Assembly: GCA_965261735.1 (NCBI GenBank) | Contig: OZ253470.1 | Coordinates: 1,536,001 to 1,600,000 of the forward strand | Origin: Alphaproteobacteria bacterium | GTDB lineage: Bacteria > Pseudomonadota > Alphaproteobacteria > SHVV01 | Direction: 5' to 3' | DNA length: 64,000 bases | Shown here: piece by piece, positions 1 through 64,000 of the stretch | How the letters are laid out: every line of letters starts with the position of its first letter | How positions within the stretch are numbered: the first letter of the stretch is position 1 | Position numbers and translations under genes: made by a program | Notes under the pieces: model-generated | Databases searched by the model: none | What the model was told of the DNA's origin: nothing | What the model saw: only the letters and a program-made list of their open reading frames with translations

Positions 1-552
1 GACACGGATGCCATGCTCGGCGAACTCGCGCGCGAGCGGCAGCGTAAGCGCGGCGACCCCGCCCTTGGAGGCGGCGTAGGCGGGCTGACCTATCTGGCCG
101 TCGAAGGCGGCGACGGACGCGGTGTTGATGATGACCCCGCGCTCGCCGTCGACGCGCGGGTCGAGTCCCTGCATGTCGGCGGCGGCGAGCCGGATGCAGT
201 TGAAGGTGCCGATGAGGTTGACCGCGATGACCTTGGTGAAGCGTTCGAGCGGTATCGGCCCCTCGCGCCCCACGGCCTTGCCGGGCGTGCCGATGCCGGC
301 GCAGTTGACGAGCACGCGGGCCGGCCCCTGCGCCTCGCGCGCGGCCGCGATGGCGGCTTGCGCGCCGTCCGGGTCGCTCACGTCACACGCGAAACTCGTG
401 CCGCCGATCGCCGCGGCCGCGGTGCGCGCCGCTTCGAGATTGGCGTCGAGAATCGCGACCTTGGCGCCGGCGCGCGCCAGCGCGGCCGCGGTCGCGGCGC
501 CCAGCCCCGAGGCGCCCCCGGTCACGATTACACTCGCTCCGTCAACGTTCAT
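1..552 (-). CDS. SDR family oxidoreductase (3-hydroxyacyl-CoA dehydrogenase type 2-like), runs off window start
   Basis: Manual minus-strand translation from ATG 552: MNVDGASVIVTGGASGLGAATA...VLVNCAGI...INTASVAAFDGQIGQ; TGxxxGxG and NCAG motifs. Absent from the ORF track because it has no stop in the window. Confidence 0.85.
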   Translation of the reverse strand, partial: MNVDGASVIVTGGASGLGAATAAALARAGAKVAILDANLEAARTAAAAIGGTSFACDVSDPDGAQAAIAAAREAQGPARVLVNCAGIGTPGKAVGREGPIPLERFTKVIAVNLIGTFNCIRLAAADMQGLDPRVDGERGVIINTASVAAFDGQIGQPAYAASKGGVAALTLPLAREFAEHGIRV

Positions 553-679
553 CACACCTCTCCCGATCAACTGCGCGGCGAACGCCCGTCATATCAGATG
601 CGGCCGGCGATACGAAAGCGGGGAGCGGCCCTGAACGAAACAGGTTGTCGCGGCCGGCGCCCCGGCCCATATCCGTCTC

Positions 680-1066
680 ATGAACGACGGTGAGGCGGTG
701 GTCGACCGCGAGCGCTCGCAGCGCGACGCGGCAACCGCGCGGCACGGGCTTTGGCCCAAGGTTCGCCGCACCCTCGGGCGCGTGCCCTTTCTCGAGGACG
801 TTGTCGCCGCCTACTTCTGTGCCACCGATTCGCGCGTCCCGCTCTATGCCCGCGCGGTTCTGATGGGTGCCGTCGCCTACTTCGTCGTGCCGACGGACCT
901 GATCCCCGACTTCATCGCCGGCATTGGCTTCGGCGACGACGCGGCGGTCCTGGCCGCCGCTGTCGGCACGCTGCGCCGCCACATCAGCGAGGACCACCGC
1001 GACCGGGCGCGCGCGCTGCTCAAGGACGCGGCCGCCGGCCGGGACGGCGCGCGCCCGGCCGGCTAG
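680..1066 (+). CDS. YkvA/DUF1232 family membrane protein
   Basis: AYFVVPTDLIPDFIAGIGFGDDAAVL signature. Confidence 0.85.
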   Translation: MNDGEAVVDRERSQRDAATARHGLWPKVRRTLGRVPFLEDVVAAYFCATDSRVPLYARAVLMGAVAYFVVPTDLIPDFIAGIGFGDDAAVLAAAVGTLRRHISEDHRDRARALLKDAAAGRDGARPAG

Positions 1067-1080
1067 TACCTGATCGCCGT

Positions 1081-1180
1081 CCCCCTCCCCCTACCCCCTC
1101 CCACCAGGGGAGGGGAAATTATGGCGCGATGTCAGTTTCTTAATCCTCCCCCTTGATGGGGGAGGGTTGGGAGGGGGTGA
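1081..1180. repeat. REP/REPIN-like inverted pair of palindromic units, copy 1
   Basis: CCCCTCCCACCAGGGGAGGGG ... CCTCCCCCTTGATGGGGGAGGGTTGGGAGGGGGTG; related copies at 3118-3217 and 23280-23431. Confidence 0.75.
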
Positions 1181-1187
1181 GACGTTA

Positions 1188-2114
1188 CTACAGCGTGCCG
1201 CCCTCGATCCTGCGGGCGCGCCCGAGCTGCGCCTCGCGGCGCGCGATGTAGAGGGTTGCGCCAACGATCAGCCCGGCGCCGACCCACATCCAGGCGTCGG
1301 GCACCTCGTCGAAAATGAGGAACCCGAACAGCGCCGCCAACGGCAGGCGGGTGTAGTCGAACGGCATCAGTGCGCTCGCCTCGGCGACCCTGAGGCCGCG
1401 GATGTAGCAGATATTGTTGATCCATCCGGTGACGCCGACCACCCCAAGGAGCACCCATTCGCCCGGCGTCGGCGCCCGCCAGGTCGCAATGCCGGGCCCG
1501 ATAGCGACGACGGCCGAGACGACGATGAAATAGAAGATCTGGACGTCCGGGTCCTCGGTCGCGGCGATGCGCTTGACGATAATCATGGAGATCGCCGCCA
1601 TGAGGGCGCCGGCGAGCGCGACGAGGATCGCCGGTTCGATGGCCCCGGTGGGGCGCATCATGATGAGGACGCCGGCGAAGCCGGTCAGCGTGGCCGCCGT
1701 ACGCCGTATGCCGACCGCCTCGCCGAGCAACAGTACCGCGAGCACGATGACGAACAGCGGCCGCGTGAAGCCGTAGGCGATGGCATCCGCGAAATAGAGG
1801 TAGTTGACCGCGTAGAAGGCGCAGAACAGGCTCACCACCCCGAGGACACCGCAGATGAGGTGCGCCCAGGGGTGCTTGGTGCGGAACTTGTGGCGCGGGA
1901 TGCGGGCGACCACGGGCAGCATCAGCACCACCGCGATGACCGTGCGCGCCGAGGTGATCTGGGCGACGTGAAGGGTGGAGCCCAGGCTTTTGGCGCTCAG
2001 GAACATGAAGGTGCCGACGGTCGTCGCCATGATCACCCACAGCCCGCCGCGGATGTTGGGCGGCAGCCGCAGCCAGCGGCGCTCGACGGCGAGGAGCACT
2101 GCGGGACGCGCCAT
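1188..2114 (-). CDS. DMT/EamA family transporter
   Basis: 308 aa, about 10 hydrophobic segments, LLGEAVGIRR and PFDYTRL motifs. Confidence 0.9.
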   Translation of the reverse strand: MARPAVLLAVERRWLRLPPNIRGGLWVIMATTVGTFMFLSAKSLGSTLHVAQITSARTVIAVVLMLPVVARIPRHKFRTKHPWAHLICGVLGVVSLFCAFYAVNYLYFADAIAYGFTRPLFVIVLAVLLLGEAVGIRRTAATLTGFAGVLIMMRPTGAIEPAILVALAGALMAAISMIIVKRIAATEDPDVQIFYFIVVSAVVAIGPGIATWRAPTPGEWVLLGVVGVTGWINNICYIRGLRVAEASALMPFDYTRLPLAALFGFLIFDEVPDAWMWVGAGLIVGATLYIARREAQLGRARRIEGGTL

Positions 2115-2120
2115 TCCGGC

Positions 2121-3074
2121 CTAGATCTCGCGGCTCACGCCGCGCGCTCCGGCGCTCGCCTCCGCCTCGGCGCCGCGCCGCAGCCGCGCCTCGCGGTTGG
2201 TGATGTAGAGCGTGGAGGCGACGATGAGGGCGGCGCCAACCCACATCCACAGGTCCGGCACCTCGGCGAACGCGACGAAGCCGAGGGCGGCCGCGAACAG
2301 GAGCCGGGTGTAGTCGACCGGGATGACGGCGGTAGCCTCGCCGATACGGACCCCAAGGGTGAAGCAGATCACGTTCAGTACCCCGGCCAACGCGAGCAGC
2401 GCCAGCATCCCGAACTCGCTCCACGTCGGCGTATGCCAGGTGAGCAGCGCCGGAACCAGCGTCGCCGCCGCGGAGACAGTGAAGAAGTAGAACAGCTGGG
2501 TCAGGGGATCCTCGGTCCCGGTCAGCTTCTTGAACAATACCGTGGTGATCGCCGCCGAGATCGCCCCGAGTAGAGCCACGAAAGTGGCGACATCGACGCC
2601 TCCGGTCGGCCGGATCATGACGAGCACGCCGATGAAGCCCACGGCCGTGGCGCTCCAACGGCGAATGCGCACGGTCTCGCCGAGGAACAGAACGGCGAGC
2701 ACGATCAGGAACAGCGTCCGCGTAAAGGCGAGGGCCGTAACGTCGGCGATATTGAGCCGCGTGACGGCGAAGAAGAAGCAGGTGAGGCTTGTCACCCCAA
2801 AGATGCCGGCGGCGACATGGGTGAGGGGCCGGTTCGTGCGAAAGCTGCGCCCGGGGGCTGCGAGCAGCACGGGCGCGAGGACGGCCACCGCAATGAGCGC
2901 GCGAACGAAGCTGATCTGGGCCGGATGAAGGCGCGAGCCCAGCAGCTTGGCGATCAACAGCAACAGCGCGGCGAGGAAGGAGGCGATGAGGATCCACAGC
3001 GCGCCGCGGACGTTACCCGGAAGCCCCTGCCATCTCGTGGCCAGAGCGTCGATGGCGGGTGGCGGCATGCGCAC
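2121..3074 (-). CDS. DMT/EamA family transporter
   Basis: FLGETVRIRRW and PVDYTRLLFAA; paralog of its neighbours. Confidence 0.9.
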   Translation of the reverse strand: MRMPPPAIDALATRWQGLPGNVRGALWILIASFLAALLLLIAKLLGSRLHPAQISFVRALIAVAVLAPVLLAAPGRSFRTNRPLTHVAAGIFGVTSLTCFFFAVTRLNIADVTALAFTRTLFLIVLAVLFLGETVRIRRWSATAVGFIGVLVMIRPTGGVDVATFVALLGAISAAITTVLFKKLTGTEDPLTQLFYFFTVSAAATLVPALLTWHTPTWSEFGMLALLALAGVLNVICFTLGVRIGEATAVIPVDYTRLLFAAALGFVAFAEVPDLWMWVGAALIVASTLYITNREARLRRGAEAEASAGARGVSREI

Positions 3075-3117
3075 CTAGCCAGTACTTGGGCGCACAGGAA
3101 AGCGACTCATTATTCGT

Positions 3118-3217
3118 CCCCCTCCCCCTACCCCTCCCACCAGGGGAGGGGCAAATTACGGCGCGATGTCCAGCTCTTAGCCCTCCCCCTTGATGGGGGA
3201 GGGTTGGGTGGGGGTGA
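3118..3217. repeat. REP/REPIN-like inverted pair, copy 2
   Basis: Closely similar to 1081-1180, including the spacer AAATTA(T/C)GGCGCGATGTC. Confidence 0.75.
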
Positions 3218-3241
3218 CACGCGGACCTCCGCAAGCAAGGG

Positions 3242-4189
3242 CTAGGCGCCGATCCCGAGGCGGCCCGCCGTATCCGAGGAGACCGCGCCGCGCCGCAGCC
3301 GGGCCTCGCGGTGGGCGATGTAGACCGAGCTCGAGAAGATGACCGCGGCACCGACCCAGGTCCACAGGTCGGGGACCTCGGAGAAGGCGAGAAAGGCGAC
3401 CAGCGCCGTGAACGGCAGGCGCGTGAAGTCGTAGGGCATGATCGCCGTCGCATCGGCGAGGCGGAGCGAGCGCACCGAGAGGAAGTTGCCGAAAGTCGCG
3501 AGCCCGCCGAGCGCGACCAGCCAGCCGAGCTGGTTCAAGGTCGGCCACTGCCATACGAACGCCACGGGAATGAGCGAGGCCAGCAACATGATGAGGGTGT
3601 TGTAGGCAACCACTGCGTCGGACGGCTCGGTGGTCGCGAGGCGCTTGAGGATGATGACCGAGACGCTGATCAGGGCCGACGAGACGAGCACCAGGACCGC
3701 CGCCAGCTCGATCGTCCCGGCGCCGGGGCGCAGGATGATCAGGGTGCCGATAAGGCCGACCCCGAGCGCTGTCCAGCGCCGCAGGCGCATCACCTCGCCG
3801 AGGAAGATAACCGCGAAAACGGTGATGAAAAGGGGCGCGGTGAAGGCGAGCGCCGTGGCCTCCGCGAGCGGCATCAGCGTCAGCGCGAAGAACCACATGG
3901 TCATGGCCACCGTGCTCAGCAATCCGCGCACGGTGTAGAGGCCGAGCCTGGGCGTGCGCAGGGTGCCGAAGCCGCTGCGCAGGAACCAGGGCAGCATCAG
4001 CAGGAGGCCAAAGAAGGTGCGAAAGAAGACCAGCTCGAGCGCGTGGATCTCGCTGCCGAGGTGGCGGATGATCCCGGTCACGAGCGCGAATATAGCGCAC
4101 GACCCTACCATGTAGAGGGCGGCGCGCACGTTCTTGGAGGCGGGAACATAGCACTCAAGGGGGCTGGCGGAGCCGGGCATGGCCCACAA
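3242..4189 (-). CDS. DMT/EamA family transporter
   Basis: FLGEVMRLRRW and PYDFTRLPF; start codon uncertain. Confidence 0.88.
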   Translation of the reverse strand: MWAMPGSASPLECYVPASKNVRAALYMVGSCAIFALVTGIIRHLGSEIHALELVFFRTFFGLLLMLPWFLRSGFGTLRTPRLGLYTVRGLLSTVAMTMWFFALTLMPLAEATALAFTAPLFITVFAVIFLGEVMRLRRWTALGVGLIGTLIILRPGAGTIELAAVLVLVSSALISVSVIILKRLATTEPSDAVVAYNTLIMLLASLIPVAFVWQWPTLNQLGWLVALGGLATFGNFLSVRSLRLADATAIMPYDFTRLPFTALVAFLAFSEVPDLWTWVGAAVIFSSSVYIAHREARLRRGAVSSDTAGRLGIGA

Positions 4190-4298
4190 GCTATGTCTTC
4201 TCGCTAACCCGCACCACCGTCAAATCCGCATGCCGGTCTTGCGCCTCCGCACGCGCCGGGGCAAGGTGGCAGACCGCGCATCGGCAGGGAGGCGGGCC

Positions 4299-4583
4299 AT
4301 GAAATTCGTCGTCATCGCCCATGATGGCCGGGACAAAAAAGCGCCGGAGCGCCGCATGGCCATCCGAGGCCAGCACCTCGAGGGGGTCGCCAAACTCCAG
4401 GCCAAGGGCCAGATCGAGATGGGCGGCGCGCTCCTCGATGATGACGGCAAGATGGTGGGCTCGATGTGCGTCTTCAATTTCCCGAGCCGCCGGGCGCTCG
4501 ATGCCTACCTCAAGCGCGAGCCCTACGTCACCGGAAACGTGTGGAAGAAGATCACGGTCCTGCCCTTCCGGCGGGCGGTCTGA
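4299..4583 (+). CDS. YciI family protein
   Basis: MKFVVIAHD...RxxxRxxH...[14 protein letters not shown]...EPYV; RBS GGAGG before ATG 4299. Confidence 0.85.
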
Positions 4584-4623
4584 GCGCGGCCGGAGCGAGG
4601 GCGGCCACGGGCCGGCGGAGGCG

Positions 4624-6588
4624 ATGACCGGCGATTCCCACGCGCCGCTGTGGCGGCCCGCGCCGGAGCGTATCGCCTCGGCCAACCTCACCCGGTTCAT
4701 CGACTCGGTCAACGAGGAGTGGGACGCGGGCGCGAGCGACTACGCGACTCTGTACCGCTGGTCGATCGATCAGCCTGAGAAGTTCTGGCAGTCCCTGTGG
4801 TCCTTCGCCGGCATTATCGCGACCACACGCGGTGACGTGGTGATCGCCGATGCGGGCGAGATGCCGGGTGCGCGCTTCTTTCCCAACGCCCGCCTGAACT
4901 TCGCCGAAAACCTGCTGCGCCGGCGTGACGAGCAGCCGGCGATCCTCTTCCGAGGCGAGGCGGGCGCGCGGCGCAGCCTCTCGTTCGGCGAGCTTTATCA
5001 GGAAGTATCGAGGCTCGCCCAGGGGCTGCAGGCGGAAGGCGTGCGCGCCGGCGATCGTGTCGCCGGCTTCGTCCCCAATCTCCCCGAGGCCGTGATCGCG
5101 ATGCTGGCCGCGACCAGCCTGGGCGCCGTGTGGTCGTCCTGCTCGCCGGACTTCGGGGTCGACGGCGCCATCGACCGCTTCGGCCAGATCGAGCCGACGG
5201 TGTTGTTCACGGCCGATGGCTACTTCTACGCCGGCAAGCGCATCGACTCGCTGGCGCGCGCCCGCGCCATCGCGGATCGGCTCCCCGCGCTCAAGCGGCT
5301 GGTGGTGATCCCCTACGTGAGCGACGCGCCGCCGCTGGACGGCCTCAAAAACGCGGTGCGATGGTCCGATTTCGTGGCCCCGTTCGCGCCCGCCGAGATC
5401 GCCTTCAACCGCCTTCCCTTCAACCACCCGCTCTACATCCTCTACTCCTCGGGCACCACGGGCGTACCCAAGTGCATCGTCCACGGCGCCGGCGGCACCT
5501 TGATCCAGCACTTCAAGGAGCACCTGCTGCACGCCGACGTCAAGGCGGGCGACCGGGTTTTCTACTTCACGACCTGCGGCTGGATGATGTGGAACTGGCT
5601 CGCCTCGGCCCTGGCCTCGCGGGCCACGCTGATCCTCTATGACGGGGCCCCGTTCCACCCCGACGCGCCCGCCCTGTTCGACATGGCGGCGGAGGAGCGC
5701 ATCACCCATTTCGGGACGTCGGCCAAGTACCTCGACGCGGCCGAGAAGGCGGGGCTCGAGCCCGCGCGAACCCACGATCTCGGGGCGCTCAGGACCATCC
5801 TCTCGACGGGCTCGCCGCTGCGGCTCGAGAGCTTCGACTACGTCTACGCGCACATCAAACGCGACGTGTGCCTGGCCTCTATTTCGGGCGGCACCGACAT
5901 CATCAGCTGCTTCGCCGCCGGCAACCCCATCGGCCCGGTGTGGCGCGGCGAGCTGCAGGCGCGCTCGCTCGGCATGCGGGTCGAGGTCTTCGACGAGGCC
6001 GGGCGCCCACGGATGCACGACAAGGGCGAGCTCGTGTGCACCGCGCCTTTCCCCTCGATGCCGATCAGCTTCTGGGACGACCCCGGGGATACCAAGTATC
6101 GCGCCGCCTACTTCGCCACCTACCCGGGCGTCTGGCACCACGGCGATTTTGTCGAGCTTACCGAGCACGACGGCATGATCATCCATGGGCGCTCGGATGC
6201 CGTGCTCAACCCCGGTGGCGTGCGCATCGGCACGGCCGAGATCTACCGCGAGGTCGAGAAGCTGGCCGAGGTGGTGGAGAGCCTGGCGATCGGTCAGGAC
6301 TGGCAGGGCGACGTGCGGCTCGTGCTTTTCGTCAAGCTGCGCGACGGAACGAGCCTCGACGACGCCCTCATCGCCACGATCAAGGGCCACGTCCGCGCCA
6401 ACGCCACGCCGCGCCACGTGCCCGCGAAGATCGTCCAGGTCGCCGACATACCCCGCACCATCAGCGGCAAGATCGTCGAGCTCGCCGTCCGCCACGTCGT
6501 CCACGGGCGCCCGGTCAAGAACCGCGACGCCCTGGCCAACCCCGAGGCGCTCGACCTGTTCAGGGACCTGCCCGAGCTCGCGAGCTGA
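4624..6588 (+). CDS. Acetoacetate--CoA ligase
   Basis: [17 protein letters not shown]-binding motif, [18 protein letters not shown]-terminal ALANPEAL; RBS GGAGG before ATG 4624. Confidence 0.92.
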
Positions 6589-6600
6589 GGCAGGCGCTAG

Positions 6601-7973
6601 CAGGCTGCTGAAAAAGTCATCATTGCCGGGCCTTGAACTCGGATTCATCGCCGAAATGAAATGAGATTTCGTGTCTTAGGGTGAAACCGTCTTCAATCTC
6701 GACCGATCCGATGCCCTGGGCTTCGTCCAGTTCGATGATCTACCACTTTGCGGTCAGCGGCGTGCCGGCATCGCCCGTCATGTTGGCGCCTCCGCCAGCA
6801 GTCTGGGTAGTCGGACGAGGTTGTAGGCGGCCAAGGCCAGGGTGAACGAAGCGTCGACCCGGTGGCGGCCCCGGAATTTGGTCTTGCTCAATCCCGCGCT
6901 CGTCTTGACCCAGCCGAAGACCTCCTCGATGCGCTTGCGGCAACGTTGGCTGACGCCGTAACCGGGATGGCGCGTCGTGCGCCCGTCTATCTTGGTCTTG
7001 CGCCGCTTGCCGGTCTTGGTGACGTGGTCCTGGACGGCGATATGGGGGGTCACCTTGCGGTGCCGCAGTTCCTCGACAAAATCCGCGACGTCAAAACCCT
7101 TGTCCCCGCCCACCGTGATCCGACGCCGCCCGCCTCTACTCTCCACCGGGCGATGCCTGTCGATCAGATCAAGGGCGGCTTCGCGTTCCGCCGTGCCCGA
7201 CGCAATGGTCACGCCGCCGCCGACTGCCAGACCATGGCGGTTCTCCGTCAGCGCATGGCCCATGTAACACAGCTTGCTTTCCCGGCCATTACCCTTGCGA
7301 TAAAGCCGGGCGTCCGGATCAGTGGTGCTTGCATGGGTCGCGTTCGAGCGTTTCTCGCCATGAAAATCCCGCGCGGCGTTGCGCCCCGATCCCCCGTCGC
7401 CATCGTCCTCACCTTTGGGACGAAAGCTCTTCATCGACGCCCAGGCCTCGATCAATGTTCCGTCTACCGAAAAATGATCCCGGCTCAATAGTCCCCCTAC
7501 CTTGTGGTGCTGGATAACCCCCGCAAGCAGCTGCCCCGAAACCTCCGCCTCCAGAAGACGGTCCCGGTTGTGGCAGAACGCGCTGGCGTCCCACACGCCA
7601 TCGTCCAGCCCAAGCCCCACAAACCAGCAAAACAGCATGTTGAAGTTTAGCTGCTCCATCAGCTGACGCTCCGAGCGGATCGAATAAAACGCCTGCAACA
7701 GTAACGCTCGAAGAAGCTTCTCCGGCGGGATCGATGGGCGACCCATGTGGGAATAAAGCGTCTCGAACTCCGAAGATAGAGACCCCAATACGTCGTTCAC
7801 GATCTCACGGATCAGACGCAGCGGATGATCATCCGGAACACGCTCTTCCAAGTCTACGTAGCTGAATAAATTGCCACTGCTTTGATCTCGACCCCGCATG
7901 CCATCCTCCATCACTCGAAGAAATCACAGAATCATGTCACAACTGCAAAGGCGAGGACTTTTTCAGCAGCCTG
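6601..7973 (-). mobile_element. IS5 family element, copy 1
   Basis: 18-bp perfect IRs CAGGCTGCTGAAAAAGTC / GACTTTTTCAGCAGCCTG; CTAG duplicated at 6597-6600 and 7974-7977. Confidence 0.95.
6778..7914 (-). CDS. IS5 family DDE transposase
   Basis: GRPSIPPEKLLRALLLQ, SVDGTLI, GDKGFD, RKRIEEVFGW. Confidence 0.93.
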   Translation of the reverse strand: MMEDGMRGRDQSSGNLFSYVDLEERVPDDHPLRLIREIVNDVLGSLSSEFETLYSHMGRPSIPPEKLLRALLLQAFYSIRSERQLMEQLNFNMLFCWFVGLGLDDGVWDASAFCHNRDRLLEAEVSGQLLAGVIQHHKVGGLLSRDHFSVDGTLIEAWASMKSFRPKGEDDGDGGSGRNAARDFHGEKRSNATHASTTDPDARLYRKGNGRESKLCYMGHALTENRHGLAVGGGVTIASGTAEREAALDLIDRHRPVESRGGRRRITVGGDKGFDVADFVEELRHRKVTPHIAVQDHVTKTGKRRKTKIDGRTTRHPGYGVSQRCRKRIEEVFGWVKTSAGLSKTKFRGRHRVDASFTLALAAYNLVRLPRLLAEAPT

Positions 7974-8524
7974 CTAGTGCGCTATTTTCGTATGTGAGCG
8001 AGCGCCTCGGCCGGGACCAGGTTCAGGCTTCCCGCGGCATCGCCCGGGCGCAACCAGAAGAGCTTGAGCGTCGAGGTGTTGCGCTTCTCGTAGTACAGGA
8101 TCGAGATCGGATACCAGCCGGCCTCGGCGATCGCGACCTCGACGGTGTCGGAATACTGGTCCGAGTGGACGAGAGGATCGTTGATTACCCGTTTGCCGCC
8201 GATGTTGACGCGCACCCCGTCATTGGACAGAGCCGCGAACGCGTAGGTGCCGGGCTCTTCGAAACGGATGAGGCCGCGGATGTCGGCACCGACGCCGTCG
8301 GTCTGGCTGCTCGACAGCACCTCGCCGGCACCGACCTTGTAATCGAGCACCGGCAACGGCCTTCCGACCTCGCCCTTCTCGTATTTCGCCCACTGCGAAA
8401 TCTCGTCCACATCGTTGAAGATCGAGTAGTAGTAGGTAACCGATGGGGTGGACGCCCCTCCCGACGGCATCGCGATGTGCCAGGTTGGCGGTGTTGTTAA
8501 CGCCAAGCGAGGAAGGGGGCGTCC

Positions 8525-9547
8525 ATGGAACAGGTTCACATGATCGGGATCGATCTGGCGAAGAACAGCTTTCAGCTGCACGGTGCGCGGGCGGATGGGT
8601 TGGTTGCGTTCCGCAAGAAGCTGAGCCGGGCGAAGCTGTTGGACTTTGTGGCTGCGCAGCCACGCTGCACGGTGGCGATGGAGGCGTGCGGCGGCGCGCA
8701 CCATTGGGGCCGGGAGATCGGCAGTCTCGGCCATGCGGTGCGACTGATCCCACCGATCTACGTCAAAGCGTACGTCAAGCGGCAAAAGAACGACGCGTCG
8801 GATGCGGAGGCGATCTGCGAGGCGTCGTCGCGGCCGACCATGCGCTTTGTGGCTGTGAAGACGGAGGAACAGCAGGCTCGGGGCATGCTGTTCCGGACGC
8901 GCGATCTTCTGGTGCGCCAGCGCACCCAGACGATTAATGCGCTGCGCGGCCATCTGGCGGAGTTCGGTGTCATTGCCCCGCAGGGGCCGGCTCATGTCGG
9001 CCGGCTGGCCTCGGCGCTTGAGGGACCGGCTTCGAGGTTGCCGGAAGCGGTCCGCGAGCTGGCCGGCCTTCTGCTTGAGCAGATCGCCGGCCTCGATGCG
9101 AAGATTGCGGGCCTGGAGAGGGAGGTCCACGTGAGAGCACGGCAGGATGAGGAGGCGAGGCGCCTGATGAGCGTGCCGGGGATCGGGCCGATCAGCGCGA
9201 TGGCAATCCAGGCCTTCGCACCGCCGATGGAGAGTTTCCGGCGCGGCCGCGACTTCTCCGCTTGGCTCGGCCTCGTGCCGCGCCAGCACACGACCGGCGG
9301 CAAGCCGAAGCTGGGCAAGATATCGAAGATGGGCCAGCGCGATCTGAGACGGCTGCTGATCACAGGCGCGATGACTGTGGTCCGCTGGGCGGTTCGGCGC
9401 GGCGTGACGACGGACCCCTGGCTGGCCGGGATGCTGGCGCGCAAGCCGAGGATGCTCGTCGCGGTGGCGCTGGCCAACAGGATGGCGCGCATCGTCTGGG
9501 CGCTACTGACGAAGAAGGAGAGCTACCGGGCTCCCGCCACCGCCTGA
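8525..9547 (+). CDS. IS110 family DEDD recombinase/transposase
   Basis: IGIDLAK, VAMEACG, KNDASDAEAI, SAWLGLVP, TTGGK. Confidence 0.95.
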   Translation: MEQVHMIGIDLAKNSFQLHGARADGLVAFRKKLSRAKLLDFVAAQPRCTVAMEACGGAHHWGREIGSLGHAVRLIPPIYVKAYVKRQKNDASDAEAICEASSRPTMRFVAVKTEEQQARGMLFRTRDLLVRQRTQTINALRGHLAEFGVIAPQGPAHVGRLASALEGPASRLPEAVRELAGLLLEQIAGLDAKIAGLEREVHVRARQDEEARRLMSVPGIGPISAMAIQAFAPPMESFRRGRDFSAWLGLVPRQHTTGGKPKLGKISKMGQRDLRRLLITGAMTVVRWAVRRGVTTDPWLAGMLARKPRMLVAVALANRMARIVWALLTKKESYRAPATA

Positions 9548-9790
9548 GAGAACGGCGAAGTGCGGGAAGCCGTCGGGGATGTGGGCACGACGGAGGACAG
9601 GTAAGGGCAAAGGTCAACGAGACCGGGTTGGGAAAACCAGCATCCGAACGGAGAGCTTTCAAGCTCGCGTAACCGATTTGGACCCAATCCGCGTATCTCC
9701 ATACGGGCCCGCGGCGTGTCATCTGCCGCATAGAGAGGCCGGACACACGACAGCACCTGACCGCATGCACCGAGCCGATCAAAAACTGCT
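9548..9790 (+). ncRNA. Putative bridge/seek RNA of IS1111-type element, copy 1; ends approximate
   Basis: Stem-flanked internal loops hold segments matching the target (CGAAC 9645-9649, CGTAACCG 9668-9675) and the donor junction (CCAT 9699-9702, ACACACG 9743-9749). Confidence 0.7.
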
Positions 9791-10119
9791 TGCATCAACG
9801 GGGGCGTCCACACACGATAAGCTGAGCACGAGGTTGGTGGCCGCCGGCTGCCGTTCGAGGGGCTTAAGCCCGGCCATGCCCTGGGCCCAAACCCCGCCCG
9901 TCGCGGCGAACGCGAGGAGGGCCCCCAAGGTAGCGGCCCGGGCGCCGCGAGAGCGGATGGGTGCCATGTCTCCTCTCCCTCTTTGGTCGCCCGGCCGTCT
10001 TGCGCGGCAGGTGCCGTAAACTATAGCGATCGGTCCTCCGCCGTGCCAGTGGGCCAACGGAGATGGTGACAGCGCTGCGGACGCATTAGGGTAGTAAGAG
10101 GGGGGGTAGCGTTTTCCCC

Positions 10120-10742
<623 letters not shown>

Positions 10743-10795
10743 CTTGCCTATCCGGTTAATGCCCATGACCGCTACATGTAGGGTGCCACCACTCT
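10743..10795 (-). mobile_element. IS1595 right-end remnant (53 bp)
   Basis: CTTGCCTATCCGGTTAATGCCCATGACCGCTACATGTAGGGTGCCACCACTCT matches 38835 onward with 2 mismatches. Confidence 0.85.
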
Positions 10796-11561
10796 TCGCG
10801 CCGCCCTCGCTCGACTGGCTCTACTACCTGCGCGAGGCGAGGGACGGCGCAGCTTAAGGCCGTCGCCGTTCGCGTAGCTGCGGCATCCTGAGGAAGCGCT
10901 CCACGTCAGCCTCGGTAGGTTTTCCCCTGATTGTCTTGCAGTAGTAGCAGCCCGACTGCGGTTCATCCGTCACCACAACCACCTTGGAATCATGTCCTCG
11001 ATATTCAATCCACAGGGTGGCCGAACGCATCCCTGTTACCGCAACCATGAATTCAGCTGCGGCGAGCGAGGCAATGACGCCGTTCGCGGGTGAGACTGAT
11101 GGACCTGTCTGCACAAGCGCTTCCTTGGCAACCCCGTAAGTTGAGGCCCTTGCGGCCTGCTCCGCATCGGCCTCAAGGTAGTTAGGGACATCGTTCTGAT
11201 CTAGAAGTTCGAGGCATTGAAGGCAGGCGGCCCCGTCAGATACCAGGCAGACCCTACCACCGTAGACACCCGACTCGGGGACATCAGAAGCGAGGTCGAT
11301 GAGCGGCCTTGCGTAGGCGACGCAGAGCTCATTTAGAATGGCCCTCGGACCGTCTTCGTCAAGGCATCCAAATACCCAGTCCGCAGCTTTGACTGCGGCA
11401 AACGCTTCTTCGCTGACTAGGCTGGATTTGATTTCGAGGGCGTCAATCTCAGGATTGATTTCCCGGATCATCCCCGCTGCGATTGACACTTTGGCGCTTC
11501 CCGGCACCTGATCGTCGTATCGGGCGCCGACGAACCGTGTGTGGACGCCCCCGTTGATGCA

Positions 11562-11804
11562 AGCAGTTTTTGGTCGGCTCGGTGCATGCGGTCAGGTGCT
11601 GTCGTGTGTCCGGCCTCTCTATGCGGCAGATGACACGCCGCGGGCCCGTATGGAGATACGCGGATTGGGTCCAAATCGGTTACGCGAGCTTGAAAGCTCT
11701 CCGTTCGGATGCTGGTTTTCCCAACCCGGTCTCGTTGACCTTTGCCCTTACCTGTCCTCCGTCCTGCCCACATCCCCGACGGCTTCCCGCACTTCGCCGT
11801 TCTC
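11562..11804 (-). ncRNA. Putative bridge/seek RNA, copy 2; ends approximate
   Basis: Same right-end sequence as copy 1; putative guide segments unchanged. Confidence 0.7.
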
Positions 11805-12827
11805 TCAGGCGGTGGCGGGAGCCCGGTAGCTCTTCTTCTTCGTCAGTAGCGCCCAGACGATGCGCGCCATCCTGTTGGCCAGCGCCACCGCGACGAGCAT
11901 CCTCGGCTTGCGCGCCAGCATCCCGGCCAGCCAGGGGTCCGTCGTCACGCCGCGCCGAACCGCCCAGCGGACCACAGTCATCGCGCCTGTGATCAGCAGC
12001 CGTCTCAGATCGCGCTGGCCCATCTTCGATATCTTGCCCAGCTTCGGCTTGCCGCCGGTCGTGTGCTGGCGCGGCACGAGGCCGAGCCAAGCGGAGAAGT
12101 CGCGGCCGCGCCGGAAACTCTCCATCGGCGGTGCGAAGGCCTGGATTGCCATCGCGCTGATCGGCCCGATCCCCGGCACGCTCATCAGGCGCCTCGCCTC
12201 CTCATCCTGCCGTGCTCTCACGTGGACCTCCCTCTCCAGGCCCGCAATCTTCGCATCGAGGCCGGCGATCTGCTCAAGCAGAAGGCCGGCCAGCTCGCGG
12301 ACCGCTTCCGGCAACCTCGAAGCCGGTCCCTCAAGCGCCGAGGCCAGCCGGCCGACATGAGCCGGCCCCTGCGGGGCAATGACACCGAACTCCGCCAGAT
12401 GGCCGCGCAGCGCATTAATCGTCTGGGTGCGCTGGCGCACCAGAAGATCGCGCGTCCGGAACAGCATGCCCCGAGCCTGCTGTTCCTCCGTCTTCACAGC
12501 CACAAAGCGCATGGTCGGCCGCGACGACGCCTCGCAGATCGCCTCCGCATCCGACGCGTCGTTCTTTTGCCGCTTGACGTACGCTTTGACGTAGATCGGT
12601 GGGACCAGTCGCACCGCATGGCCGAGACTGCCGATCTCCCGGCCCCAATGGTGCGCGCCGCCGCACGCCTCCATCGCCACCGTGCAGCGTGGCTGCGCAG
12701 CCACAAAGTCCAACAGCTTCGCCCGGCTCAGCTTCTTGCGGAACGCAACCAACCCATCCGCCCGCGCACCGTGCAGCTGAAAGCTGTTCTTCGCCAGATC
12801 GATCCCGATCATGTGAACCTGTTCCAT
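11805..12827 (-). CDS. IS110 family DEDD recombinase/transposase
   Basis: 340 aa, two substitutions relative to copy 1. Confidence 0.95.
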   Translation of the reverse strand: MEQVHMIGIDLAKNSFQLHGARADGLVAFRKKLSRAKLLDFVAAQPRCTVAMEACGGAHHWGREIGSLGHAVRLVPPIYVKAYVKRQKNDASDAEAICEASSRPTMRFVAVKTEEQQARGMLFRTRDLLVRQRTQTINALRGHLAEFGVIAPQGPAHVGRLASALEGPASRLPEAVRELAGLLLEQIAGLDAKIAGLEREVHVRARQDEEARRLMSVPGIGPISAMAIQAFAPPMESFRRGRDFSAWLGLVPRQHTTGGKPKLGKISKMGQRDLRRLLITGAMTVVRWAVRRGVTTDPWLAGMLARKPRMLVAVALANRMARIVWALLTKKKSYRAPATA

Positions 12828-13168
12828 GGACGCCCCCTTCCTCGCTTGGCGTTAACAACACCGCCAACCTGGCACATCGCGATGCCGTCGGGAGGGGCGT
12901 CCACCCCATCGGTTGCGGCTCGTCTCATCCAGTTCGTCATCATCGATCAGCGCTGCTTCACCAATGCCGAGCAGCGCTAGGTGTTGCACCAGCGGACTCC
13001 CCAGGCCCCCGACGCCCACGACGGCCACCTTTGTTTGCCGTATCTTCCGCTGCCCTTCATTGCCAAACAGCCGAGCGTTACGATCGTAACGCTCGGGCAA
13101 AGGGGTCATCCCCAACCCTCAAGAGAGTTGTTTCTCGCCTATCCGGTTTACACCCACACCCACTAGGG

Positions 13169-14278
13169 CTAGTGGATTGATTCCAACGTTTGGAACCCTC
13201 TGTTTCGTGCGGCGATGATATGATCGGGGTCGTCTTTCCAGATGAAGGGTTTTGGGTTTGCGTCATTGTATTCGCGGACAAATCGGTTGATGGGGGCCTG
13301 AAGGTCGACGACGGATTGGAAGACGCCGTATTTGAGCCTGCGCCGCGTTAGTTTGGCGAAGAAGCCCTCGACGGCATTGAGCCACGAGCACGAGGTTGGC
13401 GTGAAGTGGAAGGTCCAGCGTGGATGGCGGGCGAGCCAGGCGCGGACCTTGTCCTTCTTGTGCGCGGCGTAGTTGTCGAGGATGACGTGGACGGCCTTGT
13501 CCGTCGGCACCTCGCGCTCGATGCGGTTGAGGAAGCGGATGAACTCCTGATGGCGGTGGCGCTGCATGTTCTGTGCGATGACCGTACCGTCCAGCACGTT
13601 GAGCGCGGCGAACAGCGTCGTCGTGCCATGCCGTTTGTAATCATAGGTCATCGTACCGGCGCGGCCCTTCTTCATCGGCAAGCCGGGTTGGGTGCGGTCG
13701 AGCGCCTGGATCTGTGATTTCTCATCAACCGACAGCACCACGGCATGGGCCGGCGGATCGACATACAAGCCGACGATATCTGTGAGCTTCTCGGCGAAGG
13801 CGGGATCATTGGAGAGCTTGAAGTGCCGCCAGCGGTGCGGGCTGAGGCCATGGGCCTTCCAGATCGCTTGGACCGTCGACGCCGCGACGCCAGCAACCTT
13901 CGCCATCGCGCGCAGCGTCCAGTGGGTCGCCTCGTGCGGCGGCGCTTGCTGGGTCAGGCGGACGATCTCGGCGACGCGCTCCGGCGGGATCGGCGCTTTG
14001 CCAGGCGGACGGGACCTGTCGCGAAGCAAGCCGTTGACACCCTCGTGCATGAACCGCTCCTGCCAGCGCCAGACACAGGTCTTGGACTTGCCGGTCTCGG
14101 CCATGATCGACGAGTTCCCGAGCCCCTCGTCGCTCTTCAGGATGATCCGCGCCCGCCAGACATGTTTCTGCGAGCTCTTCGGGTCCGCGACGATAGCTTG
14201 CAATCGCTGACGGTCGCCAGACGTGACAGTAAAATGGATGCCGGTGCGCATAGCACAGACTCGCATGACACCGCACAA
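13169..14278 (-). CDS. IS630 family transposase
   Basis: SVDEKSQIQALDR, YKRHGTTTLFAAL, ILDNYAAH, SWLNAVEGFF; start codon uncertain. Confidence 0.93.
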   Translation of the reverse strand: MCGVMRVCAMRTGIHFTVTSGDRQRLQAIVADPKSSQKHVWRARIILKSDEGLGNSSIMAETGKSKTCVWRWQERFMHEGVNGLLRDRSRPPGKAPIPPERVAEIVRLTQQAPPHEATHWTLRAMAKVAGVAASTVQAIWKAHGLSPHRWRHFKLSNDPAFAEKLTDIVGLYVDPPAHAVVLSVDEKSQIQALDRTQPGLPMKKGRAGTMTYDYKRHGTTTLFAALNVLDGTVIAQNMQRHRHQEFIRFLNRIEREVPTDKAVHVILDNYAAHKKDKVRAWLARHPRWTFHFTPTSCSWLNAVEGFFAKLTRRRLKYGVFQSVVDLQAPINRFVREYNDANPKPFIWKDDPDHIIAARNRGFQTLESIH

Positions 14279-14320
14279 TACGGAATCTCAAATCGGACTC
14301 TTTCGTTCCGATCAATCCAC
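13172..14320 (-). mobile_element. IS630 family element
   Basis: IRs GTGGATTGAT / ATCAATCCAC; TA duplicated within a CTAG of the IS1595 left end. Confidence 0.92.
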
Positions 14321-14356
14321 TAGAATGGGCACAACCCGGATATAGGGGAGCGCGCC

Positions 14357-15376
14357 ATGGATGTTCTCGACCGCGCCGATCTCCCATTCCCGCATTCGCT
14401 ACCCGAGTTCCAGCGACTTTTCCCCGATGATGCGGCCTGCGCCGCCTACCTGGAGAAAGCCCGCTGGGGAGACGGCTTTGCCTGCCCGCACTGCGGCACG
14501 GCGGGAGAGCCGTTCCACTTTGAAAACCGCCCTGGCGTCCTGCGCTGCCGCAAGTGCCGCCAGAACACCGGGCTGACGGTGGGAACAGTGATGGAGCGTA
14601 GCCACACTCCGCTGAACGTCTGGTTCTGGGCCGCTTATCTGGTCGCCAGTCAGACGCCCGGCATGTCCGCCGTGCAGTTTCAGCGGCAACTTGGTCTTTC
14701 GCGCTACGAGACGGCCTTTCAAATTCTCCACAAGCTCCGCTCGGGCATGGTGCGGCCCAACCAAGACAGGATCGGTGGACAGCCCAAGAACCATGTTGAG
14801 GTGGACGAAACCTGGGTTGGCGGGCGAACGCGTGGGGAAGGCCGTGGTGTTCACCACAAGGTTCCCGTCTCCTGTGCCATCGAGGTGCGTCATCGAAAGC
14901 CGGGCACCAAGCTCGACAACCGGAAAGACGGACGCTATGCCGGACGCGTTCGGCTCGCCGTCGTGCTCGACCGTAGCGCCGAGTCGCTCTGTGGGTTCGT
15001 CGAGAGCACCGTCGCGCCGCGATCGCTGATCGTTACTGACGATTGGAGCGGCTATGCTGGCCTCGGTAAGCGCGGCTATGAGCACTTCGCTGTTGCCGAG
15101 TGTGGTGATCCAGAGGTTGCCGAGCAATACCTGCCGATCATCCATCTGGTTTTCGCCAACCTGAAGACGTGGCTGATCGGTATCCACCACGGCGTTAGCC
15201 ACCAGCACCTACAAGCCTACCTCAACGAGTTCACCTTCCGCTTCAACAGGCGGTTCTACCCGTTCAACGCCTTCCGCTCATTGCTCGGCATCGCGGGCGA
15301 CACCTCTGCTCCAACCTATGCCGAGCTTTACTCGGGAGAGTGGCGGCACCCTACATGTAGCGGTCATGGGCGTTAA
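14357..15376 (+). CDS. IS1595 family transposase
   Basis: CPHC...CRKC zinc ribbon, VEVDETWVGG, VTDDWSGY, YLNEFTFRFNRR. Confidence 0.93.
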   Translation: MDVLDRADLPFPHSLPEFQRLFPDDAACAAYLEKARWGDGFACPHCGTAGEPFHFENRPGVLRCRKCRQNTGLTVGTVMERSHTPLNVWFWAAYLVASQTPGMSAVQFQRQLGLSRYETAFQILHKLRSGMVRPNQDRIGGQPKNHVEVDETWVGGRTRGEGRGVHHKVPVSCAIEVRHRKPGTKLDNRKDGRYAGRVRLAVVLDRSAESLCGFVESTVAPRSLIVTDDWSGYAGLGKRGYEHFAVAECGDPEVAEQYLPIIHLVFANLKTWLIGIHHGVSHQHLQAYLNEFTFRFNRRFYPFNAFRSLLGIAGDTSAPTYAELYSGEWRHPTCSGHGR

Positions 15377-15748
15377 CCGGATAGGCAAGAGTTGTTGGTC
15401 GGTTGCAACATGCGATCGCCAGCTTTCAAAGTATCAAGCGCTCGGGGTAGCGTCGCGTTATCGAGCCACAGCAGGGCATCGAATCCAGAGGGCGAGACAA
15501 CGATGGCCAGGTAGGGCCGCCTATTCAAACGCCACCACATGTGTGGCACGGTCTCGCTGAGGCCCATTCGGTCGGCGTATGAGAATGCGGCCGGCCACGG
15601 AGCGGGGTGCGAGTGCATCTCGACAAGCGAGGCCTCGAGATCGTGCGCGCGCTTTATTAGGGCAGCGCGTGTCCCGTCTGCCATCTCAAGATAATCGCTT
15701 TCCTAAGCCACCATTATTTCAAGTCCTTGCGTTGTAGCCAACCGGCCA

Positions 15749-17605
15749 CTACTCCGCAGCCCGCGGCTCGTCCGCTTCGTCGTCGGCGTAGATGCGCACC
15801 TTGCGATGGAGGCGCCGGGCAATCGTCGCGGTCTGGTGGTGGGCGCGCGGCGTTGGCGCATGGGCGGCGAGGAAGCGGGCGAGTGCGATCAGGATGTGAT
15901 GGCCCTCGACGCCGTCCCACTCACGATACTGGGCCAGCGCCGCCTCGTAGTTCTGGAAGGTGTGGAAGCCCGCGTCCTCACGCAGCAGAGCGTGGCCGAG
16001 CGTGGCGATGAGCGGCGCCGGGTCGTGGCCGAGGCCGAGATAGCGCACGACCAGTTGCGCCGCCGGCTCGACCTGCTGCTGGCGGTCCATCGCCTCGAGC
16101 AGGCGCGCCCGCAGCACCGGCGCCTCTCGCGGCAGGGCGTCGAGTGCGCCCTCGCCCGGCAGGCGCGCCGGCGGGATGTTGAGAAAGCGATCGAGATAAA
16201 CCGTCATGGCCCCGTGATAAACGCCGCGCACGCCGTCGACGTAAGCTTCCGGCGCATCGTGGGTGACGCGCTTCAGCAGCTGATGCAGCGCGTTGCAGTA
16301 GGTGAAGCTGTGGTGGGCGCTGTTCCAGTCCGAGAACTCGTTCGCGGTGCCGAAATGGGCGAGCCTCAGCGCCGCCGCGTAAGCGAGGGCGCGCGACAGG
16401 TCGACGGGCCGCGCGCCCGCAGCCACCGCATCGCCGAGCGCCGCAGCGATGCTCGCCGGCTCCCCGTCGAGCAGCTCATGGGCGAGCGCCGTTGCCCCGC
16501 GCCACGCGCCCTTGCGCGCCTTGGCGCGGCCCCGCTTGATGAGCGCCGGCAGGCTCGCGAACGCCTCTTCGAGCAGCGGCACGAGGTCGATCGGGTGGCG
16601 CCACGCGTTCGCCTCCTCACGCCCACGCGCGCCGACCATCTGCTCGATGATCCCCGGCAGCACGGCGCCGGCGTGCTGCCAGCCGACGTGATCGAGAGCC
16701 TCCATCGCCTTGTTGATGAAGTCCAGCGCGTGCCCGCCGTCCGCGTAGTAGCGGTCCGTCACGGCGCTCAGCAGGAGGTCGGCGAGCGCCGGCGGCGAGG
16801 CGCCGTTGGCGATGGCGGTGAGCAGCGTGCGCTCGGCGCCGTCGCGGTGGCGCACCAGCGTCCATTGGCGGAGCCAGCGTTTGAGGGTCTCCAGCGGCAC
16901 GCCGGGGTGGCCGAGCGGTGCGCGCTCGCGCCGGGCGGCCGCGCCCTCGCAATCCTCCGCGACCTCGCGGATGCCGTGGAAGTAGGCGAGGTAGCGGTCC
17001 TCATCGTCGAGGTCGGGGAGCACGTTGGCGAGGGCCGCGAGGATGGTCATGCCGCTACCCCAGTCGTCGCGGTTGCGGGCGCCGAACAGGAAGGCGTCGG
17101 CGAGCATGCCGGTGCCGTCGCCGCCCTCGGCGCCGTCTTCGAGGAGCCCGAGGATCGCCTTGCCCGCGACCAATCCGAGATTGTGCGCCATCGCCTCGCC
17201 CAGGCGGCGGCGCCAGTGCCCCGCCTCGTCCGCGTAGCCGCAATCGGCGGCCACCCACACCGTATCGCCGCGGATCTCGGCCCGGCCCATCGGTACGTCA
17301 TCGGCCCAGAGGTTGAACGTGCCGCCGCTCTCGAGGTCGAAGCGCGCGTGGTGCCAGTGGCAGGTGAGAATGCCGTCTTCTACGCTGCCGCGATGTAGCG
17401 GGAAGCCGAGGTGCGGGCAGCGGTTGTCGAGCGCGTGCACGCGGCCGCCCTCATAGAGCACCAGGATGGGGCAGCGCCGGCCGGCGACCACCATCATGCG
17501 CTTTCGCTTGAGCGTCTCGAGCCGGCCGACGCGGATGTAGTCCCCTTTTGTGCCGCGCGCCGTCTTTCCTCGCGTCGTCATGATTTCGCTCTCCGCCTCA
17601 ACCAC
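15749..17605 (-). CDS. Rieske 2Fe-2S ferredoxin domain protein with long helical C-terminal region
   Basis: NRCPHLGFPL...TCHWHHARF Rieske motif; remainder not recognised; start uncertain. Confidence 0.75.
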   Translation of the reverse strand: MVEAESEIMTTRGKTARGTKGDYIRVGRLETLKRKRMMVVAGRRCPILVLYEGGRVHALDNRCPHLGFPLHRGSVEDGILTCHWHHARFDLESGGTFNLWADDVPMGRAEIRGDTVWVAADCGYADEAGHWRRRLGEAMAHNLGLVAGKAILGLLEDGAEGGDGTGMLADAFLFGARNRDDWGSGMTILAALANVLPDLDDEDRYLAYFHGIREVAEDCEGAAARRERAPLGHPGVPLETLKRWLRQWTLVRHRDGAERTLLTAIANGASPPALADLLLSAVTDRYYADGGHALDFINKAMEALDHVGWQHAGAVLPGIIEQMVGARGREEANAWRHPIDLVPLLEEAFASLPALIKRGRAKARKGAWRGATALAHELLDGEPASIAAALGDAVAAGARPVDLSRALAYAAALRLAHFGTANEFSDWNSAHHSFTYCNALHQLLKRVTHDAPEAYVDGVRGVYHGAMTVYLDRFLNIPPARLPGEGALDALPREAPVLRARLLEAMDRQQQVEPAAQLVVRYLGLGHDPAPLIATLGHALLREDAGFHTFQNYEAALAQYREWDGVEGHHILIALARFLAAHAPTPRAHHQTATIARRLHRKVRIYADDEADEPRAAE

Positions 17606-18575
17606 CGACGGTCAGTACCACCTTACCCGTCGAGCGCCGCGCGAGCAGGAGATTCATCGCCTCGGCCGCCTGCGCCAGGGGGAGGCGCTGGGAGATGTGC
17701 GGCTTGATGGTTCCGGCTTGCGCCCAGTCGAGGAGAACGGCCAGTGCGCGCCGCATCCTGTCGGGGTCGTGGTCGGCATAATGGCCCCACGGACAACCGA
17801 TGACCGAGACGTTCTTGACGAGCACGATGTTGGCCGGCGCCTGGGGGATGCGGCCGCTGGCAAATCCGATCACCAGGAGCCGGCCCTCCCAATTGATACA
17901 GCGCAGCGCCGCGTCGAACATATCGCCGCCGACGGGATCGTAGATGACGTCGGCGCCGCGCCCGCCGGTCAGCTCCTTGACGCGGGCGCGCAGGTCCTCG
18001 CTGCGGTAGTCGATGACGTGGTCGGCGCCGTGCGCCGCAGCGACGCCGAGCTTTTCCGCGCTGCCCGCCGCGGCGATCACGGTGGCGCCGAGGGCCTTGC
18101 CGATCTCGACCGCGGTCAGGCCGACGCCGCCGGCGGCACCGAGGACGAGCAGGGTTTCGCCGGCTTCGAGGCGCGCGCGATGGGTGAGCGCGAGGTAGGA
18201 CGTGCCGTAAGCGATGGGAAAGCCAGCCGCCGTCTCGTCGTCCATGCCCGGTGGCAGCGGCACGACGAGCGCAGCCGGCGCCAGCGCCTCCTCGGCATAG
18301 CCGCCCCAGCGCAGCTGGGCCATCACACGCTGGCCGGCATCGAAGCCCGCGCGCTCGCCGCTAGCCACCACCTCGCCGGCAACCTCGAGGCCGGGGCTGA
18401 AGGGGAGCGACGGCTTGACCTGATACTGTCCGGCGATCATCAGCGTGTCGGCGAAGTTCACGCCCGCGGCGCGGACCCTGATCTTGACCTCGTCCGCGCC
18501 CGGCTCGGGCGCCGCCATCTCCTCGACCGTGAGCGCCTCGGGGCCGCCCCATGCCTTGCACACGACGGCCTTCAT
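17598..18575 (-). CDS. NADPH:quinone oxidoreductase (zeta-crystallin-like MDR)
   Basis: AAGVNFAD, PGLEVAG, LGAAGGVG, YDPVGG, STGKVVL. Confidence 0.92.
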   Translation of the reverse strand: MKAVVCKAWGGPEALTVEEMAAPEPGADEVKIRVRAAGVNFADTLMIAGQYQVKPSLPFSPGLEVAGEVVASGERAGFDAGQRVMAQLRWGGYAEEALAPAALVVPLPPGMDDETAAGFPIAYGTSYLALTHRARLEAGETLLVLGAAGGVGLTAVEIGKALGATVIAAAGSAEKLGVAAAHGADHVIDYRSEDLRARVKELTGGRGADVIYDPVGGDMFDAALRCINWEGRLLVIGFASGRIPQAPANIVLVKNVSVIGCPWGHYADHDPDRMRRALAVLLDWAQAGTIKPHISQRLPLAQAAEAMNLLLARRSTGKVVLTVGG

Positions 18576-19600
18576 GACGCCGCCGCGTCCCGTCCCGGGT
18601 CCGCGGCCCTGATTGCGCCCGTGGTGACGCCGCGCCAGTTGCGCACCGGAGTCTCGATGAGCGCGGCAAGACGCGCGGCTTCGGCCTCATCGAGTGCGCC
18701 GATCTCGAGCAGCGTCGCCGACATGGCGATCTCGGCCGCGCGCCGGGCGCCGTCATCGACCTTGAGGACGACGCCGAGCCCGAGACCGCTCACGATCGCC
18801 GCCATCACGCCCTCGGCACCGGTCTTGACCAGCACCCGCCCGCCGGTGGCGGCGATCACCTCGCTGCAGTAGCGCCCGCTGCCGGCGACGAGATAAGGGT
18901 GGGCCGCCATGGCCGCGGTGATTCGGCGCGCGGCGGCGGCGCGGGCCGGCGCCAGGCCGGCGGGATCGGCTAGCTGGGCCAGCGCCCGCGCGAGGTTGCG
19001 CAGCGGCACCGCGATCGTCGGTATGGAGCAGCCATCGGTGGCGCGCGGCGCGCCCTCGAGATCGAGCGCCGCGAGCTCACCCACGATGTCGCGCAGGCGG
19101 CGCTGCGCCGGGTGCTCGGGCGCGACGTAGTCGGCCACCGGCTCGCCCAGGTGCAGCGCCGTCGTCAGCAGGGCGAGATGCTTGCCCGAGCAGTTGTTGT
19201 GGAGCGGCCCCGGCGCCACTCCGGCCTGCACGAGCGCGCGCGCCGACGCGCCGTGCATGGGCCGGTGAGCGCCGCATGCGAGATCGCCCTCGGTGAGGCC
19301 GAGGCGGTCGAGCCATGCCTCGCCGAGGCGGACGTGGTCGGGCTCGCCGCTGTGCGAGGCCGAGGCGAGCGCGATCTCCTCCTCACTCACCGAGAAGGCC
19401 GCCGCGGCCCCGGTCTCGATGAGCGCCAGCGCCTGGAGCGGCTTGATCGCCGAGCGCGGGTACACCGGCGCCTCGATATCGCCACGGGCGGCACGCATCG
19501 CGCCCGCCGCATCGGCCACGGCCACCGCGGCCCTGTGACGGCTCTCGACGAGCGGCCCACGCCAGACCTCGACGGCGATGGGGTTGACGGCCTCAGCCAA
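18572..19600 (-). CDS. Asparaginase II (Rhizobium AnsA-type)
   Basis: VESRH, RSAIKPLQA, ASHSGE, NNCSGKH, DGCSIP, KTGAEG. Confidence 0.9.
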   Translation of the reverse strand: MAEAVNPIAVEVWRGPLVESRHRAAVAVADAAGAMRAARGDIEAPVYPRSAIKPLQALALIETGAAAAFSVSEEEIALASASHSGEPDHVRLGEAWLDRLGLTEGDLACGAHRPMHGASARALVQAGVAPGPLHNNCSGKHLALLTTALHLGEPVADYVAPEHPAQRRLRDIVGELAALDLEGAPRATDGCSIPTIAVPLRNLARALAQLADPAGLAPARAAAARRITAAMAAHPYLVAGSGRYCSEVIAATGGRVLVKTGAEGVMAAIVSGLGLGVVLKVDDGARRAAEIAMSATLLEIGALDEAEAARLAALIETPVRNWRGVTTGAIRAADPGRDAAAS

Positions 19601-19795
19601 CTCCGCCGTCCGCCGACATCGTTCGAATCATGGAGAGCATGCGAGAACACCCGCAGGCGATAGCCCTGGACACTCGCGGTTTTACCGCTTCGCCCATGCC
19701 GAGTCGATGGAGCTCGCCGGGAGCGCAGACGGCGCGGCCCGCGACCGTCGCCGAGGGGGGTGACAAGTGAGGCCGGCCGACGCTATGTATGGAGC

Positions 19796-20308
19796 ATGAA
19801 GCGCGCGCTCGGGTGGTTCACGGTTTTTGTCCTAGCCGTTTTCGCCCATGCCGGCGCGGCCCAGCAATCACCGAAGCTGATCGCGTCGTTTCATGACTGG
19901 GACACCTTCTCCTACGGGGCCGGCGGCGCCAAGATCTGCTATGCCGTAAGCGCGCCGCTCGACATGGAGCCCAAGAACGTACGCCGCGGCGACGTCTACT
20001 TCACCCTCACCTACCGCCCCGCCGGCAAGGTCAAGGACGAGGTCGGCATCGTCACCGGCTACACCTACAAGAAGGACAGCGCCGTGAAGATCGCGCTCGG
20101 CGGCCGGTCGTTCGACCTTTTTACCCAGGACGACGGCGCCTGGGTGCGCCAGCCGGCCGACGAAACCTCGCTCGTGCAGGCGATGGTCCGGGGCTCCGAC
20201 ATGGTCGTGCGCGGCACGTCGAGCCGCGGCACGCTGACCACCGACCGCTACTCGCTCCTCGGCTTCACCGCCGCGCGTAAGGCCATCGCGTCGGCCTGCG
20301 GCGGCTGA
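19796..20308 (+). CDS. Invasion-associated locus B (IalB) family periplasmic protein
   Basis: Signal peptide; KICY...[21 protein letters not shown]...C; typical position upstream of rlmN in Alphaproteobacteria. Confidence 0.8.
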
Positions 20309-20351
20309 GGCCGCCCTATCGCGTCATGGTGAATCGCGCTATGCAGGCGCC

Positions 20352-21464
20352 ATGAGCCTCGCCCTGGAGAGCCCGCCCGCGCCCGATCCGCGCCCCCATC
20401 TCGTCGGCCTCGACCGCGAGGAGCTGGCCGCCGAGGTCGTGCGCGCCGGTGCCCGGCCGGCGATCGCTCGCTTACGCGCGCGCCAGCTGTGGCATTGGCT
20501 CTACCATCGTGGCGTGCGCTCGTTCGCCGACATGACGACCCTGCCCAAGGGTCTGCGCACCCGGCTCTCGGAGTCCTGCACCCTCGAGCGCGCCACGGTA
20601 TCGCGCGAGCAGGTCTCGGCCGATGGCACCCGCAAGTGGCTGCTGCGCCTCGCCGACGGCCAGGAGGTCGAGAGCGTCTACATCCCCGAGACGGACCGCG
20701 GCGCCCTGTGCCTGTCGACCCAGGTCGGCTGCACGCTGACTTGCAGCTTCTGCCACACCGGTACCCAGCGCCTGGTGCGCAACCTGGGCGCCGGCGAGAT
20801 CGTGGCGCAGATACTGCTCGCCCGCGACGCACTCGAAGAGTGGCCGGCGCCGCAGGGCGGGCGCCTGCTGTCCAACATCGTGGTCATGGGCATGGGCGAG
20901 CCGCTCTACAACTACAACAATTTGGCCAAGGCCCTGAAGATCGCCATGGACGGCGACGGCCTGGCGATCTCGCGCCGCCGAATCACGCTATCGACGGCGG
21001 GCGTGGTGCCCATGATCGAGCGCGCCGGCGCCGAGCTCGCTGTCAACCTCGCGGTCTCGCTGCACGCGGTCAGCGACGAGCTGCGCAACCAGCTGGTGCC
21101 GATCAACCGAAAATACCCGATCGCGGAGCTCATGGCGGCGTGCCACGCCTACCCGGCGGCCTCGAACGCGCGCCGCATCACCTTCGAGTACATCCTCCTC
21201 AAGGGGGTCAACGACTCGCCGGCCGAGGCACGGGCGCTGGTGCGCCTCATTCGCGGCATCCCGGCCAAGGTCAACCTGATCCCGTTCAACCCGTGGCCCG
21301 GCGCGCCCTTCGAGACCTCTGACCCGGCTGTCGCGGGCGCCTTCGCCGAGATCATCAATGCGGCCGGCTATGCCGCGCCGCTACGTACGCCGCGCGGGCG
21401 CGACATCATGGCCGCCTGCGGCCAGCTCAAGTCGGCGAGCGTGCGCGCGGCCGGCGCCGGTTGA
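20352..21464 (+). CDS. rlmN: 23S rRNA (adenine2503-C2)-methyltransferase RlmN
   Basis: [14 protein letters not shown] radical-SAM motif, [17 protein letters not shown]. Confidence 0.95.
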
Positions 21465-21973
21465 AGCGCCCGAGCGCAACCGCCGAAGTCCTTCCCGACG
21501 TCCTGGCGCCCGGCCTCAAGGTGGTGTTCTGCGGCTCGGCGGTCGGTGCTAAATCGGCTGCCCTCGGCGCCTATTACGCCGGGCCGGGGAACCGGTTCTG
21601 GCTCACTCTGCACCGCATCGGGCTAACGCCGAGCGTCCTTGATGCGCACGATTATCGCAGCGTGCGCGACTATGGCATCGGCCTCACCGACATGGCCAAG
21701 CACGAGTCGGGGTCCGATGCGATCCTATCGCGGGCGGCCGACGATCCCGCGGCGCTCGCGGCCAAGATCGCGCGCTTCCGGCCCGCCGCACTGGCTTTCA
21801 ACGGCAAGCGCGCCGCAGGCGTGTTTCTCGGTCAGCCGCTCCTCTACGGCGTGCAGCCCGAGCCGGTGGGCGCGACCGCACTGTTCGTGCTCCCCTCCAC
21901 CTCAGGCGCGGCGCGCCGCTTCTGGGACGAGCGGCCCTGGTTCGAGCTTGCCGAATTCGTGCGCCGCGCCTGA
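21461..21973 (+). CDS. mug: Mismatch-specific uracil/thymine DNA glycosylase (MUG family)
   Basis: [30 protein letters not shown]. Confidence 0.8.
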
Positions 21974-22046
21974 GGTGCGCGCCTTGCGGGCGGGCGGCGT
22001 TGACCTATACTGCGCCGCGCTTTCGACCAGGGCAGAGCCGCACGCG

Positions 22047-23261
<1,215 letters not shown>

Positions 23262-23279
23262 TCCGGCGAAGCTCGCGCT

Positions 23280-23431
23280 CCCCCCCCTCCCTACCCTCCC
23301 CCACAAGGGGGAGGGGGGTGTGCGCGGTGTCGCGTCTCGCCTAGCTCTTCTCTCGTTGGCGGAAGAAGCCCCGCGAGATCAAAGCCGTAGCCCCCCTCCA
23401 CCTTGATGGGGGAGGGATGGGGAGGGGGTGA
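23280..23431. repeat. REP/REPIN-like inverted pair, copy 3
   Basis: CCCTCCCCCACAAGGGGGAGGG ... CCCTCCACCTTGATGGGGGAGGGATGGGGAGGGGGTG. Confidence 0.72.
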
Positions 23432-23455
23432 TCCCCGCTGCAACGAGGTAAGGCG

Positions 23456-24541
23456 CTAGTCCGACTTGAACCGACGCCGGAGCGCGAGCAGGAAGAGGGC
23501 GACGAAACTCAGCACAAACAGATTGTAGAGGGCGGATACTACTGCGAGCCAAAGCGGAACCTGAGGTCCGCCCGGAAAGAGTGTCGGCGGTCCCTGCCCA
23601 GCGGCTCGCAGAAAGTCGAATGGACGAAACGTTTGCCGAAGCGCGACCCAGAGGCTCTCCTGTACCGTCTCCCAGTGCGGCACCCAGAGACCCTCGGGTG
23701 CGGCGAGACTAATTAGGACAATCACGAAATAGGCGGCGAGCAACCCAACCAACCATACGAGCGGTCGCCCGATGCTCCGCCCATAGTCGGCGGCATATTC
23801 GTAGAGCCATCAGGCGAGCATCACAATCCGTGGCGTCCCCGGCTGGCGCCGGCGACTTTTTTGTTCGAGGGCGAAGAACATGCCCTGTTCGTCACGGGCG
23901 CGAAGTTGCTCCATCGCGAGCTTGAGGGTGCGGTAAGCTGCTACCGCACCCTCACTCCGCGTATCCGGAAACCCTTTGATGCCGGGAAACTCGGTGCCGT
24001 GATGAAGCTCCGCCCCGTGAAAGTCGGGCGCCTTCTCGAAGATCGCAGGTCGGAAAACTGTTGGATCACCGAATCTTCTGTTCGTAAAGGATACCTGACC
24101 ATCAAAATGAGCATGCGAAAAACCAATCACTCCAAAGTCGTCCTTGCCAGGCCTAGTCCACGAGGCTGCGGAAAAATCGGCGTGATCTCCAAAACTACAT
24201 TCGTCGAAGCTCACTTCGTCCACGAATACAGCACCTTTGAAGTTAGCTCGACGCCCAAATTTCGTCGAGGAGAACCGAGCTTCACGATCGAATGTCGCAC
24301 CCACAAAAAGCGCGTCGTCACCAAAAGCTGCGAACACTGACTTACTCAGGTTCGCTCCATCTCCGAAAACAACGTTGTCGAATTTTACGTAATTACCGAG
24401 CACCAGGAATGCCAGGGTCGCAACAATGTTCACTCGCTGGGTCATGTCATTCTCCGTTGCATGAATAGTTGTATATGCATCGTTATCGGCTTGGAGGGCC
24501 CGCGTGGCGGCCTCCGGTAGGGGACCAGTGTTTGTGTTCAC
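23456..24541 (-). pseudogene. Pentapeptide-repeat protein with C-terminal membrane segments; in-frame TGA, degraded 5' end
   Basis: AxF pentapeptide repeats; reading through TGA 23810-23812 gives WLYEYAADYGRSIGRP and the TM helices of ORF 23456-23752; lower GC than neighbours. Confidence 0.65.
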
Positions 24542-24947
24542 CGGCCCTCACTCCTTACCAGCCTTCATCGTTCGCCTTGCCCTCGCTGCGCACCGGCCTT
24601 CGTCGTTCACCTGCCCTGATTGCGCGCCAGCCCTATTCGAAGCGGCTTACGGTCTGTCATCTGAAGCGATGGTTGGGCTCTCTCGGTTGAAGTCATGATA
24701 GTTGTATATACGCTTATTGGTGCGGTGTTCAAGGCCGCGGGCTCTTCTTTTTGTGGAGATCGTCCGTCCTTCTGTGAGACGCCTGTCTTTGCGTGAGTTC
24801 GCCCTTCTCTTACGCCGATTGCCGGCCTTCGGGCGAGACCGCCCTCCTCTTACGGGATAGCCCGTCCCCCTCGGGGACCGCCGGTCGCGCACCGCCCGTC
24901 GCGCGTTATCCCGCGCCCGCTCCGTCGCGGGCGGTCGCTCAAACTAT

Positions 24948-25253
24948 CTCGCGGACCCGACGGCACCCCCACGTCGCCGCCGCGCCCCTCGGGGCCCGTC
25001 TCGGGCTGTGCTGAGCGCTCGGAACGGCCGCCGCCACGAGCATGCGCAAAAGGCCGCGTGATCGAGCCTATCGGCGACACCGTGTCTGGCCCGGCAGTCC
25101 CTCGCGCAGCTCGCGGACCCGGATGGCACGGCCGCGTCGTCGCCGCGCCATCGGCGCCCGTCTCGGGCTAGTCTGGTCCGCTCGAGACGGGCGTAGCTCA
25201 CGCGACACGCAGAGGGCCGCGTGATCGAGTCTATCGGCGATACGGCGTCCGGC
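24948..25253. repeat. Two degenerate direct repeats, period about 163 bp, each with a hairpin
   Basis: CTCGCGGACCCG...GCCCGTCTCGGGCT...GGCCGCGTGATCGAG(C/T)CTATCGGCGA at 24948-25090 and 25110-25253. Confidence 0.7.
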
Positions 25254-25303
25254 GTACGCGTGCGCGGCGCCGGTGCGAGATTCCACAACGAGGAGAGAGT
25301 TCA

Positions 25304-25696
25304 ATGGAGAAGCAAACGTTTCGCGTCGGTAAGCTTTCCGAGGCCATGGAGCGGGCAGGCGTACCCGTCTCGCCGGTCGTGCGGGCGGGCGATTTCGTCT
25401 TCGTCTCCGGCGTCGCGCCGGTCAACCCCGAGACCGGCAAGGTCGAGATCACGGATATCGCGACCCAGACAACCTATGTGCTCGAGAACGTCAAGGCGTG
25501 CCTGGAGGCGGCCGGCTCCTCGCTCGAGAAGGTGGTGAAGGCCAACGTGCTGATCGCCAACTCGGCCTACTACGGGACCGTCAACGAGATCTATGCCCGC
25601 TACTTCCCCCACGATCCACCGGCGCGCACCGTGGTCTCGGTAGGCTCGTGGCATTCGACGTTCGACATCGAGATCGACTGCATCGCGATCGGCTGA
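25304..25696 (+). CDS. RidA/YjgF family protein
   Basis: FVFVSG, VNEIYARYF, PPART, DIEIDCIA; RBS GAGGAG. Confidence 0.9.
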   Translation: MEKQTFRVGKLSEAMERAGVPVSPVVRAGDFVFVSGVAPVNPETGKVEITDIATQTTYVLENVKACLEAAGSSLEKVVKANVLIANSAYYGTVNEIYARYFPHDPPARTVVSVGSWHSTFDIEIDCIAIG

Positions 25697-25835
25697 GCGT
25701 GCCCGGCGCCGCCCGCTCCGGGCCATGGATCAGGGGAGCCCGCGTCGAAGAACCATGCGCTGGTGTCGCGGCGGGGCCTTGCCCCCTCGCCGCGAGGCTC
25801 GGCCCCGGGCGCGGTGCGGAAGTCACCAGCCCTTG

Positions 25836-26981
25836 CTAGTAGCTGTCCCCGTTCAGGGCTTCCCATACCAGGCGCTGGAAATGGTGGGTACCATGCTCGC
25901 TGCGCCAACTGCGCTCGCGGTCGACCATCAGCCGGCCCTGCACGTAGCCGCGCGCCTTGAGCCCCTTCTGCTGGCTGACCATGGCGGTGATGTCCTCGGC
26001 CATGATGCGGTCGCGGTAGTTGGCGATGTGGCCCAGGTCGGCCGCGTCCGGCGGGTCGTTGAGGCAGAAATTGTCGAGCCGCTGGCGGCTGGTCTCCGGG
26101 CCGGTCGGCCGGGTCGCTTGAATCTTGAAGTTGCTCGCGCCCTGGTGCGCGATGAAGATCAGATTCGGCCACATGTACCAGATGTTGACGTCGGTGATCG
26201 CGCGGCTGCCGAAGTCGTAGGGTAGCTCCTCGTCCTCCAGCCCCTGCCGGCCGCGGATGATGTGCTTCGCCCACAGGCGGTGCTCGTTCGACTCCCAGCT
26301 CATGTCGAGATAGGCGCCCTCGCCCTCGCCCATGATCGTATGCAGCACCGGGCAGTGGTAGCACTCGTTCATGTCGGGAAAGAGCTTCCAGTTGTAGGCG
26401 CCGGGCAGCGGGTCGCTGACCGCAAGCTTGAGCCGGTCGAACGCCGGCACGGTGGCCAGGATGTCATCGGCGAGACCGGGGTACAGATCGGCGATCGGGG
26501 TCGGGTCCGGATCGAGGCTGACGAACACCATGTGCAGCAGGGTATCGACCTGAATCTCCGGCAGGCAGAAGTCGCCGGTATCGAAGCCGGCCACGTTCTC
26601 CGAGTTCCCAGCGGCCTTCAGGTTGCCCTCGAGATCGTAGGTCCAGGCATGGAACGGGCAGGTGATCATGCGCGTATTGCCCTTGCCCTCGAGGAGGATA
26701 TGGCCACGGTGCATGCACACGTTGTAGAAGGCGCGCAAGGCCCCGTCCCTGGCGCGGGTCACGAACACCTTCTGGTCGAGGATATCGGCGGTCAGGAAGT
26801 CGCCGGGGTTGGCGAGGTCGTGGGCGTAGCCGACGAGCTGCCAGCTCCTGAACCAGATCGCCTCCTTCTCGCGCTCGAAGATGGCCGGGTCATAGTAGTA
26901 CGACGCCGGCAGGGTCCCCGACCGCTCCGGATCAGAGGCAAAGCGACTGTGCGGAAGTTGCGCTGCGGGACTCGCGGTCAT
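25836..26981 (-). CDS. Rieske non-heme iron oxygenase alpha subunit (CntA/choline monooxygenase-like)
   Basis: NVCMHRG...CPFHAWTY, NWK, ECYHCPVLH, EDI..VSQQKGL. Confidence 0.88.
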   Translation of the reverse strand: MTASPAAQLPHSRFASDPERSGTLPASYYYDPAIFEREKEAIWFRSWQLVGYAHDLANPGDFLTADILDQKVFVTRARDGALRAFYNVCMHRGHILLEGKGNTRMITCPFHAWTYDLEGNLKAAGNSENVAGFDTGDFCLPEIQVDTLLHMVFVSLDPDPTPIADLYPGLADDILATVPAFDRLKLAVSDPLPGAYNWKLFPDMNECYHCPVLHTIMGEGEGAYLDMSWESNEHRLWAKHIIRGRQGLEDEELPYDFGSRAITDVNIWYMWPNLIFIAHQGASNFKIQATRPTGPETSRQRLDNFCLNDPPDAADLGHIANYRDRIMAEDITAMVSQQKGLKARGYVQGRLMVDRERSWRSEHGTHHFQRLVWEALNGDSY

Positions 26982-27227
26982 GCTGCCCTCAACCTTGTTT
27001 CATTGCGCATTCATTGAGCTAACAATAACCCAGCAGGGTGTGATCCCGCCACACAGACAACCGCGGCGGACCTAACGGCCGTGGGCCCGCCGCGGCCCGT
27101 CCTTCGTAAGCCGGTCTTTCCCCTCGCGATAGCGGGATGCTATTCAGGTGCGTGCCGGCGACGGCGGCGCTGTTGGAACACCCTATGCTGTCCGGACAGG
27201 TCCGGAACAGCGGAGATGAGGAATGGG

Positions 27228-28238
27228 ATGGAATACCGAACGTTAAGCCCGGCTGGCCTCGAGGTGTCGACGATCTGTCTCGGAACGATGATGTTCGGGG
27301 CGCAAACCACGGCGGCAGTGGCGAGCCGAATGTTCGCACGCGCCCGCGACGCCGGGGTGAACTTCATCGACACCGCAGACGCCTATGCCGACGGGGCCTC
27401 CGAGCGCGTCGTTGGCCGCTGCATCAAGCGCGATCGCCACGATTGGGTGCTGGCGACGAAGTTCGGAGCAGGTTTCAAACCTGGGCCGAACCAGCGCGGG
27501 GTTACCCGCAAAAGGCTCATGCAGCAGATCGATTCGAGCCTGGCGAGGCTCGGCACCGACTTCATCGATATCTACTACATACACGTCGACGATCAGGCGA
27601 CGCCCCTTGCCGAAACGATCAGCGCGATGGGCGATGTCATCAGCCAGGGCAAGGCGCGCTACTTCGGGCTCAGCAATTTCCGCGGCTGGCGGATCGCCGA
27701 AGTCGTCCGACTATGCGACGCGCTTGGGGTCGATCGACCGGTCGCGTGCCAGCCGCTCTACAATGCGGTGAGCCGATACGCCGAAGACGAAGTACTGCCG
27801 GCCTGCGCCAACTACGGCCTCGGCGTGGTCGCCTATAGCCCGCTGGCGCGCGGTGTCCTCACCGCCAAATATTCACGGGGCAGAACGGCGACCAAAGGGA
27901 GCCGCGCTGGGCGAAAAGATAGACGGCTTCTGACCACCGAATACCGCGACGAGTCGCTGGCAATTGCCAAGGTTGTCGCCAATCATGCCCAATCGAAGGG
28001 CTTGACCGCCGCGCAGTTCGCGTTCCTATGGGTGCTCAACAACCGTCTGGTCGCATCGGCCATCGCTGGCCCGCGCACTATCGGCCAGTGGGACGAGTAC
28101 CTGAAGGCGCTTCGGCACACATTCGACGCCGATGACGAAGCGCTCATCGACAGCCTAGTGCCGCGCGGTCATAGCTCCACCCCCGGCTACACCGACCCGT
28201 CCTACCCGATTATCGGCCGCCAGCCGATTTCCGGCTAG
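27228..28238 (+). CDS. Aldo/keto reductase
   Basis: LGTMMFG, FIDTADAY, LATK, YSPLARG. Confidence 0.92.
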   Translation: MEYRTLSPAGLEVSTICLGTMMFGAQTTAAVASRMFARARDAGVNFIDTADAYADGASERVVGRCIKRDRHDWVLATKFGAGFKPGPNQRGVTRKRLMQQIDSSLARLGTDFIDIYYIHVDDQATPLAETISAMGDVISQGKARYFGLSNFRGWRIAEVVRLCDALGVDRPVACQPLYNAVSRYAEDEVLPACANYGLGVVAYSPLARGVLTAKYSRGRTATKGSRAGRKDRRLLTTEYRDESLAIAKVVANHAQSKGLTAAQFAFLWVLNNRLVASAIAGPRTIGQWDEYLKALRHTFDADDEALIDSLVPRGHSSTPGYTDPSYPIIGRQPISG

Positions 28239-28388
28239 ACGAGCCCCAACCTCGCCGCGCTCCGGCTGGCGGAATCCCGTCGGCTGATCTATAAGACCGC
28301 GGGGTCGGCCCCGCTCAAATGATCCCGCCCCAACGCCATAACCGGGCTATTCCGGTTGCGTCCTCCGAATCTCGGTGCCTGCGACCCA

Positions 28389-30212
28389 ATGACCGATACA
28401 CCCCTCGGCCTTCGCAATATCGCCATCATTGCCCATGTCGATCATGGCAAGACGACCCTCGTGGACCAACTCCTCAGCCAGTCGGGCACGCTCGGCCGGG
28501 GCGCCGCATCGGCGGTACGGGTCATGGACTCGAACGACCTGGAACGAGAACGCGGCATCACGATTCTTTCGAAGAATACGGCGGTCCGATGGGGTGACAT
28601 CTACATCAATATCGTCGATACGCCGGGCCACGCCGACTTCGGCGGAGAAGTCGAGCGCATCCTGTCGATGGTCGATTCGGTGCTGTTGCTGGTCGATGCG
28701 GTCGAAGGGCCAATGCCCCAAACGCGCTTTGTAACGAGCAAGGCGCTTGCCCAAGGGCTTCGCCCCATCGTCGTGATCAACAAGGTCGACCGTCCCGGCG
28801 CGCGGCCGGGATGGGCGTTGGACGAGACCTTCGATCTATTCGACCGGCTCGACGCAAGCGCCGCACAGCTTGATTTTCCCGTGGTTTATGCCTCGGCGCT
28901 GGAAGGCTGGGCGTCTCTGGAACCCGATCGCCGGGGACCCGACATGACCGCTCTCTTTCGAACGATCGCCGATCATGTGCCGCCGCCCAAGGTTGATCGA
29001 AACGGGCCGTTTCAGCTTCAGGTCAGCGCCCTCGCTTACTCGAGTTATGTCGGCGTCATTGGAATCGGACGCGTACAGCGCGGACGCATCGCGAACAACT
29101 CGGCCGTCACGGTGATCGGCGCCAGCGGTGCGACTCGAACCGAGCGCATCCTGCAAATCTTTGGATTTTACGGACTTGAGCGAATCGAGTGGGACGAAGC
29201 TTGCGCGGGGCAGATCGTCGCCTTCACCGGGCTCGACGAATTGCACATTTCCGACACCGTCTGCGCCCCCGATAGGGTCGAACCCCTTCCTGCCCTCGTG
29301 GTCGATGAACCGACCATCACGATGACGTTTCAGGTGAACGACTCGCCGTTCGCCGGCCGAGAGGGTCGTTTCGTCACCAGCCGTAATTTGGGCGAGCGGC
29401 TCGCGCAAGAGCTCATCCACAATGTCGCGCTGCGGGTCGAGCCGACCGCCGACCCAGACAAGTTCAAGGTTTCCGGCCGGGGCGAGCTGCACCTCGGCAT
29501 TCTCATCGAGACCATGCGCCGCGAGGGGTACGAGCTCGCGATCTCGCGCCCCGAGGTGATTGTGAAAGAAGTCGACGGAAAAATTCTGGAACCGTGGCAG
29601 ACCGTGACTCTCGACATTGAAGACGAGCACCAGGGTGCCGTCATGAGAATGCTGGGCGAGCGCCGCAGCAAGTTGCGCGACATGCGCTCGGACGGCAGGG
29701 GCCGCACGCGACTCGAATATTTGAGCCCGACACGCGGCCTGATCGGATTTCGATCCGAGTTTCTGACGACGACGTCCGGGACGGGCCTCATGTACCACGC
29801 CTTCGATCACTACGGTGCCAGGGTGGAGGCCACTCTCGGTCGCCGCACCAGTGGCGTCCTGGTCTCGATGGCGGGCGGCAAGGCCCTTGCTTTCGCGCTC
29901 TTCAATCTACAGGAGCGGGGGCGCCTTTTCATCTCCCCGGGCGCGGAAGTCTATGAGGGTATGGTGGTGGGCCAGCATGCGCGGACCAACGATCTGGTCG
30001 TGAACCCGACGAAGGCCAAGCAGTTGACCAATATTCGCGCGGCTGGAAGCGACGAGAATATTTTGCTGACGCCGCCGATCCAGACGACCCTCGAATACGC
30101 GCTTGAATTCATCAATGACGATGAACTGGTTGAAGTGACACCGAAGTCCATGCGAATTCGGAAGAAACTTCTGAAAGAGCAGGGGCGCAAGAGGGCACGC
30201 TGGGCGGCCTGA
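28389..30212 (+). CDS. typA: Translational GTPase TypA/BipA
   Basis: [50 protein letters not shown]. Confidence 0.95.
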
Positions 30213-30272
30213 TTGCCGTAGGAAGCTTGTCTAGCCTTGTGCGGGCGGGTGCGGCGAGCGCCGCAGCACTAC

Positions 30273-30689
30273 TTAACGCCGTGCCTTGCGCTTCGCGTAT
30301 CGAATATCGCGGGCCGCTTTTTGCTGCGCTTTCAGTTCGATAGCTTGGGCCGCCTGCTCAGCTTCCGCGGCGGCGGCGGCGGCAGCTTGCGCGGCGGCCA
30401 GCCCAGCGGCTTGGCGGGATTCTTCGGCTTCCCGTGCGGCGTTCTCGACCGCCAATCGGGCGTCCTCGGCCGCGCGCGCCGCTTTGCGTTCGGCAATGCG
30501 GGCCTTCCGGGCGACGCTTGTGGCCAAGCGGGCCGCCCGCTGTTCGACGGCGATCGGATCATCGTGCGACGGGCGGGCTCGAAACTTCTCCAGCGCCGCC
30601 TGCTTGGCTTTCGTGGCCGTGTTCAAACGCTCTTTCCAGTCACCGCCTTTGAAGGCGCCTCTGGAATCGTCGCGGGTGGTTCTAGCTAT
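30273..30689 (-). CDS. DUF6481-like alanine-rich protein
   Basis: AKQAALEKFRARP...KAARDIRYAKRKAR; frame is open upstream to ATA 30689 preceded by AGGA. Confidence 0.65.
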   Translation of the reverse strand: MARTTRDDSRGAFKGGDWKERLNTATKAKQAALEKFRARPSHDDPIAVEQRAARLATSVARKARIAERKAARAAEDARLAVENAAREAEESRQAAGLAAAQAAAAAAAEAEQAAQAIELKAQQKAARDIRYAKRKARR

Positions 30690-30897
30690 GAGTGAGTCCT
30701 TTCGCTGGCGGTCGTGCTAGCCCCAAAGAACGGAAGTTGCCGCCAATCTCGATCGTTGGGCGGAACACCAGCCTGACTTCTCGCGCTCGAAGATGGCCAG
30801 ATCATAGCCGTACGATGCGGGCAGCGTCCCCGACCCCTCCGCATCGGCGGGGAAGCTGTGGTGCGGGACTCGCGGTCATCTCACCCTCTGGGAAGTC

Positions 30898-30942
30898 TGG
30901 GGCGGGCGATGGGATTCGAGCCCACGACCCCAACCTTGGCAA
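30898..30942 (-). pseudogene. Degenerate 3' half of tRNA-Gly(GCC), probable att-site remnant
   Basis: TTGCCAAGGTTGGGGTCGTGGGCTCGAATCCCATCGCCCGCCCCA: anticodon loop, T-arm and CCA; 5' half absent. Confidence 0.75.
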
Positions 30943-31243
30943 CCCGGAAACTACGCCGTCGCGGGAACGAGCGCTAGTTCATTGCAGTGCGCCGGAATGC
31001 GCCGGAGGACGCAGTCCCTGGCGTGGTCCAAGCAGTAAGGGGATTTGTGACGGCGTTGATTCTGGTGAAATCTCGTGAACGGCGGTGGAGGCACGCAGCT
31101 GTAACCACCAATGTAACCACCGCCGTTTTTCGGGGGACATGCGCGTTTCGTTTTGAAGGCTGGTCGTACCCCTCAGAGGGTGAAACGGACATCGCGTGGA
31201 ACTCGGCGGATGGCCGCTCGCGACCCTATGCTTGACCGGCGAC

Positions 31244-31272
31244 GTCGCAGGTTCAAATCTTTCCCGCAACCA
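31244..31272 (+). pseudogene. Degenerate 3' fragment of tRNA-fMet, probable att-site remnant
   Basis: GTCGCAGGTTCAAATCTTTCCCGCAACCA resembles the GGTTCAAATCC...CCCGCAACCA end of initiator tRNA. Confidence 0.55.
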
Positions 31273-31320
31273 AAACAAGGCGTGGCGCCTGATCTCGCGC
31301 CGCGACGTTGGGCTCCGCGA

Positions 31321-31603
31321 TTAGGCAACCTCTTCCGTGACAACACTCTCCTCGACGTACGCTTTGAACTCCCCCTGAACGCCCTCAACGGTCTTTCCAA
31401 ATTTAGGGCCGAGCATGAGTTTCTCGATCAATGCGCCGACGGGCCAGTATCGGGTCTGCATGTCGATAAAGGTGGTGGCGCTGGTTCGGTTGGTGCCCAG
31501 ACTTTCGAGCCGCCATCCTCCACTTGCTTCTTTGACAAAAGCCGGTAGTCCTTCGAGTGACAATCTGAAGCTTTCGTTCTCCTTCCACTCGAGAACATTC
31601 TCC
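31321..31603 (-). pseudogene. SRPBCC-like protein, C-terminal half, truncated by IS1595
   Basis: ENVLEWKENESFRLSLEGLPAFVKEASGGWRLE...FKAYVE; frame is open up to the IS end. Confidence 0.55.
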
Positions 31604-32708
31604 CTTTCCTATCCGGTTTACACCCACACCCACTAGGGCTAGAATGGGCGCAACCCGGATATAGGGGAGCGCGCCATGGATGTTCTCGACCGCGCCGATC
31701 TCCCATTCCCGCATTCGCTACCCGAGTTCCAGCGACTTTTCCCCGATGATGCGGCCTGCGCCGCCTACCTGGAGAAAGCCCGCTGGGGAGACGGCTTTGC
31801 CTGCCCGCACTGCGGCACGGCGGGAGAGCCGTTCCACTTTGAAAACCGCCCTGGCGTCCTGCGCTGCCGCAAGTGCCGCCAGAACACCGGGCTGACGGTG
31901 GGAACAGTGATGGAGCGTAGCCACACTCCGCTGAACGTCTGGTTCTGGGCCGCTTATCTGGTCGCCAGTCAGACGCCCGGCATGTCCGCCGTGCAGTTTC
32001 AGCGGCAACTTGGTCTTTCGCGCTACGAGACGGCCTTTCAAATTCTCCACAAGCTCCGCTCGGGCATGGTGCGGCCCAACCAAGACAGGATCGGTGGACA
32101 GCCCAAGAACCATGTTGAGGTGGACGAAACCTGGGTTGGCGGGCGAACGCGTGGGGAAGGCCGTGGTGTTCACCACAAGGTTCCCGTCTCCTGTGCCATC
32201 GAGGTGCGTCATCGAAAGCCGGGCACCAAGCTCGACAACCGGAAAGACGGACGCTATGCCGGACGCGTTCGGCTCGCCGTCGTGCTCGACCGTAGCGCCG
32301 AGTCGCTCTGTGGGTTCGTCGAGAGCACCGTCGCGCCGCGATCGCTGATCGTTACTGACGATTGGAGCGGCTATGCTGGCCTCGGTAAGCGCGGCTATGA
32401 GCACTTCGCTGTTGCCGAGTGTGGTGATCCAGAGGTTGCCGAGCAATACCTGCCGATCATCCATCTGGTTTTCGCCAACCTGAAGACGTGGCTGATCGAT
32501 ATCCACCACGGCGTTAGCCACCAGCACCTACAAGCCTACCTCAACGAGTTCACCTTCCGCTTCAACAGGCGGTTCTACCCGTTCAACGCCTTCCGCTCAT
32601 TGCTCGGCATCGCGGGCGACACCTCTGCTCCAACCTATGCCGAGCTTTACTCGGGAGAGTGGCGGCACCCTACATGTAGCGGTCATGGGCGTTAACCGGA
32701 TAGGCAAG
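31604..32708 (+). mobile_element. IS1595 family element, copy 2, no target duplication
   Basis: 1105 bp; flanks CATTCTCC / CATCGATT differ. Confidence 0.92.
31676..32695 (+). CDS. IS1595 family transposase
   Basis: One substitution (G>D) relative to the other copies. Confidence 0.93.
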   Translation: MDVLDRADLPFPHSLPEFQRLFPDDAACAAYLEKARWGDGFACPHCGTAGEPFHFENRPGVLRCRKCRQNTGLTVGTVMERSHTPLNVWFWAAYLVASQTPGMSAVQFQRQLGLSRYETAFQILHKLRSGMVRPNQDRIGGQPKNHVEVDETWVGGRTRGEGRGVHHKVPVSCAIEVRHRKPGTKLDNRKDGRYAGRVRLAVVLDRSAESLCGFVESTVAPRSLIVTDDWSGYAGLGKRGYEHFAVAECGDPEVAEQYLPIIHLVFANLKTWLIDIHHGVSHQHLQAYLNEFTFRFNRRFYPFNAFRSLLGIAGDTSAPTYAELYSGEWRHPTCSGHGR

Positions 32709-32740
32709 CATCGATTTTATCGAGATTCGCGATGTCCTAG

Positions 32741-34113
32741 CAGGGTGCTGAAAAAGTCATCATTGCCGGGCCTTGAACTCGGATTCATCGCCGAAATGAA
32801 ATGAGATTTCGTGTCTTAGGGTGAAACCGTCTTCAATCTCGACCGATCCGATGCCCTGGGCTTCGTCCAGTTCGATGATCTGCCACTTTGCGGTCAGCGG
32901 CGTGCCGGTATCGCCCGTCATGTTGGCGCCTCCGCCAGCAGTCTGGGTAGTCGGACGAGGTTGTAGGCGGCCAAGGCCAGGGTGAACGAAGCGTCGACCC
33001 GGTGGCGGCCCCGGAATTTGGTCTTGCTCAATCCCGCGCTCGTCTTGACCCAGCCGAAGACCTCCTCGATGCGCTTGCGGCAACGTTGGCTGACGCCGTA
33101 ACCGGGATGGCGCGTCGTGCGCCCGTCTATCTTGGTCTTGCGCCGCTTGCCGGTCTTGGTGACGTGGTCCTGGACGGCGATATGGGGGGTCACCTTGCGG
33201 TGCCGCAGTTCCTCGACAAAATCCGCGACGTCAAAACCCTTGTCCCCGCCCACCGTGATCCGACGCCGCCCGCCTCTACTCTCCACCGGGCGATGCCTGT
33301 CGATCAGATCAAGGGCGGCTTCGCGTTCCGCCGTGCCCGACGCAATGGTCACGCCGCCGCCGACTGCCAGACCATGGCGGTTCTCCGTCAGCGCATGGCC
33401 CATGTAACACAGCTTGCTTTCCCGGCCATTACCCTTGCGATAAAGCCGGGCGTCCGGATCAGTGGTGCTTGCATGGGTCGCGTTCGAGCGTTTCTCGCCA
33501 TGAAAATCCCGCGCGGCGTTGCGCCCCGATCCCCCGTCGCCATCGTCCTCACCTTTGGGACGAAAGCTCTTCATCGACGCCCAGGCCTCGATCAATGTTC
33601 CGTCTACCGAAAAATGATCCCGGCTCAATAGTCCCCCTACCTTGTGGTGCTGGATAACCCCCGCAAGCAGCTGCCCCGAAACCTCCGCCTCCAGAAGACG
33701 GTCCCGGTTGTGGCAGAACGCGCTGGCGTCCCACACGCCATCGTCCAGCCCAAGCCCCACAAACCAGCAAAACAGCATGTTGAAGTTTAGCTGCTCCATC
33801 AGCTGACGCTCCGAGCGGATCGAATAAAACGCTTGCAACAGTAACGCTCGAAGAAGCTTCTCCGGCGGGATCGATGGGCGACCCATGTGGGAATAAAGCG
33901 TCTCGAACTCCGAAGATAGAGACCCCAATACGTCGTTCACGATCTCACGGATCAGACGCAGCGGATGATCATCCGGAACACGCTCTTCCAAGTCTACGTA
34001 GCTGAATAAATTGCCACTGCTTTGATCTCGACCCCGCATGCCATCCTCCATCACTCGAAGGAATCACAGAATCATGTCACAACTGCAAAGGCGAGGACTT
34101 TTTCAGCAGCCTG
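32741..34113 (-). mobile_element. IS5 family element, copy 2
   Basis: Near-identical to 6601-7973; CTAG on both sides. Confidence 0.95.
32918..34054 (-). CDS. IS5 family DDE transposase
   Basis: Same protein as 6778-7914. Confidence 0.93.
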   Translation of the reverse strand: MMEDGMRGRDQSSGNLFSYVDLEERVPDDHPLRLIREIVNDVLGSLSSEFETLYSHMGRPSIPPEKLLRALLLQAFYSIRSERQLMEQLNFNMLFCWFVGLGLDDGVWDASAFCHNRDRLLEAEVSGQLLAGVIQHHKVGGLLSRDHFSVDGTLIEAWASMKSFRPKGEDDGDGGSGRNAARDFHGEKRSNATHASTTDPDARLYRKGNGRESKLCYMGHALTENRHGLAVGGGVTIASGTAEREAALDLIDRHRPVESRGGRRRITVGGDKGFDVADFVEELRHRKVTPHIAVQDHVTKTGKRRKTKIDGRTTRHPGYGVSQRCRKRIEEVFGWVKTSAGLSKTKFRGRHRVDASFTLALAAYNLVRLPRLLAEAPT

Positions 34114-34263
34114 CTAGCCCAACCCTAAACCGGAACCGCGATGGCCTCCGCTGTGGATAGCCGGCTTGCCTACGCCAGACTCTCGGCGGTCGCTACGGCA
34201 AGCCGCCTACCCACAGCTAACAGAGGCTCCAACAACTCCTACACCACGTCCTGGGACACGACC
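34114..34263 (-). mobile_element. IS256 left-end remnant
   Basis: Identical to 61246-61395. Confidence 0.9.
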
Positions 34264-34825
34264 TGACTGTCCCAGACAACCAAGTTTGGAAGTTATCAGA
34301 GAACAGGATCGTTTGATCGCGCATTTTGTTGCCGGCACGACAGCACGAACGGCAGCGCGTCTATGTGGTCTGAACCGCAAGACGGAGGCTTTCTATTTCC
34401 ACCGGCTTCGCGAGATCATCGCCCTTGAGCTGGTCGTTCTTGCCGTGCATGAGTTCTGGTCGGGTCGGTCTTCCGTTCGGCCGGTTTCGACTGCACGGAC
34501 GCTTTCATTCGAAGCTCTTGCCCACGAGCCGGGATCGTCGGGTCGCGTCTTCGTTCCCGATGAGAATGCGCTGGCAGATCTGCTGCTCAAGATCGAGGAG
34601 GCAAACCGCGGCTCGGCAGGATATCGAAGATGGGCCAGCGCGATCTCAAGTGCCTCATGATCACGGGCGCCATGGCTGTCGTCAACTGGGCCGTCCGGCG
34701 CGACGAGACGACGGACCCCTGGCTGGACAGGGAGGCCCGTGGTTGCGCGATCTGGAGATCATGGACAAGGCGACCCATCCGCCGCCACGCTGCAAGGAGG
34801 GCGCTTTGGTCGAGGCGATGCAACA
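34264..34825 (+). pseudogene. Mosaic of gene fragments (IS1016-like transposase, DUF4007-like, IS110 transposase, topoisomerase III-like)
   Basis: QDRLIAHFVAGTTARTAA...FYFHRLREII; TLSFEALAHEPGSSGRVF..DENALADLL; ISKMGQRDL..LMITGAM (aligns to 9320-9425); DKATHPPPR..EGALVEAMQ. Confidence 0.55.
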
Positions 34826-34864
34826 TCGGTGGTGCTCGCCGATCCCCGATGGCATTCTCGCGCG

Positions 34865-35524
34865 ATGAGCGAGCCCACTCCGGTGCAAAACGCGGTGCAG
34901 GCGCAAAAAGTCGCGGCCATTACCATCGCGGAATATGACCGTATGGCAGCGGCTTACCGTCGCGGCACGGCCGACCACGACGTCAGCCAGAACATCGCGG
35001 CCCTGCTCGAAGCAATCGAAGGCGCGGCGCCCCACATCATTCTCGATCTAGGCTGCGGGCCCGGCCGGGATCTCCGCCGGTTCACCGCGCTCGGCCACGA
35101 GGCGCTCGGCCTCGACGGATCGGCCGAGCTCGCCGCCATGGCGCGCGCCAAGACGGATTGTGAGGTGCTGCACCAAGACTTTCTCGCGCTTGACCTGCCA
35201 TCCGCCCGCTTCGACGGGATCTTCGCAAATGCCTCGCTGTTCCACGTGCCGAGCAGCCAGCTGGCCCGGGTCCTTGGCGACCTCGCCGCGACCCTCAAAC
35301 CCAGCGGTGTCCTGTTCTGCTCGAACCCGCGGGGCGACAACGAGGAAGGCTGGGCCGGTGGGCGCTACGGCTGCTTCCATGATCTCGAAACGTGGCGCGC
35401 CTACGTCACCGCCGCGGGCTTTCTGGAACTACACCACTATTATCGCCCGCCGGGCCGGCCGCGGGCGCAGCAGCCGTGGCTCGCCACGGTCTGGCGCAAG
35501 AGCTCGGTGAATCATGCCCAATAG
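34865..35524 (+). CDS. Class I SAM-dependent methyltransferase
   Basis: ILDLGCGPGRD, FDGIFANASLFHVP. Confidence 0.88.
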   Translation: MSEPTPVQNAVQAQKVAAITIAEYDRMAAAYRRGTADHDVSQNIAALLEAIEGAAPHIILDLGCGPGRDLRRFTALGHEALGLDGSAELAAMARAKTDCEVLHQDFLALDLPSARFDGIFANASLFHVPSSQLARVLGDLAATLKPSGVLFCSNPRGDNEEGWAGGRYGCFHDLETWRAYVTAAGFLELHHYYRPPGRPRAQQPWLATVWRKSSVNHAQ

Positions 35525-35559
35525 CGGCCCGTCACGCCGATGACAACCGACGCGATTCC

Positions 35560-35715
35560 CACCACCCATGCTGCCGTCGGGTGTGCCGTCACGCCAAAGT
35601 GAACGCTCTGCCTGCGTTCGTGGTGCAAAACGATGAAGACCATGAGAAGCCGGAACGTGGCGGTCGGCAAGACGAAGAAATCGATCGAAGCAAGAGCCTT
35701 CGAATGGTTGTCCGA
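35560..35715 (-). pseudogene. rve-type integrase core fragment
   Basis: Minus-strand translation NHSKALASIDFFVLPTATFRLLMVFIVLHHERRQSVHFGVTAHPTAAWV. Confidence 0.6.
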
Positions 35716-35753
35716 TGTAGGGTCGTCGTCAGGAACGGTCGAAGAAGGGACGG

Positions 35754-36602
35754 GTGATGGACGGCAAGCTGTGCATCGTCACCGGCGCCACGGACGGAAT
35801 CGGCCGAGTCACGGCACGGGTACTGGCGGAGAGGGGGGCCGAAGTCGTACTCGTCGGGCGGACCGCGGACAAGGGCGCGGAGGTCTGCGAGGCGATCCGG
35901 CGGCCTTCGCGCAACGGCCGGGTGCGCTTCGAGCAGGCCGATCTCTCTAGCCAAGCCGAGATCCGAGCACTGGTGGAGCGCCTTACCGCGGGCAGCGCGG
36001 CGATCGATGTTCTCGTCAACAACGTGGGCGCCGTTTTCACCGACCGTCGCGAGAGCGTCGACGGGATCGAGATGACTTTCGCGCTCAACCATCTAGGCTA
36101 TTTTCTGCTGACCGGGCTGTTGCTAGAGCGTCTGCAGGCGAACGGCGGCGGGCGCATCGTCAATGTCGCCTCCGAGGCCCATCGCGGCGCGCGGATGGAC
36201 CTGGAGGACCCGCAAGGGAGGAAGCGCTATAGCGGTTGGCGCACCTACCGGCGGAGTAAGCTCGCCAACATTCTCTTCACCTATCGCCTCGCGGCGCTGC
36301 TAGTGGATAGGTCGGTCACGGTGAACTGCCTACACCCCGGTTTCGTCGCCAGCAGGTTCGGCCACAACAATGGCTGGCTCTTCGTCGCGGCGCTAAAAGC
36401 TGCGATGCGGTTGTCTGCGATCGACACCGAGGCCGGCGCACGCACCAGTGTCCATCTTGCGACGAGCGCCGATGTAGCGGGCGTGTCTGGCCGCTATTTC
36501 GACGAGTGCCGCGCGACTGCGAGTTCACCCGCCTCTCACGATGAGGAAGTCGGTCGGCGACTGTGGGACATGAGTGAGAGCCTAACAGGCCACCGCTACT
36601 GA
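35754..36602 (+). CDS. SDR family oxidoreductase (retinol dehydrogenase-like)
   Basis: TGATDGIG, FALNHLGYF, YRRSKLAN, LHPGFV. Confidence 0.9.
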   Translation: MMDGKLCIVTGATDGIGRVTARVLAERGAEVVLVGRTADKGAEVCEAIRRPSRNGRVRFEQADLSSQAEIRALVERLTAGSAAIDVLVNNVGAVFTDRRESVDGIEMTFALNHLGYFLLTGLLLERLQANGGGRIVNVASEAHRGARMDLEDPQGRKRYSGWRTYRRSKLANILFTYRLAALLVDRSVTVNCLHPGFVASRFGHNNGWLFVAALKAAMRLSAIDTEAGARTSVHLATSADVAGVSGRYFDECRATASSPASHDEEVGRRLWDMSESLTGHRY

Positions 36603-36683
36603 CCGTGCGTCACTTTATTCAGGGATTTATATCGGATAGTGCCGAGCGGCCATGCCGGTCGTGGTCCGGCCATAGCTTCTTCG

Positions 36684-37022
36684 TTACGGCCGACACCGCA
36701 ATGAAAACGGATCGTCGACGGGCCCTGGCAGTGGATCGAACCTCCGGTCGTTGGGAAATGGATCGTACCTGTACTGCCGCCGCGACAACGGATGACCGCC
36801 GGTGCCCCAGGTCACTTCGTCGCGCCAGGGGCCGTCCTGCTTGTAAGAGTAAAACTCGCTTGAGACTGGGTGCTTCCCGCTCCCGAGCGTGATCTTGAAC
36901 CCGACACCCTCCCTGTCCGCGCCAAGCCCAACGTGGACGAACGACAGCGACAGCACCACCACCACGGCCAGGAGCGCTGGCAGCAGGCGCTTCATAACCA
37001 TGAGCATCTGCTTCTGTGCCAT
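36684..37022 (-). CDS. Hypothetical exported protein
   Basis: Hydrophobic signal-like N-terminus; RBS GGAGGAG before ATG. Confidence 0.45.
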   Translation of the reverse strand: MAQKQMLMVMKRLLPALLAVVVVLSLSFVHVGLGADREGVGFKITLGSGKHPVSSEFYSYKQDGPWRDEVTWGTGGHPLSRRQYRYDPFPNDRRFDPLPGPVDDPFSLRCRP

Positions 37023-37120
37023 ATGATCTCCTCCCTATGGCACGACATGGCGACTCAGCCTGAATCCCCTCAAGGCACTATCGTATAAAATTCCCTAACG
37101 AATGGGAGCAGGTCAACCAC

Positions 37121-37903
37121 GTGTTCTTTCCCTATCGAGACGACAACCCTCGCCATCACGGTCTACCACTGGCAACGCTCGCCATCATTGGCATCAGCAC
37201 GGCGGTTTATGTGCTGGTTCAACTCCCGCTGGGACCGTATGAAGGGCAAGCCTATGCGCTGAGCTTCGGCTTCATTCCAGCCGTGTTCTTTGGAGAGGCC
37301 GAATTAGTCAGCGAACTGTCGCGGGTTCCCTCTACGGCCACGCTGTTCACCAGTATGTTCTCGCATGGTGGGCTGATGCACCTAGTAGGCAACATGTGGT
37401 TCCTCTGGCTTTACGGCGACAACGTCGAGGATGCCATGGGGCGGTTCCGCTACCTGCTCTTCTACTTGATATGCGGCTGCGTTGGAACGCTCGCCCATGC
37501 AGGGTTGAACCCGGCCAGCCAAGTTCCCCTGGTTGGTGCTTCCGGTGCTATTAGCGGCGTGATCGCTGCCTATATCCTGATCTGGCCCCGCGCCAACATC
37601 CGCGTATTTTATTGGTTTTTCATCTTCATCGGCACGATCAGTGTGCCTGCCTTCGTGGTGCTCGGCCTGTGGTTCGTCGAACAGATTATAGCTCTGCCGG
37701 CGGCGATGAAGGCTCAGGGGGGCGTCGCAATCCTTGCCCATCTGGGCGGTTTTGCCGCCGGGCTTGCCCTGACCCCGTTTCTTAAACGCCGCGGCGTCAC
37801 GCTGTTTCAATCACCGCACAGCACTGCCTTCGCCTACAGTCGGGCTGGAACCATCCGGCGAAGGAGCGGGTCCGTGCCCGAGACGCGACGAAAGCGAGAC
37901 TGA
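37121..37903 (+). CDS. Rhomboid family intramembrane serine protease
   Basis: HLVGNMWFL, GASGAISG, AHLGGF. Confidence 0.92.
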   Translation: MFFPYRDDNPRHHGLPLATLAIIGISTAVYVLVQLPLGPYEGQAYALSFGFIPAVFFGEAELVSELSRVPSTATLFTSMFSHGGLMHLVGNMWFLWLYGDNVEDAMGRFRYLLFYLICGCVGTLAHAGLNPASQVPLVGASGAISGVIAAYILIWPRANIRVFYWFFIFIGTISVPAFVVLGLWFVEQIIALPAAMKAQGGVAILAHLGGFAAGLALTPFLKRRGVTLFQSPHSTAFAYSRAGTIRRRSGSVPETRRKRD

Positions 37904-38136
37904 GCCGGCGACATCAGTATCCCCACAATTGCTCATCTGAACGCTCGAAGCTCGTAGCCGCCGAGCAGCGGCGATATCGCATGGGGTCATGTCGCCCGAA
38001 CTCCCGCAGCGTAAAGGTTGGTCCGTGGAGCACGTTGCGAGACATGATGGGCAAAGCGAAGATTCCCTTGCTTGGCCGGTGCGTTTACTTCTGCCCGCCA
38101 CCTTCGGCGACTATTGGAACTGGAGCGCCCGGCGTC

Positions 38137-38800
38137 CTATCCGTCCATGGCCTGCTTGAGAGACGATGCGATGCGCTCCGATGCTTTCTGCAGGGGATCG
38201 TCGGCGAGATGGGCGTAGCGCGCGGTGGTCTGGGCCTGGGTGTGGCCGAGGATTCTCCCAACCATCGGCAAGCTCTCGCCCCCCATCACCGCCTCCGAGG
38301 CAAACGTGTGTCGGAGATCGTGGATGCGCACATCGCCGAGCCCGGCCGCCTTGCGCACCCGCCGCCACGGCTTCTGCAGATCGGTCAGATGCGCGCCTTC
38401 GGCGGTCCCGGTGATGACATAGGGATTACCCTCGACCCGCTTGGCAGTAGCCAGCACCTCGAGCGCAGGCCGGTTGAGGGGGATCGTCTTGGCGCCGGTC
38501 TTGGAATCAGGCAGGTGGATGCGGTCTCCCCGGATATGCTCCCACTTCAGGGTCTGAATCTCCATCAGACGCGCCCCGGTGTAGAGCAGCAGCCGGAACG
38601 CCGTCACCGCCGAAGGGGCAAAGGACTCCTCCTCGTCCAAGGCCCCGCCCAGACGCGCCAGCTCTTCCGCCGTCAGGAACCGCTCGCGCTTGCGCTCCTT
38701 GTACTTGCGGATGTGGTAGCAGGGATTGGAGCGGTCCGGCCGCAGGCCCCAGGCTTCGGCCAGGTTCATCATCTTGGACACTACGCCCAGCGTCCGGTTG
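38137..38800 (-). pseudogene. Tyrosine integrase, catalytic domain only (5'-truncated)
   Basis: TGAR, HDLRHTFAS, ILGH, RYAH; arm- and core-binding domains missing. Confidence 0.85.
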
Positions 38801-38834
38801 CGGAGCGACTGCTACGTCACTTCGAGGATCAGTC

Positions 38835-39939
38835 CTTGCCTATCCGGTTAACGCCCATGACCGCTACATGTAGGGTGCCGCCACTCTCCCGAGTAAAGCT
38901 CGGCATAGGTTGGAGCAGAGGTGTCGCCCGCGATGCCGAGCAATGAGCGGAAGGCGTTGAACGGGTAGAACCGCCTGTTGAAGCGGAAGGTGAACTCGTT
39001 GAGGTAGGCTTGTAGGTGCTGGTGGCTAACGCCGTGGTGGATACCGATCAGCCACGTCTTCAGGTTGGCGAAAACCAGATGGATGATCGGCAGGTATTGC
39101 TCGGCAACCTCTGGATCACCACACTCGGCAACAGCGAAGTGCTCATAGCCGCGCTTACCGAGGCCAGCATAGCCGCTCCAATCGTCAGTAACGATCAGCG
39201 ATCGCGGCGCGACGGTGCTCTCGACGAACCCACAGAGCGACTCGGCGCTACGGTCGAGCACGACGGCGAGCCGAACGCGTCCGGCATAGCGTCCGTCTTT
39301 CCGGTTGTCGAGCTTGGTGCCCGGCTTTCGATGACGCACCTCGATGGCACAGGAGACGGGAACCTTGTGGTGAACACCACGGCCTTCCCCACGCGTTCGC
39401 CCGCCAACCCAGGTTTCGTCCACCTCAACATGGTTCTTGGGCTGTCCACCGATCCTGTCTTGGTTGGGCCGCACCATGCCCGAGCGGAGCTTGTGGAGAA
39501 TTTGAAAGGCCGTCTCGTAGCGCGAAAGACCAAGTTGCCGCTGAAACTGCACGGCGGACATGCCGGGCGTCTGACTGGCGACCAGATAAGCGGCCCAGAA
39601 CCAGACGTTCAGCGGAGTGTGGCTACGCTCCATCACTGTTCCCACCGTCAGCCCGGTGTTCTGGCGGCACTTGCGGCAGCGCAGGACGCCAGGGCGGTTT
39701 TCAAAGTGGAACGGCTCTCCCGCCGTGCCGCAGTGCGGGCAGGCAAAGCCGTCTCCCCAGCGGGCTTTCTCCAGGTAGGCGGCGCAGGCCGCATCATCGG
39801 GGAAAAGTCGCTGGAACTCGGGTAGCGAATGCGGGAATGGGAGATCGGCGCGGTCGAGAACATCCATGGCGCGCTCCCCTATATCCGGGTTGCGCCCATT
39901 CTAGCCCTAGTGGGTGTGGGTGTAAACCGGATAGGCAAG
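38835..39939 (-). mobile_element. IS1595 family element, copy 3
   Basis: 1105 bp; perfect 8-bp DR GATCAGTC (38827-38834, 39940-39947). Confidence 0.95.
38848..39867 (-). CDS. IS1595 family transposase
   Basis: Same protein as 14357-15376. Confidence 0.93.
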   Translation of the reverse strand: MDVLDRADLPFPHSLPEFQRLFPDDAACAAYLEKARWGDGFACPHCGTAGEPFHFENRPGVLRCRKCRQNTGLTVGTVMERSHTPLNVWFWAAYLVASQTPGMSAVQFQRQLGLSRYETAFQILHKLRSGMVRPNQDRIGGQPKNHVEVDETWVGGRTRGEGRGVHHKVPVSCAIEVRHRKPGTKLDNRKDGRYAGRVRLAVVLDRSAESLCGFVESTVAPRSLIVTDDWSGYAGLGKRGYEHFAVAECGDPEVAEQYLPIIHLVFANLKTWLIGIHHGVSHQHLQAYLNEFTFRFNRRFYPFNAFRSLLGIAGDTSAPTYAELYSGEWRHPTCSGHGR

Positions 39940-41150
39940 GATCAGTCATTCAAGGCTAAGTTGCTGGGCACGGACCGGCTGCGGGAGATGGCAAATCCAG
40001 GGCAGCTCGGACGCTCGTATGGTGACCACTTCGCCGCTGGATACCCGAAGAGCAGCTTCGAGCACCTGCGCCAGGCGGGCGGGGAAGGATCGGGCGTCGA
40101 TACCTTTCTGTTGCTTGAAGACAGACTGGACCTCCGCATCCGCGTTGAAGCGACGCTGAGCCCTCTCTTCGACCGCGACGTAGTGCTGGACTGGGATTCC
40201 GGTAGCCTCGTGCCGAAGGCGGCGATGCGGAAAAGTGGAGAGTCTTATCGCCTAGATCGTGACGAGTGTCACGGCATTAAGGAGCTCTTGGTTCTTCTCA
40301 CGCACTTGTACGATGAGCGGCACGACTACCTGATCGTCGATGAGCCGGAACTCAATTTGCATCCGCAGTATCAAACGTTCTTCATGCAGGAGGTGCGCAA
40401 GGTTACCCAAAAGCAGGATGCGAGCGGAACCGCGAAAATCGTCTTCCTGATCACGCACTCGCCGTTCATACTGGTTTTGCGGTCGCACGATGACGTCAAG
40501 TCCGTGATATCGTTCGATCTCTAATATTCCGTCCCCAGGCAGGTTGTCCGTAGGAGCCCCGACGTGGCTTCGGAGTTGGTCGCGACCGGGCGACTGAACG
40601 CGCACCACAAACAGCTCTTCTTCTCGGACGATCCCATATTCGTGGAAGGGCACCACGACGCGCTGATGATCGAGTCTCTAATGGAGGCACGCGGCGTCTC
40701 GGCCGCAGCTGCCGGTAGCTGCATCATCGAATGTGGGGGCGTAGAGGAAGTAACCCACTACCTGAAGCTCTGGCAAGCGCTAGGGAAGAGGGCTCATTTC
40801 GTCTATGACCTTGACAGCCTCTTCAAAGGCCGACTTCGGTCGTGTATTGGCAATGACAACATCGATACCCTGACCGCTGAAGGCGACGAAAGGCGTAGCA
40901 ATGCTTGCCCTTCAGGTGGGCTGCTGGGCTGGTGACCTCCAACTATTGTAACTAGCCTTGACCTAACATTGCCTCCGAAATCCGGATCAGGTCGTTCTTC
41001 AGCTATGCGGCTTGACCGATGGTCATGTCCCGAATCTCACTGTCGGTGTGGTTCAGAGAAACTACCAATCTATGCTGCAGAAGTTGCATAGCTTTGCGTT
41101 GCTGACGCACCGGGATCCCGCGGTGCCAGCCTGTTGATAATGATCGCGTT

Positions 41151-41471
41151 CTATTCGATCGAAACCTGCGTTTTGGCTTCCTCGAGCAGGCGGGTCATCT
41201 CGTGACGCACTTTGTGCTCGTCCGTTGCGATCCCTTTGTCGGTCAGGTCGCCGAGCACCTTCCGCAACACATCGGCATCTCCCGGCTCTTCAAAATCGGC
41301 GATCACGACCTGCTTGGCGTAGGCTTCGGCATCCGCGCCTGAAATGCCCATTTGCTCCGCTGCCCACAGGCCGAGCAGCTTGTTGCGCCGCGCGATGGTC
41401 TTGAACTGGAACTCCTGATCATGCGCGAACTTGGCTTCGGCGGCTGTTTTGCGGTCATCAAAGGCGGTCAT
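41151..41471 (-). CDS. DUF1476 protein (F1FO-ATPase inhibitor zeta subunit family)
   Basis: MTAFDDR...EAKFAHDQE.QFK..ARRNKLLGLWAAE...ADFEEPGD.DVLRKV. Confidence 0.88.
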   Translation of the reverse strand: MTAFDDRKTAAEAKFAHDQEFQFKTIARRNKLLGLWAAEQMGISGADAEAYAKQVVIADFEEPGDADVLRKVLGDLTDKGIATDEHKVRHEMTRLLEEAKTQVSIE

Positions 41472-41803
41472 CGATTGGGCTCCTCAACTTCAGAAGACGG
41501 GGTCCACGCTTTATCCGCCTTTTCATTCTTGTATGCGATGAAGCCCGACGCACCCTTGCCTTTGGCGCGGCGTAATGTGTACCCATGATTGCCGAGTTTG
41601 AACTTCGGGTCATTCTCAAAGCCCGCGAGAGCCTCAACGATCTTCATCGCCACGGGATCTGGCTTGCTCTTGGCTTGTGAGGCAGCCTCCCGCGCCAGCC
41701 ACCTTGCGAAGACCTCTTCGGCGAGGTCGTCGCCGACAGATTTTCGAAGCGCGTTCAATTTTCTCACCAGACCTTTTGTGAATCCGGTCTCATCGATAGC
41801 CAT
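41468..41803 (-). CDS. Hypothetical protein
   Basis: Plausible composition; stop overlaps the DUF1476 start (ATGA). Confidence 0.55.
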   Translation of the reverse strand: MAIDETGFTKGLVRKLNALRKSVGDDLAEEVFARWLAREAASQAKSKPDPVAMKIVEALAGFENDPKFKLGNHGYTLRRAKGKGASGFIAYKNEKADKAWTPSSEVEEPNR

Positions 41804-42000
41804 TTCCTGAACCTCGCATTTCAAGCCTCTTATACTGTCGCGTGGCCCGGCTGGTGCAACTGATTTCCACTGTTACACGCCAGCTTGCCGTTTCCCTTTT
41901 CACGTCGTTCTACTTGAACCGATGTGCTGGATGTATTCTACCGCCAAACCAAGTTAATCGCCGCCGGCGCCGATAAGGGAAATTTACAGGCCATTGCCTG

Positions 42001-42285
42001 ATGTTCACCGTAGTCACCCCCACGACGAGTCTTAGCCTCGACGATCATTTCATAAAGCGTCCTGCGGCGACATTCTTTGTCACGGTCGAGGGCGGCGGCA
42101 TGGCCGAACACGGGATCCTTGCCGGCGATACCCTGATCGTCGACCGTTCACGTACGCCAGGCACGGGTTCCATCGTCATCGCGGTAATCGTGGGCGAGTT
42201 GACCACCCGTCCGTTCGCCGCCCTCGATGGCGAGGAGGCCCACGTCTGGGGCGTCGTCGCCGGGGTGGTGCGGAGCCTGCCATGA
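42001..42285 (+). CDS. UmuD'-like S24-fold protein lacking N-terminal arm and catalytic residues
   Basis: PAATFFVTVEGGGM..GI..GD.LIVDRS...VIA...GE.T...VWGVV; coupled to umuC by ATGA. Confidence 0.7.
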   Translation: MFTVVTPTTSLSLDDHFIKRPAATFFVTVEGGGMAEHGILAGDTLIVDRSRTPGTGSIVIAVIVGELTTRPFAALDGEEAHVWGVVAGVVRSLP

Positions 42286-43500
42286 GCATCTACGGACTGG
42301 CCGATTGCAATAACTTCTTCGTCTCCTGCGAGCGGGTCTTCCGGCCAGCCCTCGAAGGCCGTCCCGCCGTGGTCCTGTCGTCGAACGACGGCTGCATCGT
42401 CGCGCGCAGCGACGAGGCGAAGGCGCTCGGCGTCAAGATGGCGCAGCCGGCGTTCCAGGCGAAAGACCTCATCGAGAGGCATAGCATTGCCGTCATCAGC
42501 GGCAACCTCCAGTTCTATACCGACATGAGCAACCGGGTGATGCAGGTCTTCGGGGAACTGGTCCCGGCGGTCTCGCGGGAATACCGCAAGAGCTCACGGC
42601 ATTCTGCCAGGACCTGAAACGCACCGTGCGGCAATGGACCGGGCTGCCGATCAGCATCGGCATCGCCGAGACCAAGACCCTTGCCAAGATCGCCAACCGC
42701 CTCGCGAAGACCTCCGCCAAAACGGACGGCGTTCTCGATCTCACCGGAACGCGCTGGCGCGACAAGGCGCTGGCGTCAACGGAAGTCGGCGATGTCTGGG
42801 GCATCGGCAGGCAGTACGCCAAGAAACTCAACCGCAACGGTGTCATGACGGCCCTCGATCTGACGAGCCGTCCCGATGGCTGGGTGCGCAGGGCGTCGGC
42901 GGGCTGAAGACGGTGCGGGAATTGCGCGGCGAAGACTGTATAGGCTTCGACGACATGCCCCAGCCCAAGCAAACGACGATGGTTTCGCGATCCTTCGGCA
43001 CGGAAGTGCGCGACTACGACGAGTTGACCAATGCGATCGCCATGTTCGCGACCGATGCGGCACGATCGATCCGCAGGGCCAATCTCGTCTCAACCTCGGT
43101 GAGCGTGTTCATCGAGACCAACCGTTTCGGCAAGAGCCCGCACCACGCTCCCTCCTGCTCGGAAGCACTGTCGCCCGCGACCAATAACACGAAGCATGTC
43201 GTGCGAGCCGCGCTGGCCGCTCTGAAGCACATCTACCGCGAGGGGCTGGCGTACAAACGCGCCGGGGTGATGCTGCTCGACCTCGTAGAAGCCGGCCGGG
43301 CGCCAATCTCGCTATTCGATACGCAGGATCCAAGGGACGACAAGCTGATCGAAGCGTTCGACGCCATCAACGACCGGCTGGGGCCGGGAGCGATCCAATT
43401 CGGCCCCGCGGCGCAGGCCGCGGCCTGGCGATCGAGCAGCGCGTTCCGCTCGCCCAACTACACAACCCGTTGGGAAGACATCCCGAAGGTTAAAACCTGA
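42282..43500 (+). pseudogene. umuC: UmuC-like Y-family polymerase with internal deletion and frameshifts
   Basis: ADCNNFFVSCE, LSSNDGC, TKTLAKIAN, SRSFG, SPNYTTRW; catalytic SIDE motif missing near 42570; frame changes near 42575 and 42890. Confidence 0.85.
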
Positions 43501-43676
43501 GCCTCGGCAGACCCGGGCGTCGATCCGGGCAGCGGTCCACAAGCAGAAAGTTACACTACGGGCGCACTGCCTCCGCCAGAACCTGGCGCGCCGGCGAGAG
43601 AATGAGGCCGGGGCCTTTCGGGCGGCGGGAACGAGGGCGAGAGAACGGCTCTCGCCGCCCCGCCGGGAGCCCTCGA

Positions 43677-44274
43677 TTGACCCATTCGAAGACGGCGGCG
43701 ATCGGGACGGCGATCGCGGTAATCGCGGCGCTGTTTCTCGCCGGTTACATGACCGGCGATCATGGGGTGAAGCGGATGGACGGCGCGCGGGCTCGGCGAC
43801 ATCGCCGGGGGGGGGGGGCCCAGGTCCACAGCCGGAAGCGGCAAGCACGGGATCGCGGCCATGGTAGCTGGAACCATGGCGGGGCTGTTTCCCGGTAGCG
43901 GGATCGGCGCCTCGCTCGACAAGCTGTGTGCGGCCCGCACACGGCAAGCGGCGCTGGAGACCGGTCCAAGCGTGGTGCCCTTGCGCTGGCGCAATCGCAA
44001 CACCGATAACGCAGGGGCGATTACACCGACCCGCACCTACAGATCGGCCGCCGGAATCTACTGCAGGGAATACCAACTCACCGCGACCGCCGGCGGGCGC
44101 ACCGGGCAAGCCCACGGCAGCGGCTGCCGCCAGCCCGACGGCTCGTGGCGAGTATCGAACCAGCACCGCGCCTGCCCATGGCGACCTGCCCGGCGCTGGA
44201 ACGGCGGCGATCGATTCAACTGTCCTTGCACGGTCCAGCCGTTCCGGCTCCATCCGGTTCCGTTACGCCGGTGA
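43677..44274 (+). pseudogene. 17-kDa surface antigen-like (glycine-zipper) lipoprotein, frameshifted
   Basis: Signal-like N-terminus ending LAGY; other frame carries WRN...YCREYQ...CRQPDGSW; G12 tract at 43807-43818. Confidence 0.65.
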
Positions 44275-44365
44275 GAGCCAGAGCTTGAGCCGAAGGCGGG
44301 CGAGGGCGGATGCCGAAGAGGGTGTCCCCGCCCGGTTCCGCATTCACGCAATCCCGGAGACCGAC

Positions 44366-45660
44366 ATGCACGACCCCGAACGCGATATCCGCGACATCCC
44401 GCTGTCCCAACTCGAACTCTCGCCCGGCAATGTGCGCAAGACGCCGGCCGATGCTTCAGCCTTCACCGAGCTCAAGGCCTCGATCGCTGCCCACGGGTTG
44501 CTCGAGAACCTGATTGCCCGCGCCATGGAACCCGGCACCGATTATGTCGTGCGCTACGCGGTGATCGCCGGCGGACGGCGGCTTGCCGTGATGCAGGCGC
44601 TGGCCGCCGAAGGCGCGCTGGACGAGGACCACCCCGTGCCCTGCCGCATGATCGGAAGCATCGTGGCGGCCGAAGAAGTTTCGCTGGCCGAGAACAGTGT
44701 CCGCGCCGCCATGCACACGGCCGATCAGGTCGAGGCATTCCGCCGCCTGGCCGATGCGGGCAGCACGGCGGGCGCCATCGCGGCGCGTTTCGGGGTCTCG
44801 GAGCGCACCGTGGAGAAGCGCCTGCGGCTCGGCAACGCCGCACCAGTGCTGCTCGAGGCCTACCGAGCAGGCGAAATCGATCTGGACACATTGATGGCCT
44901 TCGCCGTCACCACGGATCATGCGCGCCAGAACGCGGTCTGGGCGGCGGTGAGCCAACAGGGCTACCGTCCCGGCGCCTGGCAGATCAAGCGCCTGCTGAC
45001 CGAGGACCGGGTTCCGGCCACGTCCGCCATCGCGCGTTTCGTCGGCATCGAGGCTTACGAGGCGGCGGGCGGCAGGATCGATCGCGATCTGTTCGCCGAG
45101 GAGGACGAGCGGGGGATCTGGTTCGACGATCCCGAACTCTTGAACAAGCTCGCCATGGACAGCCTCCAGGTCGCGGCGAGGGAACTGGAGACGCGCTGGA
45201 AATGGGCCGAGGCGCGGCTCGACGTGGACTGGAGCGCCACCGCGAGCTTCGGGCGGGTGCGTCCGCAACCGGCCGAGCCGACAGACGGGGAGAAGGCCGA
45301 GATCGAACGTTTGAGGACCCGCAACGACGAACTCGCCAACATGGACGACGACGGCTGGACCGAAGAATTGGTCGAGGAAGCCGATGCCAACGAGACGCGC
45401 CTGGACGAGATCGAGGCCGCGATCGACGCCCGCGCGGTCTACCGGCGCGAGGACATCGCTATCGCCGGGTGCATCGCCACCGTCGGCAACGACGGCGAGC
45501 TCAAGCTGATCCAGGGCCTGGTCAGGCCCGAGGACATGCCCGCGCGCGAACCCAACGATGCGAACATGGCCGGACAAGACGATACCGGCGACGGGGAGAG
45601 CGCCAGTTCCAGCATCGAGGCTCCCACACTTGCGGCTCCCCCCGCTTCGCCCGGCGAAGG
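44366..45660 (+). pseudogene. Plasmid/ICE-type ParB family protein, 3'-truncated
   Basis: NVRKT, GLLENL, AGGRR, SLAEN, HTH ARFGVSERTVEKRLRL, RDLF; sequence switches to unrelated coding after about 45660. Confidence 0.75.
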
Positions 45661-45811
45661 ACAAGTTCGCCGGTATCGAGCCGGACGCCTTGCGCCCGTC
45701 GGGGCGCTTCGATCCCAACCTCCGCAGGCAGGTCAAGCGCGACGCCGATGCGCTCACGGCGCAATTCGCGGGCTACTTCGCGCCCGCCGCCGCGGACAGG
45801 GAAGCAGCCTG

Positions 45812-47164
45812 ATGGCCGCCCATGCCCGCTCGGAATCCGCCCGGCGCGTCAGCGACTGCATGACCACGCTGCTGCGCGACCAGCCCTTCTTCGGCAGCCT
45901 GGCGTTAAGGCTGCCGATCCGCCCCGACGAAACCCGCGAGACCCTGGCCAGCGATGGCAAGGACATCCGCTACGCGCCCCAGTGGGTGGCGGACACCGAT
46001 GCCGATCAGATCAAGACCGCGCTGGCGCGCGTGGTCCTGGCCTGCGCGTTGAAGCATCATACGCGGCGGGGCAGCCGCGACCCGGAGCGCTGGCAACGGG
46101 CCTCGCAGTTGGTCACCCACGGCCTGCTGCGGGACGCAGGTTTTGCACTGCCGCCCGGCGCAGAGGCCTGGGACGCCATCAGCGCCGAACAGGCCTACGA
46201 CCGGCTTCCGGAACCGCCGGACGATGCAGAGAATCCGGGCGATGCGTCTTCATCCAGCGATGTGGATGACAGTGGCAGCGCTGCCGGCCCTCGATGCGGT
46301 GACGGCGACGAAGACCAAAGCGCTCCGCCAAATCCAACCGATGACAACAGTCCGCAAGAGCAGGACGCGCCGGGATCGGGCAGCAATAGCGCGGGCTCGA
46401 AACCATCCGGGCAGACGCCCGCCAGCCACGACCCTTGCGGCACCGGCGAGGTCATGGACGCGGACGAGCGTTGCGACGCCACCGGCCAGTCCGGCGAATC
46501 GCCTCTGGACACACCCGCCGAGGAGCAGGCGTGGGACGAAGCCATGCACCAGGCCGCCAATCTCGCGCGGGCGCAAGGCAACGCGCCTGGCGCCGTCGAG
46601 GAGACGATCCGGCAAGCGCATCGCAGCATCCTCGACTGGCGGTCGCTGTTGCGCCGCTACATGACCGATGCCGCGCGCCGCGATGATAGCTGGAGCGTCC
46701 CCAACCGGCGTTTCATCGACAGCGGCCTCTATCTGCCCTCGATGCACTCGGAGGGCATCGATGCCATCGCCATCATCATCGACACCTCCGGATCGCTGCC
46801 GGGCGAAACGCTGGCCCTGTTCTGGGCCGAGGTCCGCGAAATCACCGCCGAACTGCAGCCGGACAGCATCTATGTCCTTCAGGTCGACGCGGTGCTGCAG
46901 GACGCAGCCCGGTATCCCGCCGGGGAACTACCGGACAGCATCACGATCAAGGGACGCGGCGGGACCGATTTCCGGCCAGGCTTCGCATGGCTTCATGAGC
47001 ATGGGGTGCGCCCAAGCTGCTGCCTCTACCTGACCGACATGGAATGCGACAGCTACCCCGAGGCCGAGCCTGGCTATCCTGTAATTTATTGCAACTGGGG
47101 GCCGCCGCCGGGGACAAGGAACCGCGAGCCCTGGGGCGAGCGCATCGACATCGGACCGGCATGA
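45812..47164 (+). CDS. DUF2201-like putative metallopeptidase + VWA domain protein
   Basis: PFFGSLAL, DTSGS MIDAS motif, GRGGTDFRP, YLTD; ATG overlaps the TGA of an upstream gene remnant. Confidence 0.8.
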   Translation: MAAHARSESARRVSDCMTTLLRDQPFFGSLALRLPIRPDETRETLASDGKDIRYAPQWVADTDADQIKTALARVVLACALKHHTRRGSRDPERWQRASQLVTHGLLRDAGFALPPGAEAWDAISAEQAYDRLPEPPDDAENPGDASSSSDVDDSGSAAGPRCGDGDEDQSAPPNPTDDNSPQEQDAPGSGSNSAGSKPSGQTPASHDPCGTGEVMDADERCDATGQSGESPLDTPAEEQAWDEAMHQAANLARAQGNAPGAVEETIRQAHRSILDWRSLLRRYMTDAARRDDSWSVPNRRFIDSGLYLPSMHSEGIDAIAIIIDTSGSLPGETLALFWAEVREITAELQPDSIYVLQVDAVLQDAARYPAGELPDSITIKGRGGTDFRPGFAWLHEHGVRPSCCLYLTDMECDSYPEAEPGYPVIYCNWGPPPGTRNREPWGERIDIGPA

Positions 47165-47613
47165 CACCGCGGCTAGTTGCCGCCGGCCGCCGGCCGGGCG
47201 GGATGCAGCAGGTAATCCGGTTCACAGCTCTCCAACAGGGAAGAGGTTCGATCTTCCAGCAGCAGTTCAATACACAGGTTTTCCGCCCTGCGGCCCTCCT
47301 GCCATTCATCCCACTCGAACACCCAAACCCTGAACCGCGGAAACTTGCGCGCCGCCTTGAGCCCGGCCGAATGAAGCTTTTGGAGAAGAGGGTCCGTGTC
47401 CACGCCATCCGGCGGCCAGTCTTCGAACGTGAGGATCAATCCCTTGGCCTTGGAACTGCCCTGGCCGAATCCGGAAGGGATTTCATCGGCGAGAGGACCG
47501 ATAGAGAAGAACACGGACAATGCAACGAAGATGACGAAAGTTCGGTTCATCCAGGTTCCTGTCCGCCAACCCCGGGGCAAGCGCATCGGCATCGGACCGG
47601 CCTGATACCGCGG
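47122..47613. repeat. 51-bp imperfect direct repeats (47122-47172, 47563-47613) flanking a small gene
   Basis: 44/51 identical; both encode a VWA-gene C-terminus plus TGA. Confidence 0.8.
47173..47550 (-). CDS. Hypothetical exported protein, possibly protease pro-domain-like
   Basis: Signal peptide MNRTFVIFVALSVFFSIG; ends CEPDYLLHP; lower GC. Confidence 0.5.
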   Translation of the reverse strand: MNRTFVIFVALSVFFSIGPLADEIPSGFGQGSSKAKGLILTFEDWPPDGVDTDPLLQKLHSAGLKAARKFPRFRVWVFEWDEWQEGRRAENLCIELLLEDRTSSLLESCEPDYLLHPARPAAGGN

Positions 47614-47796
47614 GCCGCACGCCCGTAATCCTCCATATCCGTGCTCCCGCCCGCAAGGAGGCGGGTTGCGCTGAGGCCGGGTGAACCGGGGCCGGGAGAG
47701 CGAGGACACCGGCTTCCGGCATCACCCGGCCCTTCGACGGAGCCGTAAGGCCCGGGCCACGGTTCCGGCCCGCCCTTTCCAATTGGGAGATCATTC

Positions 47797-50700
47797 ATGC
47801 TCGACGCCCAACCGGCGGCGACCGCGCCCGCGCGTCCGCCTGCCATCCAGCAGCTTCAACCATCCCCAGCGATTGCCGATACCACAGGCGTTCGCTCCAA
47901 GCCTGCCGCGTTGCTGGCCGCGGCAACCGCTCTGCTTCTTGAGCTGGAGGTGGGCCGGGCGCTCGATCCAAAGACCTTGCGCGAAGCCATGAGCGCGGCC
48001 TTCGGCGCCAATGACACGCAAGGAGCCTGGGTCTGGAAGGACGCCTACGAAGCGGCCGAAGCCGCGATGGTGCTGTTCATCCAGCGCTACGGCCGCCTCA
48101 TGCGCCGCGAGGCGGGCGCCGGACCCGGATCGGCCGCCGCCATGCTCGCCATGCTGGAGACCCTGGCGGCGCTGGAGCCGTCCCAGACACGGCGGTCGGA
48201 GGAACAGCTTGCCCTGCAACAGTTCTCCACTCCCTTGCCGCTCGCCTACGCCGCGCTGCAGGCCGCCGCCATCCGGCCCGGCGACATCGTGCTGGAACCC
48301 TCGGCCGGCACCGGCATGCTCGCCGTCATGGCCGAATGCGCCCTCGGCAAGCGCACCGATGACGCGCGATCGGGGGATCCCCTGCACCTGAACGAGATTG
48401 CCGCCGTTCGCGCCGGGTTGCTTGCGCGATTGTTCCCAGATTCGCCGGTCACCCGTCATAACGCCGAGTCCATCGCCGATTATCTGCCGGACCTGCGTCC
48501 CACCGTGGTGTTGATGAACCCGCCCTTTTCGGCGAGCCCCGGGGTCCAGCGCATCCGCCATGACGCGGATTTGCGCCATCTTCATTCCGCCTTCTCCATG
48601 CTCCCGGCGGGCGGGCGGCTGGTGGCCATCACGTCGGCCGGCTGCATCCCGGGCGATACCGCCTGGAGCCGCGCCTTCGAGCGCCTCGATCCACCGCCGC
48701 GCACCGTCTTTTCCAACGCCATCGACGGGCGCGCCTACGCACGGCGCGGCACGACCTTCGATACCCGGCTGACCGTAATCGACCGTGATCCCGCCAATGC
48801 CCAGGGCGTTCCGGTCGACGCGCGGGAATCCGTCCCCACCGCTGCCGGGTTGCTTGCAGCTATCGCCGCCAATGTGCCGCAGCGGCAGGCGGTCGTGCCA
48901 ATAGCCGCGGCCCTTGTTCCGGCCGGCGATCTGTTCGGCCATGCCGCTGCACGGCCGGCCCCGCGTAAGTGGGCAGCGGCCACCGCGCCCAACACCAGAT
49001 CCGCAGACCCGCAAGTCCGCGATTGGGGGCCGGTGGCCGAACTCGACTACGAAATTTCACCCGCCAACCCTGAAGGCAAGGTAAGCGAACCGGAGGCCAC
49101 CCATGCCGGCGTCTACGAGCCCTGGTGTCCCCGGACCGCGCGCATTCCCGGCGCCTGCGAACATCCGACGCCGCTGGTGCAATCCGCCGCCATGGCGGCG
49201 GTGCCCCATCCCGTGCCGTCGTACCGCCCGATGCTGCCCGTGCATGTCGTGACGGACGAACTGCTGTCCGACGCCCAGCTCGAAAGCGTCATCCTCGCCG
49301 GTCAGGCGCATGAGCGCCATCTTTCCGCGCACTACCGCATCGGCGAGGGGTGGGAGACCGTCGCGCGTGTCGCCGACAATGAAGATGACAACAGCGATGA
49401 CGGCAAAAACGACGAGACAATTCACTCTGATCCCGAACCCGCCACCGATGCTACCGGCGATGGCGAAGCCCTGTCCGCGCCGGTGCGTTTCCGGCGCGGC
49501 TGGATGCTGGGCGACGGCACCGGCTGCGGCAAGGGCCGCCAGGTCGCCGCCATCATTCTCGACCACTGGCTGCGCGGCCGCCGCCGGGCGCTGTGGCTGT
49601 CCGCCTCCGACAAGCTGCTGGAAGACGCGCTCCGCGACTGGGCCGCGGTCGGCGGCAGCGAGGCCGACCTCATCCCATTGGGTAAGTTCCGCCAGGGGGC
49701 CGAAATTCCACAAGAGGCCGGTATCCTGTTCGCCACCTATGCAACCTTGCGCTCGCCCGCCCGCCAGGGAAAGCGCTCGCGCCTCGAACAGATCGTGCGC
49801 TGGCTCGCCGATGGCATGGACGAAGACTCCCGCCATGCCTTTGGCGGCGGGACCGCGCGGCGATACCGCCCCCTCGCAGCAGGGGCGCGCCGGATTGCGT
49901 TTGCAGAACGCCTTGCCGGATGCCCGCATCCTCTATGTCTCCGCCACCGGTGCCACCACGGTGCCCGGACTTGCCTATGCGCGGCGCCTCGGCCTGTGGA
50001 GCGGCGCGGATTCGGGCGGCGAGACGCCCTTCAAGCAACGCACCGATTTCGTCACCGCCATGGAGGCCGGCGGGGTCGCGGCGATGGAGGTGGTGGCCCG
50101 CGATCTGAAGGCCCTCGGGCTCTACCAGGCCCGTGCGCTCAGCTATGACGGGGTCGAGGTCGAGCTGCTCGAACATCCGCTGACGCCCGAGCAGCGGCGC
50201 ATCTACGACGCCTATGCCGGGGCCTTCAAGGTGATCCACCGCAATATAGAAGACGCCCTGAAAGCCACCGGCATCATGGAAGGCGATGCCACCCTGAACA
50301 AGAACGCCAAGTCCGCCGCGCTGTCGGCTTTCGAGGGCGCGAAGCAGCGTTTCTTCGGCCATCTCCTGACCGCAATGAAATGTCCCTCGCTGATCCGGTT
50401 CGTGGAGGCCGATCTCGAGGCAGGTCATGCCTGCGTCATCCAGCTGGTCTCCACCGGCGAGGCTTTGCTGGACCGGCGCATCGCCGATATCCCCGTCTCG
50501 GAATGGGACGATATCTCCGTCGACCTGACGCCGAGGGAGGCGTGCCTTGAATATCTGGCGCACGCATTCCCTGTGCAGTTGCAGGAGCCATTCACCGACG
50601 ACGAGGGCAATCTCATGAGCCGGCCCGTGACCGACGCCGAGGGCAACCCGGTCTTGTGCCAGGAAGCAGTCGCTGCCCGCGACTCTCTGATCGAGAAGCT

Positions 50701-52333
50701 CGCGGCGTTGCCGCCGGTGCAGGCGGCGCTCGACCAGATCCTGCACCGTTTCGGCGGCAAGGCCGTCGCCGAGGTCACCGGCCGCTCGCGCAGGGTCCTG
50801 CGCATCGCCGATGCGTCAAGCGAGCGCCTGGCGCTGCGCAACCGTCCTGCGTCGGCCAACCTCGCCGAGACCGCCGCCTTCATGGCGGGCGACAAACGCA
50901 TCCTCGTCTTCTCCATGGCCGGCGGCACCGGGCGCAGCTATCACGCCGACCTTGGCTGCGGCAACACTGCGCGGCGTATCCATTACCTGCTGGAGCCGGG
51001 CTGGCGGGCCGACCAGGCGATCCAGGGACTGGGCCGCACCCATCGAACGCACCAGGCCTCGGCCCCCTTGTTCCGCCCCGTCACCACGGATGTGAAGGGC
51101 GAGCGGCGGTTCATTGCCACCATCGCGCGGCGTCTCGACAGCCTGGGCGCCATCACCCGGGGACAGCGGGACAGCCAGACGGCCATGGGCGGCGGCGATG
51201 CCACCCTGTTCCGGGCCAGCGACAATCTGGAGAGCCCCTACGCCAAGGTGGCGCTGCGTCAGTTCTACATCGCGCTGTGGCGCGGCAACATTGCGGGCTG
51301 GTCCATGGACCGTTTCGAGGACGCCACCGGGCTGAAGTTGATCTGGGAAGGCTCGCTCAAGGAAGACCTGCCGCCGATGCCCCGGTTCCTCAACCGGCTG
51401 CTGGCCCTGCCCATCGCCGAGCAGAACGAGTTGTTCGCCGAGCTGGAAACCCGCATCGAGGCCAACATCGAACAGGCCATCGAGGCCGGGACCCACGAGC
51501 AGGGTGTCGAGACCATCCGGGCCGACTCCCTCACCGTGGCCTCGCGCGAGACGGTTCACGTTCATGAAGCCTCGGGCGCCGCCACCGAGCTTGTCGAGAT
51601 CGTCCGCCGCGACCGGCTCGTGCCGCTGGCGGCCGACGATGCGCTCGCCATGCGGGACGGGCGTCCCGTCGTCAACACCCGCTCGAAGCGCGCCGCCGTG
51701 GTCCTGCCCGCGCCGTCGCGGATGTTCGAGGACGGCGGGGTCGAGGCCCGGGTCCGCCTGGTCCGTCCCGCCGCCCGCGAGCCCATGGCCGCGGCCGAGC
51801 TTGCCGCCTCGAACTGGGAGGATTCCGGCGAAGATCGCTGGCGCGTGTTGTGGGATGCGGAAATCGAGGGGCTGCCCAGCCACACCGAATCCCGCCTGTG
51901 GCTGGTCACCGGCCTGCTGCTGCCCATCTGGGACCGATTGCCGGGCGAGAACATGCGGGTGCGCCGGCTTGCGACCGATGCCGGGGAAAGCCTGCTCGGC
52001 CGGGTTCTGACGCCCGAGCAGGCGCACGCCTTCCGCGACGCCTTCGGACTGGCCGGCGGACCGGTCATGAGCCCGGCCGAGATGCACGAGGCGATTCTGA
52101 TCCGCGGCGCGTCCTTCGATCTCGCCAACGGCTGGCGGCTTGCAAGGCGGCGCCTGATGGGCGCCGGCCGCGTCGAGATCGAAGGACCGGCCGATAACGA
52201 CCTCGCGGCGCTCAAGCGCATGGGGTGCGCCACCGAGATCGTCTCGTGGCGCACCCGTGTGTTCGTGCCCCAATACATCGACCTCGGCCGCATCCTCGAT
52301 CGCTGGCCGCTCGCGGATGCGAACCCGGCGTAA
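47797..52333 (+). pseudogene. Strawberry-notch-like methylase/helicase, frameshifted by internal deletion
   Basis: LEPSAGTG, MNPPF, GDGTGCGKGRQ, SATGA, QGLGRTHR; Walker B segment absent at the frame switch near 49845. Confidence 0.85.
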
Positions 52334-52473
52334 ACCCGCACTCTCCCGCCCGGCATCCGGCACGGGGGCGTGCCAACCCTTGGCTCCGCCCGCTACGCGC
52401 GCTTCCGGGAAATTGCGCCTCTGTGCCGCCCGCGGGCACGAACAGTCCAACCCGCCATATGGAAGATATCGTC

Positions 52474-52731
52474 ATGACATCTCATACGCTGCCCGACGAT
52501 CCCGTCTACGCGTTTTGTCCCGCTTATGACTTCGACAACATGCCGCAGCAAATACGAATCGTGTTCGATTCGATGCCGGGCTACGTCCCCACGGCGCTGG
52601 TGGCGCTCAGCCTCGACGATGCCTTGCGAATCTGCGACCGACTCAACGCCCGCATCGGCCTCGACCGCAATGCCTGGTCCGCCATCGCTGCCCGCGCCAT
52701 GTCCGCCACTCGCGATGAAGCCACCCATTGA
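52474..52731 (+). CDS. Hypothetical protein
   Basis: Plausible small ORF co-oriented with the backbone. Confidence 0.5.
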   Translation: MTSHTLPDDPVYAFCPAYDFDNMPQQIRIVFDSMPGYVPTALVALSLDDALRICDRLNARIGLDRNAWSAIAARAMSATRDEATH

Positions 52732-52846
52732 ACCCAACAAGATGTAGAGGCCGAGGGCAGCACGGCAGGGGTGATTCAGGCGGTGTACGGGAGGCAATTT
52801 TCCCGGAATCGCCGCCATTCTGTCATGCAATCCACGGAGGAACCCG

Positions 52847-53161
52847 ATGTTCGACACCCTCACACCACGCTCCACGACCGGTGAGTTCAAAACCATGTCC
52901 TCCGCCCGGCCCGATCCCGGCGGGTTCCTGCCGGAAGCGCGGACCGGCACACGCGAAGCTGCAGCTCACATGAAGGATCTGGCGGAACGCTTCGCCGAGC
53001 TGCGGAACGCCATCATGCGTCTGCCCGGCAACCCGTCCTGCGACGACCGCGCCGGGCTCCGCCACCGGCTTCTCCATCTCGAACACACCTTGATGAACGC
53101 GAGGGGCAGCCTCGACGACGCCGTCATCGCCATCATGGACGCCAACGACGCGGTCCTTTGA
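52847..53161 (+). CDS. Hypothetical helical protein
   Basis: RBS GGAGG before ATG. Confidence 0.5.
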   Translation: MFDTLTPRSTTGEFKTMSSARPDPGGFLPEARTGTREAAAHMKDLAERFAELRNAIMRLPGNPSCDDRAGLRHRLLHLEHTLMNARGSLDDAVIAIMDANDAVL

Positions 53162-53366
53162 CAACCCGCACGGCGGTTGCCGGGCAAAATCGTGCCAACG
53201 GTTGCCGCCGGTCACGGTCAAGCTCCTGAAGGATCTGTCCCGCACTGCCGAGAAAGAACTCCAGATCGTGGTGCCCTCCTGCAACCGGGCGTGGCGGCAA
53301 GGTCTCTCGACGTTCGCCACGGGCGAGCCGACGATCCACTGATCATCAGCCGTCGGTTGTCGATAA

Positions 53367-55658
53367 CTACCATCGCGCGCCGCTTGCTGGGTCAGCAGCC
53401 GGAAGAGAGAGAGCAACCCCGCTGCCTGCATTGCCGACACTCGGTTCGCCGAGCCACTCGTTGAGCTTCGACCAGCGCCGCCGTCCCGAGACATTGCGCA
53501 CGGCAATGGCCACCGCCTTCTTTTGTCCGACCAGCACGACCAGCCGCTTGCCGCGCGTCACGCCGGTGTAGAGCAGGTTCCGCTGGAGCATCGCGTAGTG
53601 CTGCGTCAGGACGGGGATGACGACCGCGGGATACTCCGAGCCCTGGCTCTTGTGAATCGTCGCGGCGTATGCCGGAACCAGGGTGTCGAGTTCGCCGAAA
53701 CCATAGGTGAGCGCGCGCCCGTCGAAACGTGCGGTCAGTTCGCCTTCATCGGGATCGACATCGTCGACATAGCCGATGTCACCGTTATAGACCTCCTTGT
53801 CGTAGTCGTTTTCTATCTGCATCACCTTGTCGCCGGGCGCGAAGGTCCAGCCGAAGCGCTCGACCTTGCGCTCGCCGGCGGGATTGAGGGCGGCCTGAAG
53901 CTCGATGTTGAGCGAGCGGGCGCCGGCGCCGCCGCGGTTCATCGGGCACAACACCTGAATGTCGCGCACCGGGTCGAGCCCGAAGCGCTTCGGGATGCGC
54001 GTCCTTACCAACTCGATGATCATAGGGACCGCGGTTTCCGGATCGTCCGCCTGCACGAAGTAGAAGTCGCTGTCGCCCTCGGGTTTGGAAAGATTGGGAA
54101 TGGCGCCCCGGTTGATCCCGTGCGCGCTGGTGACGATCCGGCTTCGCGCCGCCTGACGGAATACCTCGGTCAGCCGCACGACGGGGACCGCGCCGGAAGC
54201 GATGATGTCGGCCAGCACCTGGCCCGGACCGACCGACGGTAGTTGGTCGATGTCGCCGACGATCAACAGAGCGGCTTCGTCGGGAACCGCCATCAGCAAT
54301 GCCCGCATCAGCATGACATCCACCATCGAGGTCTCGTCGACGACCAGAAGCCCGCAGTCGAGCGGATTGTCGGCGTTGCGCTTGAATCCCCCGCCCCTGG
54401 GATCGACCTCAAGCAGCCGATGGATCGTCATGGCCTCGAACCCGGTGGCCTCCGTCATTCGTTTGGCGGCACGGCCGGTCGGCGCGCAGAGCAGCAAGGT
54501 CACGCCCTTGGCGTCCAGGATGCGCAGGATGGCGTTGACGATGGTCGTCTTGCCCACGCCCGGCCCGCCGGTGATGACCATGGCCTTGGAGTTCAGGGCC
54601 AGGCGAACCGCATCGGCCTGGCTCGCCGCAAGCGACAGGCCGGTCTTTCCCTCGACCCACGGTAGCGCCTTTGCGGCATCGATATCCGGCCAGGGGAGCC
54701 TGCCGCCCGCGATCTTCATAAACCGTTCGCCGATCGCCCGTTCGGCCCGGTACAGGCCACCAAGGAATATACAGGGCGTTCCGGCGACCGTGTCCGCGAC
54801 AACCGTTCCCTCGGCCAGTTCGAAGTCCAGAGCGGTTTGAACCAACTCATTCGGGACTTCCAGCAATTCAACGGAGAGCGGCGCAAGCTCTTCGGCGGGA
54901 AGGCCGCAATGGCCGTCGTCCATCGCCTCGGTCAGCGCATGGGAAATCCCCGCGCGCACCCGGATCATTGCTGTTTTCTCGATGCCGAGCTTCATGGCGA
55001 TCGCGTCGGCGGTCTTGAACCCGATGCCGCGAATGTCGCGGGCAAGGCGGTACGGGTTCTCGGTCATGACCTGAACGGCATCCACGCCGTAGGTCTTGTA
55101 GATCCGCACCGCCCGCGCCGTGCCGACGCCATGGCTGTGCAGGAACACCATGATCTCCCGGATGACCTTCTGCTCGGCCCAGGCGTCGGTGATGCGTTTG
55201 GCGCGCACCCGGCCGATGCCGGTTACCTCGCGCAGCCGTTCCGGCTCCGCCTCGATGATGTCGAACACCTTCTCGCCAAACGCCTTGACCATCTTCCCGG
55301 CATAGACCGGCCCGATGCCGCGGATCATGCCGGAGCCGAGGTATTTCTCGATGCCCTCGATCGACGAGGGCTCCGAGGTGCGCATGAAGCGCGCCTTGAA
55401 CTGCTGACCATGGGTGCGGTCGTTGATCCATTCCCCCGATGCGGTTATCCACTCCCCGGCCGAGACCATGGCAGCGTGGCCGACGACCGTGACCAGATCG
55501 CGATGGCCCCGGGCCTTTGTTCTCAGAACGCAGAACCCGTTATCGGGATTGTGGAACGTCACACGCTCGACCAGGCCGGCCAGAACCTCTCGGTTCGGCG
55601 ATGGCCCGAGCGGGTTCGCCGGCCGATCTTTCACGCCACCGGCAAGATTCGGCGTCAT
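53367..55658 (-). CDS. recD2: RecD2-like ATP-dependent DNA helicase
   Basis: HhH GIGP, TGGPGVGKTT, VDETSM, GDIDQLPSVGPG, TIHKSQGSE, YTGVTR. Confidence 0.92.
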   Translation of the reverse strand: MTPNLAGGVKDRPANPLGPSPNREVLAGLVERVTFHNPDNGFCVLRTKARGHRDLVTVVGHAAMVSAGEWITASGEWINDRTHGQQFKARFMRTSEPSSIEGIEKYLGSGMIRGIGPVYAGKMVKAFGEKVFDIIEAEPERLREVTGIGRVRAKRITDAWAEQKVIREIMVFLHSHGVGTARAVRIYKTYGVDAVQVMTENPYRLARDIRGIGFKTADAIAMKLGIEKTAMIRVRAGISHALTEAMDDGHCGLPAEELAPLSVELLEVPNELVQTALDFELAEGTVVADTVAGTPCIFLGGLYRAERAIGERFMKIAGGRLPWPDIDAAKALPWVEGKTGLSLAASQADAVRLALNSKAMVITGGPGVGKTTIVNAILRILDAKGVTLLLCAPTGRAAKRMTEATGFEAMTIHRLLEVDPRGGGFKRNADNPLDCGLLVVDETSMVDVMLMRALLMAVPDEAALLIVGDIDQLPSVGPGQVLADIIASGAVPVVRLTEVFRQAARSRIVTSAHGINRGAIPNLSKPEGDSDFYFVQADDPETAVPMIIELVRTRIPKRFGLDPVRDIQVLCPMNRGGAGARSLNIELQAALNPAGERKVERFGWTFAPGDKVMQIENDYDKEVYNGDIGYVDDVDPDEGELTARFDGRALTYGFGELDTLVPAYAATIHKSQGSEYPAVVIPVLTQHYAMLQRNLLYTGVTRGKRLVVLVGQKKAVAIAVRNVSGRRRWSKLNEWLGEPSVGNAGSGVALSLPAADPASGARW

Positions 55659-58069
55659 CCTGTTCGATCCAACTCGGCCAATCGTTCGATCAACCGTGTC
55701 TTGCGTTCGTGCCGTAGCCGAAGCGCGTTCAGGTGACCGGAGAAGGTCGCCATCGCATCGTCCTCCTCGGCCAATGCCCGCAAGTCGACAAGCAAGGCTG
55801 TCGCACGGTCGTAACCATTGGCGTTACGCTTCTCGATCTCGCTTTCGATCTCGCGCCACACGTCCTTCCCCCGCAGCCTGAGGACATCAAGACGCGCACG
55901 CCGCGCCTCCTCCGTCTCGCGTTCCCGACGCACCCGCTCGGCCTCTCGCCGTTCCACTTCGGCGGCCTCGCGCCCCTCGCGGATCGCCGCCGCGCGGACA
56001 CGCAGAGCGGATACCGTCCGAAGGCCCGCCTGCATGCCTCCGGCCGCCGGCGGTACAGCCTCTCGGACACGATTGCGAACCTCCGCCGCCACATGAGGGT
56101 CGCCCTCGGCGAGGCGATGAAGCAACGCCGCCTTCTCGGCTGCCGGGATGGCCGCAACAGCGGCACGGATAGCTTCGGACGAAAGCGCCTGACTTGCGGC
56201 ATTGGCGGCCGCTTCGGCGGCCGCCTGCACGAGATCGGAGTCGATGCGGAAGAAGCCGGCGAAGGCTTCGAGGCCGCCGGTCAGAGGGCCGATGCCCGGA
56301 ATCGGCTCCCGTTCTTCGTCCCGCAGGCTCCCGTTGTCCACTGCCGCGAGCCAGATGAGATAAGGCAGGCGCCAGTCACCAGAAATCAGTTCGGCCCGCA
56401 GTGGCGCCAGCGCGCCGAGCCAACCGGAGCCGTCGTCCCAGTCATCGTATTCGGGCGGATCGCAGTCGTCGTAAATGTCGAGGATCAGATACTCACCCAA
56501 CTCCATGACTTCCGCCAGATCGCCGCCGCGCAGGAAGACGTCGAGCCGGGTGCGGTCGACAAGCCGTTTAGGCAGCCGGATCATCAGCCGGCGCGTTCCC
56601 CAGTTGGCGAGATAGAGATGCAGGTCGAACCAGCGCTCCATGAGTCGCTGCGGATCGCCCTTGAAGTCGCCCCATTCATAGTGATTGGTGAAACTCGTGG
56701 CCGTAATCCGCGCCCGCGTCGACAACGTCCGCAGCGCTTCCCTGTCCGCCTCGCCGAGCGGGCGGCCGGCGATGAATTGATGGAGCTTGAAGGCGAATAG
56801 CGGCTCGCCGTTTCCATCGGGTACACCGCGCAAGTTCTCCGGCGTGCTGAAGCCGATCAGGGCGTTCCGGAGAGCCACCGCGCAGTCTTCTTCGGAAAGC
56901 CCGCAATCCGCTGCCAGCGCTGCAGCAGCCCGCTCACGCGAAACGGGGCTCGCCCGCTCGGGCTTGTGATCGACATTCTTCAAGCCGATCCGTGTCTCGA
57001 TCCAGATGGCCAGATCGTCCTGCGCCAGATCGACGTTCGTGCGCCCGTGGCCGACATTGCCCTTCAGGGCGGCCTCGACCGCCGCCGCGAGCCCGGGCAA
57101 TTCGCGTTCGCCGCTCCTGGACGCGTCGGTCACACGGCGGAGCGTTTCCGTAACGACCGCGTCCGCCCCGATCCGGGCACTGAAGATTTTCGAGGCAACT
57201 TGGGCTACCGCGGCGTTCTTCTCTTCCGTGTCGCCCTCGCTTGCCATGGTCGCGGATGTGCCGACGCAGACCGGCGGGTGCTTCGGATCGCCGATCCGCG
57301 CTTTGAGGCGGCGCATCAGCATCGCCACGTCCGCGCCCTGGCGCCCGCGGTAGGTGTGCAACTCATCGAGCACGACGAACCGCAGGCCGCGGCAGTTCTC
57401 GATGACCTTCCGGTCGAGATCGTTCTGCCGCGTCATCAGCAGTTCGAGCATCATGAAGTTGGTGAGCAGGATGTCCGGCGGGTTGTTCTTGATGCGCTCG
57501 CGTTCGTCGGCGCCTTCCTGGCCGGTGTATCGCGCGAAGGTTGGAGTATGGGGGTGGCCCGCACCGAGATAGCGCCGCAGCTCTTCCATCTGGCTGTTGG
57601 CAAGCGCGTTCATCGGATAAATGACGATGGCGCGGGTTCTGGGAGCGTCACCCGCTTTCCGCGCCTTGATCGCGGCGTCGATGATGGGAATGAAGAAACA
57701 CAGCGACTTCCCCGAGCCGGTGCCGGTCGTGACGGCGTAACTCTGATTGCTCAGGGCATAGCCGACCGCCTGTTGTTGGTGCTTGCGGAGCTTGAGCGTT
57801 CGATCCCGGTCGCTGCCGGAGACGGAGAGGTCCCGAAACACTTCAGCGCATTCCGGTTCCAGGTCGCCGGCGTCGATGAAATCCTGTATCGAGCCGCCGC
57901 CGGCGTAGTGCGGATTGAGCTGGATCAGCGGCTCTGGCCAGAATCGCTTGGCCGCGTACAGTTCATCGACCTTCGCGTTCAACTCCGGCGAGCGGATGTT
58001 GGTAAATGAACGCGCGAAAGCCTTGTAGCGATCGATGACGGTTTTATCGAGATCAAATACGTCCATCAC
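55655..58069 (-). pseudogene. Chimeric ORF: N-terminal half of a DEAD/DEAH-box helicase fused in frame to a 5'-truncated conserved hypothetical protein
   Basis: TGTGSGKS, LDELH and TSAT present but no helicase motifs V/VI; abrupt switch at KLHQFIAG|RPLGEADREAL near 56765. Confidence 0.7.
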
Positions 58070-58208
58070 AGGCTCTCGGCGAAAGCGGTTCGCGCAGGCC
58101 GCTTTCGTAGAATTGTCCGTCGGTCTTGCGGCCGGCGTGCCGATGGATCGTCATCAAGGCTGAGGCGTTTCAGCATCCCCTGGAGCGGTGCTTTGCGGAT
58201 GACGCCCA

Positions 58209-59390
58209 TCAGGCTTTTTCCTGTCCTTCGAACCGCCCAAGCATCTCGCCCAGAGCAGTCAGCGGAACCACCTCTCCGTCTCGCCGGGATTGACGATCCG
58301 AACCTCCATAGACGACAGCCCTGGCCGCGATTTGCGGAAGCGATTTCGCTACACGGCTGAGCGAATCGAACCAGTCGGAGGCGACCGTCGCGCCCGACTT
58401 GATCTCGATGGCTCCCATGCCGTTGCCATTCTCATAGAGGAGGTCGCACTCCAAACCGTGGATATCGCGGAAAAAGGACAGATTGGATCGGCGGCCCCGA
58501 TTGAAACGGTGCTTGAGGACCTCCACCACGACCGCATTCTCGAACAGCGGCCCGCGAAGCGGATGGGTGCTCAGCTGTCCGGCATGTTCGATGCCGATGA
58601 GGTGGCTCGCCAGCCCGACATCGTAGAAATAGAGCTTGGGCGTCTTGACCAGCCGCTTGCGGATGTTGGCGTGAAACGGTGGGAGCCGGAAAACGACGTA
58701 GCTTGCTTCCAGGACCGTCAGCCAATGGCCTGCCGTGGTGTGGGAGACGCCGGCATCCGCGCCCAGGGAAGAAAAATTGGCCAGTTGCCCGACGCGCCCG
58801 GCGCACAAACGGACAAACCGGCGGAAGTTTGCGAGATTGCGGATCTCCCCGATCCGGCGCACATCGCGCTCAACATAGGTCTCGAAATAGTCGCCGAGCG
58901 CCTGCCGGGGGTCAAGCTTTCGGTCGTGAATCCGGGGATAGAAGCCGGAATACAGGATGTCGTCGATGCTGTCACTCGCGCCCGTCCGCTGGCGTTCGGC
59001 AAGCGAGAACGGCAGCAGGCGGAGCAATGCCGTGCGCCCGGCGAGCGATTGGCTTATGGCATCGGAGAGCCGGAACTGCTCGCTGCCCGTCAGCACGAAG
59101 AGGCTGTTCCGTCCCAATTCGTCGGCCAATACCTGCAGGTAGGACAGGAGTTCGGGGACGCGCTGAATCTCATCCAGGATGGCGCCTTCGCCCAAACGTG
59201 CAAGAAAGCCCCTTGGATCGGATTCGGCGAATTCCCGCTGGTCGGGCGCTTCCAGATTGACGTATTCGAGATGCGGGAAGGCCGCGCGGCACAGCGTGGT
59301 TTTGCCGGACTGCCTTGGACCGGTCACGGTGACAAATGGATACTGCTCGAACAGCCCGGTCAGGCAGGGGGTAATCTCGCGCTCAATCAT
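58209..59390 (-). CDS. AAA-family ATP-binding protein with DUF4143-like C-terminus
   Basis: TGPRQSGKTT, LDEIQ, LTGS, SLAGR, KTPKLYFYDVGL, ECDL...AIEIK. Confidence 0.88.
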   Translation of the reverse strand: MIEREITPCLTGLFEQYPFVTVTGPRQSGKTTLCRAAFPHLEYVNLEAPDQREFAESDPRGFLARLGEGAILDEIQRVPELLSYLQVLADELGRNSLFVLTGSEQFRLSDAISQSLAGRTALLRLLPFSLAERQRTGASDSIDDILYSGFYPRIHDRKLDPRQALGDYFETYVERDVRRIGEIRNLANFRRFVRLCAGRVGQLANFSSLGADAGVSHTTAGHWLTVLEASYVVFRLPPFHANIRKRLVKTPKLYFYDVGLASHLIGIEHAGQLSTHPLRGPLFENAVVVEVLKHRFNRGRRSNLSFFRDIHGLECDLLYENGNGMGAIEIKSGATVASDWFDSLSRVAKSLPQIAARAVVYGGSDRQSRRDGEVVPLTALGEMLGRFEGQEKA

Positions 59391-59961
59391 GGGCGCACCG
59401 TAGTGTGGCGATGATGTAATTGCAAACCACACTTGCAATCAATGCGAAAAGCGCTCAGTTATGAGTGGCCTCTCTGCCACCGGCGTAATGGCGCTGGGCT
59501 CTACAGGGCAGGCCCAGAAATACCCAATCCGGGTTGTGAACAGCCGCTTGCAAATCTTCTTGAGAAGGCCGTTCGATGGTCAGTCCGTTCGTTACTGCCT
59601 TCGCAAAAAGCAGATCGAGCGCGACCCAGATCGTCATCTTGATCTGGCATTCATAACGCACGTTTCCGGTTCGCTCTTTGGAGGATACAGGAGCATCAAG
59701 GTTTGCAGCTGCTCGACCCGGTTTTTCCCTTTCGGTTTCCCTGCGCCTTCGTATTGCCTTTTTCCGTCACGGCCCGTCGCCTTCAGGATCATGCAGATGA
59801 ACGCGATTAGGCGTCCAAAGAGATAGTCGACCTGTTCGAGGAATCACAGGCCTTCCTGCGTGGTTTCGGAATGCCGGATACGAAAGCCGTTGCTGATCTT
59901 TAGAAAGCGCTGGGGACACCTTGAGTTTCAAGCTCTGGTGCGGCGTTGGATGACGGGTCAT

Positions 59962-61395
59962 GATCGTGTCCCGCGGAGTGGTGTAAGAGCGTTGCGCTCT
60001 ACGCGGCTCCCGGCGTGTAGGGCCGGGACGTTCAGGCTGCCACGGTGGGCAGCGTGATGGGGACACCATCGCTCAGCGGAGCGATGGATTCCAGCGTCAT
60101 GTATCTCCTTGAGACGGCCCACTCGTCGTTCTGCTCGAGAAGGATGGCGCCGACGAGCCGTGTGATGGCGGCTTCGTTGGGAAAGATACCGACGACGTTG
60201 GTGCGACGCTTGACCTCGGCATGGAGCCGTTCGATCGGGTTTGTGGAGTGCAATTTCTGGCGGTGCTCCCTGGGGAAGCTCATGTAGGCGAGGACGTCGT
60301 GCTCGGCTTCGTCCATGAGAACTGCCAGCTTGGGCACCTTGGGCCTGAGCTGGTCGGCGACCTGGCGCCACTGGACCTTCGCGCTGTCGGCGTCCTCCTG
60401 GGCGAAGGCGGAGACGACGCGCCGGCCCTGGCGGCCGGCATGGGCCAGCAGGTTGCGGGCGAAGTGCACGCGGCAGCGCTGCCATGTGGCGCCGAGGATC
60501 CGGGTCGCGGCGGCCTTCAGGCCCTTGTGGTCGTCGGAGATCACCAGCTTCACGCCGCGCAGCCCGCGCCGGGCCAGCGAGCGCAGGAACTCGGTCCAGA
60601 AGGTCTCGGCCTCCGACGCGCCGATCGCCACGCCCAGGACCTCGCGGCGGCCTTGGTCGTTGACGGCCACAGCCACGGTCACCGCGACCGAGACGATGCG
60701 TCCGATCTGGCGCACCTTCACGTAGGTGGCGTCGAGCCACAGATAGGGCCAGTCGCCCTCCAGCGGTCGATCGAGGAAGCCGGTGACCTTATCGTCGATC
60801 TCGCCGCACAGCCTGGAGACCTGGCTCTTGGAGGCGCCCGACATCCCCATCGCCTGAACCAGATCGTCGACCGAGCGGGTCGACACCCCCTGGATGTAGG
60901 CCTCCTGGATCACCGCAGCCAGCGCCTTCTCGGCCATCCGCCGCGGCTCCAGGAAGCCCGGGAAGTAGCTTCCCTTCCTCAACTTCGGGATCTTCAGCTC
61001 GACCGTGCCGGCCCGCGTCTCCCAGGACCGGTCGCGGTAGCCGTTGCGATGGGTGATACGATCCGCCGAGCGCTCGCCGTGCCCGGCGCCGGTCAGGCCC
61101 TCAACCTCCAGTGCCATCAGCCGCTCGGCCGTGAAGCCGATCATCTCGCAAAGCAGATCGGCATCGGAGCTCTTCTCCAAAAGCGCGCGCAGGGTCATCA
61201 TGTCCTGGGTCATCGTGGTTCTCCTTCGGGTCAGGTTGGTTTGCACTAGCCCAACCCTAAACCGGAACCGCGATGGCCTCCGCTGTGGATAGCCGGCTTG
61301 CCTACGCCAGACTCTCGGCGGTCGCTACGGCAAGCCGCCTACCCACAGCTAACAGAGGCTCCAACAACTCCTACACCACGTCCTGGGACACGACC
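59962..61395 (-). mobile_element. IS256 family element
   Basis: Imperfect IRs GATCGTGTCCCGCGGAGTGGTGTA / TACACCACGTCCTGGGACACGACC; 8-bp DR CGGGTCAT (59954-59961, 61396-61403). Confidence 0.95.
60032..61213 (-). CDS. IS256 family transposase, probably with a 5-codon internal deletion
   Basis: [28 protein letters not shown]; start taken at MTQD (61213) after GAAGGAG. Confidence 0.9.
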
Positions 61396-61916
61396 CGGGT
61401 CATTATAATGAAGAACTTGAAGACCTCTGCCTTGTTACGCGACGTTGGTGAAATCATCTGGATTTGAAAATGCCGCTCAATGACGGCTGTTCTAGTTGCC
61501 CGGGTTGGGCCATTGCCCATGAAACCGGCGTGAGAGGGTGTAAATTTCTCCACACGCGCGGCGGCTCTGCAGCTGGAGCTTTTGTTGTTCAGCCGCCCGC
61601 TTGATTCGATGCACATATGCATCGTAGCCGCGCGCCGATTGCGGCGCGCCTGGGGATGGAGATTCTCGAATGCGTCGAGATCCTCGCGCCCGATGCCGCT
61701 GTGTTCGGGGAGCAGAGAGGCGAAGTCGCCCGGCCTGGTGCGGAAAGTATCGGCCTGTTTCAACAGCACAGTGTGGTCCTGAACGACGGCTATCGCGATT
61801 TCGTCGCCAGCACGATCAGGCCGGACTAGCTAGATACGCATGCTCCAATGCCGGCCCTTGCTCTGCTGCTGCCTTTCAGCCTTGTGCTCGGCGCGCTGTT
61901 GCCGCAACTCCCGGAG

Positions 61917-62100
61917 CTACGGAATTTCGCTATCAACCACCGTCGCGGCGGTTTCGGCGGCAGGCACGGTCTTGCCGTTTATCGCCGGCGCGCCGTTGCC
62001 GTTCGGCTTGTCCAAGAATTGGACCCGGCCGCCGGGGACCAGAAGGATCTCGGTCGAGAACCGGTCGCTGTCCTCGCCGTCCTTGCGCCACTTGCGGGTC
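61917..62100 (-). pseudogene. ssb: Single-stranded DNA-binding protein, C-terminal fragment
   Basis: TRKWRKDGEDSDRFSTEI...VQFLD...DSEIP. Confidence 0.65.
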
Positions 62101-62546
62101 CTTGCGCGGTGGGATGACGGCCGTGGTTCCGCGTTCTGCCAGCCAGTCGCGCAGGGCTTTGCTGTCATAGCCCTTGTCGGCGACGAGTTCGGCGGCGGGC
62201 GGCATGGCTTCGATACAGCGTTGGGCGACCTTGGAATCATGGACGTTTCCTGGTGTCAAGAGCAGGACGAGGGGCCTGCCTTTCGCATCGCAGACAGCGT
62301 GGAGCTTGGTGTTGCGGCCCCCCTTGGTGCGGCCGATGCCATGGGCCAAGGCCCCCCTTTTCCGCCGCCGGCGCAGCGATGAACCTTGATGCAGGTTGAA
62401 TCGATGAACAGCCGGTCGGGGGCGTCTTCGCCGCCCGCCAGCGCGCTGAATATCCGTTCCCAGATGCCGCGCGTATCCGTCGGCAAAAGCGGCCCAATCC
62501 GAGCCCATTGCGCATCCGAAAACCAAAAGAAATCCGACATTTCCAT
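62101..62546 (-). mobile_element. IS5 family (IS427-like) transposase remnant
   Basis: FSDAQWARIGPLLP, IDSTCIKVHR, slippery GGAAAAGGGGGG, GRTKGGRNTKLH, ADKGYDS; internal and 3' deletions. Confidence 0.8.
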
Positions 62547-62993
62547 CGCCTCCGGGAGCCAAGGTTCTCACGCCGCGAGTCGACGCCCTGAGCAGTTCAG
62601 CCGTTCACCACCTCAATTCGTCCGGGCCAGCACGGGTTGTCGGAGTTGTCGGAACGGTTGTAAAGGTTCGGTCGGGCCGGTATAGGGCGCGAAGGCGTCG
62701 TGGAATCGGATCCAGCGGGCGATCGGGATCTCCTGGAGGAGTGTCTCCGTTTAACGGATATTCCGATTTTGACACCGGTGTCAATTGCGACTGAAAATTT
62801 CCCACTTTTGTCGATCGAAAATTTCTCACTTTGAGCGTTCGGTCGTACCCCCAGACGCGGTGTTTGGGGTGTCGGACTTGGTCGAGCTGTAGGTAACCGG
62901 GTTGGCGCAGCGACCGCCAAGAGTCTGGCGGCGACAACCCGGTTATCCACAGCGGGCGGGTGTCACCGCTCCTGTCTCCGTTTGAGCCGGCGA

Positions 62994-63791
62994 TCACGCG
63001 GCGGCTCTTTTCCTGCGTCGATCCGAGCCGGACTGCAGCAGGTTCTGATGCTCCTTCATCCGGTAGCTGTTGCCCCGGATGTTGACGATGTGGCAGTGGT
63101 GCACAAGGCGGTCGATGAGAGCCGCCGCCATGACCTCGTCGCCGAGCACGCCACCCCAGTCCTCGAAACCCTTGTTCGACGTCAGCACAGTCGACGCCCT
63201 CTCGTGCCGGGCGTTGATGAGCTGGAAGAAGAGCACGGCGCCGTCCTGGTTGACCGGCAGGTAGCCGATCTCGTCGACCACCAGCAGGGCCGGATGGGTG
63301 AGCACGCGCAGCCGCCGGGTCAGATTGCCGGCGGCCTTGGCCTCGGTGAGGGACTCGATCAGCGCCGCGAGCGTGCCGTAGTAGACGCGCCGGCCGGCCT
63401 CGGCCGCCGCGATCGCGAGGCTGATCGCCAAGTGCGTTTTCCCGACGCCTGGTGGGCCGAGCAGGATCACGTTCTCGCCGCGGTCCAGGAAGCCGAGCTC
63501 GTGCAAGCTCTCGATCTGCTCGCGCTTGATGCTGGGCTGGAAGGCGAAGTCGAACTGATCGAGCGTCTTCACAGCCGGCAGCCGCGAAGAGCGCATGGCG
63601 GTCTGGAGACGGCGGTTGTTGCGCAGCACGATCTGGGCGTTCAGCAACTGCTCGATGGCCTCGGCCGCCGAGATCGTGCCGCCGTCGGCGTCCGAGAGGA
63701 TGCCGTCGACGGCCTCCAGCGCGCCCGGCATCTTGAGGTCCGCCAGCATTGCCCGCAGCCGGTCGCGCCGGGCCGGCGCCGGAGCGTTCAT
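62994..63791 (-). CDS. istB: IS21 helper ATPase IstB
   Basis: KTLDQFDF, GPPGVGKTHLA, VDEIGY, TSNKGF, DRLVHH, GNSYR. Confidence 0.95.
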   Translation of the reverse strand: MNAPAPARRDRLRAMLADLKMPGALEAVDGILSDADGGTISAAEAIEQLLNAQIVLRNNRRLQTAMRSSRLPAVKTLDQFDFAFQPSIKREQIESLHELGFLDRGENVILLGPPGVGKTHLAISLAIAAAEAGRRVYYGTLAALIESLTEAKAAGNLTRRLRVLTHPALLVVDEIGYLPVNQDGAVLFFQLINARHERASTVLTSNKGFEDWGGVLGDEVMAAALIDRLVHHCHIVNIRGNSYRMKEHQNLLQSGSDRRRKRAAA

Positions 63792-64000
63792 TGCAGCGCC
63801 TCCGCATAGACACTAAGCGGTCGCTGCTCGACCTTCACGGTTGCCGGCAGTCGCCGCGGCGCGGGCTCCGGAGCATGCCGGACGCCGAGACGTCGATAGG
63901 GATGGTTCGCCAAGGGGAGAAGCACCGCTCGCTCGTCGCGCTCGAAGCGGTCGACAGGACGCTCCCCGGTCGTGGCATGCCGGCGGACGTTGGCTGTGCC
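63788..64000 (-). CDS. istA: IS21 transposase IstA, C-terminal part
   Basis: ANVRRHATTGERPVDRF...VEQRPLSVY; stop overlaps the istB ATG. Confidence 0.85.
   Translation of the reverse strand, partial: GTANVRRHATTGERPVDRFERDERAVLLPLANHPYRRLGVRHAPEPAPRRLPATVKVEQRPLSVYAEALQ

Follow-up and report, generated by a model that had tools for sequence, protein, structure and literature searches.

What does the long non-coding 3′ end of the insertion sequence (IS) at this locus encode, and does it guide the recombinase whose gene precedes it? The window, i.e. the whole 64,000-nucleotide stretch of an alphaproteobacterial contig (OZ253470.1) that was analysed, holds at 8443–9816 an active-looking insertion sequence of the IS1111 group. 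Very probably, its 3′ non-coding end folds into a bispecific target/donor guide RNA for the DEDD recombinase, with exchange at a CG core. The earlier note, made from the letters alone, had read the locus in this way, and its central reading is supported by covariation between guides and flanks, between guides and element ends and within stems, and by a match to the published seekRNA layout. The principle itself is known: since 2024, IS110/IS1111 elements have been established as RNA-guided recombination systems, as described in PMC11187229 and PMC11208160, and the element here joins them.

The anatomy of the element comprises a 340-aa DEDD transposase, 11-bp subterminal inverted repeats, the CG core and a 269-nt 3′ non-coding end (9548–9816), compared with 82 nt upstream of the transposase gene (8443–8524; Table 1). 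The transposase matches the Pfam families PF01548 (5.9e-15) and PF02371 (4e-22), and scores 319 bits against the NCBIfam model NF033542, “IS110 family RNA-guided transposase” (cut-off 140). Its nearest solved structures, by sequence matches, are ISCro4 and IS621, and a search for homologous proteins returned a sole name, “IS110 family transposase”, without an ISfinder name. The published descriptions of the IS1111 group specify a DEDD (RuvC-like) transposase of 330–350 aa with a C-terminal PF02371 and the motif GL-P----S/TG, together with subterminal inverted repeats of ~11–13 bp and extensions of 7 bp on the left and 3 bp on the right. All of these are found here—i.e. the domains, length and motif of the transposase, the subterminal repeats, the downstream non-coding end and site-specific insertion. 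The terminal extensions are asymmetric, with CG+ATGGG on the left and ACA on the right, and have the published 7-bp/3-bp geometry. The sequence TGGACGCC is kept in 77 of 80 related loci; two of the others have different letters after TGGACG (L070 and L110), and one gives no match (L105).

The genome contains 14 full copies of this element, which are 99.3–100% identical and carry identical guides. The flanks of these copies begin to diverge exactly at the ends of 8443–9816, and a contig from an RNA library (run X1) joins 8440 to 9815, skipping exactly 1374 bases. This contig represents the empty site of copy 1, and thus fixes the boundaries of the element. Insertion is site- and orientation-specific, without target duplication beyond the shared core, based on the flank logo of 13 independent sites and the empty-site contig. 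The genome also harbors two diverged lineages of the IS (5 and about 10 copies), 40 matches to the RNA model built here, and remnants that consist of the RNA plus the right end without a transposase gene. In lineages B and C, the core is TG at both junctions.

Table 1. Coordinates of the insertion sequence and its putative guide RNA in the window
Feature	Positions	Strand	Remarks
IS1111-group IS, copy 1	8443–9816	+	1374 bp including the right-hand CG; 8441–9814 by the Hall convention (CG to left end)
Core dinucleotide CG, left junction	8441–8442	+	Second CG at 9815–9816; CG at both junctions in 14/14 copies
Left subterminal inverted repeat GTGGACGCCCC	8448–8458	+	Reverse complement of 9801–9811; preceded by terminal extension ATGGG
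Transposase/recombinase gene	8525–9547	+	340 aa; motif GLVPRQHTTG; PF01548, PF02371, NF033542
Outer long-range helix, 5′ strand GATGTGGGC	9578–9586	+	Pairs with 9788–9796
Inner closing helix, 5′ strand GGTC	9612–9615	+	Pairs with GACC at 9759–9762
Stem around target module, 5′ strand CGGGTTGGG	9624–9632	+	Pairs with CCCAATCCG at 9683–9691
Top-strand target guide CCGAACGG	9644–9651	+	Reverse complement of C + CG core + TTCGG; weaker pairing may reach back to 9641
CGAAC	9645–9649	+	Right-flank guide segment of the earlier note, confirmed in place
Hairpin GAGCT-TTCA-AGCTC	9653–9666	+	Separates the two target guides
Bottom-strand target guide CGCGTAACCG	9666–9675	+	Same sense as left flank + core; CGTAACCG of the earlier note is 9668–9675
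Left-end (donor) guide CTCCAT	9697–9702	+	Pairs with left-end ATGGGG including one G.U pair (pattern WWWWwW); CCAT of the earlier note is 9699–9702
Donor-module hairpin	9706–9740	+	GGCC 9706–9709 with GGCC 9737–9740; GCGGC 9711–9715 with GCCGC 9725–9729
Right-end (donor) guide ACACACG	9743–9749	+	Equals right terminal extension + core
Outer helix, 3′ strand GCTTGCATC	9788–9796	+	Contains the conserved TTGCAT box
Right subterminal inverted repeat GGGGCGTCCAC	9801–9811	+	Followed by extension ACA, then core CG
IS copy 2	11536–12909	−	Guides identical to copy 1; inside a ThiF-family gene

The segments that had been read as guides and stems all lie where they were placed, base for base, and the two rebuilt targets, TAGGTAAC-CG-ATAAG for copy 1 (+) and GCCGCAAC-CG-GTTCG for copy 2 (−), are correct. 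The right-flank guide was located properly and its register needs a shift of one base, because the G taken as the first base of the flank is the second base of the core; the guide is CCGAACGG. Since this guide includes the core, the ideal target is CGTAAC-CG-TTCGG, such that the CGTAAC-CG part of the programmed target proposed earlier stands, and its right part, GTTCG, has one G too many.

Covariation of guide and target across homologs had been named as a check on this reading, and it is found among lineages of the same genome as well as in other genomes, where it spans 39 guide classes. Specifically, the guides of lineages A, B, B5, and C occupy corresponding places on the scaffold but differ in sequence, and in every lineage they agree with the flanks and core of that lineage. 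The top-strand guides of B (GTGGTACA), B5 (GGGTCAA), and C (GGCATTGTC) each fit their own right flank, and the bottom-strand guides (CGCAAAAATG, CAAAATTG, and GTTAGTCTG, respectively) each equal their own left flank. In lineage B, 4 copies lie within a short repeat, and the genome holds no unoccupied exact copy of the target motif of this lineage. From other genomes, 80 loci were fetched, of which 66 have both ends callable; these provide 40 guide classes, 39 of which were used. For the top-strand guide, the longest cognate run has a mean of 6.67 compared with 2.78 for non-cognate pairs, and the anchored run of the bottom-strand guide has means of 6.79 and 2.03, respectively. Transposases that are 66–99% identical thus share one RNA scaffold bearing about 40 different guide pairs. 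For example, at a locus with a 96% identical transposase (L033), one guide base has changed, from AAC-CG to AAG-CG, and the flank has changed alike.

The ideal 13-bp site CGTAAC-CG-TTCGG occurs 0 times in the genome, so the element has landed at near-cognate sites, often inside genes. The claim that it disrupts ordinary genes is true of both copies in the window, which split a PA14-domain gene and a ThiF-family gene. Long open frames across the rejoined sites were dropped as evidence of disruption because they are uninformative at 66% G+C, and Pfam was run on the separate gene pieces instead; for copy 2, this places positions 1–58 of the ThiF profile on one side of the element and 71–207 on the other. 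The 14 near-identical copies represent 13 independent sites, and their logo reveals the expected similarity of the other insertion sites to the guide. CCG at −3 to −1 and A at −5 are present in 13/13 sites, while A at −4, G at −7, and T at +2 are each present in 11/13. TTCG directly follows the core on the right flank of 6 of the 14 copies (5 independent sites). Guides match at least 6 of 10 positions at 12/13 sites, compared with 3.3% of the 372,908 CCG sites of the genome.

Which arm carries the match varies among sites. At least one arm is fully paired at 12/13 sites, with the left arm in nine of these and the right arm in the three others. As such, the left-guide-dominated targeting proposed in the earlier note describes 9 of the 13 independent sites, and given the three that are fully paired with the right arm instead, “either arm plus CCG core” fits the data better. 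The poor match of copy 1 to the right guide is borne out, this copy being among the 5/13 sites at which the right arm matches only 2–3 of 5 positions. The right-arm match is shifted by one base at three sites, and one site (3635946) matches neither arm well. Among the insertions carried by the right arm, one of three slipped by a base. Left-arm and right-arm matches show no significant trade-off (Spearman −0.24 to −0.38, P = 0.2–0.44, n = 13).

The stems of the predicted RNA are well conserved in an alignment of 42 sequences. Overall, 96.5% of 1176 cells are paired and 9 pairs change on both sides, which is equalled in 0/500 shuffles, and slid controls reach 25–48%. Six of the nine pairs of the target-module stem change on both sides (92.6% of cells paired), and in the hairpin at 9653–9666 (97.6% paired) pair 52:68 is found as AU (16), GC (14), UA (5), GU (2), and CG (1). 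The donor hairpin is paired in 98–100% of cells, with one pair only changing on both sides. The inner closing helix GGTC/GACC is almost invariant (96.4% paired), and is also predicted in the Longimicrobiales subset, with a covarying fifth pair; an alternative partner of GGTC is predicted in the GGCC at 9706–9709. An outer 9-bp helix, analysed by alifold in 27 sequences, encloses the whole RNA (98.4% of cells paired, 3 pairs changed on both sides, 0/500 shuffles equal, slid controls 28–45%). We relied on covariation because the energy of a single-sequence fold of 9606–9772, in which the target module is visible, is not unusual (z = −1.16; 25/200 shuffles fold as well or better). An Rfam scan of the region found no match at any family threshold (best 22.3 bits, E = 0.3), and its 8 hits with E ≤ 10 are no better than chance.

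Could these matches arise by chance in a G+C-rich non-coding stretch? Short motifs are common, and in 20,000 dinucleotide-preserving shuffles of 9548–9816, CGAACG alone is present in 4622, ACACACG in 1427, GTAACCG in 258, and the ordered pair in 11. However, the full combination, i.e. ACACACG and GTAACCG with CGAACG 5′ of the latter within 40 nt, is found in 0/20,000 shuffles, the match between guides and flanks is reached by 0 of 10,000 permutations, and it follows every natural guide change, which leaves chance with a negligible probability. A narrower alternative, which we consider improbable, is that the target module alone acts as a guide, similar to a short seekRNA, while the “donor” CCAT and ACACACG are a pseudo-end or a protein motif and the protein reads the ends through the subterminal repeats. 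It draws on PMC11187229, where a short 82-nt RNA of ISEc11, holding the target-recognition regions, sufficed for transposition, and where the authors state that what binds the IS ends is not known. The near-invariance of the donor hairpin also fits it, as does that of left-end ATGG and guide CCAT, which change so little in relatives, with no covariation at positions 5–6, that covariation is uninformative there. By contrast, the 7-mer at 9743–9749 equals the right end plus core in 59/66 loci, with 9 sequence variants and four variable positions, and in the same genome lineages B (ACAGATG) and C (ATACATG) each have a matching end. A protein motif need not copy the terminal extension, and donor-binding nucleotides are predicted in IS1111 RNAs by Durrant et al. 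(PMC11208160). The comparative data favour a bispecific RNA that may recognise the element's right end as well, a role left open in the seekRNA paper and, as described in the bridge-RNA paper, only predicted.

A further alternative is that the guide-like segments act as DNA, either as single-stranded guides in the style of the subterminal hairpins of IS200/IS605 or as protein-binding sites, with no RNA involved. The evidence here comes entirely from DNA sequence, with transcription inferred, and a promoter scan found no sigma-70-like promoter inside the linear IS, as expected if the only promoter is at the circle junction. Yet many stem positions alternate G-C or A-U with G.U, in 14/42 sequences at one pair and 15/42 at a second, and the outer helix adds three wobble pairs. 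Such wobbles, frequent here and typical of RNA, would turn into A.C mismatches if the opposite strand were read, and they point to an RNA of the + strand. Furthermore, NCBIfam places the protein in an RNA-guided equivalog, and in relatives the RNA of the non-coding region is reported to co-purify with the transposase, to be required and to be reprogrammable. We regard action as DNA as very unlikely, and less probable still than a target-only guide.

Contigs from RNA libraries cover 9475–9762 (X1), 9630–9762 (X2), and 9621–9732 (X6), these being assembled contigs of a multi-copy IS with DNA carry-over uncontrolled. The contigs of X1 and X2 both stop exactly where the GACC helix strand ends (9762), and because these runs belong to one study the shared stop is at most a hint. 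Depth in the same runs is higher over the non-coding end than over the gene; contig depth is no measure for ranking expression, and the stretch is also present in relatives from the community. At 9816, X2 and X5 have loose contig ends with the reading TTCGG..., and GTAACCG recurs on the left at other sites. Some stretches are without contig cover (e.g. 8356–8411, and 9308–9419 in X1), which is uninformative. No joint of the circle junction is listed among the RNA-library contigs. Runs X7–X14 and X21 hold small shares, and some are labelled “sponge metagenome”, from which no habitat conclusion is drawn. A candidate junction promoter was dropped: TTGCAT and CACGAT, which lie 17 nt apart across the inferred circle junction, match the consensus by eye at only about 6 of 12 positions. 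Going by the IS1111 literature, TTGCAT could be a −35 box.

With a bispecific guide RNA as the preferred reading, recombination would proceed as follows. The RNA would be transcribed together with the transposase gene, and the 3′ end would fold into an RNA of ~150–220 nt spanning at least 9612–9762, and probably 9578–9796. The target module would be an internal loop held by the covarying stem. The 5′ arm of this loop, CCGAACGG, would bind the target's top strand (C-CG-TTCGG) and its 3′ arm, CGCGTAACCG, the bottom one (CGCGTAAC-CG), so that both arms, split by the small hairpin, would cover CCG at the crossover. In the donor module, the GGCC/GCGGC hairpin is predicted to lie between CUCCAU, which may pair with left-end ATGGGG, and ACACACG, a same-sense copy of the right end plus core. 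The RNA-bound DEDD recombinase would bring the circularised IS (junction ...CCACACA-CG-ATGGGG..., predicted as ...GTCCACACA-CG-ATGGGGTGGAC...) to a matching target, with strand exchange at the CG core. Based on published relatives, the RNA would be made, bound by the protein and required.

The element closely resembles the IS1111 seekRNA elements ISEc11, ISKpn4, ISPst6, and ISPa11, as described by Siddiquee et al. (2024; PMC11187229). Common features are a long non-coding region downstream of a ~340-aa transposase, subterminal inverted repeats whose extensions measure 7 bp on the left and 3 bp on the right, and a 5′ segment that complements the target top strand and a 3′ segment for the bottom strand, with overlapping matches. 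Here, 9644–9651 and 9666–9675 overlap on CCG in the target, which is the published layout. The predicted size fits the published forms of 70–100 nt and 145–170 nt, natural redirection through guide exchange on a conserved stem is described there for ISEc11 and ISXne4, and several IS1111 seekRNA elements also have CG after the insertion point (PMC13604230, Table 1). By contrast, the guides and target (CGTAAC-CG-TTCGG) differ from those of PMC11187229, the perfect target is absent from the host, with near-cognate insertions in genes rather than in a repeat, and this element is known from sequence only. The covariation-backed donor module and the outer 9-bp helix are undescribed in the main text of that paper, whose supplementary folds may show them.

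The IS621/IS110 bridge-RNA system (Durrant et al. 2024; PMC11208160) has in common with this element a DEDD recombinase with PF02371 (E = 5e-10 and 5e-13 in sequence matches to structures 8wt6 and ISCro4 9t56) and, as predicted here, a bispecific RNA with target and donor guides that each read both strands around a 2-nt core. The same paper predicts bridge RNAs in the right end of 93% of IS1111 elements, and the donor nucleotides around the hairpin/multiloop here fit this prediction; its supplementary table may already hold such donor modules. Compared with the IS621 bridge RNA, the predicted RNA here is at the 3′ instead of the 5′ end and has its top- and bottom-strand guides in the opposite order. 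The element also has long subterminal repeats of 11 bp, and short putative donor guides (about 6 and 7 nt) that flank a hairpin instead of sitting in a plain internal loop. ISPpu9/Ssr9 of Pseudomonas putida, as described in PMC12288879, likewise belongs to the IS110 family. A small RNA is encoded downstream of its transposase gene, and the genome holds further copies of this RNA, to which the remnants without a transposase gene are similar. The likeness drawn here is one of layout, and ISPpu9, unlike the element here, inserts into REP sequences.

We tentatively propose, as a possibility about which we have more doubt than conviction, that a crossover CCG and one fully paired target arm (~7 bp) are all that the recombinase needs in living cells, and that the bispecific RNA is held closed over its full length by a covarying long-range helix, to which the conserved GCTTGCAT box adjoining the right inverted repeat contributes. 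If true, “one arm plus CCG” would be a natural off-target rule for IS1111-type bridge recombinases. For the annotation of this genome, the reading accounts for 14 insertions, many of them in genes, and for about 40 matches to the RNA model. The coexistence of three lineages in one genome, each with its own target, provides a useful record of natural reprogramming, and the insertion sites are a natural record of how an IS1111 element behaves without a perfect site, which bears on the specificity of these recombinases as genome-editing tools.

The element at the copy-1 position, judged from its sequence, is a member of the IS1111 group. Five features jointly fit the published definition: 11-bp subterminal inverted repeats, terminal extensions of 7 bp (left) and 3 bp (right; CG assigned to the left end), a long non-coding region downstream of the transposase gene, the protein length and a GLVPRQHTTG motif. 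The protein carries Pfam domains PF01548 and PF02371, scores 319 bits against NF033542 ("IS110 family RNA-guided transposase"; cut-off 140), and has the ISCro4 and IS621 recombinases as its nearest solved structures. Its family is very large, with at least 7997 of 8000 scored candidates reaching E 1e-30 or better. Homologue names from this search read only "IS110 family transposase", no Rfam family matched the RNA, and the element is apparently a new, unnamed member of the group.

Features of the element and its surroundings (window coordinates unless noted)
Feature	Position	Strand	Length	Remarks
Copy 1	8443-9816	+	1374 bp	
Left end		+	82 nt	starts ATGGG, then GTGGACGCCCC
Transposase ORF	8525-9547	+	340 aa	
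Right end, non-coding		+	269 nt	terminates GGGGCGTCCAC-ACA-CG
Small hairpin	9548-9577			ACGGC...GCCGT, directly 3' of the stop codon; sequence differs among relatives
Purine-rich block	9578-9611			conserved; the outer helix accounts for part only
Outer helix	9578-9586 / 9788-9796			GATGTGGGC pairs with GCUUGCAUC
5' guide	9644-9651			top strand, right-flank arm
3' guide	9666-9675			bottom strand, left-flank arm
Right-end guide	9743-9749			ACACACG
Copy 2	11536-12909	-		
Open frame adjoining copy 1	6778-7914	-	378 aa	looks like another, putative transposase (DDE type)
Fragment	34597-34736		140 bp	matches the transposase gene at 81% identity over IS positions 854-992; relic of a related element
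Lineage B copies (G000:C1)	439468, 3421883, 4173239, 4347340, 647577			

The genome, searched as a single 5.03-Mb contig, contains 14 full copies of the element (lineage A; 99.3-100% identity), and the 340-aa frame is intact in 13 of these and split into two pieces in the other. All 14 have a left flank ...CCG and the end ...CACACACG in common. Diverged lineages include B (5 copies, counting the B5 variant; 80-82% identity to the element, transposases 80-81%) and C (about 10 copies, e.g. 2942715-2943716; transposase about 51% identical), both with a TG core, and with guides and a target peculiar to each lineage. Four B copies are located in a short repeat; their flanks are homologous over about 50-60 nt to the left and about 80 nt to the right, and the genome contains no further exact lineage B target that is unoccupied. 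The lineage A copies at 3617003 and 3603581 are a segmental duplicate in inverted orientation (312 nt of left and 1345 nt of right flank in common), so that 13 independent pairs of left and right flanks are available. Four lineage A copies lie inside 34 kb (3,602,209-3,635,946), a region that looks rearranged and IS-rich; here, the copy at 3635946 shares only 72 nt of left flank with the duplicate pair and its right flank is unrelated.

In the RNA-library run X1, a contig connects 8440 to 9815 and omits 1374 bases, i.e. it represents the empty copy-1 site, and thus the boundaries are exact and the copy-1 insertion is polymorphic. The targets that the earlier note had rebuilt for both window copies are correct by flank comparison, and both copies disrupt genes as it had proposed: copy 1 interrupts a PA14-domain protein gene and copy 2 a ThiF-family gene, whose profile match the insertion divides into positions 1-58 and 71-207.

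The right ends of lineages A, B, and B5 share a conserved scaffold and differ only at the proposed guide positions, while lineage C has the same layout despite its much greater distance. In guides and junctions alike, the core is CG in lineage A and TG in lineages B and C.

Target guides and insertion-site flanks in the lineages of the genome
Lineage	5' guide (reverse complement)	3' guide	Flanks
A	CCGAACGG (CCGTTCGG)	CGCGTAACCG	..[T/C]AACCG and TTCG..
B	GTGGTACA (TGTACCAC)	CGCAAAAATG	..GCAAAAATG and (TG)TACCAC
B5	GGGTCAA (TTGACCC)	CAAAATTG	..CAAAATTG and (TG)ACCCC
C	layout GGCATTGTC, hairpin, GTTAGTCTG		left ..GTTAGTCTG, right ACAATGCC

Analyses of 80 loci taken from other genomes (transposase identity 66-99%) reveal that guides follow flanks, the covariation by which the earlier note proposed to check its reading. 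Repeat motifs allowed both ends to be called in 66 loci (14 were dropped, the motif being absent at the expected place); the right end was mis-called in two of the 66, L063 and L100, whose guide class was excluded, and 39 of the 40 distinct guide pairs were tested. Anchored at the core, the match between the 3' guide and its own left flank has a mean length of 6.79 bases (non-cognate 2.03), and the 5' guide matches its own target with a mean longest run of 6.67 (non-cognate 2.78); none of 10,000 guide-flank permutations reaches either cognate mean. Shared descent of the elements cannot yield this signal, because the flanks lie outside them. For example, L033, whose transposase is 96% identical, has one guide base changed (AACCG to AAGCG), and its left flank has changed likewise.

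Three loci (L043, L044, and L099) have the core CG at the left junction and CA at the right; their 5' (top-strand) guide carries CA, in contrast to CG in both the 3' guide and the right-end guide. The two target arms may thus differ in the core bases they specify, with asymmetric inheritance of these bases by the two junctions. In L103 the right junction ends CA, yet the 5' guide core is CG; this locus abuts sequence from the non-coding end of another copy. In L071 and L092, a second IS of the same family (ATGGAGTGGACGCC...) lies inside the non-coding end of the first, after GAGGCC, between the donor hairpin and the right-end guide. The assemblies are labelled Alphaproteobacteria, Binatia, Longimicrobiales/Gemmatimonadetes, Acidobacteria, Vicinamibacterales, Nitrospinota, Chloroflexota, and Gammaproteobacteria; since these labels span phyla, the family has moved between phyla while retaining one RNA scaffold.

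For the right-flank guide, the position and role assigned in the earlier note hold, but its register does not. In lineage A and most relatives the 5' guide ends in three bases that pair with position -3 and the core, so the guide reads C-CG-TTCGG and the ideal target is CGTAAC-CG-TTCGG, without the extra G; in eleven loci (e.g. L094) the register is shifted by one or two bases. At independent sites of this genome the core is followed by TTCG (five), GTTCG (two), or GTTGA (one). The corrected register agrees with the TTCG flank of L033 and with the TTCGG read from loose ends at 9816 in X2 and X5, and the corrected target with the left GTAACCG common to other sites in X1 and X5. Neither the ideal site nor the 10-mer TAACCGTTCG occurs in the genome; AACCGTTCG has 32 unoccupied occurrences.

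The expected flank similarity at other insertion sites is present, with 12 of the 13 independent sites scoring >=6/10 compared with 3.3% of all CCG sites. Dominance of the left guide, also proposed, applies to nine sites, where the left arm pairs fully over -7..-1 (G.U counted); the frequent C at -6 is explained by U.G wobble with this arm. It fails at three sites paired via the right arm, two over 7 contiguous positions and one over 6 with the register off by one base. Neither arm fits the remaining site, 3635946, where rearrangement may have replaced the right flank. Any trade-off between the arms across the 13 sites is not significant. A one-base shift is seen at three sites, which form the palindrome AACCGGTT.

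On the donor side, the right-end guide is identical to the right terminal extension with the core. This 7-mer takes nine forms among relatives (ATAGACG, ACAGATG, ACATACG, ATGCACG, ATAGATG, ATGTACG, ATATACG, ATACACG, and ACACACG) and equals the locus's own right end in 59 of 66 cases; five exceptions differ by one base and two have mis-called ends. It also equals the own end in lineages B (ACAGATG) and C (ATACATG). Pairing with ATGGGG is possible for the putative left-end guide CUCCAU, one of the pairs being G.U; ATGG/CCAT is nearly invariant and positions 5-6 show no covariation. Of the two IS-end guides proposed, the right one tracks its end and the left one hardly varies.

Every guide, hairpin, and stem segment of the earlier note lies where it had been placed, and their combination appears in none of 20,000 dinucleotide-preserving shuffles of the non-coding end. 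These stems plus a GGTC/GACC closing helix were tested in 42 distinct sequences: pairing is seen in 96.5% of 1176 cells, with changes on both sides in 9 of 28 pairs, and none of 500 shuffles does as well (slid controls 25-48%). The target-module stem has the best support (6/9 pairs covarying) and the small hairpin between the two target guides the next best; the donor hairpin shows almost no variation. When the whole non-coding end is folded for 27 sequences, the additional outer helix appears, unseen before, with 98.4% pairing and three pairs changed on both sides; none of 500 shuffles reaches it on 3 of 5 measures (slid controls 28-45%). In the Longimicrobiales subset, alifold confirms the GGTC/GACC helix and pairs a neighbouring 5' block with the right repeat instead, so clades may differ in their outermost pairing. 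G.U alternates are frequent among the pairs and would give A.C mismatches on the opposite strand; the fold is thus RNA-like and belongs to the transposase-sense strand. At 151 nt and 68 nt, segments 9612-9762 and 9624-9691 approximate the long (145-170 nt) and short (70-100 nt) forms of published seekRNAs.

A covariance model built from the RNA alignment has 40 matches in the genome, some without an adjoining transposase gene. At 1967408 and 2960509 only the RNA and right end are present, with guides matching the adjoining flank; at 4368730 a B5-like RNA has the left repeat 203 nt upstream of it and lacks a right end.

A promoter scan found no sigma-70-like promoter inside the linear element, in agreement with the published view that IS1111 transcription starts from a promoter formed at the circle junction (PMC11187229). 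Contigs of four metatranscriptome runs from two studies cover the element, these being assemblies of a multi-copy sequence, with spans including 9475-9762, 9630-9762, and 9621-9732; none of the contig joints listed is a circle junction. Contigs of X1 and X2 (one study) end alike at 9762, the last base of the GACC strand, and the X2 contig 9630-9762, without differences, is the deepest among the X2 contigs listed. The shared stop may hint at a 3' end and may equally be an assembly break.

For four IS1111 members, Siddiquee et al. (2024; PMC11187229) show that a 3' non-coding RNA co-purifies with the transposase, is essential and reprogrammable, and has its top-strand match 5' of the bottom-strand match. 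Durrant et al. (2024; PMC11208160) predict that 93% of IS1111 elements have a bridge RNA in their right end, in which a multiloop often holds the donor-binding bases. Our element, known here from sequence, fits both descriptions. An RNA-guided mechanism is very probable for it, and RNA production here we infer from relatives. The finding is real and the earlier interpretation almost correct, and the system is not of a new kind. Its value lies in a natural reprogramming series of guides, in comparative support for right-end reading by RNA in IS1111 elements, and in a natural record of insertion at near-cognate sites.

Follow-up and report, generated by a model that had tools for sequence, protein, structure and literature searches.

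Results

A hairpin shared by an IS256 and an IS21 element

The 64-kb window, by which we mean the whole stretch of DNA analysed, carries two unrelated insertion sequences (ISs), each with a hairpin close to one of its ends (Table 1). The first encodes a Mutator-type DDE transposase, has imperfect terminal repeats and is flanked by an 8-bp duplication, CGGGTCAT, at 59954-59961 and 61396-61403, in keeping with the IS256 family, which is recognised by this transposase type, terminal inverted repeats and an 8-9-bp target duplication. The second encodes IstB and has two repeats and a terminal TGTCAA at its right end, as expected of the IS21 family with its istA-istB pair, repeated subterminal motifs and TG...CA-type end. 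Its right terminus was placed at 62779 by comparing other copies, its istA runs past the window edge, and its hairpin lies between that terminus, ~105 nt away, and the istB stop codon (62994-62996).

Table 1. Positions of the hairpins, their parts and the host elements in the window.
Feature	Position	Strand	Basis or remark
IS5-type element	32726-34118		adjoins solo IS256 end remnant (34114-34263) at a CTAG
Alpha hairpin identical to the IS256 one	34149..34218	+	within 150-bp solo IS256 end remnant
IS256-family element, 1434 bp	59962..61395	-	PF00872 transposase, 8-bp target duplication
IS256-family transposase ORF	60032-61246	- (element strand)	PF00872, E 1.3e-116
Alpha-type hairpin, IS256-family element	61281..61350	+ (hp orientation)	sequence, fold, alignment
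One-mismatch DnaA-box-like 9-mer, outer stem	61284..61292 (TGTGGATAG)	- (CTATCCACA)	sequence
Invariant 21-nt core GCCAGACTCTCGGCGGTCGCT	61306..61326	+	inner 4-bp hairpin CGCC/GGCG, then unpaired GTCGCT
IS21 right terminus (TGTCAATT..., inward on plus strand)	62779..62840	-	two repeated subterminal motifs
Alpha-type hairpin, IS21-family element	62885..62954	-	between istB stop and IS right end, outward-reading
21-nt core, IS21 copy, GCCAGACTCTTGGCGGTCGCT on minus strand	62909..62929	-	alignment
Perfect DnaA-box 9-mer TTATCCACA, outer stem	62943..62951	+	sequence
istB, IS21-family element	62994..63791	-	PF01695, E 9.7e-81

The two hairpins align without gaps at 58 of 70 positions when 61281-61350 on the plus strand is set against the reverse complement of 62885-62954, which reproduces the match reported in the first-pass annotation, and an inverted-repeat search of the window returned the same pair as arms of 71 nt that are 83% complementary. 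We refer to the hairpin strand beginning CGCTGTGG, which is the outward-reading orientation, as the hp strand. Folded as DNA, the hp strands of the two window hairpins gave -23.4 and -24.0 kcal/mol (z -4.1 and -4.7) and the strands opposite gave -28.6 and -26.6 kcal/mol (z -6.7 and -4.9), with at most 1 in 200 shuffles folding as well; the long hairpin proposed for both copies is thereby borne out. Direct reading also recovered the A/C mismatch said to be kept in both hairpins and two covarying pairs between them (G-C to A-T and C-G to G-C). The IS256 copy has the outer stem GCTGTGGATAGCCGGCTTGCC / GGCAAGCCGCCTACCCACAGC, ends 45 nt from the IS256 end and carries GACTC at 61310-61314, within the loop of its inner CGCC/GGCG hairpin; GAGTC stands on the plus strand at 62921-62925, inside the core of the IS21 copy. 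A further copy, at 34149-34218, had been attributed to another IS256: its sequence is indeed identical, but it belongs to a solo end remnant of 150 bp (34114-34263, 100% identical to 61246-61395) and not to a whole element.

A fixed loop on a variable stem

The two window hairpins are copies of a portable cis-element of ~70 nt within insertion sequences, and we are highly confident that it constitutes a conserved, IS-borne hairpin module. In other genomes, the alpha core GCCAGACTCTNGGCGGTCGCT sits on quite different stems with compensating changes. The stem measures 12-25 bp and is free in sequence provided that pairing is kept, and the loop is nearly invariant. The alpha loop is made up of CGCC-AGACTCTY-GGCG, which pairs into an inner hairpin of 4 bp, and of the unpaired GTCGCT behind it. 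The beta loop, with the sister core TCCGGTCGCTCCGCTCCCT, reads TCCGGTCGCTCCGCTCCCTCC and takes up the equivalent position in IS21, IS256, IS3 and IS481-like elements from many phyla. Both forms have GGTCGCT(N)CG in common, and it is this loop (GGTCGCT and its neighbours), not singled out by the first-pass annotation, that is the invariant feature. The alpha loop also holds GANTC, the sequence recognised by CcrM in Alphaproteobacteria; some variants (L158, L395) have lost it, and the beta loop lacks it.

Covariation of the stem, first read from the window copies, extends to the wider family: across 36 distinct alpha hairpins, 90.8% of cells are paired versus 30-46% with the partners slid, 18 of 21 outer pairs have changed on both sides, and the covariation score of the alignment was reached by none of 500 shuffles. 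Mismatches in alpha stems, read on the hp strand, comprise 46 A.C (21 of them from one alignment column), 11 G.T and 34 others, and those in beta stems (397 cells) 11 A.C, 6 G.T and 19 others. Wobble pairs are not enriched, as expected for a DNA palindrome. The complement of hp, which is the inward-reading strand, gave the stabler fold in 45 of the 50 alpha sequences folded.

This hairpin module seems not to have been described. Rfam 15 gave no match in the window at the gathering score, and E-value scans of 6 alpha and 18 beta loci placed only one sub-threshold mir-15 match over the hairpins. In literature listings and abstracts we found no paper containing the core strings, and none on the hairpin under IS256/IS21/IS3 stem-loops, DnaA box and IS, IS21 noncoding RNA, or primosome and copy-out. 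An attC site, an oriT or nick site, a sigma-54 promoter, a CsrA site and the ssoA CS-6 motif were each considered and rejected, as none suits the placement of the module's conserved parts. A coding role was rejected as well: ARL(L/S)AVA is encoded by the core in the orfB frame of IS3 and also in an outward IS256 ORF of 64 aa (61273-61467); in IS21 the core is out of frame with istB. The agreement was judged to be chance.

Copies lie in IS ends

The 5.03-Mb genome that contains the window holds 74 matches to the core at up to 3 mismatches, of which 61 fall in IS256 ends, 13 in IS21-type ends and none outside an IS; scanning the same genome with a covariance model found no copies beyond those in IS ends. 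Enrichment in ISs had been put forward as the check on whether the hairpin is a general intergenic REP, and these 74 of 74 rule that identity out. REP, BIME and REPIN sequences resemble the module as GC-rich imperfect palindromes of similar size with many copies per genome. REPs, however, lie outside genes, do not depend on ISs and keep the sequence of the stem, not of the loop, whereas the module lies inside ISs and combines a variable stem with a fixed loop.

Of 7 genomes from the same family, the covariance model matched only 3, and of 53 others in the class only 1; exact matches to the core numbered at least 99 for alpha and at least 124 for beta. Alpha is carried by IS256, three IS21 lineages and IS3. 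No transposase was found by tblastn at 30 alpha and 49 beta loci, many of which are contig ends or remnants, and at ~19 of 36 beta loci examined the 19-mer was present without a clear hairpin. Association with IS4/IS5, IS1595, IS66, IS110, ISL3 or PF21804 was rejected at the loci compared, L044, L052, L257 and L320, where the hairpin belongs to an adjoining IS256 or IS21 end remnant; other such transposase neighbours (L055, L061, L109, L270) were judged from flank sequence alone. Some beta hairpins stand apart from any transposase: one precedes an ardC gene next to parA by ~240 nt (L276), and another comes before a group II intron (L296).

The module points to the nearest IS end and has been exchanged between families

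Within its host element, the module lies 45-125 nt inside one end, left or right. The hp strand runs 5' to 3' toward the nearest IS end whatever the gene direction, with one flipped loop among 78 placements classified, a small set that includes related, and hence non-independent, copies; the sole exception is L316, in which the loop is flipped inside the stem relative to L251. Since hp is directed to the nearest terminus even though the hairpin stands upstream of the genes in some elements and downstream in others, it is tied to the IS end rather than to a gene, and the earlier argument from orientation, for a role in DNA rather than transcription, is strengthened. Alpha hairpins occupy the left end of IS256 (37 loci), the right end of IS21 (8 loci, among them an IstB-41% lineage whose stem is unrelated), the left end of IS21 (L045, L066) and, in frame within orfB, IS3 (L041, L087); beta hairpins were placed in 29 IS21 elements, at one IS256-family right end, at an IS481-like left end and at an IS3 right end. 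These IS256, IS21 and IS3 carriers, together with the covarying stems, support a discrete module common to otherwise unrelated families, as had been proposed.

Outside the fixed core, the stem of a left-end IS21 copy (L045) is alike in 43 of 46 columns to that of an IS256-borne one (L089), and a second cross-family likeness reaches 38 of 46, which supports more than one move of the module between IS families. Hairpin-free IS256 relatives (L381, L391) share the same slot; the module is therefore dispensable, and this comparison shows the hairpin to be an accessory part that is inserted at a set position in the IS.

We considered whether the module might be a selfish or neutral passenger, akin to the tiny IS parasite raised in the first-pass annotation: a small quasi-palindrome that spreads between ISs by recombination or template switching, its stem kept by templated correction and serving no IS function. 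Its dispensability, its jumps between families, the loop flipped inside the stem, mismatches without wobble preference and the beta hairpins away from transposases would all suit such a passenger. We nevertheless regard it as unlikely. The 19-21-nt loop is the same in several phyla and several IS families, which implies that it is under strong purifying selection. The lack of copies outside ISs in the module's own genome is odd for a freely moving element, orientation is end-directed in all independent placements but one, and no duplication or other insertion scar is visible at the hairpin borders in the window.

The DnaA box belongs to one stem lineage

The first-pass annotation had reported DnaA-box 9-mers in the outer stems of the window hairpins, and both are present, the perfect one in the IS21 copy and the one-mismatch form in the IS256 copy. 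It had further suggested that the module might recruit DnaA via this box, coupling transposition to the replication cycle. Host replication-linked sites within IS ends have precedents in the outside-end DnaA box of IS50/Tn5 and the Dam sites of IS10 and IS50; the former, which we take to be established, counts for DnaA recruitment. Those sites differ from the module in being duplex sites inside the terminal repeats, rather than a hairpin 45-125 nt inside the IS end. Among the 36 distinct alpha hairpins, the 9-mer is perfect in 13, has one mismatch in 12 and two or more in 11, and its presence at no more than one mismatch in 25 of 36, versus 0.08 expected, speaks for recruitment, although all boxes fall within one stem lineage and the 25 are thus not independent. 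In this lineage the box-holding outer stem is constant while the inner stem covaries. DnaA also acts on such hairpins in the ABC primosome, whose R6K-derived A site (Masai and Arai) is likewise a single-stranded DNA hairpin with a stem that forms one DnaA box (PMC6127211). The two differ in that the module's box is not conserved family-wide, its invariant part is a loop not known in the A site, and it lies in an IS end and not a plasmid origin.

The box is absent (3-4 mismatches) from the alpha hairpins of IS3, IS21b and two IS256 stem types (L046/L055/L092 and L065). It is degraded in several IS21 copies (TGAGGATAA, TATGGATAA, TGTGGGTTG), and among IS256 relatives it is degraded in Azospirillum and absent in Acidisoma; none was noticed in the beta stems inspected by eye. 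Confined as it is to one stem lineage, the DnaA box does not define the module, and as it is missing from 11 of 36 alpha hairpins and was not noticed in the beta stems inspected, it cannot be the general mechanism. A box conserved throughout the family is not supported, and recruitment of DnaA as the purpose of the module is very improbable.

Evidence bearing on possible control at the RNA level

The module may possibly act as RNA, in transcripts entering from or starting at the adjacent IS end. In IS256, IS481 and left-end IS21, the transposase mRNA could then begin with the stem-loop; at right ends, the hairpin could block transcription running into the IS or mark where such transcripts are processed. 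Alternatively, it could belong to an outward-directed antisense or 3'-UTR RNA, with the conserved loop base-pairing to a target or being bound by a host RNA-binding protein. Many different hairpins (alpha, TCGCTAC-type loops and unrelated palindromes) occupy the slot that separates the inverted repeat from a conserved 5'-UTR block in IS256 relatives, which suggests pressure for some hairpin at the mRNA start. The inward-reading strand is the better-folding one and its mismatches are mostly G.U-compatible, and an inward transcript would also meet the orientation rule. Antisense and protein-binding RNAs typically combine a conserved loop with a stem of variable sequence, which again counts for action as RNA. 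A parallel is offered by the left-end inverted repeats of IS200, with a terminator against impinging transcription, a 5'-UTR stem-loop and the art200 antisense RNA; there too, hairpins lie a short way in from one IS end, and transposase expression is protected or adjusted by them (PMC4513863). The module takes the equivalent position in IS256, IS481 and left-end IS21. The IS200 structures, however, are family-specific, whereas the module loop is common to unrelated families, stands also at right ends and inside an IS3 reading frame, and comes without a T-run or overlap of a ribosome-binding site.

Several observations count against control at the RNA level. The hairpin is followed by a T-run on neither strand and is not listed by the terminator scan, which rules out an intrinsic (Rho-independent) terminator. 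Promoter and terminator scans returned nothing on the hairpins themselves, and the sole promoter-like site has its first hexamer outside the IS21 terminus, in abutting DNA. The strand that folds better runs antisense to the genes in IS21 and IS3, and no promoter for it was found. The A.C excess comes largely from the one column and is slight in beta stems. Wobble and non-wobble mismatches are equally common, Rfam gave no match, and one loop would have to serve three or four unrelated transposase mRNAs. Fourteen RNA-library runs contain the IS256; contigs from four of them stop at the IS borders, as assembly graphs do, carry no strand, ends or level, and so bear neither way on transcription of the hairpin.

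Discussion

Our best guess, offered tentatively, is that the hairpin is a candidate single-strand DNA signal for copy-out replication; control at the RNA level is nearly as likely. In copy-out/paste-in transposition, used by a majority of IS families, a figure-eight becomes a circle by host replication, and how this replication is recruited is described as not understood (PMC7780238). Once the figure-eight has formed, host replication would start at the flank 3'-OH of the recipient end and displace the IS strand whose 5' end is at that recipient terminus. If the hairpin-bearing end were the recipient, the displaced strand would have the complement of hp, in alpha the better-folding strand, and host replication proteins could load, or prime, at the folded hairpin on it. 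In the TTATCCACA stem lineage, this may resemble the A site of the ABC primosome, where DnaA bound to the one DnaA box of a single-stranded hairpin loads DnaB-DnaC for priming (PMC6127211); in other stem lineages, the module would act via whatever host factor reads the invariant loop.

The single-strand DNA signal is favoured by the covarying stems, the restriction of own-genome copies to ISs, carriage by several families, end-directed orientation, the lack of wobble enrichment, the greater stability of the complement of hp, the frequency of the DnaA-box 9-mer among alpha hairpins and the precedents of the primosome hairpin and of figure-eight replication. Against it, RNA read inward from the IS end would be oriented in just this way, templated correction can restore pairing in the stem of a DNA palindrome without functional selection, IS256 relatives exist without the hairpin, and the 60 exactly matching IS256 copies show no clear replichore bias in orientation (37 versus 23, by GC skew). 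The invariant loop, moreover, resembles no replication-protein site known to us. The assumption of a set recipient end is likewise weakened by the statement that in IS256 either end can attack the other (PMC7780238), and finding the module only in copy-out families says little, since most IS families use this route.

Plasmid and phage single-strand initiation and origin signals (ssi, sso and Frpo-type hairpins) offer a further likeness through the one beta hairpin upstream of ardC. Such signals consist of folded single-stranded DNA with conserved unpaired motifs and depend strictly on strand and orientation; to our knowledge they are not described inside ISs, and we compared them with the module by description only.

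More speculatively still, we posit a cross-phylum accessory module of copy-out/paste-in ISs: a strand-specific DNA hairpin, horizontally acquired by IS3, IS21, IS256 and IS481, whose GGTCGCT loop would be read by a conserved host replication or repair factor and which would recruit the machinery that turns the figure-eight into the transposon circle. If true, this would be the first known cis-acting signal for the figure-eight-to-circle step and the first known case of unrelated IS families exchanging a functional part.

ISs are usually described as a transposase gene with family-specific ends. Here, elements with unrelated transposases have one structured accessory part in common, with a loop identical across several phyla. 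Should the module turn out to act as a regulatory RNA or as a selfish palindrome, the motif is still abundant and conserved, and neither Rfam nor the papers searched contain it; as a concrete candidate signal it can be tested experimentally. Taken together, the presence of one loop in unrelated ISs implies that ISs exchange functional cis-modules and that some common host or element factor reads this loop.

Hairpin structure and covariation

The window (G000:C1:1536001-1600000) lies within a 5.03-Mb single-contig genome and contains two hairpins, one in an IS256-family and one in an IS21-family element, which the first-pass annotation had described as a common DnaA-box module. Alignment and inverted-repeat search reproduced the ungapped 58/70 match between 61281-61350 and the reverse complement of 62885-62954. 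We define the hp strand as that starting CGCTGTGG. All four strands fold as DNA at -23.4 to -28.6 kcal/mol (z of -4.1 to -6.7 against dinucleotide shuffles), and reading the sequence directly recovered the two covarying pairs, the A/C mismatch kept in both hairpins and the two DnaA-box-like 9-mers, all as originally described. The further copy near 34.1 kb stood as an exact repeat of 61246-61395, but its host proved to be a solo end remnant rather than a whole IS256.

An exact-pattern scan with GCCAGACTCTNGGCGGTCGCT, taking one genome per species, returned at least 99 stretches, mostly from alphaproteobacterial MAGs, and the 80 loci fetched (L-numbers) gave 50 distinct hairpins of this alpha form. 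Outside the core, which the search itself fixed, the flanking stems are wholly different between lineages, yet complementary. Across an alignment of 36 distinct sequences (A1), 90.8% of cells pair versus 30-46% with the 3' partners slid, 18 of 21 outer pairs show both-sided changes, and the covariation score was reached by none of 500 shuffles. The inner 4-bp helix and unpaired GTCGCT are invariant in this set, partly by search design; variant cores from IstB and IS256 relatives retain GGTCGC(T) and, in most cases, GANTC. The latter, the CcrM methylation site of Alphaproteobacteria, lies at 61310-61314 and 62921-62925 in the window; it survives in most variant cores, L139 among them despite two neighbouring base changes (GAGTC), but not in L158 or L395.

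Matches to TTATCCACA among the 36 alpha hairpins comprise 13 perfect boxes, 12 with one mismatch and 11 with two or more, where shuffling predicts 0.08 boxes at one mismatch or fewer among 36. These boxes are confined to the GTGGATAA stem lineage, in which the inner stem covaries and the outer stem stays constant. Alpha hairpins of the IS3, IS21b (an IS21 type whose stem is unrelated) and two of the IS256 stem types lack the box; it is degraded in several IS21 copies and was not seen by eye in the beta stems inspected. The sequences present the box as a trait of one lineage, not of the family, possibly functional within the GTGGATAA lineage, and DnaA recruitment is highly unlikely to be the module's general purpose.

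The module follows IS ends

In its own genome, nhmmer detected 61 IS256-type copies, 13 IS21-type copies (two further IS21 variants with different ends among these 13) and nothing else of note, and a covariance model from 36 distinct hairpins recovered the same 74. At all 74 core occurrences an IS256 inverted repeat or IS21-type end lies just downstream, which rules out the general REP not enriched in ISs that the annotation had raised against its own proposal. Among 60 relatives, the model matched three of seven same-family genomes and one of 53 others of the class. Hairpin distribution follows ISs.

The 61 copies are of one IS256-family element, with hairpins that are identical in nearly all of them, and together with 13 IS21-type ends they occupy a genome of 5.03 Mb that underwent strong, recent IS expansion.

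Carriers were classified by tblastn with the window transposase and IstB, Pfam on neighbouring ORFs and copy comparison for IS borders; overall they are IS3, IS21, IS256 and IS481-like elements. In every alpha case classified, hp points to the closest IS terminus, at a distance of 45-125 nt, and the apparent exceptions L057 and L106 are IS256 ends against other ISs. No transposase match was found by tblastn at 30 of 80 alpha loci; those that were read are contig ends or solo remnants with IS256 or IS21 end sequence. The module occurs upstream of genes, downstream of them and within a reading frame, and its orientation tracks the IS end rather than the genes, in keeping with the opposite orientations first noted in the window.

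Several neighbouring features were also recorded. One IS5-type copy sits at CTAG within the IS256 end that forms the solo remnant, and IS256 is not continued on its other side. The 64-aa ORF across the IS256 hairpin reads the core as ARLSAVA, in the same frame as the IS3 orfB copies, probably by chance. At 62740-62790 a minus-strand IS21 right terminus (...CAATTGACA), 4 bp CCGG (62775-62778) and an apparent left terminus (TGTCAAAATCGGAATATCC...) form an abutted IRR-IRL junction of the kind seen in tandem IS21 or at an integrated circle junction; its terminal TTGACA has a -35-like placement. On Acidisoma plasmid NZ_CP126997.1 (L033, 3085-3270), a hairpin-bearing IS256 relative is inserted beside a CRISPR array with repeat GTCGCTCCTCGCGCGGGAGCGCGGATCGAAAC.

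Features in the window and at loci fetched from other genomes
Feature	Location	Context
IS256-family element	59962-61395	PF00872 transposase, imperfect terminal repeats, 8-bp duplication CGGGTCAT
IS256 hairpin	61281-61350	between transposase start and IS end, 45 nt from end
Solo IS256 end remnant, 150 bp	34114-34263	adjoins IS5-type element
IS21-family hairpin	62885-62954	between istB stop (62994-62996) and terminus at 62779
Small conserved hairpin (ACCCC..N..GGGGT type)	62845-62875; IS21 relatives L134, L139, L140	between main hairpin and subterminal repeats of IS21 right end
64-aa ORF	61273-61467 (+)	starts at ATG within GCGATGGCC, conserved in IS256 relatives; reads outward through hairpin, across inverted repeat, into flank
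IS5-type element, two copies	32726-34118, 6594-7980	DUF772 + DDE_Tnp_1; ends GAGGACTTTTTCAGCAGCCTGCTAG
IS1595-type, several copies	e.g. 31603-32715, 38828-39940	
Separate GC-rich palindromic repeat (CCCTCCCCCTTGATGGGGGAGGGTTGGG...)	1144-1177, 3181-3214, 23394-23427, 23279-23315	perhaps the genuine REP-like intergenic element of this genome
Alpha, IS256-family	37 loci	upstream of transposase, reading away from it
Alpha, IS21 (incl. IstB-41% lineage with unrelated stem, L047 type)	8 loci	downstream of istB, co-directional
Alpha, another IS21 type	L045, L066 (2 compared)	left end, upstream of small Cys-rich ORF and istA
Alpha, IS3	L041, L087 (2 loci)	in frame within C-terminal coding part of orfB
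Beta, IS481-like	L261	left end
Beta, IS3	L274, L311	right ends
Beta, IS21	L257, L292, L320	end remnants
Beta, ardC-type anti-restriction gene beside parA	L276 (1560-2070)	hairpin ~240 nt upstream, among other hairpins
Beta, group II intron (Rfam RF02012, 122 bits, 1912-2061)	L296 (about 1850-2061)	hairpin ~50 nt before
IS256 slot: alpha hairpin		between 5'-UTR block and inverted repeat
IS256 slot: hairpin with TCGCTAC-type loop	L374, L376, L377	
IS256 slot: unrelated palindrome	L380, L385, L386, L389	
IS256 slot: ~9-14 nt, no long hairpin	L381, L391	

A sister loop in other phyla

Relatives of the window IstB at 82-99% identity comprise 79 loci with 47 distinct downstream regions, about 42 of which contain a hairpin 8-40 nt beyond istB. 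The loop is of the alpha form in alphaproteobacterial copies; in those from Thermoanaerobaculia, Binatia, Vicinamibacterales, Bryobacterales, Chloroflexota and others it is TCCGGTCGCTCCGCTCCCTCC (beta form), on stems that are unrelated and compensating. GGTCGCT(N)CG is common to both loops; the beta loop is without GANTC and occurs mostly outside Alphaproteobacteria. At least 124 stretches contain the exact beta 19-mer; their phyla are many, with Actinomycetota, Gemmatimonadota, Verrucomicrobiota and Planctomycetota among them, and about 19 of 36 beta loci checked have it without a clear hairpin. At 29 of 80 fetched beta loci istB lies upstream and co-directional, and at one (L300) an IS256-family transposase does.

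L316 and L251 share IS21 lineage and stem, with the 21-nt loop inverted in L316, so the loop can evidently flip between arms; of the 31 beta loci where a transposase or IstB was matched, L316 is the one flipped case.

The L276 region is plasmid- or ICE-like, where single-strand DNA signals are plausible. At L296, whose surroundings are otherwise AT-rich, a GTGCG about 50 nt after the motif looks like the intron 5' end, and the hairpin is placed as if it were the stem-loop target of the group II intron.

Exchange between IS families

Transposase relatives at 55-90% identity (leaving out L371, whose genome is unpublished) share a 5'-UTR block (...CGCGATGGCC) and inverted repeat (CTCCTACACCAC...GGGACACGACC), and diverged hairpin versions occupy the same place in Azospirillum and Acidisoma plasmid copies. 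The varied or hairpin-free filling between the same two blocks indicates that the module is an accessory insert in a fixed slot. When the fixed core is excluded and 46 columns of stem and junction are scored, L045, a left-end IS21 hairpin, agrees with IS256 hairpin L089 at 43/46, closer than to any IS21-borne hairpin, and the window IS21 hairpin matches IS256 hairpin L074 at 38/46. IS21b and IS3 stems match others at 19-21/46, which is chance level, with the core alone in common. This comparison points to at least two recent IS256/IS21 transfers, with older acquisitions elsewhere. Alongside such exchange stands the reading of the hairpin as a selfish palindrome, which we hold to be quite improbable.

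Strand preference and possible function

On the hp strand, non-Watson-Crick cells of alpha stems comprise 46 A.C (21 in one column), 11 G.T and 34 others, and 45 of 50 alpha sequences fold more stably on the opposite strand; beta stems have 11 A.C, 6 G.T and 19 others among 397 cells. There is a weak lean toward the inward-reading strand. Wobble pairs are not enriched over other mismatches, a pattern no less suited to a DNA palindrome than to an RNA. No T-run or promoter accompanies the hairpin, by sequence or promoter/terminator scan, and the IS is present in RNA-library contigs, which carry neither strand nor end information. An RNA role is nearly as likely as the replication reading given below, though neither is probable: the hairpin could be a stem-loop at a transcript's 5' end, block impinging transcription (with a precedent in IS200, PMC4513863), or act as an antisense or 3'-UTR RNA.

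IS3 and IS21 use copy-out/paste-in transposition, and IS481 is close to IS3. The IS256 family also moves by this route, used by a majority of bacterial IS families, in which host replication turns a figure-eight into a circle (PMC7780238). From the geometry, replication primed at the recipient end would displace the IS strand with its 5' end at that terminus; with the hairpin near the recipient end, this would be the hp complement, the better folder in the alpha form. Once folded, the hairpin could serve to load helicase or primase, as one carrying a single DnaA box does in the ABC primosome (PMC6127211). By this analogy, we tentatively read the hairpin as a possible loading or priming site in copy-out replication.

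No Rfam family matches the hairpin, the core strings appeared in no paper found, and topical searches of the openly accessible literature turned up no description of the element. Both IS-end hairpins and single-strand DNA signals are familiar, and we know of no earlier case of an invariant-loop module common to, and exchanged among, unrelated IS families of different phyla.
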